The position numbers and the translations under genes were made by a program. Shown piece by piece: positions 1 through 64,000 of a stretch of 64,000 nt of DNA. A model generated the notes under the pieces. That model was not told the origin of the DNA. It saw nothing but the letters and a program-made list of their open reading frames with translations, and ran no database searches. The stretch comes from Octopus vulgaris. Its lineage: Eukaryota. Positions within the stretch are counted from its first letter, which is position 1. Each line of letters begins with the position of its first letter. The stretch covers positions 113,770,001-113,834,000 of the forward strand of contig OX597815.1 of NCBI GenBank assembly GCA_951406725.2, given 5' to 3'.

Positions 1-1084
1 ATTATAAGGAAAGAGAACTTGGCTTGAAATAAGAAAGAATGAGGCTGGATTTGATTTAATCCTTTTGGGTTTCATGATCAAATCCAGGTAGTTCTAATTT
101 TACCTCTTTTTTTTTCTTTCTTCTTTTTACCTTTCCATAGTCAGTAGAATAATAGTAACAATATGCTGGAGATATAGTTTAAATCTCCCAGTGTATTTAT
201 TCAAAAGAAATCAATAGAACATTGTTCAGAAGTCACTGCATTAAAATAAATTGAGGGAAATATTCCCACTAAGCAGTTAACCCTTGGAGAAGTTAAGAGA
301 TCTAAGCCTTCTGTTTTACTTTATTTTATTATTTATTATTTATTTTTTTCAATAATAGAAACGTTTTCCCAATAAATCCAGTTTATGCTGTCATTCTACT
401 TATTTTCTAGGCCTGAACATCACTAGTCCCTGTAGAAATATCCGAACCAATCATTCTAGTGTAGTTTTTATCCTTTCATGATATTAGTAAAACGACAGGA
501 GAGCCATCGCGTTTTAATTCAATTCCTTCCCCCGTCATCGTCCAGTATTGTCTTTCTCTTAAACACTTTATGAAATCAAATTTATTGATGATTGAGAGTG
601 CTTTTGTGTAATTCATTCTATTTTTATTCGTTAATCTCGTTCAGTTAGTAACCGCTCTGCCTCAGTCATTCCAACCACTTGCTTGACCAACGCTGATATC
701 TGCAAGTTTAATTTACCACACTAAATTCATATGCATTCTGTCATTATCATCTCCGATCGCTACATAATTAGCAAGTGGTCAGCTGGTTACAACACTCTAT
801 CTCATCACAATCGTGAACTTGCTGTAGTCGGTGGCGGAGTAGGGAGAGTCGATCACTTTCTGCTTGATAATGTTCCAAACTACGTAGTTGGTCCAAGGCT
901 ATGAAAGACGACTACTGCACTCTCTACACCACACTTACATACTCACACACATATACACACACACAAACATGAACGTATATGTATACTTTCTGTGCTGAAC
1001 CACTCAAGCTCTTCCATGACGTGACAAAAGAAGACATTGTTTTCGGAAATATCTCTCATTTAGCGGATCGGCAACAATTTGCTG

Positions 1085-1153
1085 ATGTATTTCTCTTGGT
1101 TAGCTTGTGCTAAAGATTTCTTCATGGGACAGTGTATATGCCAGCGGCATCAG
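1085..1153 (+). CDS. FRMD4: Probable first coding exon of the FRMD4-like gene: MYFSWLACAKDFFMGQCICQRHQ (second in-frame ATG at 1124 gives MGQCICQRHQ)
   Basis: In-frame stop TAG at 1061-1063, ATGs at 1085 and 1124, and consensus donor CAG|GTGAGT. Phase 0 joins in frame to MTEGR at 40791, and vertebrate FRMD4B also has Q|MTEGR at this junction. No direct homology evidence for the peptide itself. Confidence 0.6.
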
Positions 1154-2936
1154 GTGAGTACACAAAAATATATCCTGGTGGTGCTGCTACTGCATAGTGA
1201 CTGGTGCACCTTCATAACATCATATAGTCAGTTGTTATTTACATAGATAATATAAACACTCCCCCTTTCTCTCTGTTTCTGCCGTTTAGCGCACCATGCG
1301 ACACAGACATGCAGTTGTCTGTTTTTATCAACATTATTGTTAAAATTTGATTATTGAAATTGTTACTTCACTATTTTACCGTCGTCTTCATTATTTACGT
1401 TTATTTTCAATCGTATATGTTATCTAGTGTAATTTATTTTATGAAAGTGTATCTACTGTAATTTATTTTATGAAGTATAATACATACATAGTGTGTGTAC
1501 TGTAAACGAAAAATAATAAAACTACTAGCTGGGTTTATTTTTCTCTTTAATTCCTCGATTATTTTTGATGTAATACTACCAAATGCTGGTGTAAGGTGTG
1601 TGTGAATTGCCCGCTGCGGTTTTAATTATTTGTAAGAAAATTTGTAATGCTATCTATCCCCTTTCCCTAATGAATTTCCTAAATGTGTTTCTTTTTAGGT
1701 TCATTTGAAAAATAATTTTTTTTCTTCTAAAAATGTTTTAGTATATGTTATGTGATTTCTTCTAGATCCTTGTTAAATTGCGGTGGGAGAATGTTTGGGT
1801 TTTTAATTTTGATTTCTGTTGTTGCTTTGCCTGTTTGTATTATTATCCTAGTGGATAATTTACAATCTCCCTTAAATCAAAATCTTGAGGAAATTTGTCT
1901 CCTACATAGTTAATAAACTTTGATCGTGGATGCCACTAAATATTATTGTTTTCGTCTGCGATATTTCAAAGGCACACGGCCAATTCTCTCAGGTAACATT
2001 AATACCGTGTCTAATCTCAGAGAAAGAGAAAGAAAATTGAATTGCACATCCCCCGCTTTGTGATAGGAGGGGTAGTCCTGGAGACATTCAGTCCGTTTAC
2101 ATTAAGGACGGGATCATTTACAGTATGAAATTTCGGACTATAACTTAATCCAATGCTTCGCTATGTGTAATGTTTGTTTTTTCACATGGTAGCTGTGTAT
2201 GTAAATGGATCAAAAGACTTGTGTAAACTTTCCCGATACACATTTCCTAGCTAAAAATATCTTTGAAATAATTAACCGATAGTTGTGCTAGATGTTCTGT
2301 AACTTCCAGTTTTTGAAGTTAAGGATATTTTCTTTTCTTTCTTTCTTTCTCATTTTGATACATAAATATATCAGTATGATATAGTGATTATGTGAGTCGG
2401 TTCACTGTGTATCTTATATGTTGTCTAATCTGTTTATCATTTGTGTCAAGCTATTAAGGGTAGCTATCATTTCCAAAATCCACGCTACAGCTTTATTTAT
2501 TCACTTATATATTTATTTGAGAAAACGAAAACTATTTGTTATGTCTACTTCGATGTATTTAATATTACCCAATATATACAGCATTTAGTGCCGTGTTGAG
2601 TATCCTGCTGCGGATAGCCTGGGAACATTACGCATTCATTTACTCTGTTCAATGAACTCGTTAAGAACATATAACAGGACATAATTATGTTTATAAGCTC
2701 CGTGTTGAGTGTTACTTTTAAATTAGTGGGGGTGGTCAAATAAATGACTAGTAATACTTTCATAACTTGTAATGTTGGTTTTCGGCTGTTTTATTTGATA
2801 GCAGATAGATAAATGAAGTGAGCGTCGGATAAGAATGCTTTGCGGTAATTTGCTCCCGCTCCATACGCTCTGAGTTCGAATCTCACTGAGGTCATATGTC
2901 CGAGGTTGATAAAGTACTAGTCAAGTACATGGGCCG

Positions 2937-2938
<2 letters not shown>

Positions 2939-3015
<77 letters not shown>
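2939..3015. repeat. (TC)n microsatellite
   Basis: Perfect dinucleotide run. Confidence 0.99.
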
Positions 3016-3017
<2 letters not shown>

Positions 3018-6000
3018 GCTGTAAGAGGTCGTTAGGGGCCATTCACAGTGTCCCTTTCTACAGAAACGAAGAAAGATTGAGCAAAGAAGGACTAGCCCAC
3101 TGATACGTTACAAAAACCGCTGAAGGACGGGTTAATGTGTAACACAGAACGAAAATGTAAGAAATAAATTAAAAACTGCAGAGTTTAGCTGCTCTCTATT
3201 GGTCAAAATTGGACATCCAAGACTCATATACATAATCACTTTTTCTGGTTCATTCATATATTTTTGTTAAATTTAGTACTTGTGTAAAATTTAGTTGTAA
3301 CTAATTTTTCCATGTCAGTCGGCAAGTACAGGACATATTGTATGTTAATATTCTTCTGGTAAATAATGAAGTGATTTTTTATATTTGTGGGAATAAATTA
3401 GATAGCCAGGTATCTTTACAGACTTCATTGTCAGAATAAAGATACTGTTTGTTAGCTAAAGGTTAAGACAAGATATAGATGGTTTAATAATTACATTATG
3501 ATAAACATAATTTACAGCACTGGGTTCTTCATACCAAATACAATGTAATTTGGTTAAATATAAAATCAGATAACAAAATTTTTAAGAAAAATAAAATCAA
3601 GCGATAGAGAAATAAGTTGCGAAGAAATTGAATGGTTGTAAATTTTAAGTAAACATTTGGAAAGTAATATTAAGCTGCATTCTTGAACATGCTTGATATA
3701 AAAGGGAGAATTCAGGGGGATAATATGATATTGATCTTGCAAAGCAAAGTATTTTTAAATAAATAAATAACTACAAAAGAGGATTGTTGTCTTCAGTAAC
3801 GTTTCATCATAGGGAGATGCTCCTATGGCTTGATCCCATTTGCTATAGTGAATTGCCTTGCATTGTTGTTGTTTAGCTCCCCCTCCCCAATCAAAGGCTT
3901 TCCTGTCACGGCCTTCCCATCTTATGTATCTAGGCCTACAGTATCCAACATGTCTTATTTCTTTTCTAAGAAAGGTATGATTTGAAGGAGATTTGACTGT
4001 TATTTCTACAGGTCAAGCAACAACACAAAGGCACCCTAGTGTGGATTTAGGGATGGGTGAACGGATCTGGTTCTGAAGAATGGTGCATCTTAAGTTTTGC
4101 ACTCTGATGTTATGGTTAACATTATTTTTTGTTATGTAATAAAGTACTAAAAATAAATATTTTTATAAAGAGTGGTGGGTGCCAGAATGTCTAGATCACT
4201 GAAGAATTGCCTTGCTGTATTTTGTCCCTTTACATTTGGAATTCAAATACAACTAGATCATTTTTATCTAATCTTTCCCTATATGGATGATTTTATTTTA
4301 CAAAGATAAACTAATCTAGTGCAAAAATCAAATAAATGACATCACACAAAATATGTGGCCTTGTGGTTGAGTTAAAAAAATTATCCCTATTTTTATTGGA
4401 GCAAGAAATTATCAGAATTTAAAATCTATTATACCTTATTGTGTCTGTTTCAGCTCTTTCAAATTCTGAGTTTCAAATTCTGCTGAGATTAGTTTTGTAT
4501 TTTGTTCTTCAAAGGCCTATAAAATAAAACACCATTCATGAGTGGTAAATTAGCAGGATTGTAAGAGTATTGTACAAATAATTTCTAGTATTTCATTTTG
4601 GCTCTTGACATTGAGTACCTAGACAAGTGAACTTGTCTGTACCATGTTCAAAAGAGAGTATCTACTAAAAGAAACCCAAAGGAAAGCAACAATAAACTAC
4701 TTTAGTATTCTCTTGATAAAAACATCCATGGGAAGTGCCTAACATTTTTCAAGGAAGCCACATGGAACTCTTTGGTGGCTTGATGGTACAAAGAAGGAAT
4801 GACCTGGTATCATCATCATCGTCGACATCATTTAACATCCGTTTTCCCTGCTGGTATGAGTTGGATAGTTTGACTGGTGTTAGTAAGCTGGAGAGCTGCA
4901 TCAGGTTCCAGTCTGATCTAGCTTGGTTTCTACAGCTGGATTCCCTTCCAAACGCCAACCATTCTACAGAGTGTACTGGATGTTTTTTTTTTATGTCATA
5001 TAACTTGCATAATTAACTTGTAAAATATACTAATTTTCCTCTGAAATTGCTAATTTTGTTTATCAGTCCATTTGCCAAATAAGTATACAATTCTAATATT
5101 ACTTTCACTGCTACCTCATACATAATGATTACAATTTCTTCCAGTTATTATAACTTTTACCTAATAACAAGATTTCTTTCTTTGTATAGAAATGCAGACA
5201 GAACATGGGGTGTTGTATGATTGAACTGTTGTATGACAAACATTTAGAGCAACTGGAGAAGAAAGTTGATTTTGACTATCAATGAGTGATATTAGAGTGA
5301 GTGAATTAGATATCAAAGGTTATACTTGATATGTACATGAGAGATGATTTAATAGATATGGACATGTAATACAAATGGTTGATATATGCAGAGTGAAAAT
5401 AGGCTGAGAGTTGCTAGTGAAAGGCCTCTGTATGAAAAAAAACAAAACAAAAAGAAAAAAAACTAAAGAACATTCATTTGAAAGTCAGTAGCGAGATTTG
5501 AGAATAAAATGATTCTAGACCAAAAGGAACAGAGAGCTACAAAAATCCAACAAAAATTAATACTGTCAGTTTTGTGATTTTTCCAATTACTTTGATAAAT
5601 AGCTTTTGTGATGTTGTATTGATATTCCAAGTTTTCTTTGATCCTACTTGTAATTTTATTGCCTGTTACCACAAATTAACATGTTTATTCACTCAGTTTT
5701 CAAGTTATTTTCACCATCTTCGTGTAACCTTTTTCTTTTGATAATTAACCCTAAGTTAACTCGTTGGTCAAAGGCCATCCAAACTTGACCAAACCCATCT
5801 CTTATTTTCGGTCATAGTTTATGTCATTCCTTAGAAACAATTTTCATGTTCTTTCAAAGATTTTTAATTCTCAATTAGAAACAGTAACTTTAGAGGCCTT
5901 ACCCTACATCATAACCATACAGGCAAATTGTATTAACATTGTGAAAGGAGGGGCATTCTAGTTAGCACTGTTACTGCATCTGGACATCTCTCTTTCTCAC

Positions 6001-9000
6001 TCACACACACACTCACAGAAAGAGAGAGAGAGAGAGAGAGAGCAGTGTGATCTTTCTACTGTTTTAATCAGCTACCACACATTCCAGTATGTCTTTTGGT
6101 TTGTTCACATTTTAGTCCCCAAAAGATAGCTCAACTTTACGCCAACCTTCTTTCAAAACTATTTTGTATGAGTATGAAACTACAAAAAGATCTTTCTTAA
6201 TGTCAATACAATTTAAAGCTTTATGCAAAGTGCTTGGTTTTGTCAAAGTTATTCAACTCCAATATCTCATTCTCTATAAAGTGACAAATCTCAGATGAAT
6301 AAAAATAAATATGGAGCTTTCTTCTTTATATTTCACTAGTATATCATCATCATCATTTAACATGTTTTCCATGCTGGTATGTGTTGGACACCTTGACAGG
6401 AACTGGCAAGGCCTGAGGCCACACCTGTTCCATAGTCACTTTTGGCTTGGTTTCTACAGCTGGATGTATTATTGTTTCCAAATATAGTTACAGGGTCACA
6501 CATTTTGCAGGAGGGGGTAATTGTTTAGATTGGTTTCAGACAGGTACATAAAAAGGCTCTTGCTAAATGCTGAAAGGCTTTCGTCTTGTAGCTCTCAACA
6601 TTCTCTCATTCAAATGTTCTTGTTAGAAAATATATTGGAAAACATTTCACAAAATACTGAATTACGGAGCACTGGCAATGACCAAATCAGTATCATACTG
6701 GACTGGATGATTTATTGCCTGTAGTTTGGAGCTTTGTTTAAGAGCGGATTATAAAAAGAAATCACCAGTAACATACTGAGGGTAGATTCATTGACTGTTA
6801 ACTTTCCTCTATATAATTAATCTTGTGCTTAGTTAATTGAAATGAGTTAACTAGGACTTATCTAGTGGCTAAGTTATCCTGTAATTTCTATTTCTGGAGA
6901 GAAGAGACGAATGTAATCTCTATTTAGGAATTATCAAATTGTATATCTTGAAAGGAGAGCTAGAGCTCAAAATATCAAAATACTAATGAATTCAGAAAAG
7001 CTACACACGCACGCACACACACACGCACACACCACACTCACCCTTATCGTTGGTTATACCTTATCAAGATTTTCCTTTCTGTTATAAGCTTTACAAACAT
7101 GAATTTATTTTTGTATTATCACCGTTTATAGTTTGAAACTATAAAAAGCGTTACCAAAACTGTGGTAAAGATGATCTTTGATAGTTACAGCGTATGAAGT
7201 GTAGGTGTGTGTCAACATTATTTCTTGGAAAAATAATCAGTTTATCTATAAACTAGTTGGAAAGTACTGTTTAACACACTTGATAATCTAATATCAGAAG
7301 AAACAAGAAATATTTATAACTTTTTAGTGTATTTGTGCATGAGTAGATGTGAAATTAGATATCCTGGTTTAATGTAGAACAAAAGGGTTATGTGCAATCA
7401 TGCATTTACTTGTTTTATTTAAAATGCTTAATTTTAGCTTGGCTCTTAGCAGTATTGAGCAAATCAGACTGGGCATTAAGTAGAAAGGTTAAAAAGAAAA
7501 GAGACTAATCTAGGATTGAATTAACTTAAATTCTCACCCGATTGATTTGCAATCTGCTTTTCACATTCTCTTTTCCATTCTTTGCACCTGGAGCAGATTA
7601 ATCTCTACATGAAGTTTTTACTCTACAAGTTGGTGTTAGTGCTAAGAGATTTATTATTATCTTTTCTTCAATACATCTTCATTTCAGCTTAAATAAAATA
7701 TGAACTAATGGAATTTCCATTGGAATTTTGATATTTTTAAAGGATTTTTTTTTAAAGAATTTTTCTTCTCTCTTGATAGTTTTATTTCTATTTTCCCATA
7801 TTAACATGGATAAGATGGCTTTTGGAAAACATTTTATATTTGCAGACTTTTGGAGCTGGTATGTTTACAGTTGAATGTGTTTTTTCTAAATAGTCAACGA
7901 GGATAGTGGAGCTTATTACAAGGATAGTGGGACTTGCTGTCAACCAGTTAATCAAACTGAAGCAAGTAAAGTTATGTATTTTGCTCAAGTAGAATGCAAT
8001 GCATGTTGAACATTCAAAACATGTGGTCATTTGATCGGTGATCCAGAAACGTTATTAGTAGTTAGCCAGTGTGCTCCCCTTTATTTCTTCAGATTATAAA
8101 CTGTAAAGATTTCCCTCCAACAGGAGACAATTGCTGTTGATGTTGCTTCTAAGACAGGGCAATGAAATGCTAGAAATATTAGAGTATTGGCCCAAATATT
8201 TGAGGTATTTAGCTACAGTCCTTCATCTACTGCACTCAGATGTTGTCAGGGTCAAATTATCTTCATTCTTTCTTGTTCATAAAATGTGCACTATGCATGT
8301 GCAAGAGTTGATCCAAAGAACTATAAGCCTTCTCAAGTAATCTGGGGTTTATGATGATGTAAAAGAAATTGTTATTACTGGATAGATTGGTAGAATTGTT
8401 AAAGTATTGGATTAAATGTTTGTGGTATTTCTTCTGGATTTTTACATTCTAAGTTCAAATTCCACCAAACTCAATTTTCTCATTTCTCTGAGGGTGATAG
8501 AATAAAGTACCAATTTAGTACTGGGGTTGATCATATTGATTAATACCTGCCCTCAACACCATTGGCCTTGAGCTGAAATCCAAAATTGCTGCTGCTGCTT
8601 GTATTATTTATGTTAGCAGCATCATATGTCTGTGTCTTTGGGTTTAACCATGCCGCATTGTTTTCAAATAATGTGTTAATTCCTCCAAGAGTCCAGTAAA
8701 TGTAGCTAAAATTCTTGTAGGATGAATACAGAATTTTCTAATTTTCTGTTCAGAAACAATAATATGAACATTTTTCCAATAAATAATCACATTAATTAAT
8801 GTGCATATTAGCCAAAATATGGTCAGCAATAGTATCCATTATTGCCAGACAGTTTTGCTATCATATTGCAGATATGGATAATTTTTACATTAGTGCTGGC
8901 AATTATATTGTGATCACACACAACTGGTGTCCATACTGGACTCGGGAGTAACAACAATTCACCAGAGATGTGGCTGTTTTTAGGGTAAAACTGTTTGGTT

Positions 9001-10739
9001 TTCCAATATTTCCATATCTACACAGTAATTTATTACAGGCAACAGAAAACGAAATGTATTTATAGCCAATAAGATTTCTTAACAAAATCAGAAATTGTAT
9101 TTAAGAATTTTGTTGTTGCTTAGTTCTAGGTTGGACTTCATTGAATAGACCTACAATCAGCAACATTCCTGATGTGACCGTTTCATCCTTTTGTAAATCT
9201 AGAAATACATTGTTTGAAATGTCCTTCCTGTATTTTTGAGATTGTGGGATGTTTTGGGAGAGAGATTTGGCTGTTGTTTCTTGCAAACCAAGAAACTGTG
9301 GATTTTCCTTTTTTTTTTTTAAAACAAAAGAATAATTTTTGAATGACAACCTTGATGTTTTCTTTTTTCATTTAGCTTTGACATAGTTGAACAAAATTTG
9401 ACAACTGACTTAGTTTTACTATGGCCATTGGATTTTCCAAGGAACATTATTCTGTTTGCTTGAGTTTGCACAGCCAATAGGTGTCTACTCCTTTTTTAAT
9501 GTTGATTATTTTATTGTAGAAAAGCAATTTTGTTATAAAAATGCATTTTCTTCAGCAGTGGAAAAATTTCTGCTCCATTCTTGCAAGTAACAAAGAAGAG
9601 TATCAATAATAATGATAATGGAGATTTCTAAGATTTGTGTAGAGGGGATGTAGTTGCCTAAATTAATCCCTAGTATTTGTTTTATTGTTTTTAGAAAGAT
9701 GAAAGGCTCAGCTGAGCTGATGTAGATAGGAATTTCAACTTGGAACATTAGAGGATGTAGTTAAATGCTTCAAAGCATTCTTTGTCTGTTTGGTCATGTG
9801 ATAGGAAGTTTGCTTCCTAACCTCATGGTATCCGGTTCAGTCCTACTGCATGGCACCTTGGACAAGTCTCAGGTATTATAGTCTCAGGCTCACCAAAGCA
9901 TTGTAAGTGGATTTGATAGACAGAAACTGAAAGAAGCCCACTGTATGTATATGTATGTGTGTGTGTGTGTTACTGAGCCCTTGCCTTGACTTCATGAGAT
10001 AGTTATAAATGAATGTCACTGTCATAGAAGGCAATGTCCTTTGTTTCCATTCTTCTTTGGAAGCAGAGAAGGGTTGGTGGCAGAAAATCTGTACAAAATC
10101 TGGCTCAACGATTTTTGTCTGACCCATGCAAGCATGGAAAAGTGGGTGTAAAAACCATGATGGTGATAATTCTACCTGTCCTTTTATCCACCATCTTGAT
10201 ATTGATGATATTACTAATTATTGGTGCAGATACAAGCCATAGAGTGGAGAGGGGAGTGTATAGTCTATTTTATTTTCTTCAATGGTCTATCCAGGAGGAA
10301 TGTGTAGTGTCCATGATTTTCACTAGACCTTCCAGGTTGGTGACACTGATATGTTTATTGTCCAGTTCGAATATCTGTTGGTAGATTTTTATAGAAAAAA
10401 GTAGATACAAGGGAGATTTCATAGGGTTTAGTATCTTGAAGTGGAAGAATTGGTTATTGTACTAGAGTGAGGGATGGTTTATGAAAGGAAGAGTGATGGG
10501 TGGATACAAAATGCAATTAGGTAGTTCAGAGGAATAGCGGGCATTGTTGTTGTTGTTTAGACCAAGGTCAGCCCTGAATAAGCAGACCTATGATGAAAGA
10601 TGTTCTGTTTGTACTTATTTTTGTCTTTTGTACATGTAGTATGCTTCCCACTACAGCTTGTTTTACAAGGCAGCAGGCCATGATTCAAGGGGTATTTGTT
10701 GCTATTTTTAACTTGCTATTTTTAACTGACTACATTAAA

Positions 10740-11070
10740 GGTTTTGTCTTGGTTTGTTTCCCTTCATCCCAAGTGGATTAATCTTCTGGCTTTTACTGAA
10801 GCAAAATAAAAGATTTATATGATGCTCTATTTCTAATGAGCCTTGTCCTATCAGTTTTTGCTAATGATACAATTCTCTGCTCTGCCATATCTTTTAAAGC
10901 CACTTAATCCTCTTCGGCTGCTGATATTATTACTCTCTTTCTTCTTGTTATGCAGTTCTTCCATTAATAAGGACCTTTCTCCAGGGATCTGACCATAGAG
11001 TGACATTTAACAATTCCAAAACACAAAATGTTATATTTATCTAGAGAGAAGAGCAACAACATCACTCACC
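10740..11070 (+). mobile_element. Very old CR1/L2-group RT remnant
   Basis: SVFANDTIL (decayed FADD) followed by VTFNNSKTQ. Confidence 0.45.
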
Positions 11071-13521
11071 TTTGCAAAAACATTTTATATCACAATTGCT
11101 GAACAATAATAGCGTCATTGGTTTCAGGTTTCTAACAAACCAATTGTTGCATTTCTGGCAGCAAGAATGACAAGGGGATGTCTGTAACTCAGTGCAGAAC
11201 AAATATTTTAAGGGACCAGTAATCTTTCACCATTATACTTTGGTGAAACACACCACACACACACACACACAATGGGCTTCTGTCCAGTTTTTATTTATCA
11301 AATTCCTTAACAAGATGTTAGCCAACCAGATCCTATAATAGAAGATACAGTGGGATTGAACCCAGAACCACATGGTTGTGAAGTAAACTTCTTAATCACA
11401 CAGTTACATTTTCTCCCTACTTAAAGTTTGTATTTGTAAAAGAGAGTGGGAGAGGTATACAGCTTGCTTTTATTCACACTAATAAGTACAGTTGATACAC
11501 ATATGCCCCTATATGATGAATGCACACACACTCATTTATGTATAAATCAAATTTAAACAAACATATACAGTTGCATCTACTAAGACAGAAGCCACCTATT
11601 TACTGTTCTGTTGCCAGCCAAGACTTTAGACATACCATTGAGTAATATTTCATACAGTACCACTCTGCTCCTGTGTAACAAGTTGAAGATTTCACCTTTC
11701 TCTTCTTAATCAGATTTTATAGAAATAAGCATCTTAGGGGCAAATGAAAAGAAATGATGCTCTGATGTGAATGACCTTCAGTAAGAGAGGCCATATGGTA
11801 TATGCCAAAGATATTTTTATTGGATGTTGTTGTTAAGCCTCCAAGTTATCCCTGATACAAGGTAGAAATGTAACCAAAGGCATTCCAGCCATGCCCACTA
11901 CAGCTTTTTTATGATGGTTGTGTATGGTTTGAGGGAGATTTGACTGCAGAGTAGGTTGTGCAACCATGTCAATCGAGAAGATTGACACCTTTCACTGCTC
12001 AGTATACATCATATTCTGAAAAGGAAAACAGTTACTGTTAGACTCTTGAGAATGATAATAAAATAATAACAAATTTATTGTATACAGTGTTCAGGTGCAC
12101 TGCAACACATCAGAAAATGTAGTTAAAAGTGCATGAACAGTACATAGAACAGTATGGTGAGTGAGAAATGGTTTGACTCATGGTTCTCAACCTGACAAAT
12201 ACTTCCCACTTAAAAAAACCCCAGAAAATGTCCCCCCCCCATCTTTTATTTATGAAAATACAATATATTTTGCATTTGTGTATTTCTTTGTTTGCCATGG
12301 TGTTGAATTGAACAAGTTTAAAACTTTTGATTTTTATTAAATCTTGCAGTCTGTCCATTCTCTTTTCAATCTTCATAGTCACCCCCACCCCTATGCTTCC
12401 TGTTTGAAACACTTGTGATTTTGGTCCTTTGGAAAAATCAAGAAGCCAGTCTTCAGTTAATCTTTTATCTTTTACTTGTTTCAGTCATTTAACTGCAGCC
12501 ATGCTGGGACACCACCTGAAAGAAGTTTTAGTCAATTGAACCAACAATCCCATCATCATCATCCAGTGTTTTAAATCCAAATTTTGTCTCTGTTAATGGG
12601 GGTGGCTGGATCTATCTCAATGCCACAGGAACTGGGGTAGGCAGGTGCAGCTCACCCCACCCCAACCTTTGGGCTGGGTGGTGCCCATTCTCCTTTGTTA
12701 TTATGAGGCTTTTTTGGAGCTGGATTTTCTACAAGGAGCACACCCTTGCTTACCCCCAACCTCAGTTTCTAGACATGAGTGGTCCTGAGACCAAGGCCTC
12801 TACCATGATTTTTAAGAAATGTGGTGGAAAGCTAGCTTAGGAAGGCAGGGATGCTACTCCCTGAAACCACTTTCAGAACCCCACTACCCAGTACTTTTTT
12901 TTTAAATTTTTAAGCCTGGTTCTTATTCTTTCAGTCTCTTTTACTGAACCACTAAATTACAGGAACGTAAACAAACCACCACCAGTTGTCACGTGGTGGT
13001 AAGGGACAAATTAGGGACACACACACACACACACATACATATATACACACGCGATAGGCATCTTTTGATTTCTGCCTCCCAAATCCACTCACAAGGCTTT
13101 GGTCAGACCAAGGCGATAGTAGAAGACACTTGCCCAAGGTGCCATACAGTGGGACTGAACCCAAAACCATGTGGTTGGGAGGCCAAAAATTGAAGGATCA
13201 GGAATATTCAATTACATCAACCCCAGTACATGACTGGTATTTTATCAACTGAAGGAAGAAAGGCATAGTTGACCTCAGTAATATTTCAAAAAAAAATTTG
13301 TGTAGTTGTTTGAATCAACTCTCAGTCTATTATTGGTATTTATTTTACCAACCCTGACATTTGAACTCAGAATGTAAAGTGATAAAATTAGATATTGGCT
13401 GACATTTTTGGTTTGTACTGTAATGAGGACTTTTGTTAAATTTCAGTGAGTGCTAGTTGGGCTTGAACTTCAGTTTTTGATTTGAATTTCTCTTCATCTT
13501 CAGAAACATGATTTTAAAAGA

Positions 13522-13632
<111 letters not shown>

Positions 13633-14159
13633 ATATAACCTGGGGTCTTAAAAGCCCCTGAGTGCTCTTGCTATTTTCAGTTGATTTTTCTGTATTATTG
13701 TTTCTCGTTTTTGATACTTCCTCTTATTCATATGTTTTCCTTCAGAACTATTACATACATACATATATGCTCACATGCGTACACACTCCCGCACATATAC
13801 CCAGAGAGATACCTACATACTTACTGGACTTAAATCAACACTGGTGTTACAGATGAAGCCAGCTGTTGCTATCATCTGCCAGTTTCTTCAACTTTGAAAT
13901 ACTGTTTGGTATTAATTATGAATTCTTTGATTCCTACTGACTTTATATTACGTTGATAAAACTAGATGATGGAATATCCTGATGCAAAATTTATCACTTC
14001 TGATATGAGTAATTGTGAATCAAGCCTGTAACTTGGTTTTTATTTTTGATTTTGATAATTTCATCCTAAACTGTTTTATTTTCCTTTACATTCTGCAAGA
14101 AATCAATATTTTTTTTACTTTACTTTAAATGTAGTAAACCAGCAGAAATGGTAAAATAG

Positions 14160-14760
14160 TTGACATCATCATTTTCACATCCAGTTTTGATGCTAACCCA
14201 TGCTGGATGTATCATAACTCTCCTCATCACAATTCTGTATCCTCTTATTTGTAAGTTCCATCCTAAGGGCTGTCTTCAACTATTCTTCTTGTGCTTTCCA
14301 TGGTTTTGCTCTTCCATAGGTATATTCAGTCGTCAGAATTCAGTATTTTTAATCCTGACATTCATTATCCATTCATATCCCATGTTTATGCCAACAGTCG
14401 TCTCTCTTGCTTACATCCACCTTTCCATCCCAGACATTCTCTCAAATCCACTTTTGCTCTATCTTTCACGATAGTGTTGAGTATCCAACAGATCACACTG
14501 AACTTATCTCCAGCTTACAGATCTTCCATATTCAATGTCTTGCTATCATGCAACATCACACCCTTAACACATGCTGCATACATTGTTGTCACAGAAAGGG
14601 AAGCCCATTGTTAGCAATGACAGAATGGTTTCCCTGGAACTTATCTTACCCTTCTGCTTTCTCTAGCTACTACATTTTCACATTTGTTTTCAGCAATAAT
14701 AAAGTTACTTAGGTAATGGACATTATCAACTGTTTCTAGTGGGTAATCTGAGCAAGTTTT
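14160..14760 (-). mobile_element. Degenerate RTE LINE 3' fragment
   Basis: (CAT)n tail at the left end. The minus strand has VMLHDSKTL (a decayed LHGSETW) and matches the other RTE remnants in the window. Confidence 0.6.
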
Positions 14761-17595
14761 ATGACCATAAATTACAACTAGGATTTGATTTTGCCCTTCA
14801 GCTTACTGAGATGAATGTCAGTAAATAAATACCAGTAATATAGTGTGGCTGATTCTATTAACTCTATCTCTGTCTCCTACAGCATATATGTGTCTAGCTG
14901 GAAGAAATGAATTTATCATTTCTGTACACAATCGTGTAGTTTCTATGTTTGTCTTATTAATCATAACTATCTTCTGTAGCAACAATGTCTTTGCAGAAAT
15001 GAGTGTCAGCGTTGTCTTGCCAACCAGTTACTGCAGCTATATATGTTGCTGCTATCTACATTCAACGTACATGATAATGGTTGCAGATAACTATGCAAGC
15101 TTAAATTGAAAAATTTTAAATGAAGGAATTAGAATGACCAGACAGTCTTGGTGTTATTTGGTACTTAAACTAAAAGATTTCATTACACTACTGATCACAT
15201 GCATGCACACACACGGGTTCAAGCAAAACTGTAGGGTTTAGCAGTTTGCTTCCCAGCCATATGATTTCAGTTTGAGTCCCAATTCATGGCACTTTGAGCA
15301 AGTGTCTTCTATTGTCCCTGGCCAACCAAGGCATTGTTATTGAATTTGGTAGAGAAACTAAAAGAAGCCTGTGTGTATGTGTTCCTTTGTAAATGAGTGT
15401 CACCATCTTATAAGCAGTGTCATTCATTTCTAATCCTCTGTAAAAACATGTCTGTTTTTGAAGAAGTATAACTTTCCTTGGATACAGGTGGTGTTTGGTA
15501 ACAAGGGCATCTGACAGTAGAATATCTGCTTCAATAAATTTGGTCTGACCCATGCAGTCATGGAAAAGTGAACATTGGAAATGATGAGTAGAGTACAATA
15601 GAGAATTTTTCTTACAAAGAAAAGTGACTTCAAAGTTTTGGCGTATACATGCTGTCACCTGAAACCTCTTACATTAATAGACCTATAAGAAAAATTCTGA
15701 ATAGACCTTAAAAGAAAAATGCTTTCAATTTATCACACATTATGATCTAAATAAGACCAGTCCGCCTTATGAACTCTCATACAAATCTTACTTTCAGTAC
15801 ACAGTTTTACAACTCAGCAATTTATGTGAAACTAATACCACCCTTTTTTGGTCAAACCAGCAAAAAATGTTTTTACAATCCTTTCCTATACACACCTGTC
15901 ATATAAGCATGTACTTTCTTTCTATCCTTTTCTATTCCTTTTCTTGTATAATCTCTTTTCTGTTCTCTCTTCAAACTCATTTATGCCAAACCTACTTTGC
16001 ATATTGCTTCTGCACTCTTGAAGAAATTGCAGACAAAGCTTGTAAAACTAAACTAATTTAGTGTCTGATAACAGCAGATCACCTGAAAATTCAACGTCAC
16101 TGTTAACTTTGTAAATACACACACATACACACACACTAGCACTAACATGCTATCTTAAAGATAGTGTTTTGATAGTAGCATGGGATGGAGCATGGGTAAA
16201 TGACAGGTGAAGTGCTGAGAGCCACCAGGCAAGAGAAAAGATACTGAATACCAAATATAGATTATAATTACGTTTATTCAGATGATGCCATGTGCCATTA
16301 CTTCAAGCCTAACAAATGTTTGATCTGATGGGTACGTTGGTGTATAATGAAATACTTGCCTTCGTTTATCCAAGATAAAAGTGGAACCTCATTGTTTCAG
16401 AGGCTAACAGAGACCAGGTGAATCATATAAAGGGCAGTAATTCCTGACTAAAAAGGTTTTTTTTTTTTTTTGTTTTAAGGAAAGAAGACTGTGTTTCACC
16501 TCACAGTAAAATTTGACATATGGATTAATTTTTAGTGTGGTTCCCTAAGTGAATTTAGCCCTTTGTATTACATCATACATGTAAAACAAATCTTTCTTAA
16601 AAGGAATAGTAACAAGAGTTAACAGTGGTTAAATTGTGGCTACTTTGCTTGATTTTACATGGATTTTTTTGAAAATGTGTTTAAAACCTATGGTACTTGG
16701 CTTAGATATTTTATTTCTCAGAAAAACAATGAGATTGCTAAATACCTAGTATCCACTATACAGTTGCTATCCTTCTGTGAGTTTCTAAGTGGGTTGCCAT
16801 TGCTCAGCTTAAAAACCTCTGGTCTGGGGTTAGTAATCGTTCAGGAATAAAGATTTTCTTGGTCCTCAAGAATAAAGCCCATCCTTGTGAAGCAGTTTTA
16901 GCAACATGTGTGGTTGCCATGTATATTGTTAAGAAATTAAGAGCAAGATACTTTTAGATGCCTGTTAAGTATGGAATTAAAAATATTGTCAGCTTACATT
17001 TTTGTGGGCCGGGATATTTTCGTAATACATGTTTTAATGCTGGTGAATAATAGCAGGTTGTCAAGTTGTCATCACAGGATCTTGTGAAGAGATCATTGTT
17101 CTAGGTTGAGGTACAGACTTAGTGAGAATTGTTGAATTTAGCTTATGGTTGAGCACACTGTGCATAGTTTCACATCCGATGTCTTTAAACTCTGTGAGTG
17201 TATATGAAGGTTTTATATTTCTTGCAGAAAACATGCATGTATAAATAATAGATATGCAGTATAATTTATATAAATTGTTTGTCTTTCTAATAGGAACTCT
17301 TTTTTTTTTCTTACAGTAAGTAATGTAAGAAAAATATCCTGGACAGACTGTCAAAAAGTGTTAGTTAATACTAGTTGGTTAAACAAATTTCTAAGCAAAC
17401 ATAGCAGTTGGCTCTCATAATTCTTAGTATATAACTTTAGCTTGAGACACTCCTAAGTACATTTATATGTTAAAAACAGTCTGAATTTGTTCTGAGTTTG
17501 CCTGCCAGATGAATGCACAAAGCAAGAAATTTGAGAGTAGCAACAATGTATCATCAGCTCTGGTCAAATTTTTACTCTTGTTTATATATCTAAGC

Positions 17596-17635
<40 letters not shown>

Positions 17636-19743
17636 AGTTAAAGCAGTTTATTTTTTAATCATGTGGTTTCATGGGCAAGTCTCTTTTACTATCATTGCTT
17701 CAGGCTAACTAATGCTTTATAAGTGAATTTACTAAATGGTAACTGTAAGGAGACTCATCGCATGCACACGTGTACATGTGTGTGAATGTTTGCATGGTAA
17801 AAATGCCCTGCGCTATAAACACTGATCTTTGTTGACATTGCTTGTAAACAGATTGTTCACTAGCTCTGCACTTTTGAAGACGAGTGGAAGAAAAACCCTT
17901 ACTTGAGAGGCAGGTAAAAATTAGCAACAAAGAGGTCATCTGTCTTGAAAAGACAATGTCTCAACAGTATATATTCACTTAATTGATGCTCACATAGAGA
18001 AAAAGGCATTTAAAACGATTGAATAATATGCTATATTATTGTTGAAAAGTACAATGAGGTGTAAATGTATCCCTAAATTAACTACCTAATAAGGAATGGA
18101 TTAATTTGAGCTTAATTACTATTAGATTATGAATTTTTTTATGTTCCCATGTATGAGGACAATCTCTTAGAACATTATTGTTGTCTCATCTGCTTTGTCC
18201 ATTACCATTCTTTCATTAGAAATGTGTATTAAAGTCTTGCAAACTGATTACATTAAGGTTTTTACTTAATATATTATAAATTCCATTTGGTTTCATTGTA
18301 CTGATATTAATTTGCTTTTCATGTGTAACATTCCTGTCTAATACTCATATCACAATGGAATTAATATTCATTTGAAATGCTTTCTTAATAATACTCAAGT
18401 GTTTGCAATATTGTTTTGTTAGGTCTATTCTTACTCTATAGAGTTGTTGGTTTGCTACTTTTGAAGTTTGCTTACACTATAGACATGTGGTTTGCCTTTA
18501 TCCTTTACCTTCAAACACCTTCAAAAAGCTTCCCAACTGAATGTTGGTTCTGGTCAGTAGAGTTTTTCTTTTTTAATCTTCCTTTTTATTTTTCTCTGTT
18601 TATTTATGGAACTCTTTAGAAATGCTGCAATTTTGGATGTCTGTATGCTGTTATCTTTCTGGCATTTCTCTCCAAACACATTGGCAGATATTTTGCATGT
18701 TTTCCTGAGCTCCCAAACTCTTTTGCTATCATATAGTTGTATATTGTTTCTTGGAGTGAGGGAAGTGGGGTTGTCAGCATATCTCAGCTGTTTAGTATCA
18801 ACAACTTGGACCTCATTTTACTTTTTTATCATTAATGTTAACCCTTTTAGTAAGATTTATGCCTACAAAATCTGTATATGATGTTTGATATTGAGATGAA
18901 AAATTGCATGACCTTTTAACGTCTTCCATTTTATTTTCTTAATCATGTTTCAATCATTCTATAATTATGATGTTACCTTTCTGTCTCTGCTTAATTAATA
19001 TTTACCATGTAATCTCAAGATTTGGAACTATTTTTATGAGTTACATTGTACAATGAATGAAATGAAATTACTAGCCATGCAATATCTAATGAGCTTTTGT
19101 GTGTAAATGAAGCTTGATACTTTAACCATAATTATCATCACATTAAAGAAATGAATTGGCTAAAATAGGGATCTCTGAACTTATGACCTAATATTGATAC
19201 TTACTTCTCTCATTTGTAGATTAAGGTCTATTTGTTGCTGGTTTGGTCTCAGTCTGTGAACATTCACATTTTTTTGTGATCTAGAACTACATTATCTAAT
19301 GTCCATCTTTTTAAGATTGTAAATATGTGATTTTGTGGGAGATTCAGCTGTTACTTGTAGTAGATCAACTGACCATGAAGATCCCTGTTAGTGTAGCAGT
19401 GGAATGGAAACTTTTTAGGGATTCTTTTTGTTGTTTCTTGAATAGATGACATTCCATCTGTCTTCCATAAAATTACAGTCAGTCATCAGTCAAGGAGTTA
19501 CTTGCACCACTTGTGACCTGCCACCTCTTTCAGACTAGAATTCCAATAATATTCTTTATAGTACCCAATTTGGTTTCTCACTTGTTCTAAATTCAAATCC
19601 TGCCAATGATATAGAGAAAGTTTAATGGAACGTGACCTGTGCAGATAATGTCACAAATAACTTCATAAATTGTGTAACCTGGAATTGTACCAAAAATATT
19701 AATTAGATAACAAGTAAACATATAAGTAACCACAAGCATTTGT

Positions 19744-19781
<38 letters not shown>

Positions 19782-22700
19782 TACTTTCTCTCTCTCCCTC
19801 TCTCTCTCTCTCACTCTCCCTCCTCTCTCTCTCACTCTGCAATTTTTCATTTGGTTTGGATGTGTTTTATGCATCACTCCTCCTTTTTCTGTTTAAAAAA
19901 AAATAGTCTGAAATATTTCTATTGGTTGAATACAAGGAAAAAAAAAAGAAAGAAAAGCAAAAAGGAAGAGAAAGTGTGAAAGTGTTTGTGCTGTGTGTTG
20001 ATGCACTTGCTCACATGTTGTATAGTGTTTTTATAACCATGTTTTGAGACATAGCTTGTTGATAACAATGCGTAACCATGATATTACACATTGATAACTT
20101 AAGTATACAACAAACTGCCTCTGGCTTCAAACCTTGCAGATTTATGGCTCATTCAGAACACCAGGGCCTGACTGTTAGCAGATTTAACTGTAGGGGTTAG
20201 GGATAGAAAGAGTGATTTGTGACAGCTGGAGGTAGTGGTGATAGTAGTAGTAGAAGCAGCAGGGAAAATTCAATAATGATGCTAATGAAAGATTCTTTGC
20301 CATTGCTGCTATTTCAAGAGACTGTGTTGCTGTATCTCAGTAAAATCCCTTTGAATGAGTAATATCAAGCTTCCTCGCTCCCATTCATGTAATCTCCAAT
20401 GTCATTTTTAAGTACCTTACACTTACTGATGTTAAGTGATAGTGACGGTGTAAGGAGTTATTATTGCTTGTAGTAGTTATTCAGGTATGATAACAGGAAT
20501 GTAAAGCAAGATTGTGTGATGTTCATGCCCTTCTTAAAGACAATCACAATGACAATCACTTCTGAATGTATCCATGTTCAGTCCCTGGATAAATAATGTT
20601 AATTTCTTACATTGACACAAGACTACACATTCTATGAATCTATGGGGGAACCTCTTCATAATCATTCAAACTGCTGGAAGTAGCAGCCAAATCTTCTAGT
20701 TAGACCTGACTCATAAAGAATTCTTAAAGAAAGAGCTTCAGTAAAATGCAGTGTTTTATATATAATCTGGAAGAGAAGTGTGAGAATAGTAACACCTTTG
20801 GTCATCAGGCTGGTATGCTCAGTCAGTGCTCACCTGGGGCTAGACAACATCAACAAATTTGTAAAGGGACTATATCTAGGAGATTGAATTGTTCATTTTA
20901 ATACAAGTAATGAATTGAAGAATGAAAAGCAAAGTCAATTCTACCAGGGTTTATTTGTCCCTTATCTTTTACTTGCTTCACTCACTGGACTGCATCCATT
21001 CTGGGGTACTGCCTTGAAGTTTTCAGTCAAATAAATTAACCCCAGAACTTTTTTTAAGCCTGGTACAGTACATATTCTACTGGTCCCTTTTGCCAAACCA
21101 CTCAGTTACCAGTACATAAACAAACCAATACCAGTAGTCAAATGATGGTGGATGACAAACACATACACACACACACACACAGCAGGATTCTTTCAGTTTC
21201 CTTCTTTCTAATCCACTCACAAGGCTTTGGTCAGCCCAAGGCAGTAGTTGAAGACACTTGCCCAAGGTGCTATGTAGTGGGACTGAACCCAGAACCATGT
21301 GATTGGGAAGCAAACTTCTTGCCACACATTTGGTTCTTTACCTCATCATTTCAAATTTTAACTATGATAAGATTAATAATAAATTTCAATTCTCACTAAT
21401 TGTGGTAATTTGTAGCAGAATCAGTAAATTACTGAACAAAATACTTTGTGGCATTTGGTTATGTCTTTTACACATGCTGAATTCACATTTAGCTCAGGCT
21501 GACTTTGAGTCTCACTCTCCTCTGGTTGATAAAATAAATACCATCAAAGTCCTGGGAGTCACTATAATTAACCATATCCTTGCAGGAGATAACCCAGTAT
21601 GGCTACATCCAATGTCTGAAATCAGTAAAAGAATAGAGGTGAGCTATCAGTACACTGTTTCCTTCAGTTATGGATGGAATGCTTAATGCAATATCCATCA
21701 TTCTAACAAGGCATCTATGTCAAGTTGAATATAAAAATTACCTTTTGTTATTAATACTGCTTCCATCGCTAGTAATTAATTTTTAACAAATCTGATTGCT
21801 CTTTGCAACATTAATATTTTAAATATTGTTGATATTCTATATATTGTAGCAGTGAAATTTGACTGGCATGCAATGACCGGATGCTTCTCATTGGTGATTT
21901 CCTGTTGAATGAAATCACATGATATGGGAATTCCAGAACCCATGACAGACAATTTTTGCCTGCTACAATCTGTGTGTGTGCTTTTATGTACCAAGCACCT
22001 ATATGAGGGGATCTCTCATGGCTAATAATGCGGTGTTTGGTGTTCTAACAAGACATCCATATTAAGCCGGATAATGGATTAACATTCATAGACTCTAATA
22101 GACCAGCAATAAATTGTCATTCATGACAGAATCTGGGTAGCAGAGATTCACCTACTCCATTCCATCTCCAATCACGTATGAACTGAAGGAATTGTTTCTC
22201 CTATGTTGAAAACTTAACTTTTAATCAACTTATTATTATTTTTATTTTATTAATGATGATGATGATGATGATGACTACAACAACAACAACATTGTCAGCA
22301 TAAAATTATTTTAGTGCTGGAAGAAGCCCAAAATCTGAAGTAGGAAGAGAAGCTTTGTCTGATGCCTCCCATCTCCACTCAGTGTTACACAATGTTTTCT
22401 GTCTGTGAAACGAGTCATTTCAAAGTATATAAGAGTGAAAAAAAACACACTATATTAACAATTGATTGCCCTGACCCCAAGACCATCTACAAATTGTAAC
22501 TTCCCTTTTCTAAAACAGGAAATAAATATTATGTTCCATTCCACTTGGCATTTTTAAATTAGCAGCAAGTAACTCTTTTAGCAGTCAATTGGCACTAGGT
22601 CATTCCCATCTGAGGAAAGAACATGCCAGTCAAAACTTGGCTGTGTCTGAATGATGTAAAATATTTACAATATTCTTCCTTACTAATTAAGAAAATAGTA

Positions 22701-22864
22701 ATTTTTTTATTTTAAACAAAAGGAAAGAAAAAACAGTTAGTTTAGTGTTAATAGTAAATTATGATGATGCAATTAACATATGTTTATGGTGGCTGCTTCT
22801 GCTACTAACACTACTACTACTACTACTGTTGTTGATTATGATTTTGACTATATCAGTCCCTTAA

Positions 22865-23084
22865 CTCTTTCGTTACTGTATTTATTTTGAGATGCTCTGT
22901 GTTTCTTTCAATTACTTTAAATATAATAAATAATTTAGTAAAATAACTTAATTATCATTAAGCTAGTGTTAGGAACATAAATTGTGACGAAAGTTTGGTG
23001 GAAGATTTTAATTCAAAACTTATGGAAACAAGACATTTGTACTCAGAGCCAGAGCCGGTTTCAGCCGGGTTGGTAATGAAAGGG
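22865..23084 (+). mobile_element. TTAA-flanked (piggyBac-like) MITE family 1, copy a
   Basis: TTAA-CTCTTTCGTTAC...GTAATGAAAGGG-TTAA; near-identical to copies at 44029 and 33519. Confidence 0.88.
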
Positions 23085-23378
23085 TTAAGGCAACGAGCTG
23101 GTAGAATCATTAGCACACTGGACAAAATGCTTATTTTGTCCATCTTCACATTCCGAGTTCAAATTTCACTGAGTTTGACTTTGCCCTTCATCCCTCCAGG
23201 GTTGATAAAATAAATACTAGTTGAACACTGGGGTCGATGTAATCAACTTACCCAACCCCCAAAACTGCTGGCCTTGTGCCAAAATTTGAAACCAATGTAT
23301 TAACCATTTGCTACCCTTTTTATTTATTTTTGCTGAAGGCAGTCCATATAGTTGAAAGGTTAGTGCATTACACTAGAA

Positions 23379-23744
23379 CAGTAGTTTCACTACCAAAGAC
23401 CTCTTTTACTTAAATGAGTTTTCCTACAGACTTCTTTTAATATGCTTATCCTTATGTGTGTGTGTGTGTGTGTGTATAAAGTTAATCCAAACATGAAAAC
23501 ACAACAATGCGAGGACGTGGAACAAGTATAGTGTTATTGGACGCTCAGGAAAGAAGGAGGGTTTAACGTTTTGAGCAGAGCTCTTCGTCAGAAACATAGG
23601 AAAAGGAAAGATCCAAAGAAGGGAAGACGGAAGAAAAAAATCGCCAATGGTACACATGCGGTCACATTTTATATATATGAAATTTTGAATTTAGTTCATG
23701 GATCCCCAATACCACCTTTGCAGACCACAGGTTGGGAACCACTG
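23379..23744. mobile_element. hAT (Charlie-like) MITE containing a nested (TG)n plus hammerhead-bearing fragment
   Basis: Ends CAGTAGTTTCAC / GTTGGGAACCACTG; TSD cactagaa / cattagac. Confidence 0.65.
23561..23595 (-). ncRNA. Minimal hammerhead motif in a second, Penelope-like terminal fragment (element ~23476-23670)
   Basis: Minus strand reads GUUU-CUGACGA-A-GAGC(ucu)GCUC-AAAACGUU-AAAC. Stem I GUUU/AAAC, stem II GAGC/GCUC and palindromic AACGUU are present. The core G is changed to A at a CpG site. Confidence 0.65.
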
Positions 23745-23898
23745 CATTAGACACTACAATATTTAGTATTATACATTACAGCTTAGAGTTCAAATCCTGT
23801 TAAGGCTCACTGCTTTTTCTTCCAGGTTCAATAAGTAGAATTAAATCCATCAACTGTTCTCACCCCCAAATCTGTTGGAATAAATATATGAACCTTAA

Positions 23899-24110
23899 CC
23901 CCTTAGCATTCAAACCAGCCATATCTGATTCACATATTCTGTTTTATGTTAAAACCATCCAGAGCCAGCATCTCACACTTTCACTACAATGTTATTCTAA
24001 AAGTAGGTAATCACATCATTGAAATCTCAAAGTTATGAGATAATGCATGATTAATATAAAATAGCATAAATAGACATAATATTTGATACAGAAACCTGAA
24101 TGCTAAAGAA
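23899..24110 (+). mobile_element. TTAA MITE family 2, copy a
   Basis: TTAA-CCCCTTAGCATTCA...TGAATGCTAAAGAA-TTAA. Confidence 0.75.
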
Positions 24111-24220
24111 TTAATGTTTGGTCTTGGAGTATATTAGAGAATGATTGATAGGATTTGAGCAAGATCTTTCACTGTTGTGAGATGCACCCTGCATAGTAAG
24201 TAGGCGAACTATATTCCAAA

Positions 24221-24440
24221 GGCGGCGAGCTGGCAGAAACGTTAGCGCGCTGGGCGAAATGTTTAGCGGTATTTCGTCTGTCGTTATGTTCTGAGTTCAA
24301 ATTCCGCCGAGGTCGACTTTGCCTTTCATCCTTTCGGGGTCGATAAATAAAGTACCAGTTTTGCAACTGGGGTCAGTGTAATTCCTTTGTCCTTGTTTGT
24401 CCCCTCTATGTTTAGCCCCTTGTGGGCAGTAAAGAAATAT
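24221..24440 (+). mobile_element. tRNA-derived SINE family A (best-preserved copy; Meta/Sauria-like core gactttgcctttcatcctttcggggtcgataa)
   Basis: A-box-like tggcagaaacgttag, B-box gagttcaaattcc and a conserved core. Many decayed copies occur across the window, e.g. 23089-23296, 8385-8590, 21400-21620. Confidence 0.85.
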
Positions 24441-25059
24441 ATATTCCAATATCTACCTGTAGCAAGTCTTGCTTATCAAAAGATTTTTACTTGGTGCTGT
24501 AAACCAACAAAACACTCCCCGGTAACACAATTGCTTGATATACCCTCTTTTCACCTAGTTGAACTGGGCTGTTAAGAGATAAGTTACCCAAATACTCACT
24601 ACAATACTGGTTGAAGAATATGACATGATCTGTTGCGCATTGCCTGCAGTCCAACATCCTAACAAGGACATGGCTAGCTGTGGCTCTCAGAACAATCGTG
24701 TATGTTTTGCTATTTTAGGTATCACTGTAATAATAACTTCCAAAAACTGGTTTTCATTCAGAATTGTCTTGAGTGTTGGAAGATAATGATGTTTGGAGTG
24801 GTCAGGTCACTTAAATTATTGTGTTCTTTGAGTTGTTTATTCTCACTTTTGTAGAATATGAAACACAGATAAGAGAAAAAAAATATCTCAAGTGTTTACT
24901 GTTCCCCACTTTGTCTCCACTTCATAACTAACTTCATAATAGACCTGCTCTTGATGCTTATATTACAAAATTTCAAATTTCTTCTTTATAGTATTGTGTT
25001 GAATAATTGCCTGTATTTGTATATCTGAGATGTATTGAGTAATGATGATAGCAATGATT

Positions 25060-26075
25060 TCTGATTTAGGCACAAGTCTAGCAGTTTTACAGAGAGAGAG
25101 AGTTAGTAAATACCATTGACCCCAGTACTTGACTCATACTTTAATTAATTTATTGATCCTGTGGGGAATGGAAGGCAAAGTTGACTTTGATGGGATTTGA
25201 ATTCAAAATATAATGTGTAGGAAGAAATGACTGCAAAGTATTTTGTCCAAGGTGCAGGAGTGGCTGTGTGGTAAGTAGCTTGCTTACCAACCACATGGTT
25301 CCGGGTTCAGTCCCACTGCATGGCACCTTGGGCAAGTGTCTTCTATAGCTTCAAGCTGACCAAAGCCTTGTGAGTGGATTTGGTACACAGAAACTGAAAG
25401 AAGCCTGTCGTGTATATATGTGTCTGTGTTTGTCCCCACCAACATCACTTGACAACTGATGCTAGTATGTTTATGTCCCCGTAACTTAGCAGTTCAGCAA
25501 AATAGAATGATAGAATAAGTACTAGGCTTACAAAGAATAAGTCCTGGGGTCAGTTTGCTCAACTAAAGGCAGTGCTCCAGCATGGCCACAGTCAAATGAC
25601 TGAAACAAGTAAAAGAGTAAAGAATGCTCTAATGATTCTGTCAGCTCACCATCTTTGGTTTCTAATTTAGGTAAAAGGTGAGCAATTTTGAGGTGAGTTG
25701 GTTAGTTGATATCACCAACCCCAGTACTTTATTTTATTGATCCTAGAGGGATGAAAGGCAAAGTTGATTTCAGTGGAATTTGAACTCGGATTGTAAAGAG
25801 CCAGAACAAATAACACAAAGTATTATTCTAATGCTTTTGCTAGCTCATCACTTTCAAGTAATGATTATTTTTATTGTAGGCACTAGGCCTGAAATATTTG
25901 TCTGGGGTCCCCTCCCCCTTTCCCCAGTGCTCAACTGGTACCTATTTTATCAACCCTGAATGAATGAAAGTAAAGTCAACTTTGGCAACATATGAACTCA
26001 GGTTGTAAAACCAGAAAAAATGTTGCTAAGCATTTTGTCTGACATGCTGACAAATCTGCCAGCATGCCATCTTCA
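25060..26075 (-). mobile_element. Cluster of three family-A SINEs (minus) with a nested family-B SINE
   Basis: The host copy is split at 25250/25622. Confidence 0.8.
25251..25622 (+). mobile_element. tRNA-derived SINE family B, near-full-length
   Basis: Head ggagtggctgtgtggtaag...ggttcagtccc, core ggcaccttgggcaagtgtctt, internal (TG)n, tail gaaacaagtaaaaga. Other copies at ~9795 (+), 11270 (-), 12465-13180 (-), 15220 (+), 20960-21330 (-), 27220 (-), 39146 (+), 42340 (+), 57915 (+). Confidence 0.88.
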
Positions 26076-27399
26076 ATAATAACGATAATCTGACAATTTT
26101 GTTTTTAGCGATATTGTTTTATGCTGCATTTTAATCAATGTAGCCTTTCCAATGTCATCAAGTGTGTCATATTTTTTGGTTCTTTTTCCTGATGGCAATA
26201 ATTTTTACAGGCTGTCCTACTGTTAACCATTTAAGTGTGACGTAGGAGTGGAATCTGTTGATTGTCCAGTAAACTAAAGCCAGCAAAGTAATGCATATCA
26301 TTCAGGGCATGAGACATATACTTTAGTAAGGTTTGAACTCCTGATCAAGTTGCCAGTAGACCAAACCCTTATTCTCTCAACAATTGTCTCTGATCTTTTT
26401 TTTTTCTTGCTTTCTTACTTTCATTTTCACTGGGTCAGAAAAGCAGTGCTGTGTTCTAAAGAACACTCAAGTATTATTGGGTAATTATTTATAATAAAAG
26501 TCTCTGTGTTCATTCATTACCAAGAATGAATCTTGTATGTATGTGTGTGTGTAATACATGGCACCTGATGAAGATGAATGGAATATGAAAATACTAATTA
26601 CAGTGTTCATAAATTTAAGAAACTCAAGAAATTAATAGGTCAATCGGTTTTAATATGAGTGTCTTACCTTATTTCATTTATAGATGTTTCATAGTTTTAA
26701 TTTTTTCTCTCTCACTCTTATGGTTACATGTTTAATTAGTGTAGTTTTAATTGAACATTCAATCACTGCCAATATGAGAATTTGCTTTTGCTACAATTTT
26801 TTATGTAAACTTTATCATAATCATCTTCACCATCGTCACACTAATGTCCACTTTTCTATGCTTGCACGGGTCAGAATTTATTATGTTAGGTTTTTTTATG
26901 GCCAAATGCCTTTCCTGTCACCAACCCTCACTGGTTTCCAAGCAAGGTAATATTTCCTACTGGACATGTTGAGATCAGCTGTCACAGAAGATTGGAAATG
27001 AATGACACTGCTTGTATGACAATGAATTACAACTCTTATTAATTCCCCTCCAATCAACTGTTCCTTCAAAAAGGACTGTCTGAAATGTTTGGTTTTCCAT
27101 TCCCCACTACAAATTCACTTTACTCTTTTTATTGATTTTACTAAATGATACAAGTTTTGCTGATGCAGACCAACACAAGTATCTTTGGTGTCAGTCTGAT
27201 CACATATATTTATTTATGCCTGATGGGTTTCTTTCAGTTTCTGTCTTCCAAATCCACTCGCAATGTTTTGGTTGATCCAGGGCTATAGTAGGAATCACTT
27301 TACCAAGGTGCCATGCAGTGGGACTTGAGCTGAAGCCATGTATTTGGGAATCAAATTTCTTAACTATGCACATATTATTATATACACGTATTATATTAT

Positions 27400-27650
27400 G
27401 GCTAGGAGCTGGTTTGACCAGTGTTTACTTGGAGCTTGGCCCAGCTAGTATTGCCAGCAGCTAGCTAGGCTGGTCAACTTGTCTATGCTAAGGACTGGCT
27501 TGGTCAACTTGGTATTGCTAGGTGCTGGCTTAGCTGACTATATATTTATTCATAGCAGCTGGCTTGGCCAACTTGTTTTTGCCAAGAGCTGATTTGGCCA
27601 ACTTGCTTATACCAAGAACGGATTTGGCCAACTTGCTTTTGCCAAGATTT
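27400..27650. repeat. 30-bp minisatellite (consensus GCTGGCTTGGCCAACTTGCTTTTGCCAAGA), about 7-8 degenerate units
   Basis: The last three units are regular 30-mers and earlier units are progressively more diverged. Confidence 0.85.
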
Positions 27651-28267
27651 GGTTGGTTCTGCGCCTTTGCTTGACACTTACTTGTTGAGCTGACTTGCTA
27701 TGTCATGCAAAGTTATTGCATACATTAAATTAGATTGAAACCTTTAAGGAAAAAAAAAAGTAATAAATAAAATAATTAGGTCGTTAAAATGAAATGACAA
27801 TCTATTTGAAATCAAACTAATTAATGGCAAAAGAAAGAAACCTATATCTTAAGGGTAGAATCTTCATTTAGTTTTGCTATAAAAAAATAGTAAGATTTAA
27901 AAGAATTTTCTTTTAAATCTTTTTTTTTTTTTCTATTTTCTTGGAGTTGGGCTTATAATTATTTGCATTTTTACATTTATTTTTGATTTCTACACCATTC
28001 ATTTTTCAGTAAAGATAAATTATTTTGTTTCTATCTGGGTTCTCTCTCTCTCTCTCTCTCCCCCTCTCAGTGACTGGGCTTTGGCTCTCTCTGCTTGTAT
28101 GTTTGTTTCTCTGTCTTCCTGCTTGTTTGTGTCATTCTGTCTGTTCAACAGTATTTGTTCTGTTGAGAGATGTGTCAAAGTTAATAGCTTTGTTCCCCTT
28201 TTTTTCATCTTTTCTCCTCCCTCTCCCCTTGATAAACTGCCAATAGTAATTAGTTTCTGTTGTGTTG

Positions 28268-28318
<51 letters not shown>
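28268..28318. repeat. (TA)n microsatellite
   Basis: Direct observation. Confidence 0.97.
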
Positions 28319-28320
<2 letters not shown>

Positions 28321-28592
28321 TAGTGTGACTGCTCACACACTGTTATTCCATCCAGTTTTAATGTTGCCTTATATAAATCAGTTGATGTTGAAAGCATTGC
28401 ACTTGAGTGACAACTGAACTACTTGTCACATAAATGTCACCTCTTCTGCAACCCTAACAACAACAATATCAAAAAATATACTACAGTCAGGTCAACATTA
28501 TATGTGCTTTAACACACACATGCACGCACTGGGGATGTCTTCATTCATTTAGATTTTTTTTTTTTAATATACATCAAGGGTAATCAGTGATA

Positions 28593-28616
28593 ATGAAATG
28601 CTTACACATGATCTTG
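28593..28616 (+). CDS. Candidate alternative first coding exon MKCLHMIL (splices in frame to MTEGR)
   Basis: First ATG after in-frame TAA (28581), 8 codons, then a perfect TTG|GTAAGT donor in phase 0. Lies in a TE-poor block with TATATAAA at 28370-28377. Confidence 0.35.
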
Positions 28617-28846
28617 GTAAGTATTATAGTTTTGTAATATAAGTGAATGAAATATCTCCTGGAGGGAAAATGATTGAAAGGCTATGGAACTTGAACCACA
28701 AATTATGAAAGGATGGGTGTGAAACAAAATGTTGTTAATGAGGACTTTCTAATGATGTATAAACTTACCTTGCACACATACTAAACTAACACATACACAT
28801 TGAACTAACATATACACTCCTCTAACCTAACCCCTACCTTCTAACC

Positions 28847-29070
28847 CAGTGTTTCTCAACCATTTTTTACAGGTGGACCCCTTCAATTTCTATTTTACTC
28901 GGATGGATCTTAGTCATTCGATGTTTAAAAAATTCACATATTTTTAAAATTAAGTATTCTTAGGAACTGTATTAAAAAATTAAAATATTTGTGTATTGTA
29001 GAAGTATCAAGTCTATTACAGATAAATTTTAACAGCAAAATTTTACATGAACTCCAGTTGAGGACCACTG
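28847..29070. mobile_element. hAT (Charlie-like) MITE
   Basis: TIRs CAGTGTTTCTCAAC / GTTGAGGACCACTG; TSD ttctaacc / ctctaacc. Confidence 0.8.
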
Positions 29071-29512
29071 CTCTAACCCTATGCACACATTATAACCCAA
29101 CAACACACATGCATGCTAACATGATGTGTATGCTAATATAACCCATGTGTGCTGAACTGATACATGCTCACTCATTGAACACATTCACATAGGAAGTACA
29201 CACGTGAGCATTGCAAGTGGAGATGGATTATCTATGATGGATCACAACACCTCAAAACTATACAAGCTACTTTTCCCTCAAATGCCCGGTCACAGGCTGG
29301 ACTTACATTGGATCACATAGCTCCATATAGGTCCACTGAAGTTAAATCTAGTGAGCAATCACCTTTGAAACCACGGTGTTACCAATGGAAACAAACTAAC
29401 AAACAAATGCATACCCACACCCATGCATGCACACGCACATGCATGCGCGCGCGCACACAATTTATTACCTTTGTTGTTTTTTTTATCTACTTTTCTGTAC
29501 TAACAGAATATG

Positions 29513-29569
29513 TTTGTATTTATTTATTTATTTATTTATTTATTTATATATATAGTGTGTGTGTGTGTA

Positions 29570-29649
<80 letters not shown>

Positions 29650-29670
29650 TTCACACACTCACATACATAG
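29513..29670. repeat. Compound (TATT)n/(TG)n/(TA)n/(CA)n microsatellite
   Basis: Direct observation. Confidence 0.97.
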
Positions 29671-30378
29671 TGTATGTGTGTGATATTTTCAATTGAAGTG
29701 AAGAAAAAGGTTTTTCAATGTACATTAGTAGTAAAGTAATCTTTACTGCTGTTCTAAAATCTGACTCTTGATATTTTAGTGTTGTTATTATAGAGCTATT
29801 AACATATCTTGTATGGGTAACTATGATATTTTATTGATATTTATGTTTGGAATCATTTCCCTGTACAAACTAGCCTCTTCTTGTTTCTATATTATTTTTC
29901 AATCCTCTCCTCATATACTGTATAGTTATTATTGTTTCCAATGTTCATTCAGGCTACTATTCAAAACAACTGTCTGGTGTTGGGAATTGGAATTTTTTGC
30001 TTGGTTTCTTTTATTTCTCTCTTTTTTTTTCTAATTCTATACATATTTGGTTATGTATGAGAGAAAAATTTGATTATGCTTCTTGCAACAACATAGTTGG
30101 TATGAATCTTGTTGCGTTTCACATGGTGTAAAAGTTTGTCATCAGTACAACTTTATGGAGACTTTTACTGAAAGTCATTAATTTAATTATTCAGATATAT
30201 AAATTCAGTTTCAAATGGAAGGATATAATAATGATAATAAAGATGGTTTAATAAAGAAAAGCACATTAAGAAAACCATCAGTAATAGTTGAGATAGAGAT
30301 AAAAAAAAAAATGAAAACAAAATAATATTTTTGTAATTTGCAAAAATTACTGAAATTTTTTTTTGTTATACACACCAG

Positions 30379-30414
<36 letters not shown>

Positions 30415-30980
30415 TAGTATATGTTTGTTTTCATTTTCAACTTGACATTTTTTTTTTTTATTACTCCCCTTGCTGTTTTGATTTTCAAGTTCATTTGCTT
30501 GAGATACAATATTTGGCTACAAAATATACAATATTTGGCTACAAAATAATAAATAATTCATAAAAAAAAATATGATAAAATGCAAGTAAAATGTGACCTT
30601 ATAAACTCATAGAATGTGGCTCCTGAAAGAGCTTATGGATTTAAAGTAAATGTTTTTTATCAACACCATTTTAGATCCCTTTACTCGTGTTTGTATGTGC
30701 CGAGGTAGGGCAGGGGTTATTTTACAATAATTTAATTTTGCCACTAATTTTGCCACTTTCTTCCACTAACCAGGAAGTATGAATGGAACCTGTGGAACCT
30801 ATTATAGGTCTGGCAAACAGCTATATACTTTGTTTGGTGTTCAGGGGTCATAACACAATGGTTAATAAGGTTTGTACTGAGGTTTCCAATGCTTCAGCTT
30901 CCAAATCTTTACCCCACCCCCCAAAAAAGTGGGTTATTCCCTCTGTACAACACCTTACTAAGTGTCTTTAACTATAACCC

Positions 30981-31014
<34 letters not shown>

Positions 31015-31974
31015 CATTTGTTTCTTTCTGTATTTAACCCTCCCCACTTATTACTTAACTGCTGGTGTTGGTTGGTTTATGTCCCCATAACTTAGCAGTT
31101 AGAATATATATCAGACTTTAAAAAGTAAGTACTGAGATTAATTCGTTTGACTGCACCCTTTGAAGCAGTGATCCGGCATGGCTGCAGTCCAATGACTGGA
31201 ACAAGTAAAAGATAAAAACAAACTACACAGCCTGTGGCAGATTTTCTAACAAAGAAAAATTTGGTTGCATAAAGCTTGGTTAGTATGTTGATTGTTTATA
31301 ACAGATAAGATGTTTTGACATTCAAAGCTCCTTTAGGAATATATAAATGAAGAGCTACAATTGGGATGTAACAGTTGTGCTGAGTTTTAAATGTAAACAA
31401 TATTTCTCAGAGGTGATGTGTAGAGAAGTCAGTAGTTGTGAGAGATGCTTTGATGCATTAACTATTTATTAAGTGTTATTAGAATGGTACAAAGACTGTA
31501 ATGAATTAGGGAACAAGAAAAGAGAGAAACATAAAGGAAAAGAAAACTCATAAAACAATGAGCTTCTTACAGTTTGCAGAGCTTTCAGTAATTGAATTTC
31601 CCCCTTGTTCTTGAGAGTTGCAACTGTCTAAAATGATGGAGCTTGCTTATTATCTTAAAGATTTATGATTCCTATCTTTTCACTGTTACTATGACTTAAG
31701 CAAAAACCTTTAAATTGCAATGATCCATGTGCCCTGAGGATTTGGAGCCTACTTCTGCACAAATATTTACAAGTGTTTTTGTTAGTTTTCAGTTTTCGAT
31801 TTGATCCTCTATTCTGATTTGTCATTGCTAAAGCAGTGTCTTGTGAAGTGGAAAAATTTCTATCTTGTTTGCTCTTATGCTAGAAAATCTAAAGATAAGC
31901 ATTAACCCTATACATCACTGTGCAAAACTTTTAACTTTGGATTCAAGATTTTTAATTTCCAACAACACTGAATA

Positions 31975-32995
31975 CATCATCATTATCATCATTGTTTAAC
32001 GTCCGCTTTCCATGCTAGCATGGGTTGGACGATTTGACTGAGGACTGGCGAACCAGATGGCTGCACCAGGCTCCAATCTTGATCTGGCAGAGTTTCTACA
32101 GCTGGATACCCTTTCTAACACCAACCACTCCAAGAGTGTTGTGGGTGCTTTTACGTGCCACTGCACAAGGGCCAGTGAGGCGGTACTGGCAACGGCCACA
32201 CTCAAATGGTGTTTTTTACGTGCCACCTGTACAGGACCCAGTCCAGTGGCACTGGCATCGACCTCGCTCGAATGTTTTTTCATGTGCCAGTAAGGTGACT
32301 CTGGTAACGATTACATTTGAATGGTACTTTTTACGTGCCACCAGCACGAAGTCAGTTAGCTGCTCTGGCAATGATCATGCTCAGATGGTGCTCTTAGCGC
32401 TCCACTAGCATGGATGCCAGTCATCGAATTTGATTTCACTTTTTTATTTCACTTGCCTCTTACTTACTTCCTTACTTGTACTTGTGACGGCGTTCACCCA
32501 GGGCGAGTTGAGCTGGCTTCTTCTCTGGTCCTAACGGCATCACGAACCATGGCGGCCCACGAGGTCACTGGAGATAGCAAGCCATTTGCGGTTCCATCTG
32601 CGCAGACCAACCACCTGCAGACCCGAGAGTTCAGAGAGGTCCTCCTTTATCATTGTTGCCTAGGTCTTCAGCTGTCAGCTGGGAAGTGGAGGTGGAAGGA
32701 GGACATCACAAATCAGCTCACCCTCTGGATGCTGGGCCGCATGACTGAACCACCTTAAGCACCATTGTAGAAGCACCAAACGGAGGGGCCGGAGATTCAG
32801 GTGATGATGAAGACCGGCTGTAGGAACCCGATCAATGTGTCGGCAGTGAAGAATGCGGCAGAGGCAGTCATTGTCGAACACCTCCAGCCTTCGCTGATCA
32901 ACTACCCTCATAGGCCATGTTTCACAACCATAGAAGAGGATAGTACGAACTTGCCTCAACAGGTCTTTGCAAGCAGAGTTTAGTGTCCAATGAAA
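31975..32995 (-). mobile_element. RTE-tail-related non-autonomous element with (GAT)n tail and internal ~60-bp tandem units (ttttacgtgccac...ggcactggc...gaatggt); host of the RTE insertion
   Basis: (CAT)n at ~31975-31993. The same tail sequence occurs at 4809-4990, 6345-6470, 26820-27020 and 36030-36070. At least four related units lie at 32150-32410. Confidence 0.7.
32460..32948 (-). mobile_element. RTE-clade LINE 3' fragment with (TAAG)-like tail and 9-bp TSD ACTTGCCTC (32451-32459 / 32949-32957)
   Basis: ORF VRTILFYGCETW...LEVFDNDCLCRIL...LRWFSHAAQ is typical of the RTE RT C-terminus. An exact direct repeat flanks the insert, and CpG is relatively preserved (young copy). Confidence 0.9.
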
Positions 32996-33518
32996 ACCTT
33001 AGTTAAAAATGTATAAAATTGTTTCTAAATTAAGAACAAGGCCAACAGTTTTGAGGGAAGTGTGTTAGTCCCTTACTTTGACCTCAGAACCAGACTGGCA
33101 CTTTATTATCTTAACCCCAGAGGGATGAAAGACAAAGTTGACTTTAATGGGTTTGAACTTGGAAGATAAAAAGCTAAAACAAATATTGCAAAGCAAATTT
33201 TCCAATTCTGCTAATCCACCCCCTTTCAGAAATATCAATAATGGTTTCTAATTCTGGCACAAGGCCAGCAATTTTAAGGGTAGCAGGTTAGCTGTTTACT
33301 TCAATCCCATTGTTCAAGTGGTACTTATTTATAGACCCTGATATATGAAAAGCAAATTCAACCTCAGCAGAATTTGAACTTAGAACATAAGTCTGGAAGA
33401 TATGCCCAGTGTGCTAATGATTTTGCCAGCTTTCCACCTGAAATATTAGTGATAATATTAAAAATAACCATATTCATAATAGTTGGCTCAGCAGGGTCTG
33501 CATTGTTTTTCTCTTTAA

Positions 33519-33740
33519 CCCTTTTGATACCAACTTGCCTGAAATTGCCTCTGGTTCTATAATACAAATGTCTTGTTTTCATAAGTTTTGAATTAAAATC
33601 TTCCAGTAAACCTTAGTCACAATTTATGTTCCTAACACTAGCTTAATGTTAACTAAGTTATTTTACTAAATTCTTTGTTATATTTAAAATTAATTGAAAG
33701 AAACACAGAGCATCTCAACAGAAATATGGTAACAAAAGGG
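33519..33740 (-). mobile_element. TTAA MITE family 1, copy b (inverted)
   Basis: TTAA-CCCTTTTGATACC...GGTAACAAAAGGG-TTAA; reverse complement of copy a. Confidence 0.85.
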
Positions 33741-34647
33741 TTAAATAAATAAACTGCACTGTTTCTACTCTTGTTGCTTCTTGTTAGTTGTTATCCTCTC
33801 TAATGGATACTCTGCATCTAACTACTGTAATTGTCAGCACTGGCCGTTTCCCCATATTGAGAGTTTGGCCTCTGAATTTATTTTTCTTTGATTTTAGGTT
33901 GAAATAAAAATGTCCAAAAAAATTGAGTCAATCAAATTAAAACAAAGGAATTAAACCCTTAGGAAGTCCATTAACAATATGGCTATGGGAAAATACCTCA
34001 GGGGAGTATTCTGCATATTAAATACACATACAGCAAAGCCTCACATATGTAATAGAGTGAACTGTAAAACTTTGATCAACTGAGATTATTAAGGCAATTA
34101 ACTGGCAGAAACTCCCACTAGAGGTGTTTTTTAAAATCTAAAAACAAGCAAGTCAAGGAAATTCATTAAGCCTAACAGCCTCCAATGCCTGCAGTCTTTG
34201 TCAAATTGATTAACAAACTGCTCATGCCTGTGCCCGCATATCCCCCCTCTCCTCTCTCATTAGTGAAGATATTTTAATTAGTAGGAGAGAACTGGTATGC
34301 AGAAATTTAAGTTTTCATTTCTTTACTTGTCCAATGGTTATTGGTAGCAAAAGCACACAAGATTATGTTTTAAATGAATTTACTGCAGGCTCATTATTAA
34401 ATTTATACTGGGATGTAATTTTTAATCAATAGATTTTTAGACCATACAAGCAGCATTTTCATTGCATTCATAATCATGTACTGTAATGTTTTTATACATC
34501 AAAGAAAGTACCTTTGAAGATGCTGTTTATGTATGTGCCTGAAAATATTAGTTATCATGCTTGTACAAACTGTATCATAAGCTATACATTTTCTTTATTA
34601 GCTATAAAATGCATCAGTGACTTATTATTATTATTATTATTATTATT

Positions 34648-35067
34648 CAGTAGTTTTATTTTTATAGCGTGCTTTCACTTCACTACCGAGCGCAGCTCTG
34701 TGTGCCTTGGGTATGTGCTGTGATTTGTTGTGATGCTCTGATGGTTATTGTATGGAAAGTGTTCTGCGTAGGATGTGTGCAGTGCCTAGTAGTGCAATTT
34801 TCTGTATGTTATATGTGTTTGTAAGTCCTGGTGTTTTTGTTATGTATTTGTCTGAATATTTTTTTATCATGCCTAATGCACCTACTATGATAGGAATTGT
34901 TTCTGTTTTCTGATTCCACATTCTAGTTACCTCTATTTCCAGGTCTTTGTATTTTGAGAGTTTCTCCATTTCTTTTAGAGACACGTTGTCATCAGCCGGT
35001 ATTGATACATCAATTAGAAAGCATTTTTTTTCTTCATGATCTCTGACAACTATATCTGACGACTATA
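34648..35067 (-). mobile_element. 5'-truncated R4/Dong-clade non-LTR retrotransposon (restriction-like endonuclease C-terminus plus 3' UTR) inserted in (TAA)n
   Basis: Translates as DIVVRDHEEKKCFLIDVSIPADDNVSLKEMEKLSKYKDLEIEVTRMWNQKTETIPIIVGALG...IQKIALLGTAHILRRTL, which carries the PD..D / KxxKY REL motifs. Flanked on both sides by (TTA)n. Confidence 0.88.
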
Positions 35068-35146
35068 TTATTATTATTATTATTATTATCATTATCATTG
35101 TTATTGTTATTATTATTATTATTATTATTATTGTTGTTATTATTAT

Positions 35147-35595
35147 TAAGGTGGCAAGCTACCAGAATTGGTAGCATGTCAGATGAAATGATTTGTGGTA
35201 TTTCATCTGCCACTACATTCCAAGTTCAAATTCCACCAAGGTTGACTTTGCCTTTCATCCTTTTGGGGTCGATAAAATAAGTACCAGTTGAATACTGGAG
35301 TCGATGTAATCGACTCATCCTCACCTCCCCCAAGCTGCCCTTGTAGCAAAAATTTGAAATAATTATTATTATTATTATTATTAAGGCCGCAAGCTGGCAG
35401 AATCGTTAGCACACTGGGTGAAATGCTTAGTGGTATTTCATCTGTTGCTACGTTCTGAGTTCAAATTCTGCCAAGGTCGACTTTGCCTTTCATCTTTTTA
35501 GGGTTGATAAATTAAGTACCATTTGAGTACTGGGGTTGATGTAATTAACTATCCCACGCCTCCAAATTTCAGGCTTTGTGCCAATAGCAGAAAGG

Positions 35596-35637
<42 letters not shown>
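35147..35637 (+). mobile_element. Two tandem family-A SINEs separated and flanked by (TAT)n
   Basis: Copies at ~35150-35360 and ~35385-35597. Confidence 0.85.
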
Positions 35638-35638
<1 letters not shown>

Positions 35639-36544
35639 GAAAGTATGATTTTCATCGTTATTAGACTATCAATTATAATAAATTTCAACATTGTATCGCC
35701 ATTTTACTTTTCTGTTAGCAGCAAAAATTAAATATTTCTCTGAAATATATAAAGGAAAACCTGTTCTCAGTTTTTGATAAATGATAAATGGATTCAATGC
35801 ATTTGATAGTTCTTAATATTGTAGTGCAAATAAATTAGAGGAATAAGGCATTGTTATTAACTGTATAAAAAAAGTGTTTAAGATTAACTCATTAAAATGG
35901 TATTAGATTTAGACAAGGCCTCTCTTAAATTTTGATGAAGGCTTTGTTTTAACTTTTGCATTATATCTATTAGAACAGACACTAAATCATTCATCTTCCA
36001 GTCAGACAAGAAATATTGGAAAATATATGATATCATCATCATTGTTTAACATCCACCTTCCATGTTGGTATAGGTGAGATGTTTATCAGATATTATTCTA
36101 CAGAGCTGCTTTATCAACAAAATTAGAATATCTCACTCACATCTTATAATTGACGATGGTTTATGATTTAGGCTCAATAGAATTAGAATTTCTAACTAAA
36201 ATGGCTTTCAGACTTAGAACAGTTTGGAAGAAAGCATCTTGCTTAGTATACATCAAGAAAACTGTTGCCTGTTTGATGTTTCGAGGAAATGAAGGAGCCT
36301 CAATGATGCTCAAGCTGTTAGAAGAGAGCTAAATCTTTCTCAAGTCACACCCTACTGTCTTAGAAGAAAAGAAAGGATACATTCGATGAATAAATATAGT
36401 CCTAGATGTGAGACATTTCTCAAAAAAAGAGCAGGTGTTTCGTTGCTGGAATGCCTTTGATCACTAAGGATTGACCTGTGGTTAAATGATGGTGTTTGCT
36501 ATTTGTGTACAAGTTATGTAGGAGTGGGCAGTGAAACTAAGTCC

Positions 36545-36548
<4 letters not shown>

Positions 36549-36596
<48 letters not shown>
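36549..36596. repeat. (AT)n microsatellite
   Basis: Direct observation. Confidence 0.98.
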
Positions 36597-36598
<2 letters not shown>

Positions 36599-39500
36599 AT
36601 TGTTTACATGCCTCTTATTGTTCTGTTTGATACGACTTCATTAATTTAATTATAGCCATTTGACTTCTGTCACTGATGTCCATAGAGAAATGTGTGAACT
36701 TCATGCAATGTCATTTCTCCTCCATAAAACTATTTTGTTTCATTAATATCTTTAAAAGAAAACCTTAGTGACTTCTACTTTGGTATAATGGTAAAGTTGA
36801 AACAGCAGAATGTTTTGCACATTTTTAATGGTTAGGTTCCAAGTAACATTTGACGTTTGTGCAACTTCACATGTTTTGTTCATTATTTTATCTTTTTTTG
36901 TATATGTATATCTTGTGGGCTAGTAAATGATATCATATCATCATCATCATAGTGATTACAAGGTCTTATTCATTCAAGTCAGAAGTCCTGGAAATGAATA
37001 ACTTTGAGACTAGTGGCAGTTTATTCCCCAACTAGGGCTGGTAGCTAGATATCTTCAAGCACCTACAAGCATTATAATGTATATATCCTATGCTTTAATT
37101 TTAGTGGGCAACTGGAATGACATCTTAGACACATGCTAGGATTGTATGGGAATAGCTGTGGTAAAAAAAGGAAGGAACTAACAGCCCTGCAAAGCTACTT
37201 AGGCAATCCCAACTCTTTGAAAGGTATCTTCTCGATTTCCCAGAGTCAAAACTGAATTACCTAGTTTGTATTTTTGGAGTTTTTGTTTGATCTGTGAACA
37301 GGGATAGCATGGTATTTGCAGTTTTAGATAGTTGGTTACCATAGACCATAAGTTTGGGAAGTTCAATATCAAATTAGATAAGATGAAAGACAATTTACTG
37401 GAAGCTGGATGTGTCTTTTTTTTTTGTTTTTGTTTTTGTATTGAAAACTTTTAGCGATCTGATTCATGTACAAGTTAGGAGTTGACATTTGTAAATCATC
37501 AGCAACATCTAGTGTCACTTTATAGTTAGTCTCTCGTCATGGAACAAGATTAGAGCTATTATGGTTTGGAAAGGACATAATAGAAAACAAATAGATTGGA
37601 AGGAGAGTTAGTAGGTAGTTTTAAACAATAGGTGAATAAAAAATACTTCATATAGAACGTACTACCACTGAAAACAATGCCGGACTATTTCTTGATTCAA
37701 AGCACCAAAATTTGTATAATTTGAGCTAAGGTTCATGTTCCTGCATATAAGGGATAGAAAGCTATTTCATGAGCCCAGATGGCAGAGGCATGATGTGGCA
37801 ACAAGATTACAATTTAGTTTTTGATGGATATAATACACATATTCTCAACAGATGTGGGTGGTTTTTCAGAGACACTTTACGCAGGTGTTTGAGGGAACTA
37901 GTGCTAAATATAGACTTTAGAGCCTACTTCAACAATTTGTCATAACAGCAGCTACGAGAAAAGCACTCTGGTTTTGAGAGATACCAAATGCTGTGTTGGA
38001 TAGTCTGCCTTATGAGCTCTATGTTTACATGTTTGTTACTGTATTGGCAGTAAACTTTGGCAAATCAGTGGATTTGCAGCTCAGCAATTAGACAACTTCT
38101 ATTGCTGGAGCAATGGTCTGCTTGATTACAGGTGAATATAAACTGAGATGAGTTTTGAACAAGGTGACCAGTTTCATTCTTTCACTTCTTGTGTAAGGAA
38201 CTGGTTCCATTGGTTAGAATGTCCATCATCTGCCAACATTCTCTATGTTGAAGGCACAAGATGTAGTGGCTGATGATGTGCTGAGGTTTTGACACCTGCA
38301 GATGTTCCTATATGGTAAACAGGCTTATTCATCTCTTGCCAGGCACAATTTTCTACAGTTTGTCTCTGACTCTATGAAGTCTTGGGTTAAATGTAGATCA
38401 AGGTTGACTGCTCCTGCATCTGGAATGTTGTCAGGCAATGCACGTTAGTTGGATAATATTGCCAGTGGAAAATCAACTCATTCATTTTATAAAGGTTTTT
38501 TTTTAAATTTTAGCAAGCATAAGTGACATTCTTCTGAGGGATATTCCAGTTGTAAATGAAGATCAGCACAGCACACTACCCTGGAAGACTTTTGCCTCAG
38601 GAATTCTGCATGAATTTTTGAAGTCTTTGGTCTTGTTGTGCTACTAGAGGGTATAGTTTGTTCAATATAAACTCTGTATTCATAACACTGCTATCGTGTA
38701 TCCATTCAGTGTTTGATCATTGCTAACTTCTGGAGTTTTCATTTTTTGTGTGAGTTACAAAACAAAAAATGCAAGAAAGAAATGAACTCTAATGAATAGC
38801 TTTAATATAAAGGCTGAAAATATGTCTACCAACCTGGTGATATGCTTAGAAAAGCAATTCTGGATTTGTTGTTACTTATTTACATATGGTTTTTACTAAA
38901 TATCAGTTAAATAGTTAACCTTTTCATTTTAATGTTAAATATAATTTAATCCAGCATCTGTTTTTGATGAAAGCCCTTTTCTGACTTCATAAAATCATTC
39001 CATCAACAGAATTTCATTGATTCAAAAGACAGTCAATAGTTCTAAATGCCAGAGTTTGGAATCACAGATTTTTATTAACATTATTTTGCATATTTGTTCA
39101 GTTGAATATGTTATATCACTTGGTTTTAATTTTAAATTGAGATGCAGGCATGAATGTCTGGTTTAGAAGTTCAGTTCAAGACAGTCTTCTACTTCAGCCT
39201 CAGGCTGACCAAGACTTTGTGAGTGAAATTTGGTACATAGAAACTATACAGAAGCTTTGTGTGTGTGTGTTTCCAGTGGTAACATTGTTACTGTCTGCAT
39301 TAATAATATATTCCACAGCTTGGCAATTTGATGTATGAATGCTAGCAGTATAAAGTATTTTACTTGAAAAAAAAAAAAAAAAAAAAAAAGCAGTTTGTAT
39401 TAGGAAGAGTATCCTGCTATTAAATACTGCCTCAAAAAGTCTTATCTAAACCCATACCAGCTTGGTAAAAGTGCATGTAAGAAAGATGTTAGTGATGATG

Positions 39501-40790
39501 CTTTGTAGTCACAACAGAAACTTGAGCTATTGTTATATAAGCTTTGTCACCATATTATATTTATTTTATGAGACAAACATTTTACCGACATTAAACCAAT
39601 TATGATTATACTAAAGACCAACAGTTTTAATTTATCTATTGAATTTAAAAAAATATTTCTTGCAAATGACAAGAAAAATGCTTCGTTATGTAACTCCTTG
39701 TTTCATTGAAACACTTGCTGTATTGTCATACACTGAAAAAAAGTTTTCATTTTAGCGTATGGGGCCTATGGGAAATTAACTGATGTTGCTGCCATGAATG
39801 TGACATAAGAATATTCAAAAATGTTGTCTTCAAGGGTAGATACAACAGTACAAATAACAATGATAATAAATTTTTCATTTTTATATTGAATTTTTAAAAA
39901 ATCTTAACCTGAAAAGCATTTTAGAGGATATAAATTTTTGCTGCCAGCAGTCTGCTTCTAAAATTTCAGATCTGGCTAATGTTAAAATACTGCTCTTAAT
40001 ATATCTCATCTCTCACTAACCAAAAGATGGTGATAATGCAAACAATAGATACTATAGTAATCTCACATATACACTCAATACTCTGTTCCTAATTTTTTTT
40101 TTTTTTTAGAGTGACTCAAGTGAGGAAGAATCTTGGCACCAAAGATATTTTGCCTTTGTGTGCAGAATATATGGCTACACTGATATAGATGTGTAATACA
40201 AATGAATATTTTCACCACACGCTGGGTGAAAATAATGTTGTGATAGATACAAAACATAGAAGCAAACCATGGAAATCTTGGGAAGTAGTGGTGAGGACAG
40301 ATCTGTAAATGTTGGGTTTCGCATATGAGATGATGGATGCTCTATTGAAAACTCTTAACTTCTGCCAGCATCGAAGCAACAATGTTTTAGTGTTGAAACA
40401 AACAATGAAGATGATTCATGCTACAAGACTCATTGTTTTTACTTATCATCGTACCTTATCAATGACTATATTTTCTTAAATATCTTAAATTTTATTTAGA
40501 AAATTATGAATTCATCTTATTGCATAGATTGGATTCTTTAGGAATAATGTAACTGACAGTCATGCATTTCAAGTGTATTTCTGAGTTTATGTTGTTTGGA
40601 TGTTCTGCATGGTTATCTGCTCTGTTGCATCTCATCTCATCTGTCATTGTTAATCCTTGATATTTTCTCCAATATGTTCTGACTTCATTTAACCTGTTTA
40701 TCTGGTGTTTTCAGAGACCATTCGGTCGAACAGTAATCCTTATTTATTCATTTATTTGATAGCTCTACTACTCTCCAAATATCTTTTCAG

Positions 40791-40856
40791 ATGACAGAAG
40801 GCCGCAAAACACAGGTTATTTTGCTGGATGAAAACAGGCTTGATATCACCATACAG
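40791..40856 (+). CDS. FRMD4: FRMD4A/B-like exon, start of FERM F1 lobe: MTEGRKTQVILLDENRLDITIQ
   Basis: Acceptor ttttcAG and donor CAG|GTAAAT; 66 nt, phase 0/0. Closely resembles human FRMD4A MTEGRRCQVHLLDDRKLELLVQ (recalled sequence). Confidence 0.93.
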
Positions 40857-43301
40857 GTAAATATGATGAAACAGTATTTAATTAATTTCCATTAGCCCAG
40901 TTAATGTTATTGCTATAAAGAAGTCCCCAAATGTTTGGTTTACTAGCTTATTATTTATGTTGATTTGACTTCCTCTCATTCTCCTTCACAATATTTGAAT
41001 TGACAGTAACACTGGTATTAATGGTTCAGTTGTGATGTACAAGATCTTTTACTCATGTATATCTTACATGCTGAAGTTGATAACTTAAGACCATTAATGG
41101 TTACTTGATCCTATTATAACCTTGACCTAAATCATGTTTTCTTCTCTTATATCATAGCTAAAGTAATGCTTTAGTATTAAAAGTGCTGCATCAGACCCTT
41201 CAAAAAATGTCATTTTATAACCATATTCATCACAGAGAAGCTATTATAATTAATTACTCCTTTCTGCACATGATAAATATGTAAAGCTTAGTGTATGGTG
41301 GGAAATTGAAAAGCTTCCTGAAAGCTTTAAGGCTTGCAGTGACATACAGAAAATGGACATTACTCAGCTTTAATTGGAATATTACAACTATCTTTTCTCA
41401 GTGGTGCTCTATTTGCATCACAAATCATTTGGATCTGATAATGTAATTGTGTTAATTTCATAGGCTTTATTTTATCGTATGTTTATATTTATGAGAACTG
41501 TTAAGAGTAGTGCTGCTATTCAAGGGTTCAAATGCTGTCACTGGTATAGGACTACAAATATTGCTCTATTTGTTTTTGTTGGAAACTTTAGGTATCATAT
41601 AAAGACTAGTATTAGGAGGAGCAGAAGGAAAATACTTGTTTCAGATGCAAATAATTTAATATAATCTGTTATGTCTGGGGAGAGTCATTTTCTTTTTGTG
41701 CCTTAATTTAATCTGGCCATTCAAATTGTTATAACTTGATATCCAATTATTGCTTATGTCTAACAGGGTGTTTAGAGTTGCTGAGGCAAATGAGAAGGGC
41801 TTCTTTTTTGTTCTAAAAAAAAAAGAGATAAAAAAATGTATGATTTGAATTATTACTTGTTACACATCCGCTTAAATTTTCTCTCAATTTGTGTTACTTT
41901 TGTTTAGTGATTCACTAGAATAGCTTTCAGTCTTTCTTACTCAATTTTATGTATGTTGCTATAATCTGTGTTAGTTTTGATAAAACATATATACTTATAT
42001 ATTAGTAGCATCCTCATACATATGATAGTAGAGGTAACTCCAGACTTTGGTGTGTATTTCATGTATTTTGGGGATAGTTTTAACAGTTGTATGTCCACCT
42101 CTTTTGCCAACAACCATACAGCATGGACTAGGTGCAATTTATCATTCAGCTATAAATAAAAACACACACACACACGTGTAGATACTTAGTTATTCCTGCA
42201 TTAAAGAAGTCCACTTAAATCTGTTCCCTTGTTCTCTTTTTAATATCAGCTCATGTAGATCAGTCTTTTTTTTTCATTTCATTAACATGTTTTTGAAGTT
42301 TTTAAAAAATATTCCTGCAAATCTGTACATTTGTACATAGGCACGGCCATGGTTGTATGATTAACTTTGCTTCCCAATTACCTGGTTTAAGATTTAGTTC
42401 CATTGTATGGCATCTTGGGCAAGTATCTTCTACCATAGCCCTATGAGTGGATTTCGTGGACAGAAACTCAAAGAAGCCCATCGTATATGCATATGTGTCT
42501 GTTGTACCTTGCCTTTATATCACATGATTGTTGTAATTGAATGTTATTCATTTCCAATATTCTGAGGAAACATGTTTGACCTGGGGCAAATATTACCTTG
42601 CTTGAAAACAGGCAATGGTTGGCAACAGGAAAGGCATCTGACTGTAGAAAATCTGCCTCAATTAACTCTGTTCAGTCTCTGCATGCAGAGAAAAGTTACA
42701 TTAAAATGATGATGAGGAAGATTATAACGTCATCGCTACTTTGTCTGCTTTTCCATGTTGCACGAGTCTTTTGTGCAACTTATGTTTAGCCTCTCTGTTT
42801 AACACTCTTTTAGTTGCTTCTTATGACACATAAGGGCATAGCGTTTGTGTTTCAAAACCAGGATATCATTTTTATTTATTTATTCCATCCTGTGTTACTC
42901 ATTTACTAAATATATATCATCAACTGAACTATTTCTAATAAGCAAATAGCCATCAGTAAGAGAGATGTACCCTATTGACTTTTATGGAAAGAAAGAATGT
43001 GAATTGTGATACCTTGTCTAAAATAACAGCAATGGAGGATTATTTAAAAAGCCAACCAACAAAAGAAATGAGATCACAGAACATGTTTTGCTGGTTTTTT
43101 AATTGCAACGCTAGAACTACACAACTGGTGAATAATAATGTCACTGCCTACAGGTTTCCAATGGGCCATTTGCCAGCTTACTGCATTTATGATGCTGAGA
43201 GTGACATGATGGTGTATATAACTCATTGCACAACAAATATTGCTGAGGACTTTGTTTAAAGAACACTGTTTTATGGTTTTAGTGCTTATGTTTACACCCT
43301 T

Positions 43302-43303
<2 letters not shown>

Positions 43304-43348
<45 letters not shown>
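43304..43348. repeat. (CT)n microsatellite
   Basis: Direct observation. Confidence 0.98.
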
Positions 43349-43349
<1 letters not shown>

Positions 43350-43350
<1 letters not shown>

Positions 43351-45560
43351 GTGAGTAAGTGGTGCATAGAACCAGGGACACAAGACAATTTGGAGAAGAA
43401 AGTAGTGAAAGCTGAAAGAGCCTTCAGTCAGATGTTGATTCATAGAATTGCTAGTTGATGCATTTTAATGAGAAGGAAGAGGAGATATTTACAACAAAGG
43501 AGACAACTGGGAGTTTCTGTGAGACAGCCTACTGCAAACTACAGACCATATCTGTGAATGGAACAAAGTTGCACCCAACTACAAAGGTGACATAGTGGTG
43601 GGATGGTATAATAGAGCCATAAAAGCTAATCTGCAAGCCTAGATAGAATAGAAGAAAATGGGGAGCAAGCAAAGAGCAAAATTAAATAGCCAGAACAGAA
43701 GTTGGGTATCAGGTATCTTTAACAAAGAAAGGAGCTTATTGTACAAGATAAAGCAATGTTCTGCAACATGAGAATCATAGGTATGGGCATTGTAGTTTGT
43801 AAAACAGTGTGCATGTGAAAATCAGGTTGTTATTGAAGACATTAGTTGAAAAGTGCATATGAAATTATTGCTGTGCACTCGCCCTAATTTATATTAAAGA
43901 GAAAGGGACATGGAAATGATATGACAAGAGATTGCTAAATAAGGAAAAAGAGGAATTGCTCCCAACTAGACCCAGCAGAGGGACCAGTTACTGAAGTTGA
44001 CAGGCTATGCTGTTAAAAGAGCCATTAACTCTTTCGTTACTGTATTTCCGTTGAGATGCTCTGTATTTCTTTCAATTACTTTAAATATAACAAAGAATTT
44101 AGTAAAATAACTGAGTTATCATTCAGCTAGTGTTAGGAACATAAATTGAGACTAAGATTTAGTGGAAGATTTTAATTCAAAACTTATGAAAAATACAAGA
44201 CATCTGTATTACAGAGCCAGCGGCAGTTTCAGCCGGGTTGGTAATGAAAGGGTTAAAGATAATGAAGGCAAAGAAAGTAGCTGGACCTATGGATAATCAA
44301 TAAGACACTGGAAATAGCTGGCAAAGTAGAATATGTGCTGGTCCCTTAGATACTCTGTTGGGTAGCATAGAGAGGTGCCATCTTTAAAAATTGACATAGC
44401 CATCAACTGCAACAAGATTAATTTATGTAAGTAGCATAGTAAGTTAGAAAGATAATTAATTTAAATGAGATGCAGTTCAGGTTTGTATCAGGGGGTTGTA
44501 CCACTAACACCCTCTACTTAGTGTAACAATTACAGAAAATGTTCTTAGCTAAGAACAAGCCATTCTGCCTCACATTCATTGACCTGGAGAAAGCCTTTCA
44601 CTGAGTTCCACACTCTGATGGTTTCTCAGAAAACTAGGTGTAGCTGGCTTGTGAAAACTGTGCAAGGCATGTATGGAATTGCTGCCAAAAACATGAGTAA
44701 GCAACAATTTCAATAAGGAGCCTGTAGAAGAGTAAGACAGAAAGAAATCACAAAGGCTGACTTTCACAATTATGATGTCAAAGAGCTGCAACAAGTTGTT
44801 AGTTGCTCTACTGGTGAAGGCATCCCCTCACCCCTACAATCTTAGAGCAACAGGTATAAAAGGATGAGAATATCTGCCTGTTTGTCTCCTGTATGGCATG
44901 CATATGCATGTGTGTGCACACAAGACAGGACTCTGCTACCACCAGGGAAATGGCTTCACTTGGTGTGCTGAAAAAGAATGGATAGAAACTCCATAGCATG
45001 TACCCAGTGTAACCAATTGCTGACTGCCTGGGATCCTATGTAGCAGCAGAGGCAGAGGGACATTAACATAGTAACCTAAGTAAGAATGGGTTAGAAAAAG
45101 TTCAGGGTGCTACCACCTCTGTGACAAAGGGGAGGCAATAAATACTCTCAGAATGAAGGTTAGATTGTATGAAGTGCAGTGTACATGGTAGTGTGACATG
45201 GACCTTGAATGCAGGGGATTTGCAAAAAATTGAACGAAATGAAGTGAGAATGCTTTGCTAGATGAGTATTATTAATGTGAATGAGCAATGGAATACAAAT
45301 GAGCTGAGATAAACTGAGTAAAAGAGGATTCAGCTAGAGTATGCAAAAAAGAAGACTGCATATAGATGACAAATACTGCATAAAGATATGCTGAATATTC
45401 TAGGTGGACACTGCTTGTGGAAAGAAGAAAGCCTAGGACAGATGCTGAACCTCACAAAAGAAATGACAAGGGACTATAGCAGTTGATGGCATTGAGTTTG
45501 GGAGAAAACCTGCACTTTTGTGCAAGCATAGCCGAGACAACATTAAAACAGTTAGTGATG
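43350..45560 (+). mobile_element. Old degenerate RTE LINE remnant, interrupted by a TTAA MITE and other inserts
   Basis: 44470-44690 translates roughly as QFRFV..TT...QLQ..FLAKNKPF.LTFIDLEKAF.....LRKLGV. C-terminal RTE-like text follows at 45080-45540. Many stops and frameshifts. Confidence 0.7.
44029..44252 (+). mobile_element. TTAA MITE family 1, copy c, inserted in the RTE remnant
   Basis: TTAA at 44025-44028 and 44253-44256. Host text resumes as gccattaa|agataatgaaggc. Confidence 0.88.
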
Positions 45561-48500
45561 GTGGTTAGGATACTCTCACTGCACTCGTCCACTTCTCCCT
45601 CCTTTGTCTTTCAGTGACCTTCTTCCTGTAGCTTCTCTGTCACCCTAACACTACCTCATCTCCCTCTCTTTGCCTCATCAACCTCTACAATATCCTTACC
45701 TCTTGTTTACAAACCTTGTAGTGAATACATACATGTAGCTATTCCATTCTGTTGTCAATGTGCTGTAAAGGAGCCATTTTGTGGGAGTATATATAAGGTA
45801 TATTAAAAGAAAGATTATTTGAACCTCGAATTTTAACCAGAAAATTTCAATATTACAGCTTCTATATGGTAACTTGGCTTTAGAAATAGCAACCTTACTC
45901 CCTCAAATCACAGTCTGCTGCCTTAGAAAAGAACAAATATATTGAAGAGTGCAATCACAAGACATTATCTGAAATAATATGGGAGAGTCATAACTGGAAC
46001 TTCTTTGATTATAGGTCTGCTCAATTGGCTAATCTATGAATAGACAAGAACCAGAAATTTTCCTGTTGATGTACTTTTAAATGTTTTAGGTTTCTCCTTC
46101 TGAAAACCTTAGTTGACCATTCAATCAGTTATTCAATAGTATGTTCACATATACAACTTTAAAATTATTTTGATTTAATTATAAAGCCTGCTTAATCAAT
46201 TATTTAGGAGTTGTGTTGCTGCAGTGGGTTTATTCATTCATTTATTTAGTGATACTTTATTGAAGACATGATATGAATACTTCAGACAGACTTTAGCCAC
46301 AGAATAAAAATTCATATTCTGTACTTGTTCCATATACCTTGACATCATTCATTAACCCAGATGAAATTCTTCAGCTGATAGATTTGTTGTTTGGAATCTA
46401 TTTCTTTCTGTTTTGAGTTTTTGTTAATTTCTAGTCTGGTTATTGTAAATCATTTGGACCATTGTTATTAATGCTAATTTTGTATTGTTTACTAAGCTAT
46501 TGTTTGTATTGTTTGTTAGTAAACAGGAACACAGCCCAAACGAATTGTTTTTAAGTATCTTTTTATTTCCTTGTACTGAAAATAAAAATAAAACTAAAAG
46601 GAAAAGACATTATTCTTTCAGCATTTCATTTCATTACCACACCTATTTAGCATTTAAATTCTCTAAATCAATTTGTTATATCAAGCCTTAATGACATGGT
46701 AACTATGGTAGCAGCTAAAAAATATCTTTACTAAATCATACAGAAGATTGTATTCTTTTTCTTTCTCCTTTCATCATTTTTATGTATTGCACTGCAGAGG
46801 GTTAAAAGAAATGTTAAAATTTCAGAGATGTGTGTTGGTTTTCTTCAGTATTATGTAAATGGCATGCTACGCATCAAAAGAGGAAGTTTCTTTTTACGTA
46901 TTTTACAGCAAAATTAACATTTCTTTATTTAAGACATAAATGTTTTGATGCTTTGAAGGAATATTCTTCTTGTGTTAGAGAAGAATAAATATATAAAGAA
47001 AGGGAGTGTGTTGAAAAGAGAAATTTTACCCCATTGTTGATTTGAATTGAATCCAGTATTTTCAGATTAACATTTCTCACTTCTTAATAATAATAATAAT
47101 AATAATAAGAAAAAAATAATAATAGTTTCAAATTTTGGCACAAGGCCAGGAATTTTAGGAGAGGGTGCTAGTTGATTTCATCAACCCCAGTTCTTAACTG
47201 ATACTTATTTTATCGACCCTGAAAGGATGAGAGGCAAAGTTTACTACTACTAACAATAATAATAATAATAATAATTAATTCTGGTTTATTGGCCACAAGG
47301 GCTAACTAAAATCAAGAAAAACATGTAAGGACAAAGACAGGACGAAAAGTACAAAGGGTTTTGTCCGAAAGAAAGGTCCGTGTAAACATTCATAATGATA
47401 ATAATAATAATAATAATAATAATACCAACAACAACAACAATAATAATGCTTTCAAATTTTGGCATAAGGCCAACAATTTTGGAGAAGGGGATAAGTCGAT
47501 TACATCCAATGTTCAACTGATACTTATTTTATCGACCCCAAAAGGATGGAAGGTAAAGTCGACCTCAGTGATATTTGAATGAACTAATAATAACTAGCAG
47601 TACCTGTGGAAATTCCATGTTTGTTTTGTTTTTTTTAAATTGTACTATGGAATTGTATATTTTCTGAATCATTTGATTCTTGTGATGGTGTAAAAGTCCA
47701 CATAGATAGAATTGGAGGTGTAATCTCAGGAAACAATATCTCTGAAAGCTATATTCTTATGGCTTCTATTTTGTGAAATGTTCTCTATTATTTTTCATTT
47801 AACTGTGGAACATAATGAAAGCCATTATTATTCTGCTTCAGTACATTGGTAAAGTTTTAAGGAATCTTAATATGGATAATTAAAAAAATCTATAAAAACA
47901 CCATATCCTAAACCTTTTCATTCTTTCTCTTGTTAGCCAACACCTATTGTTGTCCATATTTTATAAACAAATATATTTTGATTGAGCAGACGATAATTAG
48001 TTGCACCAAAGAGCATGCATCAAGTGATAGTTGATATCAAAATTAAAAGACAAAAATAATATATCAAAAGCCTACACTTTTCACTGTTCAACCACTACTG
48101 CCACCTCTTTTAACCAATATCCCTATTGACTCCAGCACCACCACCACCACCATCATCATCACATCCTACTTATCTGTACCAAGGCTCAGTCCAAGTTATT
48201 TGCCAATCGAGATTGTTTTCACTTCTTTTCATTTCGACTATCTACCTGTTTGTCTATATATTTCTATCATGATGGGTTATGTATCTGCCTACTCTGACAA
48301 TATGGTTAAGCATTTAAACCTAATAATAATTTTAAAAAAGCATAAAATACTGCATAATGATGGTACCCTAGCATGAACACAGCCCTTGGACTAGAACACA
48401 CGAAAGAGTAACATCCACAACTATTTGCAAAGATTATTTCACATTAATTTAACTGTCTATCAATATGTCTAGCCATCCATCTTTCTCTCTTCTGTTGATG

Positions 48501-48699
48501 TATCTTACCTGTGGATAGATAGACAGATACATCAATGCCATATTGCCTTCAGTAAACACACTTTCTCTCTCTCTCAACTAACTATATAACACAATAGCAA
48601 TCCCTTTCCCCTGAGCCTAACACTCTTCTCTCTCTTTCTGTCTTTCACTTCTACCTTCAACTAACCACATGACAGCATCACACATTTCGACTTAGACAA

Positions 48700-49540
48700 T
48701 GGTTTCAAAGTTTGGTCCCAGGCCAGCAATTTTGAGGGGAAGGAGCAAGTTGATTACATTGACCTCTGTACTTGCCTGGTTGTTATTTTATCAACCCACA
48801 AAGTAATTATAATATTAATTGTAATAATTCTTTGTAATTTTTGCACAAAGTCCACAATTTTAGGAAGATGGGATTAGTTAATTATATTGGCTCAAGTGTT
48901 CAATTGATACTTATTTTATCAATCCTGAAAAGATAAAAGACAAGTTAATCCTGGTATTCTTAGAACATTAAAAGCCATAAAAATTTCTGCTTATTTTGTA
49001 TGGCACATTGACGATTCTGTGGACTCAACTGCTTTAATAATAATAACAATAATAATGGTGATAATAATCCTTTCTACTATAGGTACAAGGCCTGAAATTC
49101 TTTAGGAGGGCTAATTATTAACATTGACCCCCAGTGCTCAAGAGGTACTTATTTCATTGACCCTGAAAGAATGAAAGATGAAGTCAACCTAGGCAGCATT
49201 TGAACTGGGACATAAAGACGGACAAGATGTTTAGTATTTTGTCCAGCATGCTAACAGTTCTGCAACTTGCCACCTTAATGATAATAATAATAATAATATT
49301 GGTTTCACATTTTGGCACAAGGCCAGTAATCTTGGGGGAGGAGTAAGTCAATTACATCAACCCTAGTGTTCAACTGGTACTTATTTTATCAACCTCAGAA
49401 GGATGAAAGGTAAAGTCGACCTTGGCAGAATTTGAACTCAGAACATAAGGACAGACAAAATACTACGAAGCGTTCTGCGCAGTGTAGTAATGATTCTGCA
49501 AGTTCTCCACCTTCCAATGATGATAATAATAATAATATTA
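48700..49540 (-). mobile_element. Head-to-tail array of about four family-A SINEs separated by (AAT)n
   Basis: Repeated ggcacaaggccag...tacttattttatcaacc...aagtcgacc...ttgaactc units on the same strand. Confidence 0.8.
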
Positions 49541-50206
49541 CTTTTTACATCATCTCAGCATTGATTGATGATGTAAAGCAAACATTTATGAAAGAACTCT
49601 ACTTAATCACTAATCCTTTTGTTTATTCAAATTGACTAACCAAAGTAACGACATTTTGCTTTGTTTCTGTTGCTGCTTTGATTTTGTGGAAAAAAAAAGC
49701 CCCAATAATTTAAACATGTTTTCTAAAAAAAAAGTTGCATTTGCCAAATTGGCAGCATGTTTGTATCCTGTTATATCACTTTGAGTTAAAACATATAACT
49801 TCAAATTGGTTCTTCTTGGCTGTCAGTTGTCAATTTAATCTGCTGATCAACAATTTTGTGTTGGAATCAAAAACTTTGCCTACTTCCGTATAAGGAAAAA
49901 CAACTCCTACGTTTATTTATTATAAGTGCTACAATCACCCAAACACAATATATTTGCTGTTGTACCATACAAATTTATACATATTAACTTGTCTTGCTGT
50001 GTGGAAAATGTAATTTATGGTATGTCTTCTGGCTCTTTATGCTCTAGGTTCAGTTCCTACTGAGGTCAACATTGTCTTTCATTTTCTCAGAGTCACAAAA
50101 ATAAAGTCAATTCCAAGGATTGATGATATCAACTAACCCCTCCAACCAAAATTGTTGGCCTTGTACCTAAATTAGAAACAATTATTTTTGAGCACTTTGA
50201 ACTTAA

Positions 50207-50418
50207 CCCTTTCACGTTCAGTTTACTCTATTAAATGTAATGCTTACTTACTCATATTGCTTTGTATTAATTATGCACTATCTCACAGTTATGACGTTTC
50301 AGTGATGTGATTGTTTACTTGTAGAATGACACTGTAGGGTTGGTGTGACAGGCTACACATAGCCAGTTTGAATGTCAAGACAGGTAGAATATTTGGGCTG
50401 AGTATGGATGCTAAATGA
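50207..50418 (-). mobile_element. TTAA MITE family 2, copy b (inverted)
   Basis: TTAA flanks; the internal sequence is the reverse complement of 23899-24110. Confidence 0.7.
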
Positions 50419-51767
50419 TTAAATGATTTCTTGAAATGTTTCTCCACCACTGACTCCTGTTTTGACTGGAATTATTTGGCGAGAATTGTATTTTCTTTAT
50501 AAAACCAAATATTACAGCTAGTGGCCCATCACCACCATTACTATCATTCTGACTATCAGTTTAACATTCTTTTTTTGTTTTTGTTTTTAAAAATTTTTTT
50601 ATGCTGATATAAATTAAAACTTTTGTGATACTGCACATTTGCATGTATCTTACTTTTGGCTCACATAACACATGTGATCAGACATTTCAAAATGAAATAA
50701 ATACAGACTAGAGGACTCTTCAGTTTGTGACAGTAAACACACTGGTCTTCTATCACATTAGAGTATTTTTATAATTACAATAAAACCAATTGTAAAATGT
50801 TTTGCTAAACTCATATAAAACTATGAAGAATTAATAACAATAGCAATTTAGCAGCAAATAGCTTGGTTTTATTTTTTGGCATTATTGAAAGGGTGGAGTT
50901 GTTTAAAATGATTTAAGGGAGAAAAATTTCAGTCACATTATCAAATACAAAATAAATATATGAATAAAATGACTAGCAAAAAAAATATTTTGCAACTAGA
51001 TGATTCACAGTTTTTATTCTGGCTTTTAACCAGGTAAAGAAATAGAACATTATTTCCTTTCTTCGTATTCTAGGATAATTATTGTTAAGTTTTATTAAAA
51101 TTTGGATGGAAAAAATTTTTTATGTTGGCTCGGAATTCAAACACATCAGCTTAATATTGAGTAATCATTGAATCAAATATTAAATACTAATATCATGTAA
51201 TAGACGATGTCTACAGTATATTTATCAAAGGAACTGAAATGGAAAGTTTAATTCATTTCTGCAATTTATACTATAATCTGCTGTCCCATGTTATTAGTAC
51301 TATGTGCAATGTTTTACAACCTTGTTCATATGTCTTTAGTCTAAGATTGTTATATTGCATACAAACAATATAATTAGTTATCTGCCTTTGCCATGCCAAC
51401 TTAGAGCAGACAATCTGTAATATATCATATCTCCAGTTTTGTCATTTGTTTTTGTCAATTCATTTTTTATGGTCTCAGCAACCCTGAATAACCACTTTAC
51501 ACATATTATAGTATAGTATAGTATATATTATTCATTTCTCACTCATGCCAGCATGGAAGGTGGACGTTAAACAATGATGGTGATGAATATTACATAATCA
51601 TTTGTTTTTACTTGGTTCCAAACAGTGACTGGAGCTTATTCAATTCATTCACACTCCATTAAAGTTTTAATTGTATTCAACACATTGATCATTTCATTTT
51701 AAACTCCTTGATCTTCAGCTGTTGGGAATATTCCCCTGGTAGATCACATTACCATACATCATCAGAC

Positions 51768-51799
<32 letters not shown>

Positions 51800-51905
51800 T
51801 ATATCATGCAATTTAGGTGGTGGATTGGGAGAATTATTTGAGCATCAAATAAAATGCCTGCAGAATTTTGATAAGGCATTTTACATTTTGAGTTTGCCTT
51901 TCAAC

Positions 51906-52347
51906 CAGTGTTGGATTAACCATTAAGCAAAATAAGCATGTACTTAGGGCATCAAGGGAAAGTGGGGCACCACAGAAATGGTAAATGGTTTACAGTACAA
52001 AAGAAATCACTTTCGACTTGCTAAAATAATATTCAAAGTGGTTTATATGCTCAGAAATATAATTTCCATGTGTTCATGGTGTCATAGGGAGGATCTAAAA
52101 AATAAAAATAAAAAATTTTTTTTTAATCTTTGCAATAAAAAAAATAGAAAAATTTTCAAATATAAATAAAGAGGGAATATACAAAAATCAACATTATTTT
52201 CCATCTTGCTGTTAGTTTTGTTTCTTTTTTAAAAATAAAAAAATTATCTTATGATTTATTATTGTTTCTATTGTGAATTACATATATATGGGGACAGCAA
52301 AATTTGTTAAGTACTTAGGGGCCTCTATGGGTCTTAATGTGGTCCTG
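51906..52347. mobile_element. hAT (Tip100-like) MITE inserted in a SINE
   Basis: Ends CAGTGTTGGATTAA / TTAATGTGGTCCTG; TSD ctttcaac / ttttcaac. The SINE core continues on either side. Confidence 0.7.
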
Positions 52348-54628
52348 TTTTCAACTCTTTTGGAGCTAATATAGCATTTAAGTACCAGAGTCAGTTTTCT
52401 GTTCCTATGAACCATCCTAGACATGAATAGAATTATAATAAAAGAAAATTAAGAATAAATTTCATGTGACATTAGTTTATTTTGAGTCACTCACCAATAC
52501 ACTCCATTCTCTGCATCACAGATGTGTCTTCCATAAATTTTTTACATTCTCCTGCTTTGCCTATTTAAATATATACATGTTAATTTTATCAATAAACTCA
52601 GTCTAATTCTACATACTATTGTTTACTTGTAACTATCTCAAGCTTGCTTTCAGATCTTATAAATTTTAAGTATACTTGTACTGTATTGTAGAAAGTACTC
52701 TCTCTCTCAGACACACACACGCACGCACACACACACACACACATCTGCAAGGAAATGTAAAAAAAAGAAACTCAACTACCAATGTATTGAAATACTAGCC
52801 TGTTTTATTTCAGATGTGCTCTACAAAGAAAATATTTTTTTCTTTTCTTTTTTCTTTTCTTTTTTTTTTTTGTTATTTCTTTATTTTCCTTTTAAATGTA
52901 TTATCAGACAGGAGAGTATCTTTGAGTGAATTTATTCCATTTACCAAGGTAGGTTATTAACTGACTAATCACTATACTAGTTGTAGATGAGCACCTGTCT
53001 CACTTGTTAGTTGAAGTTTATGTATGGTTCCACTGACTGTTGCTGGAAGTGTAACAGTTCGGCTTTACACTTGAAATCAAAGTAGTTTAATATTGACAAG
53101 CACCATAATGTTTTCATTTTGTTGTTTAGACCAGGCACTGATTATTTCTCCCATTTGATAGTTTATAGTTGACTAGATATTAAGGACTGGACTCAAAAAT
53201 TGGAAAGGTTATCTTGGTCAGGAAGTGGAGAAAAATATTAACTGTGAGATTAGTTAACTTGGTGTTATTATTACTGTTTTGCTTTAGCTTAAAAACAGCC
53301 AGGTGATATTTTCCAGGACTGAAGCAACATTACTAATGAAAGACTGAACGTATTTGCTGAAACAGTTTGTACACGTGGTTAGAAAGATATTGGAGTTAGG
53401 TGTGTCACTTCAGGTGAAGTTAGTTGTGAAATTATGAATTGTAAAATAGAAGTCTCCAGAAAAAAAAAAAAGTTCACGAAAATATTTTTACTAATTCAAC
53501 AAATAATTTTTCAAAACTTTCACCCTGTAGTCTCATAAAGAAGTTACCACATACTATATATTCCAAAAACAAATTAGTTCACATTCTCTCAAAAAAGAAA
53601 AAAAGATTATATAATTCTTATAGTGTTAACACACACACACATGCATGTGTGTGTGTTAATGGTAGATTTGGTCTGAATTGCTCAGTACTAAATTGGCTTT
53701 TATTCTATGAAAAGCCTTTTCTCTTTGAAATCATTTTGAGATTATATTATAGATAGTGAAGGCTCCATATTTGATGGTCTACAGGATTTAGTTTTATATC
53801 GTGCAGTTCTGAGTTCAAATTGTTATGGTTCATCTCTCTATGGAGGTTTATAAAATAACTACAGGGAGTTTAATCTCTGATCCCTTAAAAGTCCTTTCCA
53901 AGAACTCTGTTATGAAAAAATAATTTCTGGAAAAGACAGCCATAGTTATTTGATGTGCTTTTAGAAACTTGATGAATTATTTACCGATGTCGTGCTAATG
54001 CACTGTATTTATTTACATGTTATGAATTTTCCAGCTGATTGCCTGTTAGGATTAAATTGTAGTCATTGATTAAATAAGCAGATGAAAGAAAGGCTGGTCA
54101 CAGCTTACATTTTCAAGATTAGAGTGCTGCTTGTTAAGCAATTAACAAAGAGGAATTGTTGGGTAGATAACACAAAGTAGGATTCCTTAGATAATAGGTC
54201 ATAATGTTAAGGAAGCTGCATTATGTCATGAAAATTAGAATTAATAAACAAAGCACATATTCAATTGATTGCACTTAAGAATTGAGAGACTCACAATTTA
54301 GCATTTATTCTAGACTATTAAAGAATTAGCTTAAGTTATATTTTAGTTAAGGCTGAGAGGGACAAATCAATCAATTTTAACTTATAACTACAAATTAATA
54401 ATTATTGGAGGTGGGGCTACCTGAGTACTGTGTCGTCTACATGGTGTTTGTAGATTAGAATGTATTGCACATCAAACTGTTGTGTTGTATTGTGTTTTGT
54501 AGTTGTTGAGACTGATGACACTTTACCTTAAAATGTTCAAATTGCAACCACAAGTATGTTAAACTATATATTTGCATTCAGATAAAGCTTGATTGAATAA
54601 CTGAAGTAGATATTGAGCTTAGAAGAGG

Positions 54629-54649
54629 ATGGCGAGTCTTCAGTTGCAG
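54629..54649 (+). CDS. Candidate alternative first coding exon MASLQLQ (splices in frame to PKLYTK)
   Basis: Strong Kozak context aggATGG after in-frame TAG (54620), 7 codons, then CAG|GTGATA in phase 0. Lies in a TE-poor block. Confidence 0.3.
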
Positions 54650-56379
54650 GTGATAAAAAATGAAAATACAAACTTATTTGGTTATGAATAGCAGAAACAT
54701 TTACTTGGGGCTCTAAAAGTCTAATGTACATTGACACAGGTGGGTGTTTTTGTATATATAAACAGATAGGGATAAATATGTTGCAAGTACATCTGGATAA
54801 AAAAAAAATACAAATCTTTACTAAATATTATCCAAGTTGGAGAGAGAAAACAGAAGAATAAAATCAACACAATAGAATTTACAAATGATTAACAAAGGTT
54901 AAGATAATAACATTTTACCCATATTTTTCCTGTTTTACATCTATGCTCGCATAGGTAGTATGGCTCTTTTGTCAGAGTCAATGTGTATTTTTATACCTAC
55001 ATACCCTCCCTTCTGCTAAGCACTCAAGAATAACATTAGCAAATAGTCTGTTTGATGTTCACCCAGGCAAACTAGAACAAGGAAAGTTATGTACTCCATT
55101 CAGAAGCACAGCGTAGTTACTGATTCGATCTCATGACTATCGTTCAGTATCCCACTCTTAACATCTATCTCTTGTGTAATAATTTCCCTCATCTTCAAAT
55201 GTTTATAGTTGTTAGTTTGGATGACTTGGTTCGGAGTTATTTAACTTCTGAAAGTCATTAATCCTCTTTGGTTATTTATCATTAACATCATCTTGTGTGT
55301 ACAGATTAATGTATAGGTATTACGAAAAGGAGTGGCCCAGTCTTGTAAGTGCATGAAAACTTGAAAACTTGAATCCCATTTGAAGAGTTATTAAAGTACT
55401 GCACTGGGATCTTGTGGAAATCTTGTTATGAAACAAATGCGTCTTTATTATCACATGCCCAACTAAGTATGAGACTAAGGTTCTAAATGTGGGAGAAATC
55501 TTAGGGAGTTAGAAAGAAATTAGGTAAGCTTGATTCCTTGAATGTGTAATGCCAGACCCTCATGAGGATAGAACGTAAAGTTAAGAATGTGACGAGTCAT
55601 TGAAGGCATCAACCAGAATGTACAGGGGAGACAACTGTGTTGGTATGGGGCAGAGTATTTCTGTTGGAGGAAAATGTGATATGTATCTCAAGTGAAGGAT
55701 ATTTGTGGGAAAAAAAGATATTGAGAAAGATGTACTCAAACCTTAGGATGATGAGCTTTACAGAATAGATGATGAAAGACTGAGATAATTGGCAATATTC
55801 TCTATGGCAGAGCTGTACAACTTTTGCCATCACAAAAGTGAGAATGTTAATATGATGGTGGTGATGGCTCTCTCAAGTTAGTGAGTCCCAGTTGAGTTGT
55901 AGGGGAACATTAATAAGCCCTTATCTACTGTTGATTGTAATCGTCACACTCTTTCTACAGACCCCTACCGAAATAGTTGAAATAGTTTGATAAAGTGGGT
56001 GGGCTGATTAATAACTAAGGATAAAAATGAGGTGTTCATTGTTATTGAAGGCAATCTATAGAAAATATGTAAATGTTGAATTAATTAAAGAAAGGGAGGA
56101 AAACTGCTAAATTCTAACTTCTATAAAGTTTCATACCATCATTTCAAACTCCCCTTACCTCCAGTGTGCTATGAGCACATGTTGTCTGAAAGGAGTTGTT
56201 CTGTGAAAGTGACATACAACATTGATTAGCATGTTCAGGTTTGAATCTTCCAGAGTATATTAATGAACCTGTGCATTGTTGTTTTGATTTTTACTGTTCT
56301 TCGTGCACATGATGATTTATTATCAAATTGGCAGACACCAGATTGCAGCAACAAATATTTTGCTTACTGAACTCTATAA

Positions 56380-56640
56380 ACACAACTTTTGTAGTGGCAG
56401 AAACCCTTGCACTGGAGAATCCAGTGTAGTGCATCATAGAAGACCTGGGCAAAACAAGTTGAGGAAGGCCTGAATTTGCAGTGCCTCAACCTCAAACATG
56501 CTAAGGCCAGTACCATGGATCAGGAAGCATGGAATAACATCATCACCAGAGTCCATCATCCAGTGGTACCCACTGCAGCATATAGGTTGTGAGGACAGCC
56601 TCCCCTTCCAGATGCCAGCTAGGCATTTTACTTATTTATG
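56380..56640 (+). mobile_element. RTE-like 3' end remnant
   Basis: KTWAKQVEEGL...AKASTMDQEAWNNII. Confidence 0.5.
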
Positions 56641-57378
56641 AACAAAAACCACAGTTCTTGTTTAGATTCACAACCAGGATGGACTGAGTAAACACAACCG
56701 GGTTGAAGCACTTTGGAGTCTCAAAGTCCCCTTACCTCTTTGAACCAATGGGTTATAAACATACATCATATGAAAGGAGAAGCTCGAAAGGCAAAAATGC
56801 AATAGCAATTAGCATATTCAGTTTTAAATTTGCTGGAATGTACTAAGAAGAACTCTGTATGTCATTGTTTTGATTCCGCTCTTATCCATGCTCATGATGA
56901 TTTAATTAAATTTGATGATTTTTAGTTTAAACTACTGTCCTAGTGTATCTGAATTTTTTTTCTTTCAAAACTCAATCCAACATAAACTAATTGTAACATT
57001 TATGATAGAGCTCATTGAAATAATTTGATCATCCCTTATCAGTGATTAATTTTTAACACCTTAACGTAAAGTCAAATTTACATTAATTCATTTTGTCTTA
57101 TGTTTTCCTTCTAAGATTTCTAATTTGTGATTTGCACTTTATCTAAAGAGGTTACAAAATTAAGTATTCATCAATAAGCAAATAGAAATCAAAATCAAAT
57201 AAAAATAGGAATAAAAGGATGTAAACTTTTGTTTTTATTTACTTTATTTTAAAATGTTTTATTATTTGTATTTATTGTACAGAATCTTTGCATGAGTCTG
57301 CCAACACTTAGATTATTGTGATGATTTTGACCCAAAAGTTTATCTTTATCGACATTAACATTTTACATCCATTTATAG

Positions 57379-57382
<4 letters not shown>

Positions 57383-57428
<46 letters not shown>
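57383..57428. repeat. (AT)n microsatellite
   Basis: Direct observation. Confidence 0.98.
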
Positions 57429-57431
<3 letters not shown>

Positions 57432-58084
57432 TATAGATAGATATTTATGTGTGTGTATGTAAATGTATGTGTGTAAGATTATAATTCCTTTTCTCCACCT
57501 GTTTTAGATAAATTCTTCTATGGATTTCACATGTTTTTATTTAACCTTAGATATCACCTTTTTTTATATATTAAAAGAAAAAACAAACCTAAAATTAATC
57601 TGTAAGTTGTGCCAGTACTATCAGAAACTCTTCCTTTTGCTACAGTGTGTGTGTATAAATCACATATAATATAATTGCCTCCTGAACTAATTTGATGTGT
57701 TAAGAATCCATACCCTCTCCTTTACCTTGCAAAGCCATCATCTGTAACTGACTGCTTTTATGGTTACTGGAAGTCAGCTCTGTTAAGAGTTTATACTGAG
57801 ATAAAAGAAAGTTGATCAGTCTTTCATTTCTTAGCTAACAACAGCTAAAAACATGTCGTATATTTCTTAATATAACAGAAAACGATCAAATTATTTAAAA
57901 TCTATGTATAAAGGTAAGTGTGGCTCTATGTTAAGATGTTTGCTTTGTATCCACATGGTCATAGGTTCAGTTCGACTGCACAGTATCTTGGGCAAGTATC
58001 TTTTATCATAGCCTTCCATTAACCAATGCAGTGGAGTGGAACAGGGCACACGGAAAGTATGGAAGCCCATTACCACTACCTTTA

Positions 58085-58690
58085 TCGTCATTATCTTTGC
58101 CTTCGATACATGGTTGTGGTGAAGAGCAGGTCCAAGGTGTTGTCGCCTATTTAAAACTGTATACAGCTATGGTACGACCACACTTGGAATTCGCATCATC
58201 AGTTTGGAATCCCTATCTTGCTCAGAACATTGACCTCCTGGAATCTGTCCAGAGACGTGCAACCAAACGCATACCCTCCATCAGACACCTACCATATTCT
58301 GAGCACCTTGTTTCCCTGGGCATGGATTCACTGAAGCTCCGGCGTCTGGCGACGGACTTGGTAAACACCCACAAGGTTATCAACCACCTCACCAATAACA
58401 ACACTGAACACCTTTTTGATCTCCATGTGTCTAACACACGTGGACATGCCTACAAAGTCAGAAAACAACACAGCTCCCATGACTTTTGGAAACATTTTTT
58501 CACGCTCAGAGTTGCTGAAGCATGGAATAAACTGCCTGCGTCAGTTGTTGACTGCCATGACACTGCATCCTTTAAGGCCCTCATGCTTTCCGAAATCCGC
58601 CGAAACTACACTTGATTATATATACACTTTAGATGAGTTGTAGTGCACCTGAGCACTGTACACAATTATTATTATTATTATTATTATATA
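58085..58690 (+). mobile_element. CR1-clade LINE 3' fragment (RT C-terminus 58145-58615, 3' UTR, (ATT)n tail) with a short inverted endonuclease-region piece at the 5' end
   Basis: LYTAMVRPHLEFASSVWNPY...LESVQRRATK...NTRGH...FFTLRVAEAWNKLP is canonical CR1. The minus strand of 58085-58147 reads GDNTLDLLFT. Confidence 0.92.
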
Positions 58691-59039
58691 TACATCCGTG
58701 CATGTATATGCATACATGTACACATGCACACATGCATTTATTCATTTTTCCATTTTGCAATGCAACCTCTTCTATTGCTAAGCTGGTTGCTAAACTAGAA
58801 TGGATTTTCAACTAATTATAACCCCCTGTTGTCAATTTGAATGAATTTATTACACTGGAATTCTTGTTGCTAGCTACTTCTGTTGGCCATTTTTCACATA
58901 GTGATCAAGTCCCGTCATTTTTCCCCCCTCTTCAAGAAAACATTGTTTGTATTAGGTTCACTTTGAGATCTCTTAATTCTTAACTTTTATTTCCACATGC
59001 AGAATTTCTTCTTTGAATCTTTGGCTGATTCATTTATAT

Positions 59040-60240
59040 GAACTCAGTCACTGGCATACAGGTGTTCCCCACAACGACCAGTCTTAAGCTTCTTTATGTC
59101 CTGGAGAACTTTAATAAATAATCAGGAGGGGGTTGAGAACCAAGCCTTGTTGGACTCCTACTTGCATGCTGACTTTGTTCACTGACCTTGTTTCTAAGTT
59201 GCCAACAACATCTCTGTACACAGCTTACATGACTCTCTCAAGCTGTTATTCTATTCCCAGTTTTCTTAATGACTGTTAGACTATAGAACATAATAACCTT
59301 TCAAAAGCTTTCTACAGGTTGGTAAATGCTAGATACAATGGCTTATTCTTAGTTAAAAACTCGCTAGGAAGAGGGCATTTATGGGACCTTGTCCTGGAAC
59401 AAACTGAAAACGAATCCTATCTGAACTAATTTCCTTGCTAATTAGCTGTGCTGTAACTTTCCAGGTTATGAGAGTCATAACCATGTACAACAATTTGATA
59501 ACTCAGTTGTCTCCTCTTTCTAGAGTATCTCCTTTGCCTTTCTGTACTGCTTGTATCCTATTTAAGTTAATTGCAGATACTTCTTTTTGGCAGGTATTTT
59601 AAATGTCTCAGCAACTATCCCTTATAAACCAACTATCTTTCCTGCCTTCATATCCTTAATTGTGCTTTCAGCCAGGGCGGTGGAGTCAGAGTTGTGAAGT
59701 CCGAGTCAGAAACAATGAAGGGGTAGCTGGAGTCGGAGTCTGTATAGTTTTGCTGACTCTGACTCACAATATCTTTATTGTTTAATATAAACCAGTTATA
59801 ACATATAGGCCTACTCAAAGTACAAGTGTATGCATATGTTTTAGGAGATATGTAGACCACAATCACTTCATTTCATTAAGAGGAGTTGGAGCTGCCAATA
59901 GTAGAGGTGTCAGAGTTTTTTGATTCCACAGCCCTGCTTTCAGCCATACTGCCATAAACGTCAAAGCTGATACCTGTATTGGGTCTACTTAGGGTAGAGC
60001 TTCTCTCTCCTATGCATTCTAATCATTCAGTAACTTCTCATAGTAACATTAATATACTTCTTTTCTGTGTCAATGAGGGCAAGTCCACCATTGACATTCT
60101 GTACAGACATTTCCTCTTCATCATGATTTGTACTGGCATATTCATTACAATATAGAACACCACACATTGATCAAACAACTGACCAACTGATAGCCAGCCA
60201 GGCATTTGTATGTAATCCACTGCAATGCAGCCAAAATTAT
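59040..60240 (-). mobile_element. Degenerate RTE LINE RT remnant interrupted by a hAT MITE
   Basis: The minus strand gives KPLYLAFTNL*KAFE and GVQQGLVLNPLL motifs (RT domains). Confidence 0.7.
59673..59936. mobile_element. Non-autonomous hAT MITE with perfect 8-bp TSD CTTTCAGC
   Basis: TIRs CAGGGCGGTGGAGTC / GATTCCACAGCCCTG; TSD at 59665-59672 and 59937-59944; internal GGAGTC repeats. Confidence 0.9.
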
Positions 60241-60859
60241 ATAAATTCTGTTATAAGAAAAATCACGCATACACATAAGTATTTTGTTTATTGGTAAATT
60301 CTACCTCTTCCTCTCCTTATACCTTTCTTAACATTACTCCTCTACACACATACATGCATCCTATCTAATTATTTCATTTACAAATTTTACACTTCATTTC
60401 AACCCAACCTATAAGTTATGTGTACATCCCACCCACAAGAGCTCTTGCATGCAACTAGCACCTTCTACATTTTATAGTCTGAAGAGACTGCAAATCATCT
60501 CTCTCTCTCTCTCTCTCCATTTAATGAGTCTTCCCCCACCTGCTGTAATTTAATACATACGTCATCCGCAAGGTGTATGTGCTATGCCAAGTGGTCAGCA
60601 TGGATTTGTGGCCTCCACAAACTGCATGGAAGGTAACTCATAGAAGAAAAATAACTGAGAATAAAAATATGCATGGTGAAGATGTAATTGGAGGAACATC
60701 CAGCTGTAAACATCAGGAACCTCTGACCATGTGTTAGAACCTACTGACTGATGCCAAATGACTGCACAAATTATTTTACTTTCACGTGCTGATAATAGAT
60801 ACTAATGTACTCAACAACAATCTTAAACTCTCCTCTTCTTGTCAAGTACAAACTTTCAG

Positions 60860-61340
60860 GGCTGCCGCCAAAAATGTAGTTTCAGTGAAAAGTAGGTTTG
60901 TAGAGATTGTTTATATGCTAGAGTAGACGTATGCTATGTACAAGAGGTAAGATGGAGGTGAGGCATGGAATGCAAGTACAAGTTTTTCAAGGTGGGCAAC
61001 AACATCAGGATAGATGGAGTAAGCAAATTGCTTGCAGAGGAACACATAAAATAACTAAGGTAATCAGTGCATGATAAGAATTAAATTTAGAGTAGCCATT
61101 GGAAACACAACAGCAATCTTTGCATGTGCACAACAATCAGGATTAATAGATGAACAAATGGACTGTTTTTACAAAGCTCTCTTGCAGAGACCACCTTCAC
61201 AATGAATGTTATTGACTTCCTTATCACACCTGGCAGATAGGCTCCTGGGGTTCTCTGAAACAAATTACTTAGCCATTTGTAACACTAACTTCAGTAAATT
61301 GATCACTCACCAAATCAACTACCAATCAGATAAACACACA
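60860..61340 (+). mobile_element. Degenerate RTE APE-endonuclease remnant
   Basis: Fragments EVRWR, YKFFKVGNN..DGVSKLLAE and GLIDEQMDCFYKAL resemble RTE endonuclease motifs. Confidence 0.55.
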
Positions 61341-61975
61341 AGTCAGACTTCATATTCACTGGGTACTCCCTCTCTCTCTCTCTCTGTTTTTTTTTTCTTT
61401 CTTTCTGTATATTGCTGAGAAAACTATTAAAAATCTGTGCTGAATGGTTCTACTTGTGTGTCTCACCATCGTTAATGCTGAGAACCAATGACCGGTCCTT
61501 TGGAAATATGTAATAAAATGTGATTATAAATAAATAAAATGGGATATGAATATTAAGCTTTAATATAAATCAGTATTAGATGAGTCTAACAAAGGTCTAT
61601 TGCTTATCTGAGTATAGTATTTTTTGTTTTGTCCCCTCTACATCCTTAAATTCATATCCCACTAAGGTTGCCTTAGCTCTGTAGCTCATAAAATAGTAAC
61701 ACTTTCATACTGGTATTATTTTATTTATATTGTTTATACTTCCATTTTCAAAAACAATCATTGTCTTTCATCAAGAGCAAACAATACTATTCAGTATTCA
61801 GAAATGTTTAATTTAATGGATGGCAGCTTTGGTAGAGTTTTTAGTTCAAATCCTGCCTTTCACTCTTCTGAGGTTGAAAGAATAAGTCCTGGGATTGATA
61901 TAACTAACCATATCCTTGAAGGTATCTCTCCAACAACTGAATTATATTAAGAAAATTTCTGCTTTCTGTTGATAT

Positions 61976-62545
61976 TGATGAGGACAGCTGCATAAAGAAG
62001 TGTCAAGTTCTAATTGTGGAGGGTGCCTGTGTTATGGGTAGACCCAGAAAGACACGGGATGAAGTGGTGAGAAAGGATTTTTGGATGCTGGGCCTCACTG
62101 AAGAAATAACAAGGGATCGGGAGACATGGCGATTTGCTGTATTTGATAAGATGCATCAAGCTAAGTAAAATTACTGTCTTCCATACATACAGGCTTGTCT
62201 TTCAGGTTCCAGTGCTACTTAAAAAGCACCTGTGACAGTACTGTATTAATGCACCCATGCCAGTGCTATGTAAAAATACTTGTACTGGTGGCATATTGAT
62301 ATGGACATATATAAATCAAACTTGACTCCAAGAACTAGGCAAAAAACTGATGACCTATTAGTGGGGAGTCCTGGAAAGAGAGGAAAACCTAAGATGAAGA
62401 AGAAATGCCGAAGTCAGAACTTAAGATGTTGGACCTTGCATAACAGATGATAGAAGACTGATACAGTTGAGAATATTCTGCACAGCATCCAAACCATGCT
62501 AGCAAGGAAAAATAACTAAAACATTGACAATGATGATGGTAGTGA
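61976..62545 (+). mobile_element. RTE LINE 3' end(s) with (GAT)n tail
   Basis: DEDSCIKKCQVLIVEGACVMGRPRKTRDEVVRKDFWMLGLTEEITRDRETWRFAV matches the RTE C-terminal GRPRKTW...DR..WR pattern. Confidence 0.75.
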
Positions 62546-62731
62546 TTGATATCTGTAATTTCAACACATCGAATATTCCAAATTGTTTCAAAACTTTTTG
62601 ATAAATATTTTTTTAACATAATAGAAATTTTATTTGCATTATAAATATCTTGAAACATTTTCTAAAACAGAAGAAAACGTGAATATTTTAAATTTGCTAT
62701 TAAATTATCCTTTTTTTATTGTTTATTGCAG

Positions 62732-62826
62732 CCAAAACTTTACACCAAAGATCTACTTGATCTTGTGGCCTCGCATCTTAACTTAAAAGAAAAGGAATAT
62801 TTTGGTCTATACTACTTGGATGAAAA
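62732..62826 (+). CDS. FRMD4: FRMD4A/B-like next exon (FERM-N): PKLYTKDLLDLVASHLNLKEKEYFGLYYLDE plus 2 nt
   Basis: Polypyrimidine tract with ttgcAG acceptor and AA|GTAAGA donor; 95 nt. Continues the previous exon in frame and matches FRMD4A PKLLAKELLDLVASHFNLKEKEYFG. Confidence 0.95.
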
Positions 62827-62915
62827 GTAAGATACATTTTTTTATATTTTCAACCGTCTTATTTATTTACATTATTTACATTTGACAGATATTTGTCCTC
62901 ATCTTGTTTGTTGTT

Positions 62916-62961
62916 AACACAATGTTTCGGCTGATATGCCCTCCAGCCTTCATCAGGTGTC
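62916..62961 (-). ncRNA. Minimal type I hammerhead ribozyme motif (Penelope-like-element type)
   Basis: Minus strand reads GACAC-CUGAUGA-A-GGCUG(gagggcauau)CAGCC-GAAAC-AUU-GUGUU. It has stem I GACAC/GUGUU, intact CUGAUGA and GAAA core boxes, a 5-bp stem II and a vestigial stem III (AACAUU, probably from palindromic AACGUU). Confidence 0.75.
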
Positions 62962-63209
62962 TTGGGGAAATTTCGAACCTAGGTTCTCAATCCTAAGATA
63001 TTTTTCGATGTTATTATTATTATTATTATCATTCTGGTCACTGCATGGAATCAAACTTGGAATCTTGGGGTTAAGAGCATGGGCTACTAACCCCAAGATT
63101 CCAAGTTCGATTCCAAGCAGTGACCTGAATAATAATAATAATAATAATAATGATAATAACATCGAAAAAATACCTTAGGGATCAGAACCCAGGCTCGAAA
63201 TTTCCCCAA

Positions 63210-63254
63210 GACACCTGATGAAGCCTGGAGAGTATATCAGCAAAACATTGTGTT
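63210..63254 (+). ncRNA. Degenerate hammerhead copy in the right palindrome arm
   Basis: GACAC-CTGATGA-AGCCTG...CAGC-AAAAC-ATT-GTGTT. The G of the GAAA box is lost and stem II is damaged, so it is probably inactive. Confidence 0.6.
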
Positions 63255-63510
63255 AACAACAAACAAGATGAGGACAAATATCCATCAAATGTAAATAATG
63301 TACGTAATTCCTCATCTCTTAAATATAGAGCTGTTTTATTTATAGTTTCTATATTCAAAAGATAAAATCTACTGCAACTGAATCTCTGTATTTGTTTACC
63401 TTTGTTTCAACTAAAAGCTACTATTGAAAATACTTGGCTCTTTTTAAATACTCAAATCTCAATGATCACTTTCTTTCATGTATATGAAACATACTGGTAG
63501 TATGGCATAA

Positions 63511-63979
63511 AGAGTCCAGAAAGAGTCCATGGCTACCCACATGGTTCATGGTCTCAAAAATGTTTCCTATGAAGAAAGGCTGAGGACGCTCAACCTTTAT
63601 TCTCTAGAAAAACGCCGCCACCGTGGTGATCTCATTCTCGCCCACAACATCATAAGCGGAAAGTGTAACCTCTCGAAAGAGCTGTTCTTCACTCCTGCTC
63701 CAGAGTGTCGGCTGCAGGGTCATTCCAAAAAGCTCTACCTGTGATGATTTCATCTCAATCGAAGGAGAGGAGCTTTCTCCGTCTGGATTGCGGATCCGTG
63801 GAACAAGCTGCCAGACGAGATAGTGAAGATGCCGACGACCGCTTTGTTCAAAGCCTCCCTTGACCTCAAGTGGCCTGAACTCTTTACATGAACACCACCC
63901 TGTACTTAACTCCATGTCCCCCTACATGGCCTTGCTATTTGCTTTTGAGCCAAATTAACTAACTAACTAACTAACTAAC
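63511..63979 (+). mobile_element. Second CR1-family 3' fragment with (AACT)n tail
   Basis: SYEERLRTLNLYSLEKRRHRGDLI...LQGHSKKL*...FSVWIADPWNKLP with a premature stop; terminal (AACT)n. Confidence 0.9.
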
Positions 63980-64000
63980 ATTAATGTTTCTGTAGTATTT

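Follow-up and report, generated by a model that had tools for sequence, protein, structure and literature searches.

An intron of Octopus vulgaris carries, 41 nt past the splice donor of an exon encoding the FERM N-terminal lobe, two arms of about 205 bp that are reverse complements of each other. Does such a hairpin serve the gene beside it, or is it there for reasons of its own? The first-pass annotation, made from the letters alone, described it as a candidate ADAR substrate or splicing modulator. We analyzed the hairpin within a window of 64,000 nt (assembly GCA_951406725.2, contig OX597815.1, positions 113,770,001 to 113,834,000, forward strand); coordinates below count from the first letter of this window.

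A Stable Hairpin Lies beside a FERM-Exon Donor

The host exon (62732–62826, plus strand) matches the FERM N-terminal lobe (Pfam FERM_N, E = 9e-10) and is followed by a GT donor at 62827 (62827–62832). Contig depth in X15, an RNA-like run, is 99.9 up to 62826 and stops there, that is, at the donor. A preceding FERM-domain exon, whose 3′ part lies at 40821–40856 on the plus strand, has a reading frame ending in ...LDITIQ before a phase 0 GT donor; we infer that it is joined to the exon at 62732 across an intron of about 21.9 kb. A PDB search returned generic FERM proteins only. We take the host gene to be FRMD4-like.

The two arms, 62863/62868–63073 and 63088–63302, align as mutual reverse complements. 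Of 205 aligned columns, 189 are Watson–Crick and 16 are substitutions (7.8%); another 16 columns are gaps, mostly from differing TAA-repeat length, and BLAST gives 86% over 446 columns with gaps counted. The 14-nt loop (63074–63087) is predicted to close further, to 4 nt, in the minimum-energy fold. Folding 62700–63340, a check of the kind proposed by the first-pass annotation, gave a very stable structure (−328 kcal/mol, z = −30; 0 of 20 shuffles equally stable). Predicted arm–arm pairing is 0.92; 125 of 150 adenosines are paired in the predicted duplex, and its longest helix is 40 bp. Alignment and fold together confirm the arms, the loop, and the start 41 nt past the donor. The coordinates originally assigned, 62868–63302, hold for the arms and fall short of the extent: The full insert with its target duplication occupies 62854–63343. 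Among 51 inverted pairs of at least 60 nt in the window, the hairpin is the only tight one, and the next-closest pair has 1.4 kb between its arms.

A Relative Carries a Precise Empty Site

Contigs of four public runs were aligned to 62450–63500 at 85% likeness: X7 (DNA, organism A), X13 (DNA, organism E), and X15 and X17 (organism A, RNA by guess). One 2,915-nt X13 contig aligns at 62450–62853 and, without gaps, at 63331–63485, joining 62853 directly to 63331 and so marking a precise empty site in organism E. The junction defines a target-site duplication on the plus strand, with its left copy at 62854–62866 (9-nt core, 62858–62866) and its right copy at 63335–63343 (63331–63343 counting microhomology). 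The duplication measures 9 nt with one mismatch, or 13 nt with two mismatches when the 4-nt microhomology is counted. A single duplication flanks the whole two-arm unit, both arms are jointly absent in X13, and the flanks of the insertion are AT-rich (25–27% GC). Compared with the right copy and the aligned empty site, the left copy shows T>C at both mismatches, possibly by chance.

Sampled-word shares of the stretch were 0.87 in X1 and 0.56–0.69 in X2–X8. The X1 share exceeds what the flanks alone would give, though X1 may be the assembly's own source. Those of X2–X8 (organisms A–D) fit either a present insert or an empty allele, so that polymorphism within or among close relatives is possible.

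The Hairpin Is One Copy of an Abundant Repeat Family

In the DNA runs X7 and X13, depth reached 1.0–1.7 million on the outer arms vs. 12–17 on the flanks, and 21,483 and 17,395 family contigs aligned in the two runs. Relative to the flanks, depth was 1–2 × 10^5 at the arm ends and 2–3 × 10^4 at the head—a several-fold drop towards the head—with these ratios serving as a rough indicator and not as a copy number. A family depth of ~10^5 times that of the flanks identifies the hairpin as one copy of a very abundant repeat and not as a gene-specific editing element. The 64-kb window holds no second family copy, its BLAST matches being TAA repeats only. Pattern scans for the element returned 0 matches in metagenome contigs (two scans) and 0 in viral contigs; 120 bacterial-genome pattern loci were rejected as chance 16-mer matches because none had a BLAST match to the element at E < 1e-3.

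Family contigs also record how copies are joined. Among the 15 joints listed of 164 in all, 9 pass from antisense to sense, at positions that vary; another 3 are tandem-type strand switches, and the other 3 skip within an arm. Family contigs have loose ends at 62863, 63302, 63329, and 63334, and those at 63302 and 63329/63334 define a tail of ~30 nt. Loose ends in the DNA runs have a median of 17–44 letters at the head vs. 255 at the tail ends; the short ones would follow if what adjoins a head is usually further repeat and not unique flank.

Anatomy of This Copy

Read from the center outward, each arm opens with a tRNA-like head and (TAA)n; a body comes next, then a hammerhead-like motif, and the end is A-rich. 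The center (63069–63092) is a 5-nt inverted repeat, 63069–63073 and 63088–63092, round the 14-nt loop and inside the tRNA-like head. On the right arm, the head spans 63069–63127 (plus strand), with a B box at 63105–63114, and is followed by an (AAT)n microsatellite at 63128–63159 (plus strand), whose left-arm counterpart is 63011–63033. In family contigs, the letters just upstream of 63069 fit the A-box consensus, which indicates that the A box has been lost from this copy. ARAGORN called 0 tRNA genes in the 64-kb window, leaving the head of this truncated copy uncalled, and Rfam on 62500–63600 gave 10 matches, all far under gathering scores and none of them tRNA or hammerhead.

The left arm (62863–63073, minus strand), delimited by the alignment and by family loose ends at 62863, is an inverted copy without the terminal tail and would be the product of a snap-back. 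The 32-nt terminal tail is confined to the right arm (63303–63334, plus strand), is bracketed by the family ends at 63302, 63329, and 63334, and has its last 4 nt in common with the target.

A scan of both strands found a single CUGANGA-stem-GAAA core in the window, and it lies in the left arm. By core pattern and fold, it belongs to a putative minimal type I hammerhead (62916–62961, minus strand) with a predicted helix I of 5 bp, CUGAUGA, a bulged A, a helix II of 6 bp, and GAAA. A second motif on the right arm (63210–63254, plus strand), recognized by fold and family letters, is more decayed, with changes at 63224 in helix II, at 63247 in helix III, and at the G of GAAA. At 62923 and its mirror 63247, both arms carry the helix III letter that is in the minority, with about 20% of family depth, which is what copying from one template would produce; the majority letter (78–87% in the DNA runs, and 81–87% at 62923) gives a palindromic helix III. 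The hammerhead fold alone is unexceptional (z = −1.35; 19 of 200 shuffles equally stable).

The insert measures 477 nt and overlaps no ORF longer than 86 aa, on which grounds an autonomous Penelope-like element was rejected; the 42 scanned of 82 listed window ORFs contained no RT or GIY-YIG match. Judged from its sequence, this copy is probably dead, with the A box missing and both hammerheads decayed.

Insertion Hallmarks Point to a Probable Penelope-Type Origin

Four features make a Penelope-type insertion the most likely origin: The arms meet head to head, only one of them carries a tail of ~30 nt, the target duplication is short, and the hammerhead motif is of the minimal kind. The typical Penelope insertion in PMC3846280 has head-to-head inverted pLTRs, 8–10-bp duplications, and a tail of 31 bp confined to one arm, and its junction palindromes are interpreted there as signs of self-priming. 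PMC8557442 agrees and puts the tail at 30–40 bp. The octopus insert shows each of these hallmarks: arms head to head with a palindromic junction, a 32-nt tail on a single arm, a short and variable duplication of 9–13 nt in AT-rich DNA, and a candidate minimal type I hammerhead whose helix III palindrome is seen in the family majority and is decayed here. For the Penelope pLTR hammerhead, PMC4209133 gives a helix I of 4–5 bp, a long helix II, a bulged base after A9, and a palindromic 15.2–16.2, and the family majority letters fit this minimal form; the same source places Schistosoma hammerhead pairs on opposite strands, 100–700 bp apart. In vitro, cleavage at AT-rich sites and initiation internal to the RNA 3′ end are reported (PMC11167929).

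We therefore consider it likely that the hairpin is a nonautonomous, tRNA-headed retroposon mobilized by a Penelope-like element, whose cDNA folded back into head-to-head arms and for which ADAR editing is a by-product. In this scheme, a source copy would be transcribed from its tRNA-type A/B-box promoter, and a Penelope GIY-YIG/RT protein would nick an AT-rich target and start copying the RNA at the tail (63334, the right end). The cDNA would stop at 63069, within the head, and its final 5 nt could pair there with the 5-nt match 14 nt back; the snapped-back cDNA would then prime its own copying into a left arm that ends short of the tail, and repair would leave the 9–13-nt duplication. Once transcribed within a pre-mRNA, the two arms would anneal to each other, undergo promiscuous editing, and be removed together with the intron. 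From 63069 onward, loop and right arm can be read without a break as a sense copy, and the start of the left arm coincides with the 5-nt inverted repeat; snap-back of first-strand cDNA at 63069 would give this arrangement. This cDNA snap-back would be a variant of the self-priming idea in PMC3846280, which favors self-priming on an antisense template.

Family loose ends before 63069 offer an observation on the head itself: The full family head apparently opens with a small inverted repeat of its own. That repeat, 5′ of the one used here, is likely the default snap-back point.

Relation to Known Elements

The closest architecture is that of the Adineta Pen2–Pen6 Penelope insertions (PMC3846280; PMC8557442), which share head-to-head arms, a palindromic junction, a one-arm tail of ~31 nt, an 8–10-bp duplication, an AT-rich target, and a hammerhead in the repeat. 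The octopus insert differs from them in having no RT-endonuclease ORF and in its tRNA-like A/B-box head, which replaces a pol II-type pLTR promoter. Schistosoma SMalpha/Sjalpha (PMC8490949) are likewise short SINE-like retroposons with a type I hammerhead; here, however, the hammerhead is of the minimal, zero-loop kind, the arms are head to head, and the tail is of Penelope type, an architecture that we did not find described for SMalpha in the available text.

Metazoan non-LTR retrozymes (PMC7761336; bioRxiv 10.64898/2026.07.22.740005) are noncoding, carry a hammerhead, and have been proposed to be nonautonomous Penelope derivatives. They are described as head-to-tail tandem monomers giving circular RNAs, whereas the copy here lies in an intron, is dispersed and tRNA-headed, and has inverted arms; we rejected this class because the arms are inverted and only 3 of the 15 listed joints (of 164) are tandem-type. 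The palindromic Harbinger repeat of Xenopus tropicalis (PMC5625713) is similarly self-folding with a short loop and needs no neighboring inverted copy for hyper-editing, but it derives from a DNA transposon, whereas the element here is retroposed and is a predicted ADAR substrate. Helenus TRIMs (PMC10886601) offer a tRNA-derived pol III promoter in a nonautonomous element independent of LINEs and differ in their two direct LTRs, PBS, PPT, and dependence on LTR elements.

By the SINEBase description (PMC3531059), a SINE is shorter than 700 bp, noncoding, and of high copy number, as is this family with arms of about 210–265 nt. Of a tRNA-derived head with A and B boxes, the B box at 63105 and A-box-like family letters were seen, and ARAGORN and Rfam called no tRNA on the truncated copy. 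A simple-repeat 3′ tail, as borne by SINEs that LINEs mobilize, is absent from this element, which ends in a defined 32-nt tail without simple repeat.

Ohshima and Okada reportedly described the octopus tRNA-derived SINEs OK, OR1, and OR2 in 1994. A tRNA-derived head and high copy number are common to those SINEs and the present family, which we set beside them by description only; the 1994 work is cited in PMC4758252, PMC4824008, and PMC3531059. The family is perhaps one of these SINEs, or stands under another name in Repbase or Dfam. Short nonautonomous Penelope elements are already in print (PMC6685494). In the literature searched, which most subscription papers lay outside, we found no description of a tRNA-headed, Penelope-mobilized cephalopod family; by that literature the family is a new-looking variant, and it is almost surely already in repeat libraries.

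Other Origins of the Palindrome

Several other histories could leave a palindrome in an intron. A MITE descended from a Tc1/mariner-type DNA transposon, and palindromic like the edited Harbinger repeats of Xenopus, would also be short, noncoding, and self-complementary, and the full end of this family is followed by A/T-rich letters; it presumably reads like a mariner CAGT end after TA. The duplication, however, is 9–13 nt rather than TA or any fixed short length, and the terminal 32 nt are missing from the left end; on these two points we rejected the MITE class. Inversion points that vary from copy to copy, a depth that falls several-fold towards the head, and the B box and hammerhead core carried by the element also argue against such an origin, which we regard as quite unlikely. 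An assembly or library fold-back artefact might be suspected from X7, an independent organism A run that has no contig cover beside the insert and among whose listed contig pieces none spans the hairpin. Yet the arms differ by 16 substitutions plus indels, several of them family alleles; the insert has a target duplication and an asymmetric tail; and the X1 word share, allowing that X1 may be the assembly's own source, is higher than flanks alone would give. The first-pass annotation had argued from the arm mismatches that the hairpin is no artefact, a view borne out by the target duplication and the X13 empty site, and we give the artefact practically no weight.

Arm divergence raises a different difficulty. 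The arms differ at 16 of 205 positions, and the flanks differ from X13 at 18 of 559 (3.2%; Fisher P = 0.01), an excess that weakens when four CpG-linked changes are removed (P = 0.09) or when intron-only flanks are used (P = 0.21). Arms that were identical at insertion, after the species split, would not readily account for this excess. Three histories would fit: an insertion shortly after the split followed by faster decay, an older insertion that organism E lost precisely, or the copying of an already diverged palindrome as a whole. The last option belongs to a reading in which two independent SINE insertions lie back to back, or a palindrome of greater age was copied as a unit, so that the arms already differed on arrival. 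It would explain why 7.8% between the arms exceeds 3.2% in the flanks, but one duplication surrounds the whole unit, both arms are absent together in X13, the center has exact 5-nt snap-back geometry, and the divergence excess is not significant without the CpG changes. We judge prediverged arms very unlikely, and an older palindrome copied as a unit would still be Penelope-type retroposition.

Editing Is a Likely By-Product, without Support for a Role in the Host Gene

That the hairpin is a plausible ADAR substrate, as the first-pass annotation had proposed, is upheld by the number of paired adenosines, by the 40-bp predicted helix, and by a family-wide A>G/T>C excess in one of the two RNA-like runs. 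Comparison of X15 with DNA covered 16 well-covered variant places, with five low-depth rows (63042, three at 63242, and 63243) left out. At three of the 16, the variant frequency in X15 exceeded that in each DNA run 10–54-fold, and all three are A>G or T>C: 62936 (A>G, 24.5% in X15), 62955 (A>G, 16.2%), and 63279 (T>C, 31.4%). At a fourth place, 62938, where the family has A, G makes up 19.7% in X15 vs. 2.0% and 0.65% in DNA. Other variant kinds rose at most 1.8-fold in X15, and X17, RNA by guess, showed no A>G excess. These data suggest that family transcripts are edited in some samples; the signal is family-wide rather than locus-specific, and X15 is RNA by guess without matched DNA.

For the exon, the proposal had been that the hairpin could recruit ADAR to recode it or alter use of the donor. 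Predicted pairing between exon and element has a mean probability of 0.03, so no editing-complementary sequence was found there, and predicted pairing of the donor with the element is at most 0.10. The X15 exon contig, at its depth of 99.9, lists no A>G variant; since rare variants are lost from contigs, this result speaks only against majority recoding. In organism E, which lacks the hairpin, the exon has one synonymous change (62779) and encodes the same peptide. Exon recoding or splice control by the hairpin thus finds no support.

A structure selected in this gene, recruiting ADAR to recode the FERM exon or tuning its donor, would fit the position 41 nt from the donor, the very stable duplex, its standing as the sole tight hairpin in the window, and the 8 A–C mismatches on the transcribed strand. 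These mismatches, however, stand against 2 G–U (P = 0.11) and so show no G–U bias; a relative whose exon encodes an identical peptide lacks the structure; it is predicted to pair hardly at all with exon or donor; and the X15 exon adds weakly to the case. Squid repeat editing, moreover, is mostly intronic or in UTRs and ubiquitous, apart from neural recoding (PMC9068888), and PMC5625713 reports the palindromic repeat as the most edited family in Xenopus and hyper-editing as rare in coding regions. We consider selection for a role in this gene unlikely. ADAR editing of the hairpin RNA as a passive by-product of a probably Penelope-driven retroposon is the likely course.

Wider Meaning and Other Repeats in the Window

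For the host gene, the retroposon reading implies little: an ordinary, probably dead retroposon copy in an intron. Its interest lies in the family. Octopus and frog are the strongest hyper-editors in PMC5625713, where the frog's editing is partly explained by its palindromic repeat and octopus was not included in the repeat-annotation analyses. The present family, self-palindromic and of high copy number, may serve ADAR as a bulk substrate and offers a direct, testable candidate for octopus hyper-editing. We advance tentatively, as a possibility with the odds somewhat against it, the broader proposal that a SINE-like family of ~10^5 copies, with a tRNA (pol III) head and mobilized by Penelope rather than LINE machinery, seeds ready-made short-loop hairpins in introns, because that machinery builds head-to-head palindromes, and is a main source of octopus hyper-editing, and that its palindromes may be lost precisely via their target duplications. 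A tRNA-headed element bearing Penelope insertion hallmarks would add Penelope-like elements to the LINEs and LTR elements on which the SINE-type parasite strategy is practiced, and its many short insertions with known junctions would form a large natural data set for the Penelope mechanism, including tail, inversion, and self-priming.

The window holds other repeats, which we take to be octopus SINEs. At least two further dispersed SINE-like families lie in both orientations within 9797–50190 (for example, 21067–21328, 24195–24399, 25265–25616, 35124–35620, 47112–47579, and 49129–49513) and account for 50 further inverted pairs of at least 60 nt, at least 1.4 kb apart, which makes long-range dsRNA potential common in the host gene. 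A young repeat at 22916–23041, 33563–33688, and 44080–44192 has copies that are 93–95% complementary, inverted, and about 10 kb apart. Just past the hairpin, a plus-strand repeat fragment at 63545–63980, with two ORF pieces that have no Pfam match, ends in (TAAC)6 at 63956–63979 and is, we presume, a LINE 3′ fragment.

Follow-up and report, generated by a model that had tools for sequence, protein, structure and literature searches.

The question raised by this locus is what kind of repeat lies in the intron that follows the FERM_N exon of an octopus FERM-domain gene (+ strand), about 40 bases beyond the exon, and which machinery copied it there. The element is a very abundant octopus repeat of ~290 bases, and the window (i.e. 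the whole 64-kb stretch of DNA that was analysed) is AT-rich animal DNA, rich in microsatellites and repeats. The entire structure forms a head-to-head palindrome (62868-63334) in which the right arm (63069-63334, +) overlaps the inverted left arm (62868-63073, -) by 5 central bases (Table 1). Aligned one against the other, the arms show 189 matches, 16 mismatches and 4 gap events (92% over aligned bases), and the inverted pairs within the palindrome measure 65-76 nt each, with identities of 88-94%. A first-pass annotation had described a chimera of tRNA-like head, AAT tract and minimal hammerhead ribozyme present in both orientations, and this composition is confirmed; the span that it assigned (62916..63330) does hold a real element, but the palindrome begins 48 bases further to the left. 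No second copy of the head or of the body was found elsewhere in the 64-kb window. We consider it probable that the locus is a decayed head-to-head insertion of a high-copy tRNA head + AAT + hammerhead repeat, and that the family is transcribed by Pol III and copied in trans by Penelope-like (PLE) retrotransposons; that PLEs rather than LINEs do the copying is likely.

Table 1. Features of the palindromic insertion and its surroundings (window coordinates).
Feature	Position	Strand	Basis and remarks
Host exon, part of FERM N-terminal domain	62732..62826	+	Translation; Pfam FERM_N E=6e-11; AG/GT borders read from the sequence
Target-site duplication candidate, left copy	62854..62866	+	11 bp (1 mismatch) or 13 bp (2 mismatches)
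Left arm, 5'-truncated inverted copy	62868..63073	-	From anticodon loop to short 3' end, no tail
Minimal type I hammerhead, core intact	62916..62961	-	Only descriptor match in the window; antisense to the host gene
AAT tract, left arm	63011..63033	-	Sequence reading and inverted-repeat search
tRNA-derived head, right arm	63069..63127	+	Second half of A box, anticodon-loop remnant, B box (63105-63114), short unique spacer
Head-to-head junction	63069..63092		5-bp microhomology (63069-63073 complementary to 63088-63092) around a 14-base loop
AAT tract, right arm, 10.7 units	63128..63159	+	Repeat search
Spacer, AAT tract to ribozyme	63160..63209	+	Present in both arms; deep coverage in all runs
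Decayed hammerhead, right arm	63210..63254	+	G12 lost, helix II mismatch at 63224; predicted cut after 63249
A/C-rich segment to short 3' end	63255..63302	+	Carries 5' strand (63266-63274) of a 9-bp stem; loose ends at 63302
Optional ~30-nt tail (27-32 nt)	63303..63334	+	Right arm only; 3' strand (63309-63317) of the 9-bp stem; loose ends at 63329 and 63334
Target-site duplication candidate, right copy	63331..63343	+	Pairs with 62854..62866

A strict descriptor of the minimal type I hammerhead matched once in the 64-kb window (left arm, minus strand) and never in 200 dinucleotide shuffles. The matching motif has C3 at 62956, N17 at 62921, a helix I of 5 bp and a helix II of 5 Watson-Crick bp that is preceded by one extra base. 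The right arm fails the descriptor through the loss of G12 and the helix II mismatch at 63224; the core of the minus-strand (left) arm is intact. The helix III palindrome is absent from both arms because position 16.2 carries A instead of G (a CpG-type change). The family majority keeps it (G at 63247 in 70%, 93% and 79% of the summed contig depth of three DNA runs, and in 2228 of 3258 reads of one RNA run) and also restores helix II (among the variants listed, G at 63224 in 95-99% and, with the RNA run included, G at 63247 in 68-93%), in line with the earlier prediction that the ribozyme is intact in young copies. Three traits are given for PLE minimal hammerheads (an extra base before helix II at 9/10.1, a G10.1-C11.1 pair and a palindromic 15.2/16.2) in PMC4209133, and all three were observed here, with the 15.2/16.2 palindrome in the family majority only. 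At this element, an Rfam search at E<=10 returned no hammerhead match, ARAGORN detected no tRNA, and the folding z-scores of six tested stretches were not significant, so that tRNA head and hammerhead are identified by their conserved motifs and by the distances between these. Of the Rfam output, two weak miRNA matches and two weak snoRNA matches fell below the gathering score and were rejected, and a helix II covariation signal drawn from spurious proteins (33 units) was discarded as mixed and explicable by CpG decay.

The head is recognizable as tRNA-derived by C32/U33, A37/A38 and G53-T54-T55-C56-A58, whose spacing relative to the A box is the canonical one of a tRNA. This copy lacks the first half of that box, but in each of the four runs the consensus of the loose ends upstream of 63069 supplies it; in the family majority both the A box and the B box are complete and spaced as in a tRNA. 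The same loose ends show that a short conserved leader precedes tRNA position 1; its sequence is complementary to that of the first 5-7 head bases, and it could be a 5' hairpin or a fixed ancient fold-back. On the sense strand, 63069-63332 has no run of four T (as is the case for 359 of 2550 windows of equal length), and the first TTTT downstream of the head falls in the right copy of the target duplication. As for the age of the insertion, each arm departs from the listed family majority at ~3.5% of the non-CpG sites, with no such difference common to both arms, which points to an old copy. Two CpG-type changes common to both arms were considered as a sign of a single template and rejected, since each arm has lost 4 of 7 CpG sites and shared changes of this type are no proof. 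With its A box cut and its sense-strand ribozyme broken, the copy is, to judge by its sequence, probably dead.

Evidence for the family comes from alignments of the right arm against three DNA runs and one RNA run. Part of the stretch is contained in 20 of the 24 listed runs, and at least half of its words in 15 (four organisms and 12 studies in all); runs X19 and X20, whose shares were small, did not enter the alignments. Matching contigs number 25,643, 25,446 and 12,998 in the three DNA runs, and the summed contig depth peaks at 2-9 million (vs about 10-70 for single contigs); as summed contig depth is no copy number, the resulting estimate of 10^4-10^5 copies is to be taken as an order of magnitude. 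In the three DNA runs the family is short, non-coding and interspersed, with defined ends: its boundaries are sharp on both sides, and the flanks beyond them show low agreement. The depth climbs from head to ribozyme to 3' part (3.2, 4.8 and 9.0 million in run X1), a gradient expected for 5'-truncated retroposons. Collections of metagenomes, viruses and prokaryotes yielded no match to a 33-base pattern of the element. Spurious gene models that include it are named from O. bimaculoides, O. sinensis and O. vulgaris. We also noted that the octopus gene models P0230 and P0138 open with about 30-36 codons from the element family, either through mis-annotation or through exonisation.

An alternative that we regard as unlikely holds that two independent repeats, frequent neighbours, are seen here, a tRNA SINE ending in AAT (moved by an R4/Dong-type LINE) and PLE pseudo-LTR fragments inserted into AAT tracts, the chimera being copied only now and then through PLE read-through and without Pol III involvement. 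PLEs do favour AT-rich simple repeats, (AAT)n being named among them (PMC3846280, excerpt); a retroelement 3' end of the window (34622-35062, -) also closes with CTG + AAT repeats, as does the head of the element; and the 3' module reaches 2-3 times the depth of the head, with some long contigs that begin at the body and have no head piece among those listed. Nevertheless, the same junction is present in both arms, and head, AAT and body are spanned by two of the 24 listed contig pieces, from two other organisms (the AAT region itself being left out of the alignment). Furthermore, the RNA depth is nearly equal on either side of the AAT tract (about 1320 and 1200 vs 1320), and the excess of the 3' module is what 5' truncation would produce. 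A two-repeat history may therefore explain the birth of the family without excluding its later spread as one unit.

The neighbouring repeats of the window touch on the same history. The retroelement 3' end at 34622-35062 (-), which we take to be R4/Dong-like, consists of a short ORF remnant and an AAT tail and has no Pfam match; as its last bases before the AAT match the head of the element, the internal AAT of the latter may be a relic tail. A retroelement fragment of the window aligns, along 70% of the query, with an Octopus bimaculoides protein at 88% identity. At least two more abundant SINE-like families were observed (35124-35620, 47090-47600, 48700-49540, 25260-25520 and others), one of them strung in tandem through AAT tracts, together with LINE 3' fragments at 57965-58615 (+), about 63490-63975 (+) and 32675-32998 (-), presumably CR1- and RTE-like, one of which ends in a TAAC repeat. 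Pfam gave no match for the two of these fragments that were scanned.

At its 3' side the family has two end classes, a short one at 63302 and a long one at 63329-63334, represented by similar numbers of contigs in the three DNA runs (442/424, 319/372 and 345/343), although part of the short class may consist of copies that carry an additional unit, since the loose-end consensus at 63302 starts by repeating the preceding 9 bases. In keeping with an optional tail, the depth beyond 63307 drops to 63-72%; the tail sequence was also read in an O. bimaculoides gene model. The short end sits in the loop of the 9-bp stem, and at this locus the left arm has the short end, the right arm the long one. 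Both classes terminate in unique sequence, with neither a terminal poly(A) nor a simple repeat, and for this reason the element, SINE-like as it is, does not qualify as a LINE-dependent SINE2. Relative to the predicted ribozyme cut, the family ends 53 and 80-85 nt downstream; the reverse transcriptase (RT) of a reconstituted anole PLE starts 85-92 nt past the cut (PMC11167929), vs 80-85 nt for the long end here. That RT initiates within the RNA, in an AC-rich stem-loop, using two sites between which the tail lies, and extra 3' sequence is immaterial to it (PMC11167929).

The RNA run contributed 8884 matching reads out of 12.9 million (one unstranded library), 79% of which continue into unlike sequence, as expected for copies inside host transcripts. 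No pile-ups of read starts or ends, including at the ribozyme cut, were seen in this run. The first-pass annotation had further proposed a 'ribozyme-processed' family, a 'retrozyme hybrid', and this is the part of its reading that we do not retain: the locus has its two ribozymes in opposite orientations, so that no single transcript contains a pair able to dimerise, a cut in a monomer would separate the promoter from the 3' module, and the RNA reads do not accumulate at the cut. Taken together with the poor cleavage of PLE minimal hammerheads, even as dimers (PMC4209133, excerpt), these points suggest that the hammerhead is probably left mostly uncut and carried as part of a recognition module. 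In the one PLE that has been reconstituted, that of the anole, cleavage is dispensable for insertion, and ribozyme mutants still insert (PMC11167929). What remains of the proposal (non-autonomous, high-copy, with a tRNA-derived head, a PLE-type minimal hammerhead intact in the family majority and a PLE-type inverted insertion) stands.

A retrozyme- or Sm-alpha-like cycle, in which dimeric hammerheads process tandem transcripts to unit RNAs or circles and reverse transcription of these follows, appears quite improbable on the same evidence. It would be suited by the palindromic helix III of the family majority, by go-back joints (63282 to 63184, depth 1587, run X1; 63282 to 63210, depth 557, run X3), by one opposite-strand joint that begins at 63250 (the base after the predicted cut), and by a sister family (proteins P0122-P0282; same ribozyme-and-tail frame, different 5' part) in which 27 of 159 proteins have two or three detected units, mostly 43 codons (~129 bases) apart and arranged head-to-tail. 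Against it, the locus is head-to-head and not tandem, no family end lies at the cut, the joints near 63249-63253 (6 of the 15 listed) adjoin an indel of the reference arm and may be alignment breaks, and the go-back depths stay below 0.1% of the family depth. As observations in their own right, the go-back joints suggest that some loci hold tandem arrays with units of 74-105 bases, each of which includes a whole hammerhead and could dimerise.

We return to the insertion itself and its probable copying by a PLE. Of 300 position pairs drawn at random, 2 scored as high as the candidate target duplication. In run X9, a contig of 2915 nt matches the right flank from exactly 63331 onwards (8 differences in 155), and the 2136 bases that precede this match include none on the element among the listed pieces; we infer that it represents the empty site. 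At the head-to-head junction, 20 Watson-Crick pairs extend outward from 63073:63088, and the natural family head differs upstream of 63069. Strand-switching joints occur elsewhere in the family (4 of the 15 listed), and 17 RNA reads carry another fold-back junction, 6 bases upstream. PLE insertions are described with an inverted 5'-truncated partner and a 30-40-bp tail on one end (PMC8557442, excerpt), and with 8-10-bp duplications, a 31-bp tail and pLTRs that are sufficient for trans-mobilisation (PMC3846280, excerpt); an inverted 5'-truncated partner and a short target duplication in AT-rich DNA are found at this locus. A further reading, in which the palindrome moves as a unit of its own, like a foldback or MITE-like DNA element, or was produced by a local inverted duplication once the element had inserted, is most improbable and already largely refuted. 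In spite of the long inverted arms and the flanking duplication, coverage to the left-arm side of the junction reaches at most about a tenth of that of the head, the family majority has an intact head upstream of 63069, junctions vary between loci and the arms differ by the tail.

On the assumption that PLE copying in trans is the correct reading, the A and B boxes would drive a Pol III RNA that is devoid of TTTT and would end in flanking T-runs. The RT-endonuclease of a PLE would then bind the 3' module, putatively derived from a pseudo-LTR, and reverse transcription would start internally at either of two sites ~30 nt apart; an internal start would make a poly(A) or a ribozyme-made 3' end unnecessary, and a Pol III transcript that ends in random flank would be usable as a template. 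Here a nick was probably made in each target strand, the two lying 11-13 bp apart (the reconstituted anole PLE cuts and extends both strands of its target; PMC11167929), and one cDNA may have been initiated from the short end and the other from the long end, their 3' ends being joined via the 5-bp complementarity in the head. Two cDNAs made on opposite target strands and joined at the head would yield the palindrome, the one-sided tail and the duplication. A close alternative for the palindrome is fold-back self-priming, proposed for PLEs (PMC3846280, excerpt), which at a single locus gives the same outcome.

The search for an autonomous partner was conducted at the protein level, and one such search gave no match at all. 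Protein searches with the frame of the element returned spurious ORFs (46 in one search and 756, of which 120 were listed, in another) and found no RT or GIY-YIG protein linked to the 3' module; likewise, a Pfam scan of 18 + 13 of the listed spurious ORFs gave no RT and no GIY-YIG. Several candidates were rejected, i.e. one scanned ORF with an RNase H-like domain (read as a chance fusion), long repetitive matches from tapeworm, diatom, insect and plant together with an EGF-repeat protein (unrelated), and the cluster member P0286 (a complex I subunit, also unrelated). The sister family offers a lead to the autonomous element. Its last units are long in 70 of 88 cases and short in 14, and 5 proteins read on in frame from the unit into a coding segment that they have in common, which may be the N-terminal region of a PLE. 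This segment had no informative match in Pfam, NCBIfam, PDB or Atlas and no related loci, and its single-sequence structural model has a mean pLDDT of 43.9. PLE ORFs are described as beginning inside the pseudo-LTR and tail (PMC3846280, PMC11167929, excerpts), and O. vulgaris harbors 190 PLE families, with recent insertions in 30 Penelope families (PMC13282606).

Among known systems, the element recalls the SINE-like Sm-alpha/Sj-alpha of schistosomes, in which a tRNA-derived Pol III head is followed by a hammerhead in tens of thousands of copies, and where a canonical hammerhead frees units from tandem transcripts (PMC6765202, PMC2770079, excerpts); the octopus element differs from it by a minimal PLE-type hammerhead without a helix III loop, by PLE-type ends, by an optional tail and by its head-to-head arrangement. 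With the pseudo-LTRs and non-autonomous derivatives of endonuclease-bearing PLEs that were compared (Poseidon PAc, Adineta Pen2a, Chlamydomonas MRC1 and the heliconiine short Penelope elements) it has in common the minimal hammerhead, the ~30-nt tail, the inverted 5'-truncated partner, the short duplication and the AT-rich target (PMC4209133, PMC11167929, PMC3846280, PMC8557442, PMC6685494, excerpts). Non-autonomous PLEs are known from Chlamydomonas and butterflies (PMC8557442, PMC6685494, excerpts), yet the consulted excerpts on PLE derivatives describe no tRNA-derived Pol III head such as that proposed for the octopus element, which also lacks an ORF. The tRNA SINEs (SINE2, including octopus OK, OR1 and OR2) are also short, non-coding, interspersed and present in very high copy, with A and B boxes at tRNA spacing; unlike in SINE2, the 3' end of the element is neither a LINE tail nor a terminal simple repeat and the AAT is internal (OK and OR1 were compared by description, and the element may be identical to one of them). 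OR2 is a CORE SINE (PMC4758252, excerpt). Metazoan non-LTR retrozymes are likewise non-coding, bear a type I hammerhead and have been proposed to be moved by PLEs, but they form tandem repeats that give rise to circular RNAs, and no tRNA head is described for them in the consulted excerpt (PMC7761336), in contrast to the non-tandem locus reported here. Helenus, Ajax and Cassandra, too, combine a small-RNA-derived Pol III promoter with the cis-elements of a non-LINE retrotransposon; they use the LTR machinery (LTRs, primer-binding site, 4-5-bp duplications), and the octopus element would be their PLE counterpart (PMC10886601, excerpt).

The claim of an 'undescribed system' is accordingly narrowed: the combination of tRNA head and hammerhead was already known from Sm-alpha/Sj-alpha (PMC6765202, PMC2770079, excerpts), and what the searched literature, which covered few subscription papers and was in part seen as excerpts, does not contain is a hammerhead-bearing octopus SINE or a SINE mobilised by a PLE. 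Octopus is unmentioned in PMC7229834, and the consulted excerpts of PMC7761336, PMC8967140, PMC4758252 and PMC3531059 do not describe the element. A family this abundant is probably already present in automated repeat libraries under some label.

The RNA run also differs from the DNA runs in its variants. T>C changes at 63171 (286 of 1329) and 63201 (580 of 2369) and an A>G change at 63239 (381 of 1837) reach at most 0.4%, 0.3% and 1-5%, respectively, in the DNA runs, and the listed A>G/T>C sites number 20/8 in RNA vs 9-12/2-3 in the DNA runs. This excess looks like A-to-I editing on both strands of the family, although the RNA and DNA runs do not stem from a single individual.

Whether these observations define a class of PLE-partnered SINEs, in which a tRNA promoter acquired a PLE pseudo-LTR and multiplied to tens of thousands of copies across octopuses, and in which head-to-head insertions record two-strand priming from two RT sites, we hold to be evenly balanced. 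In current descriptions SINEs depend on LINEs; dependence of a SINE on a PLE, if true, would constitute a third pairing beside LINE-SINE and LTR-TRIM. It would also imply that a cis-module of ~125-175 bases is sufficient for a PLE to move cargo, and would provide many thousands of natural insertions in which questions of PLE biology (the origin of the tail, the inverted junction and the cutting by the ribozyme) can be addressed. Moreover, intronic inverted copies such as this one may represent a large pool of dsRNA for editing in octopus.
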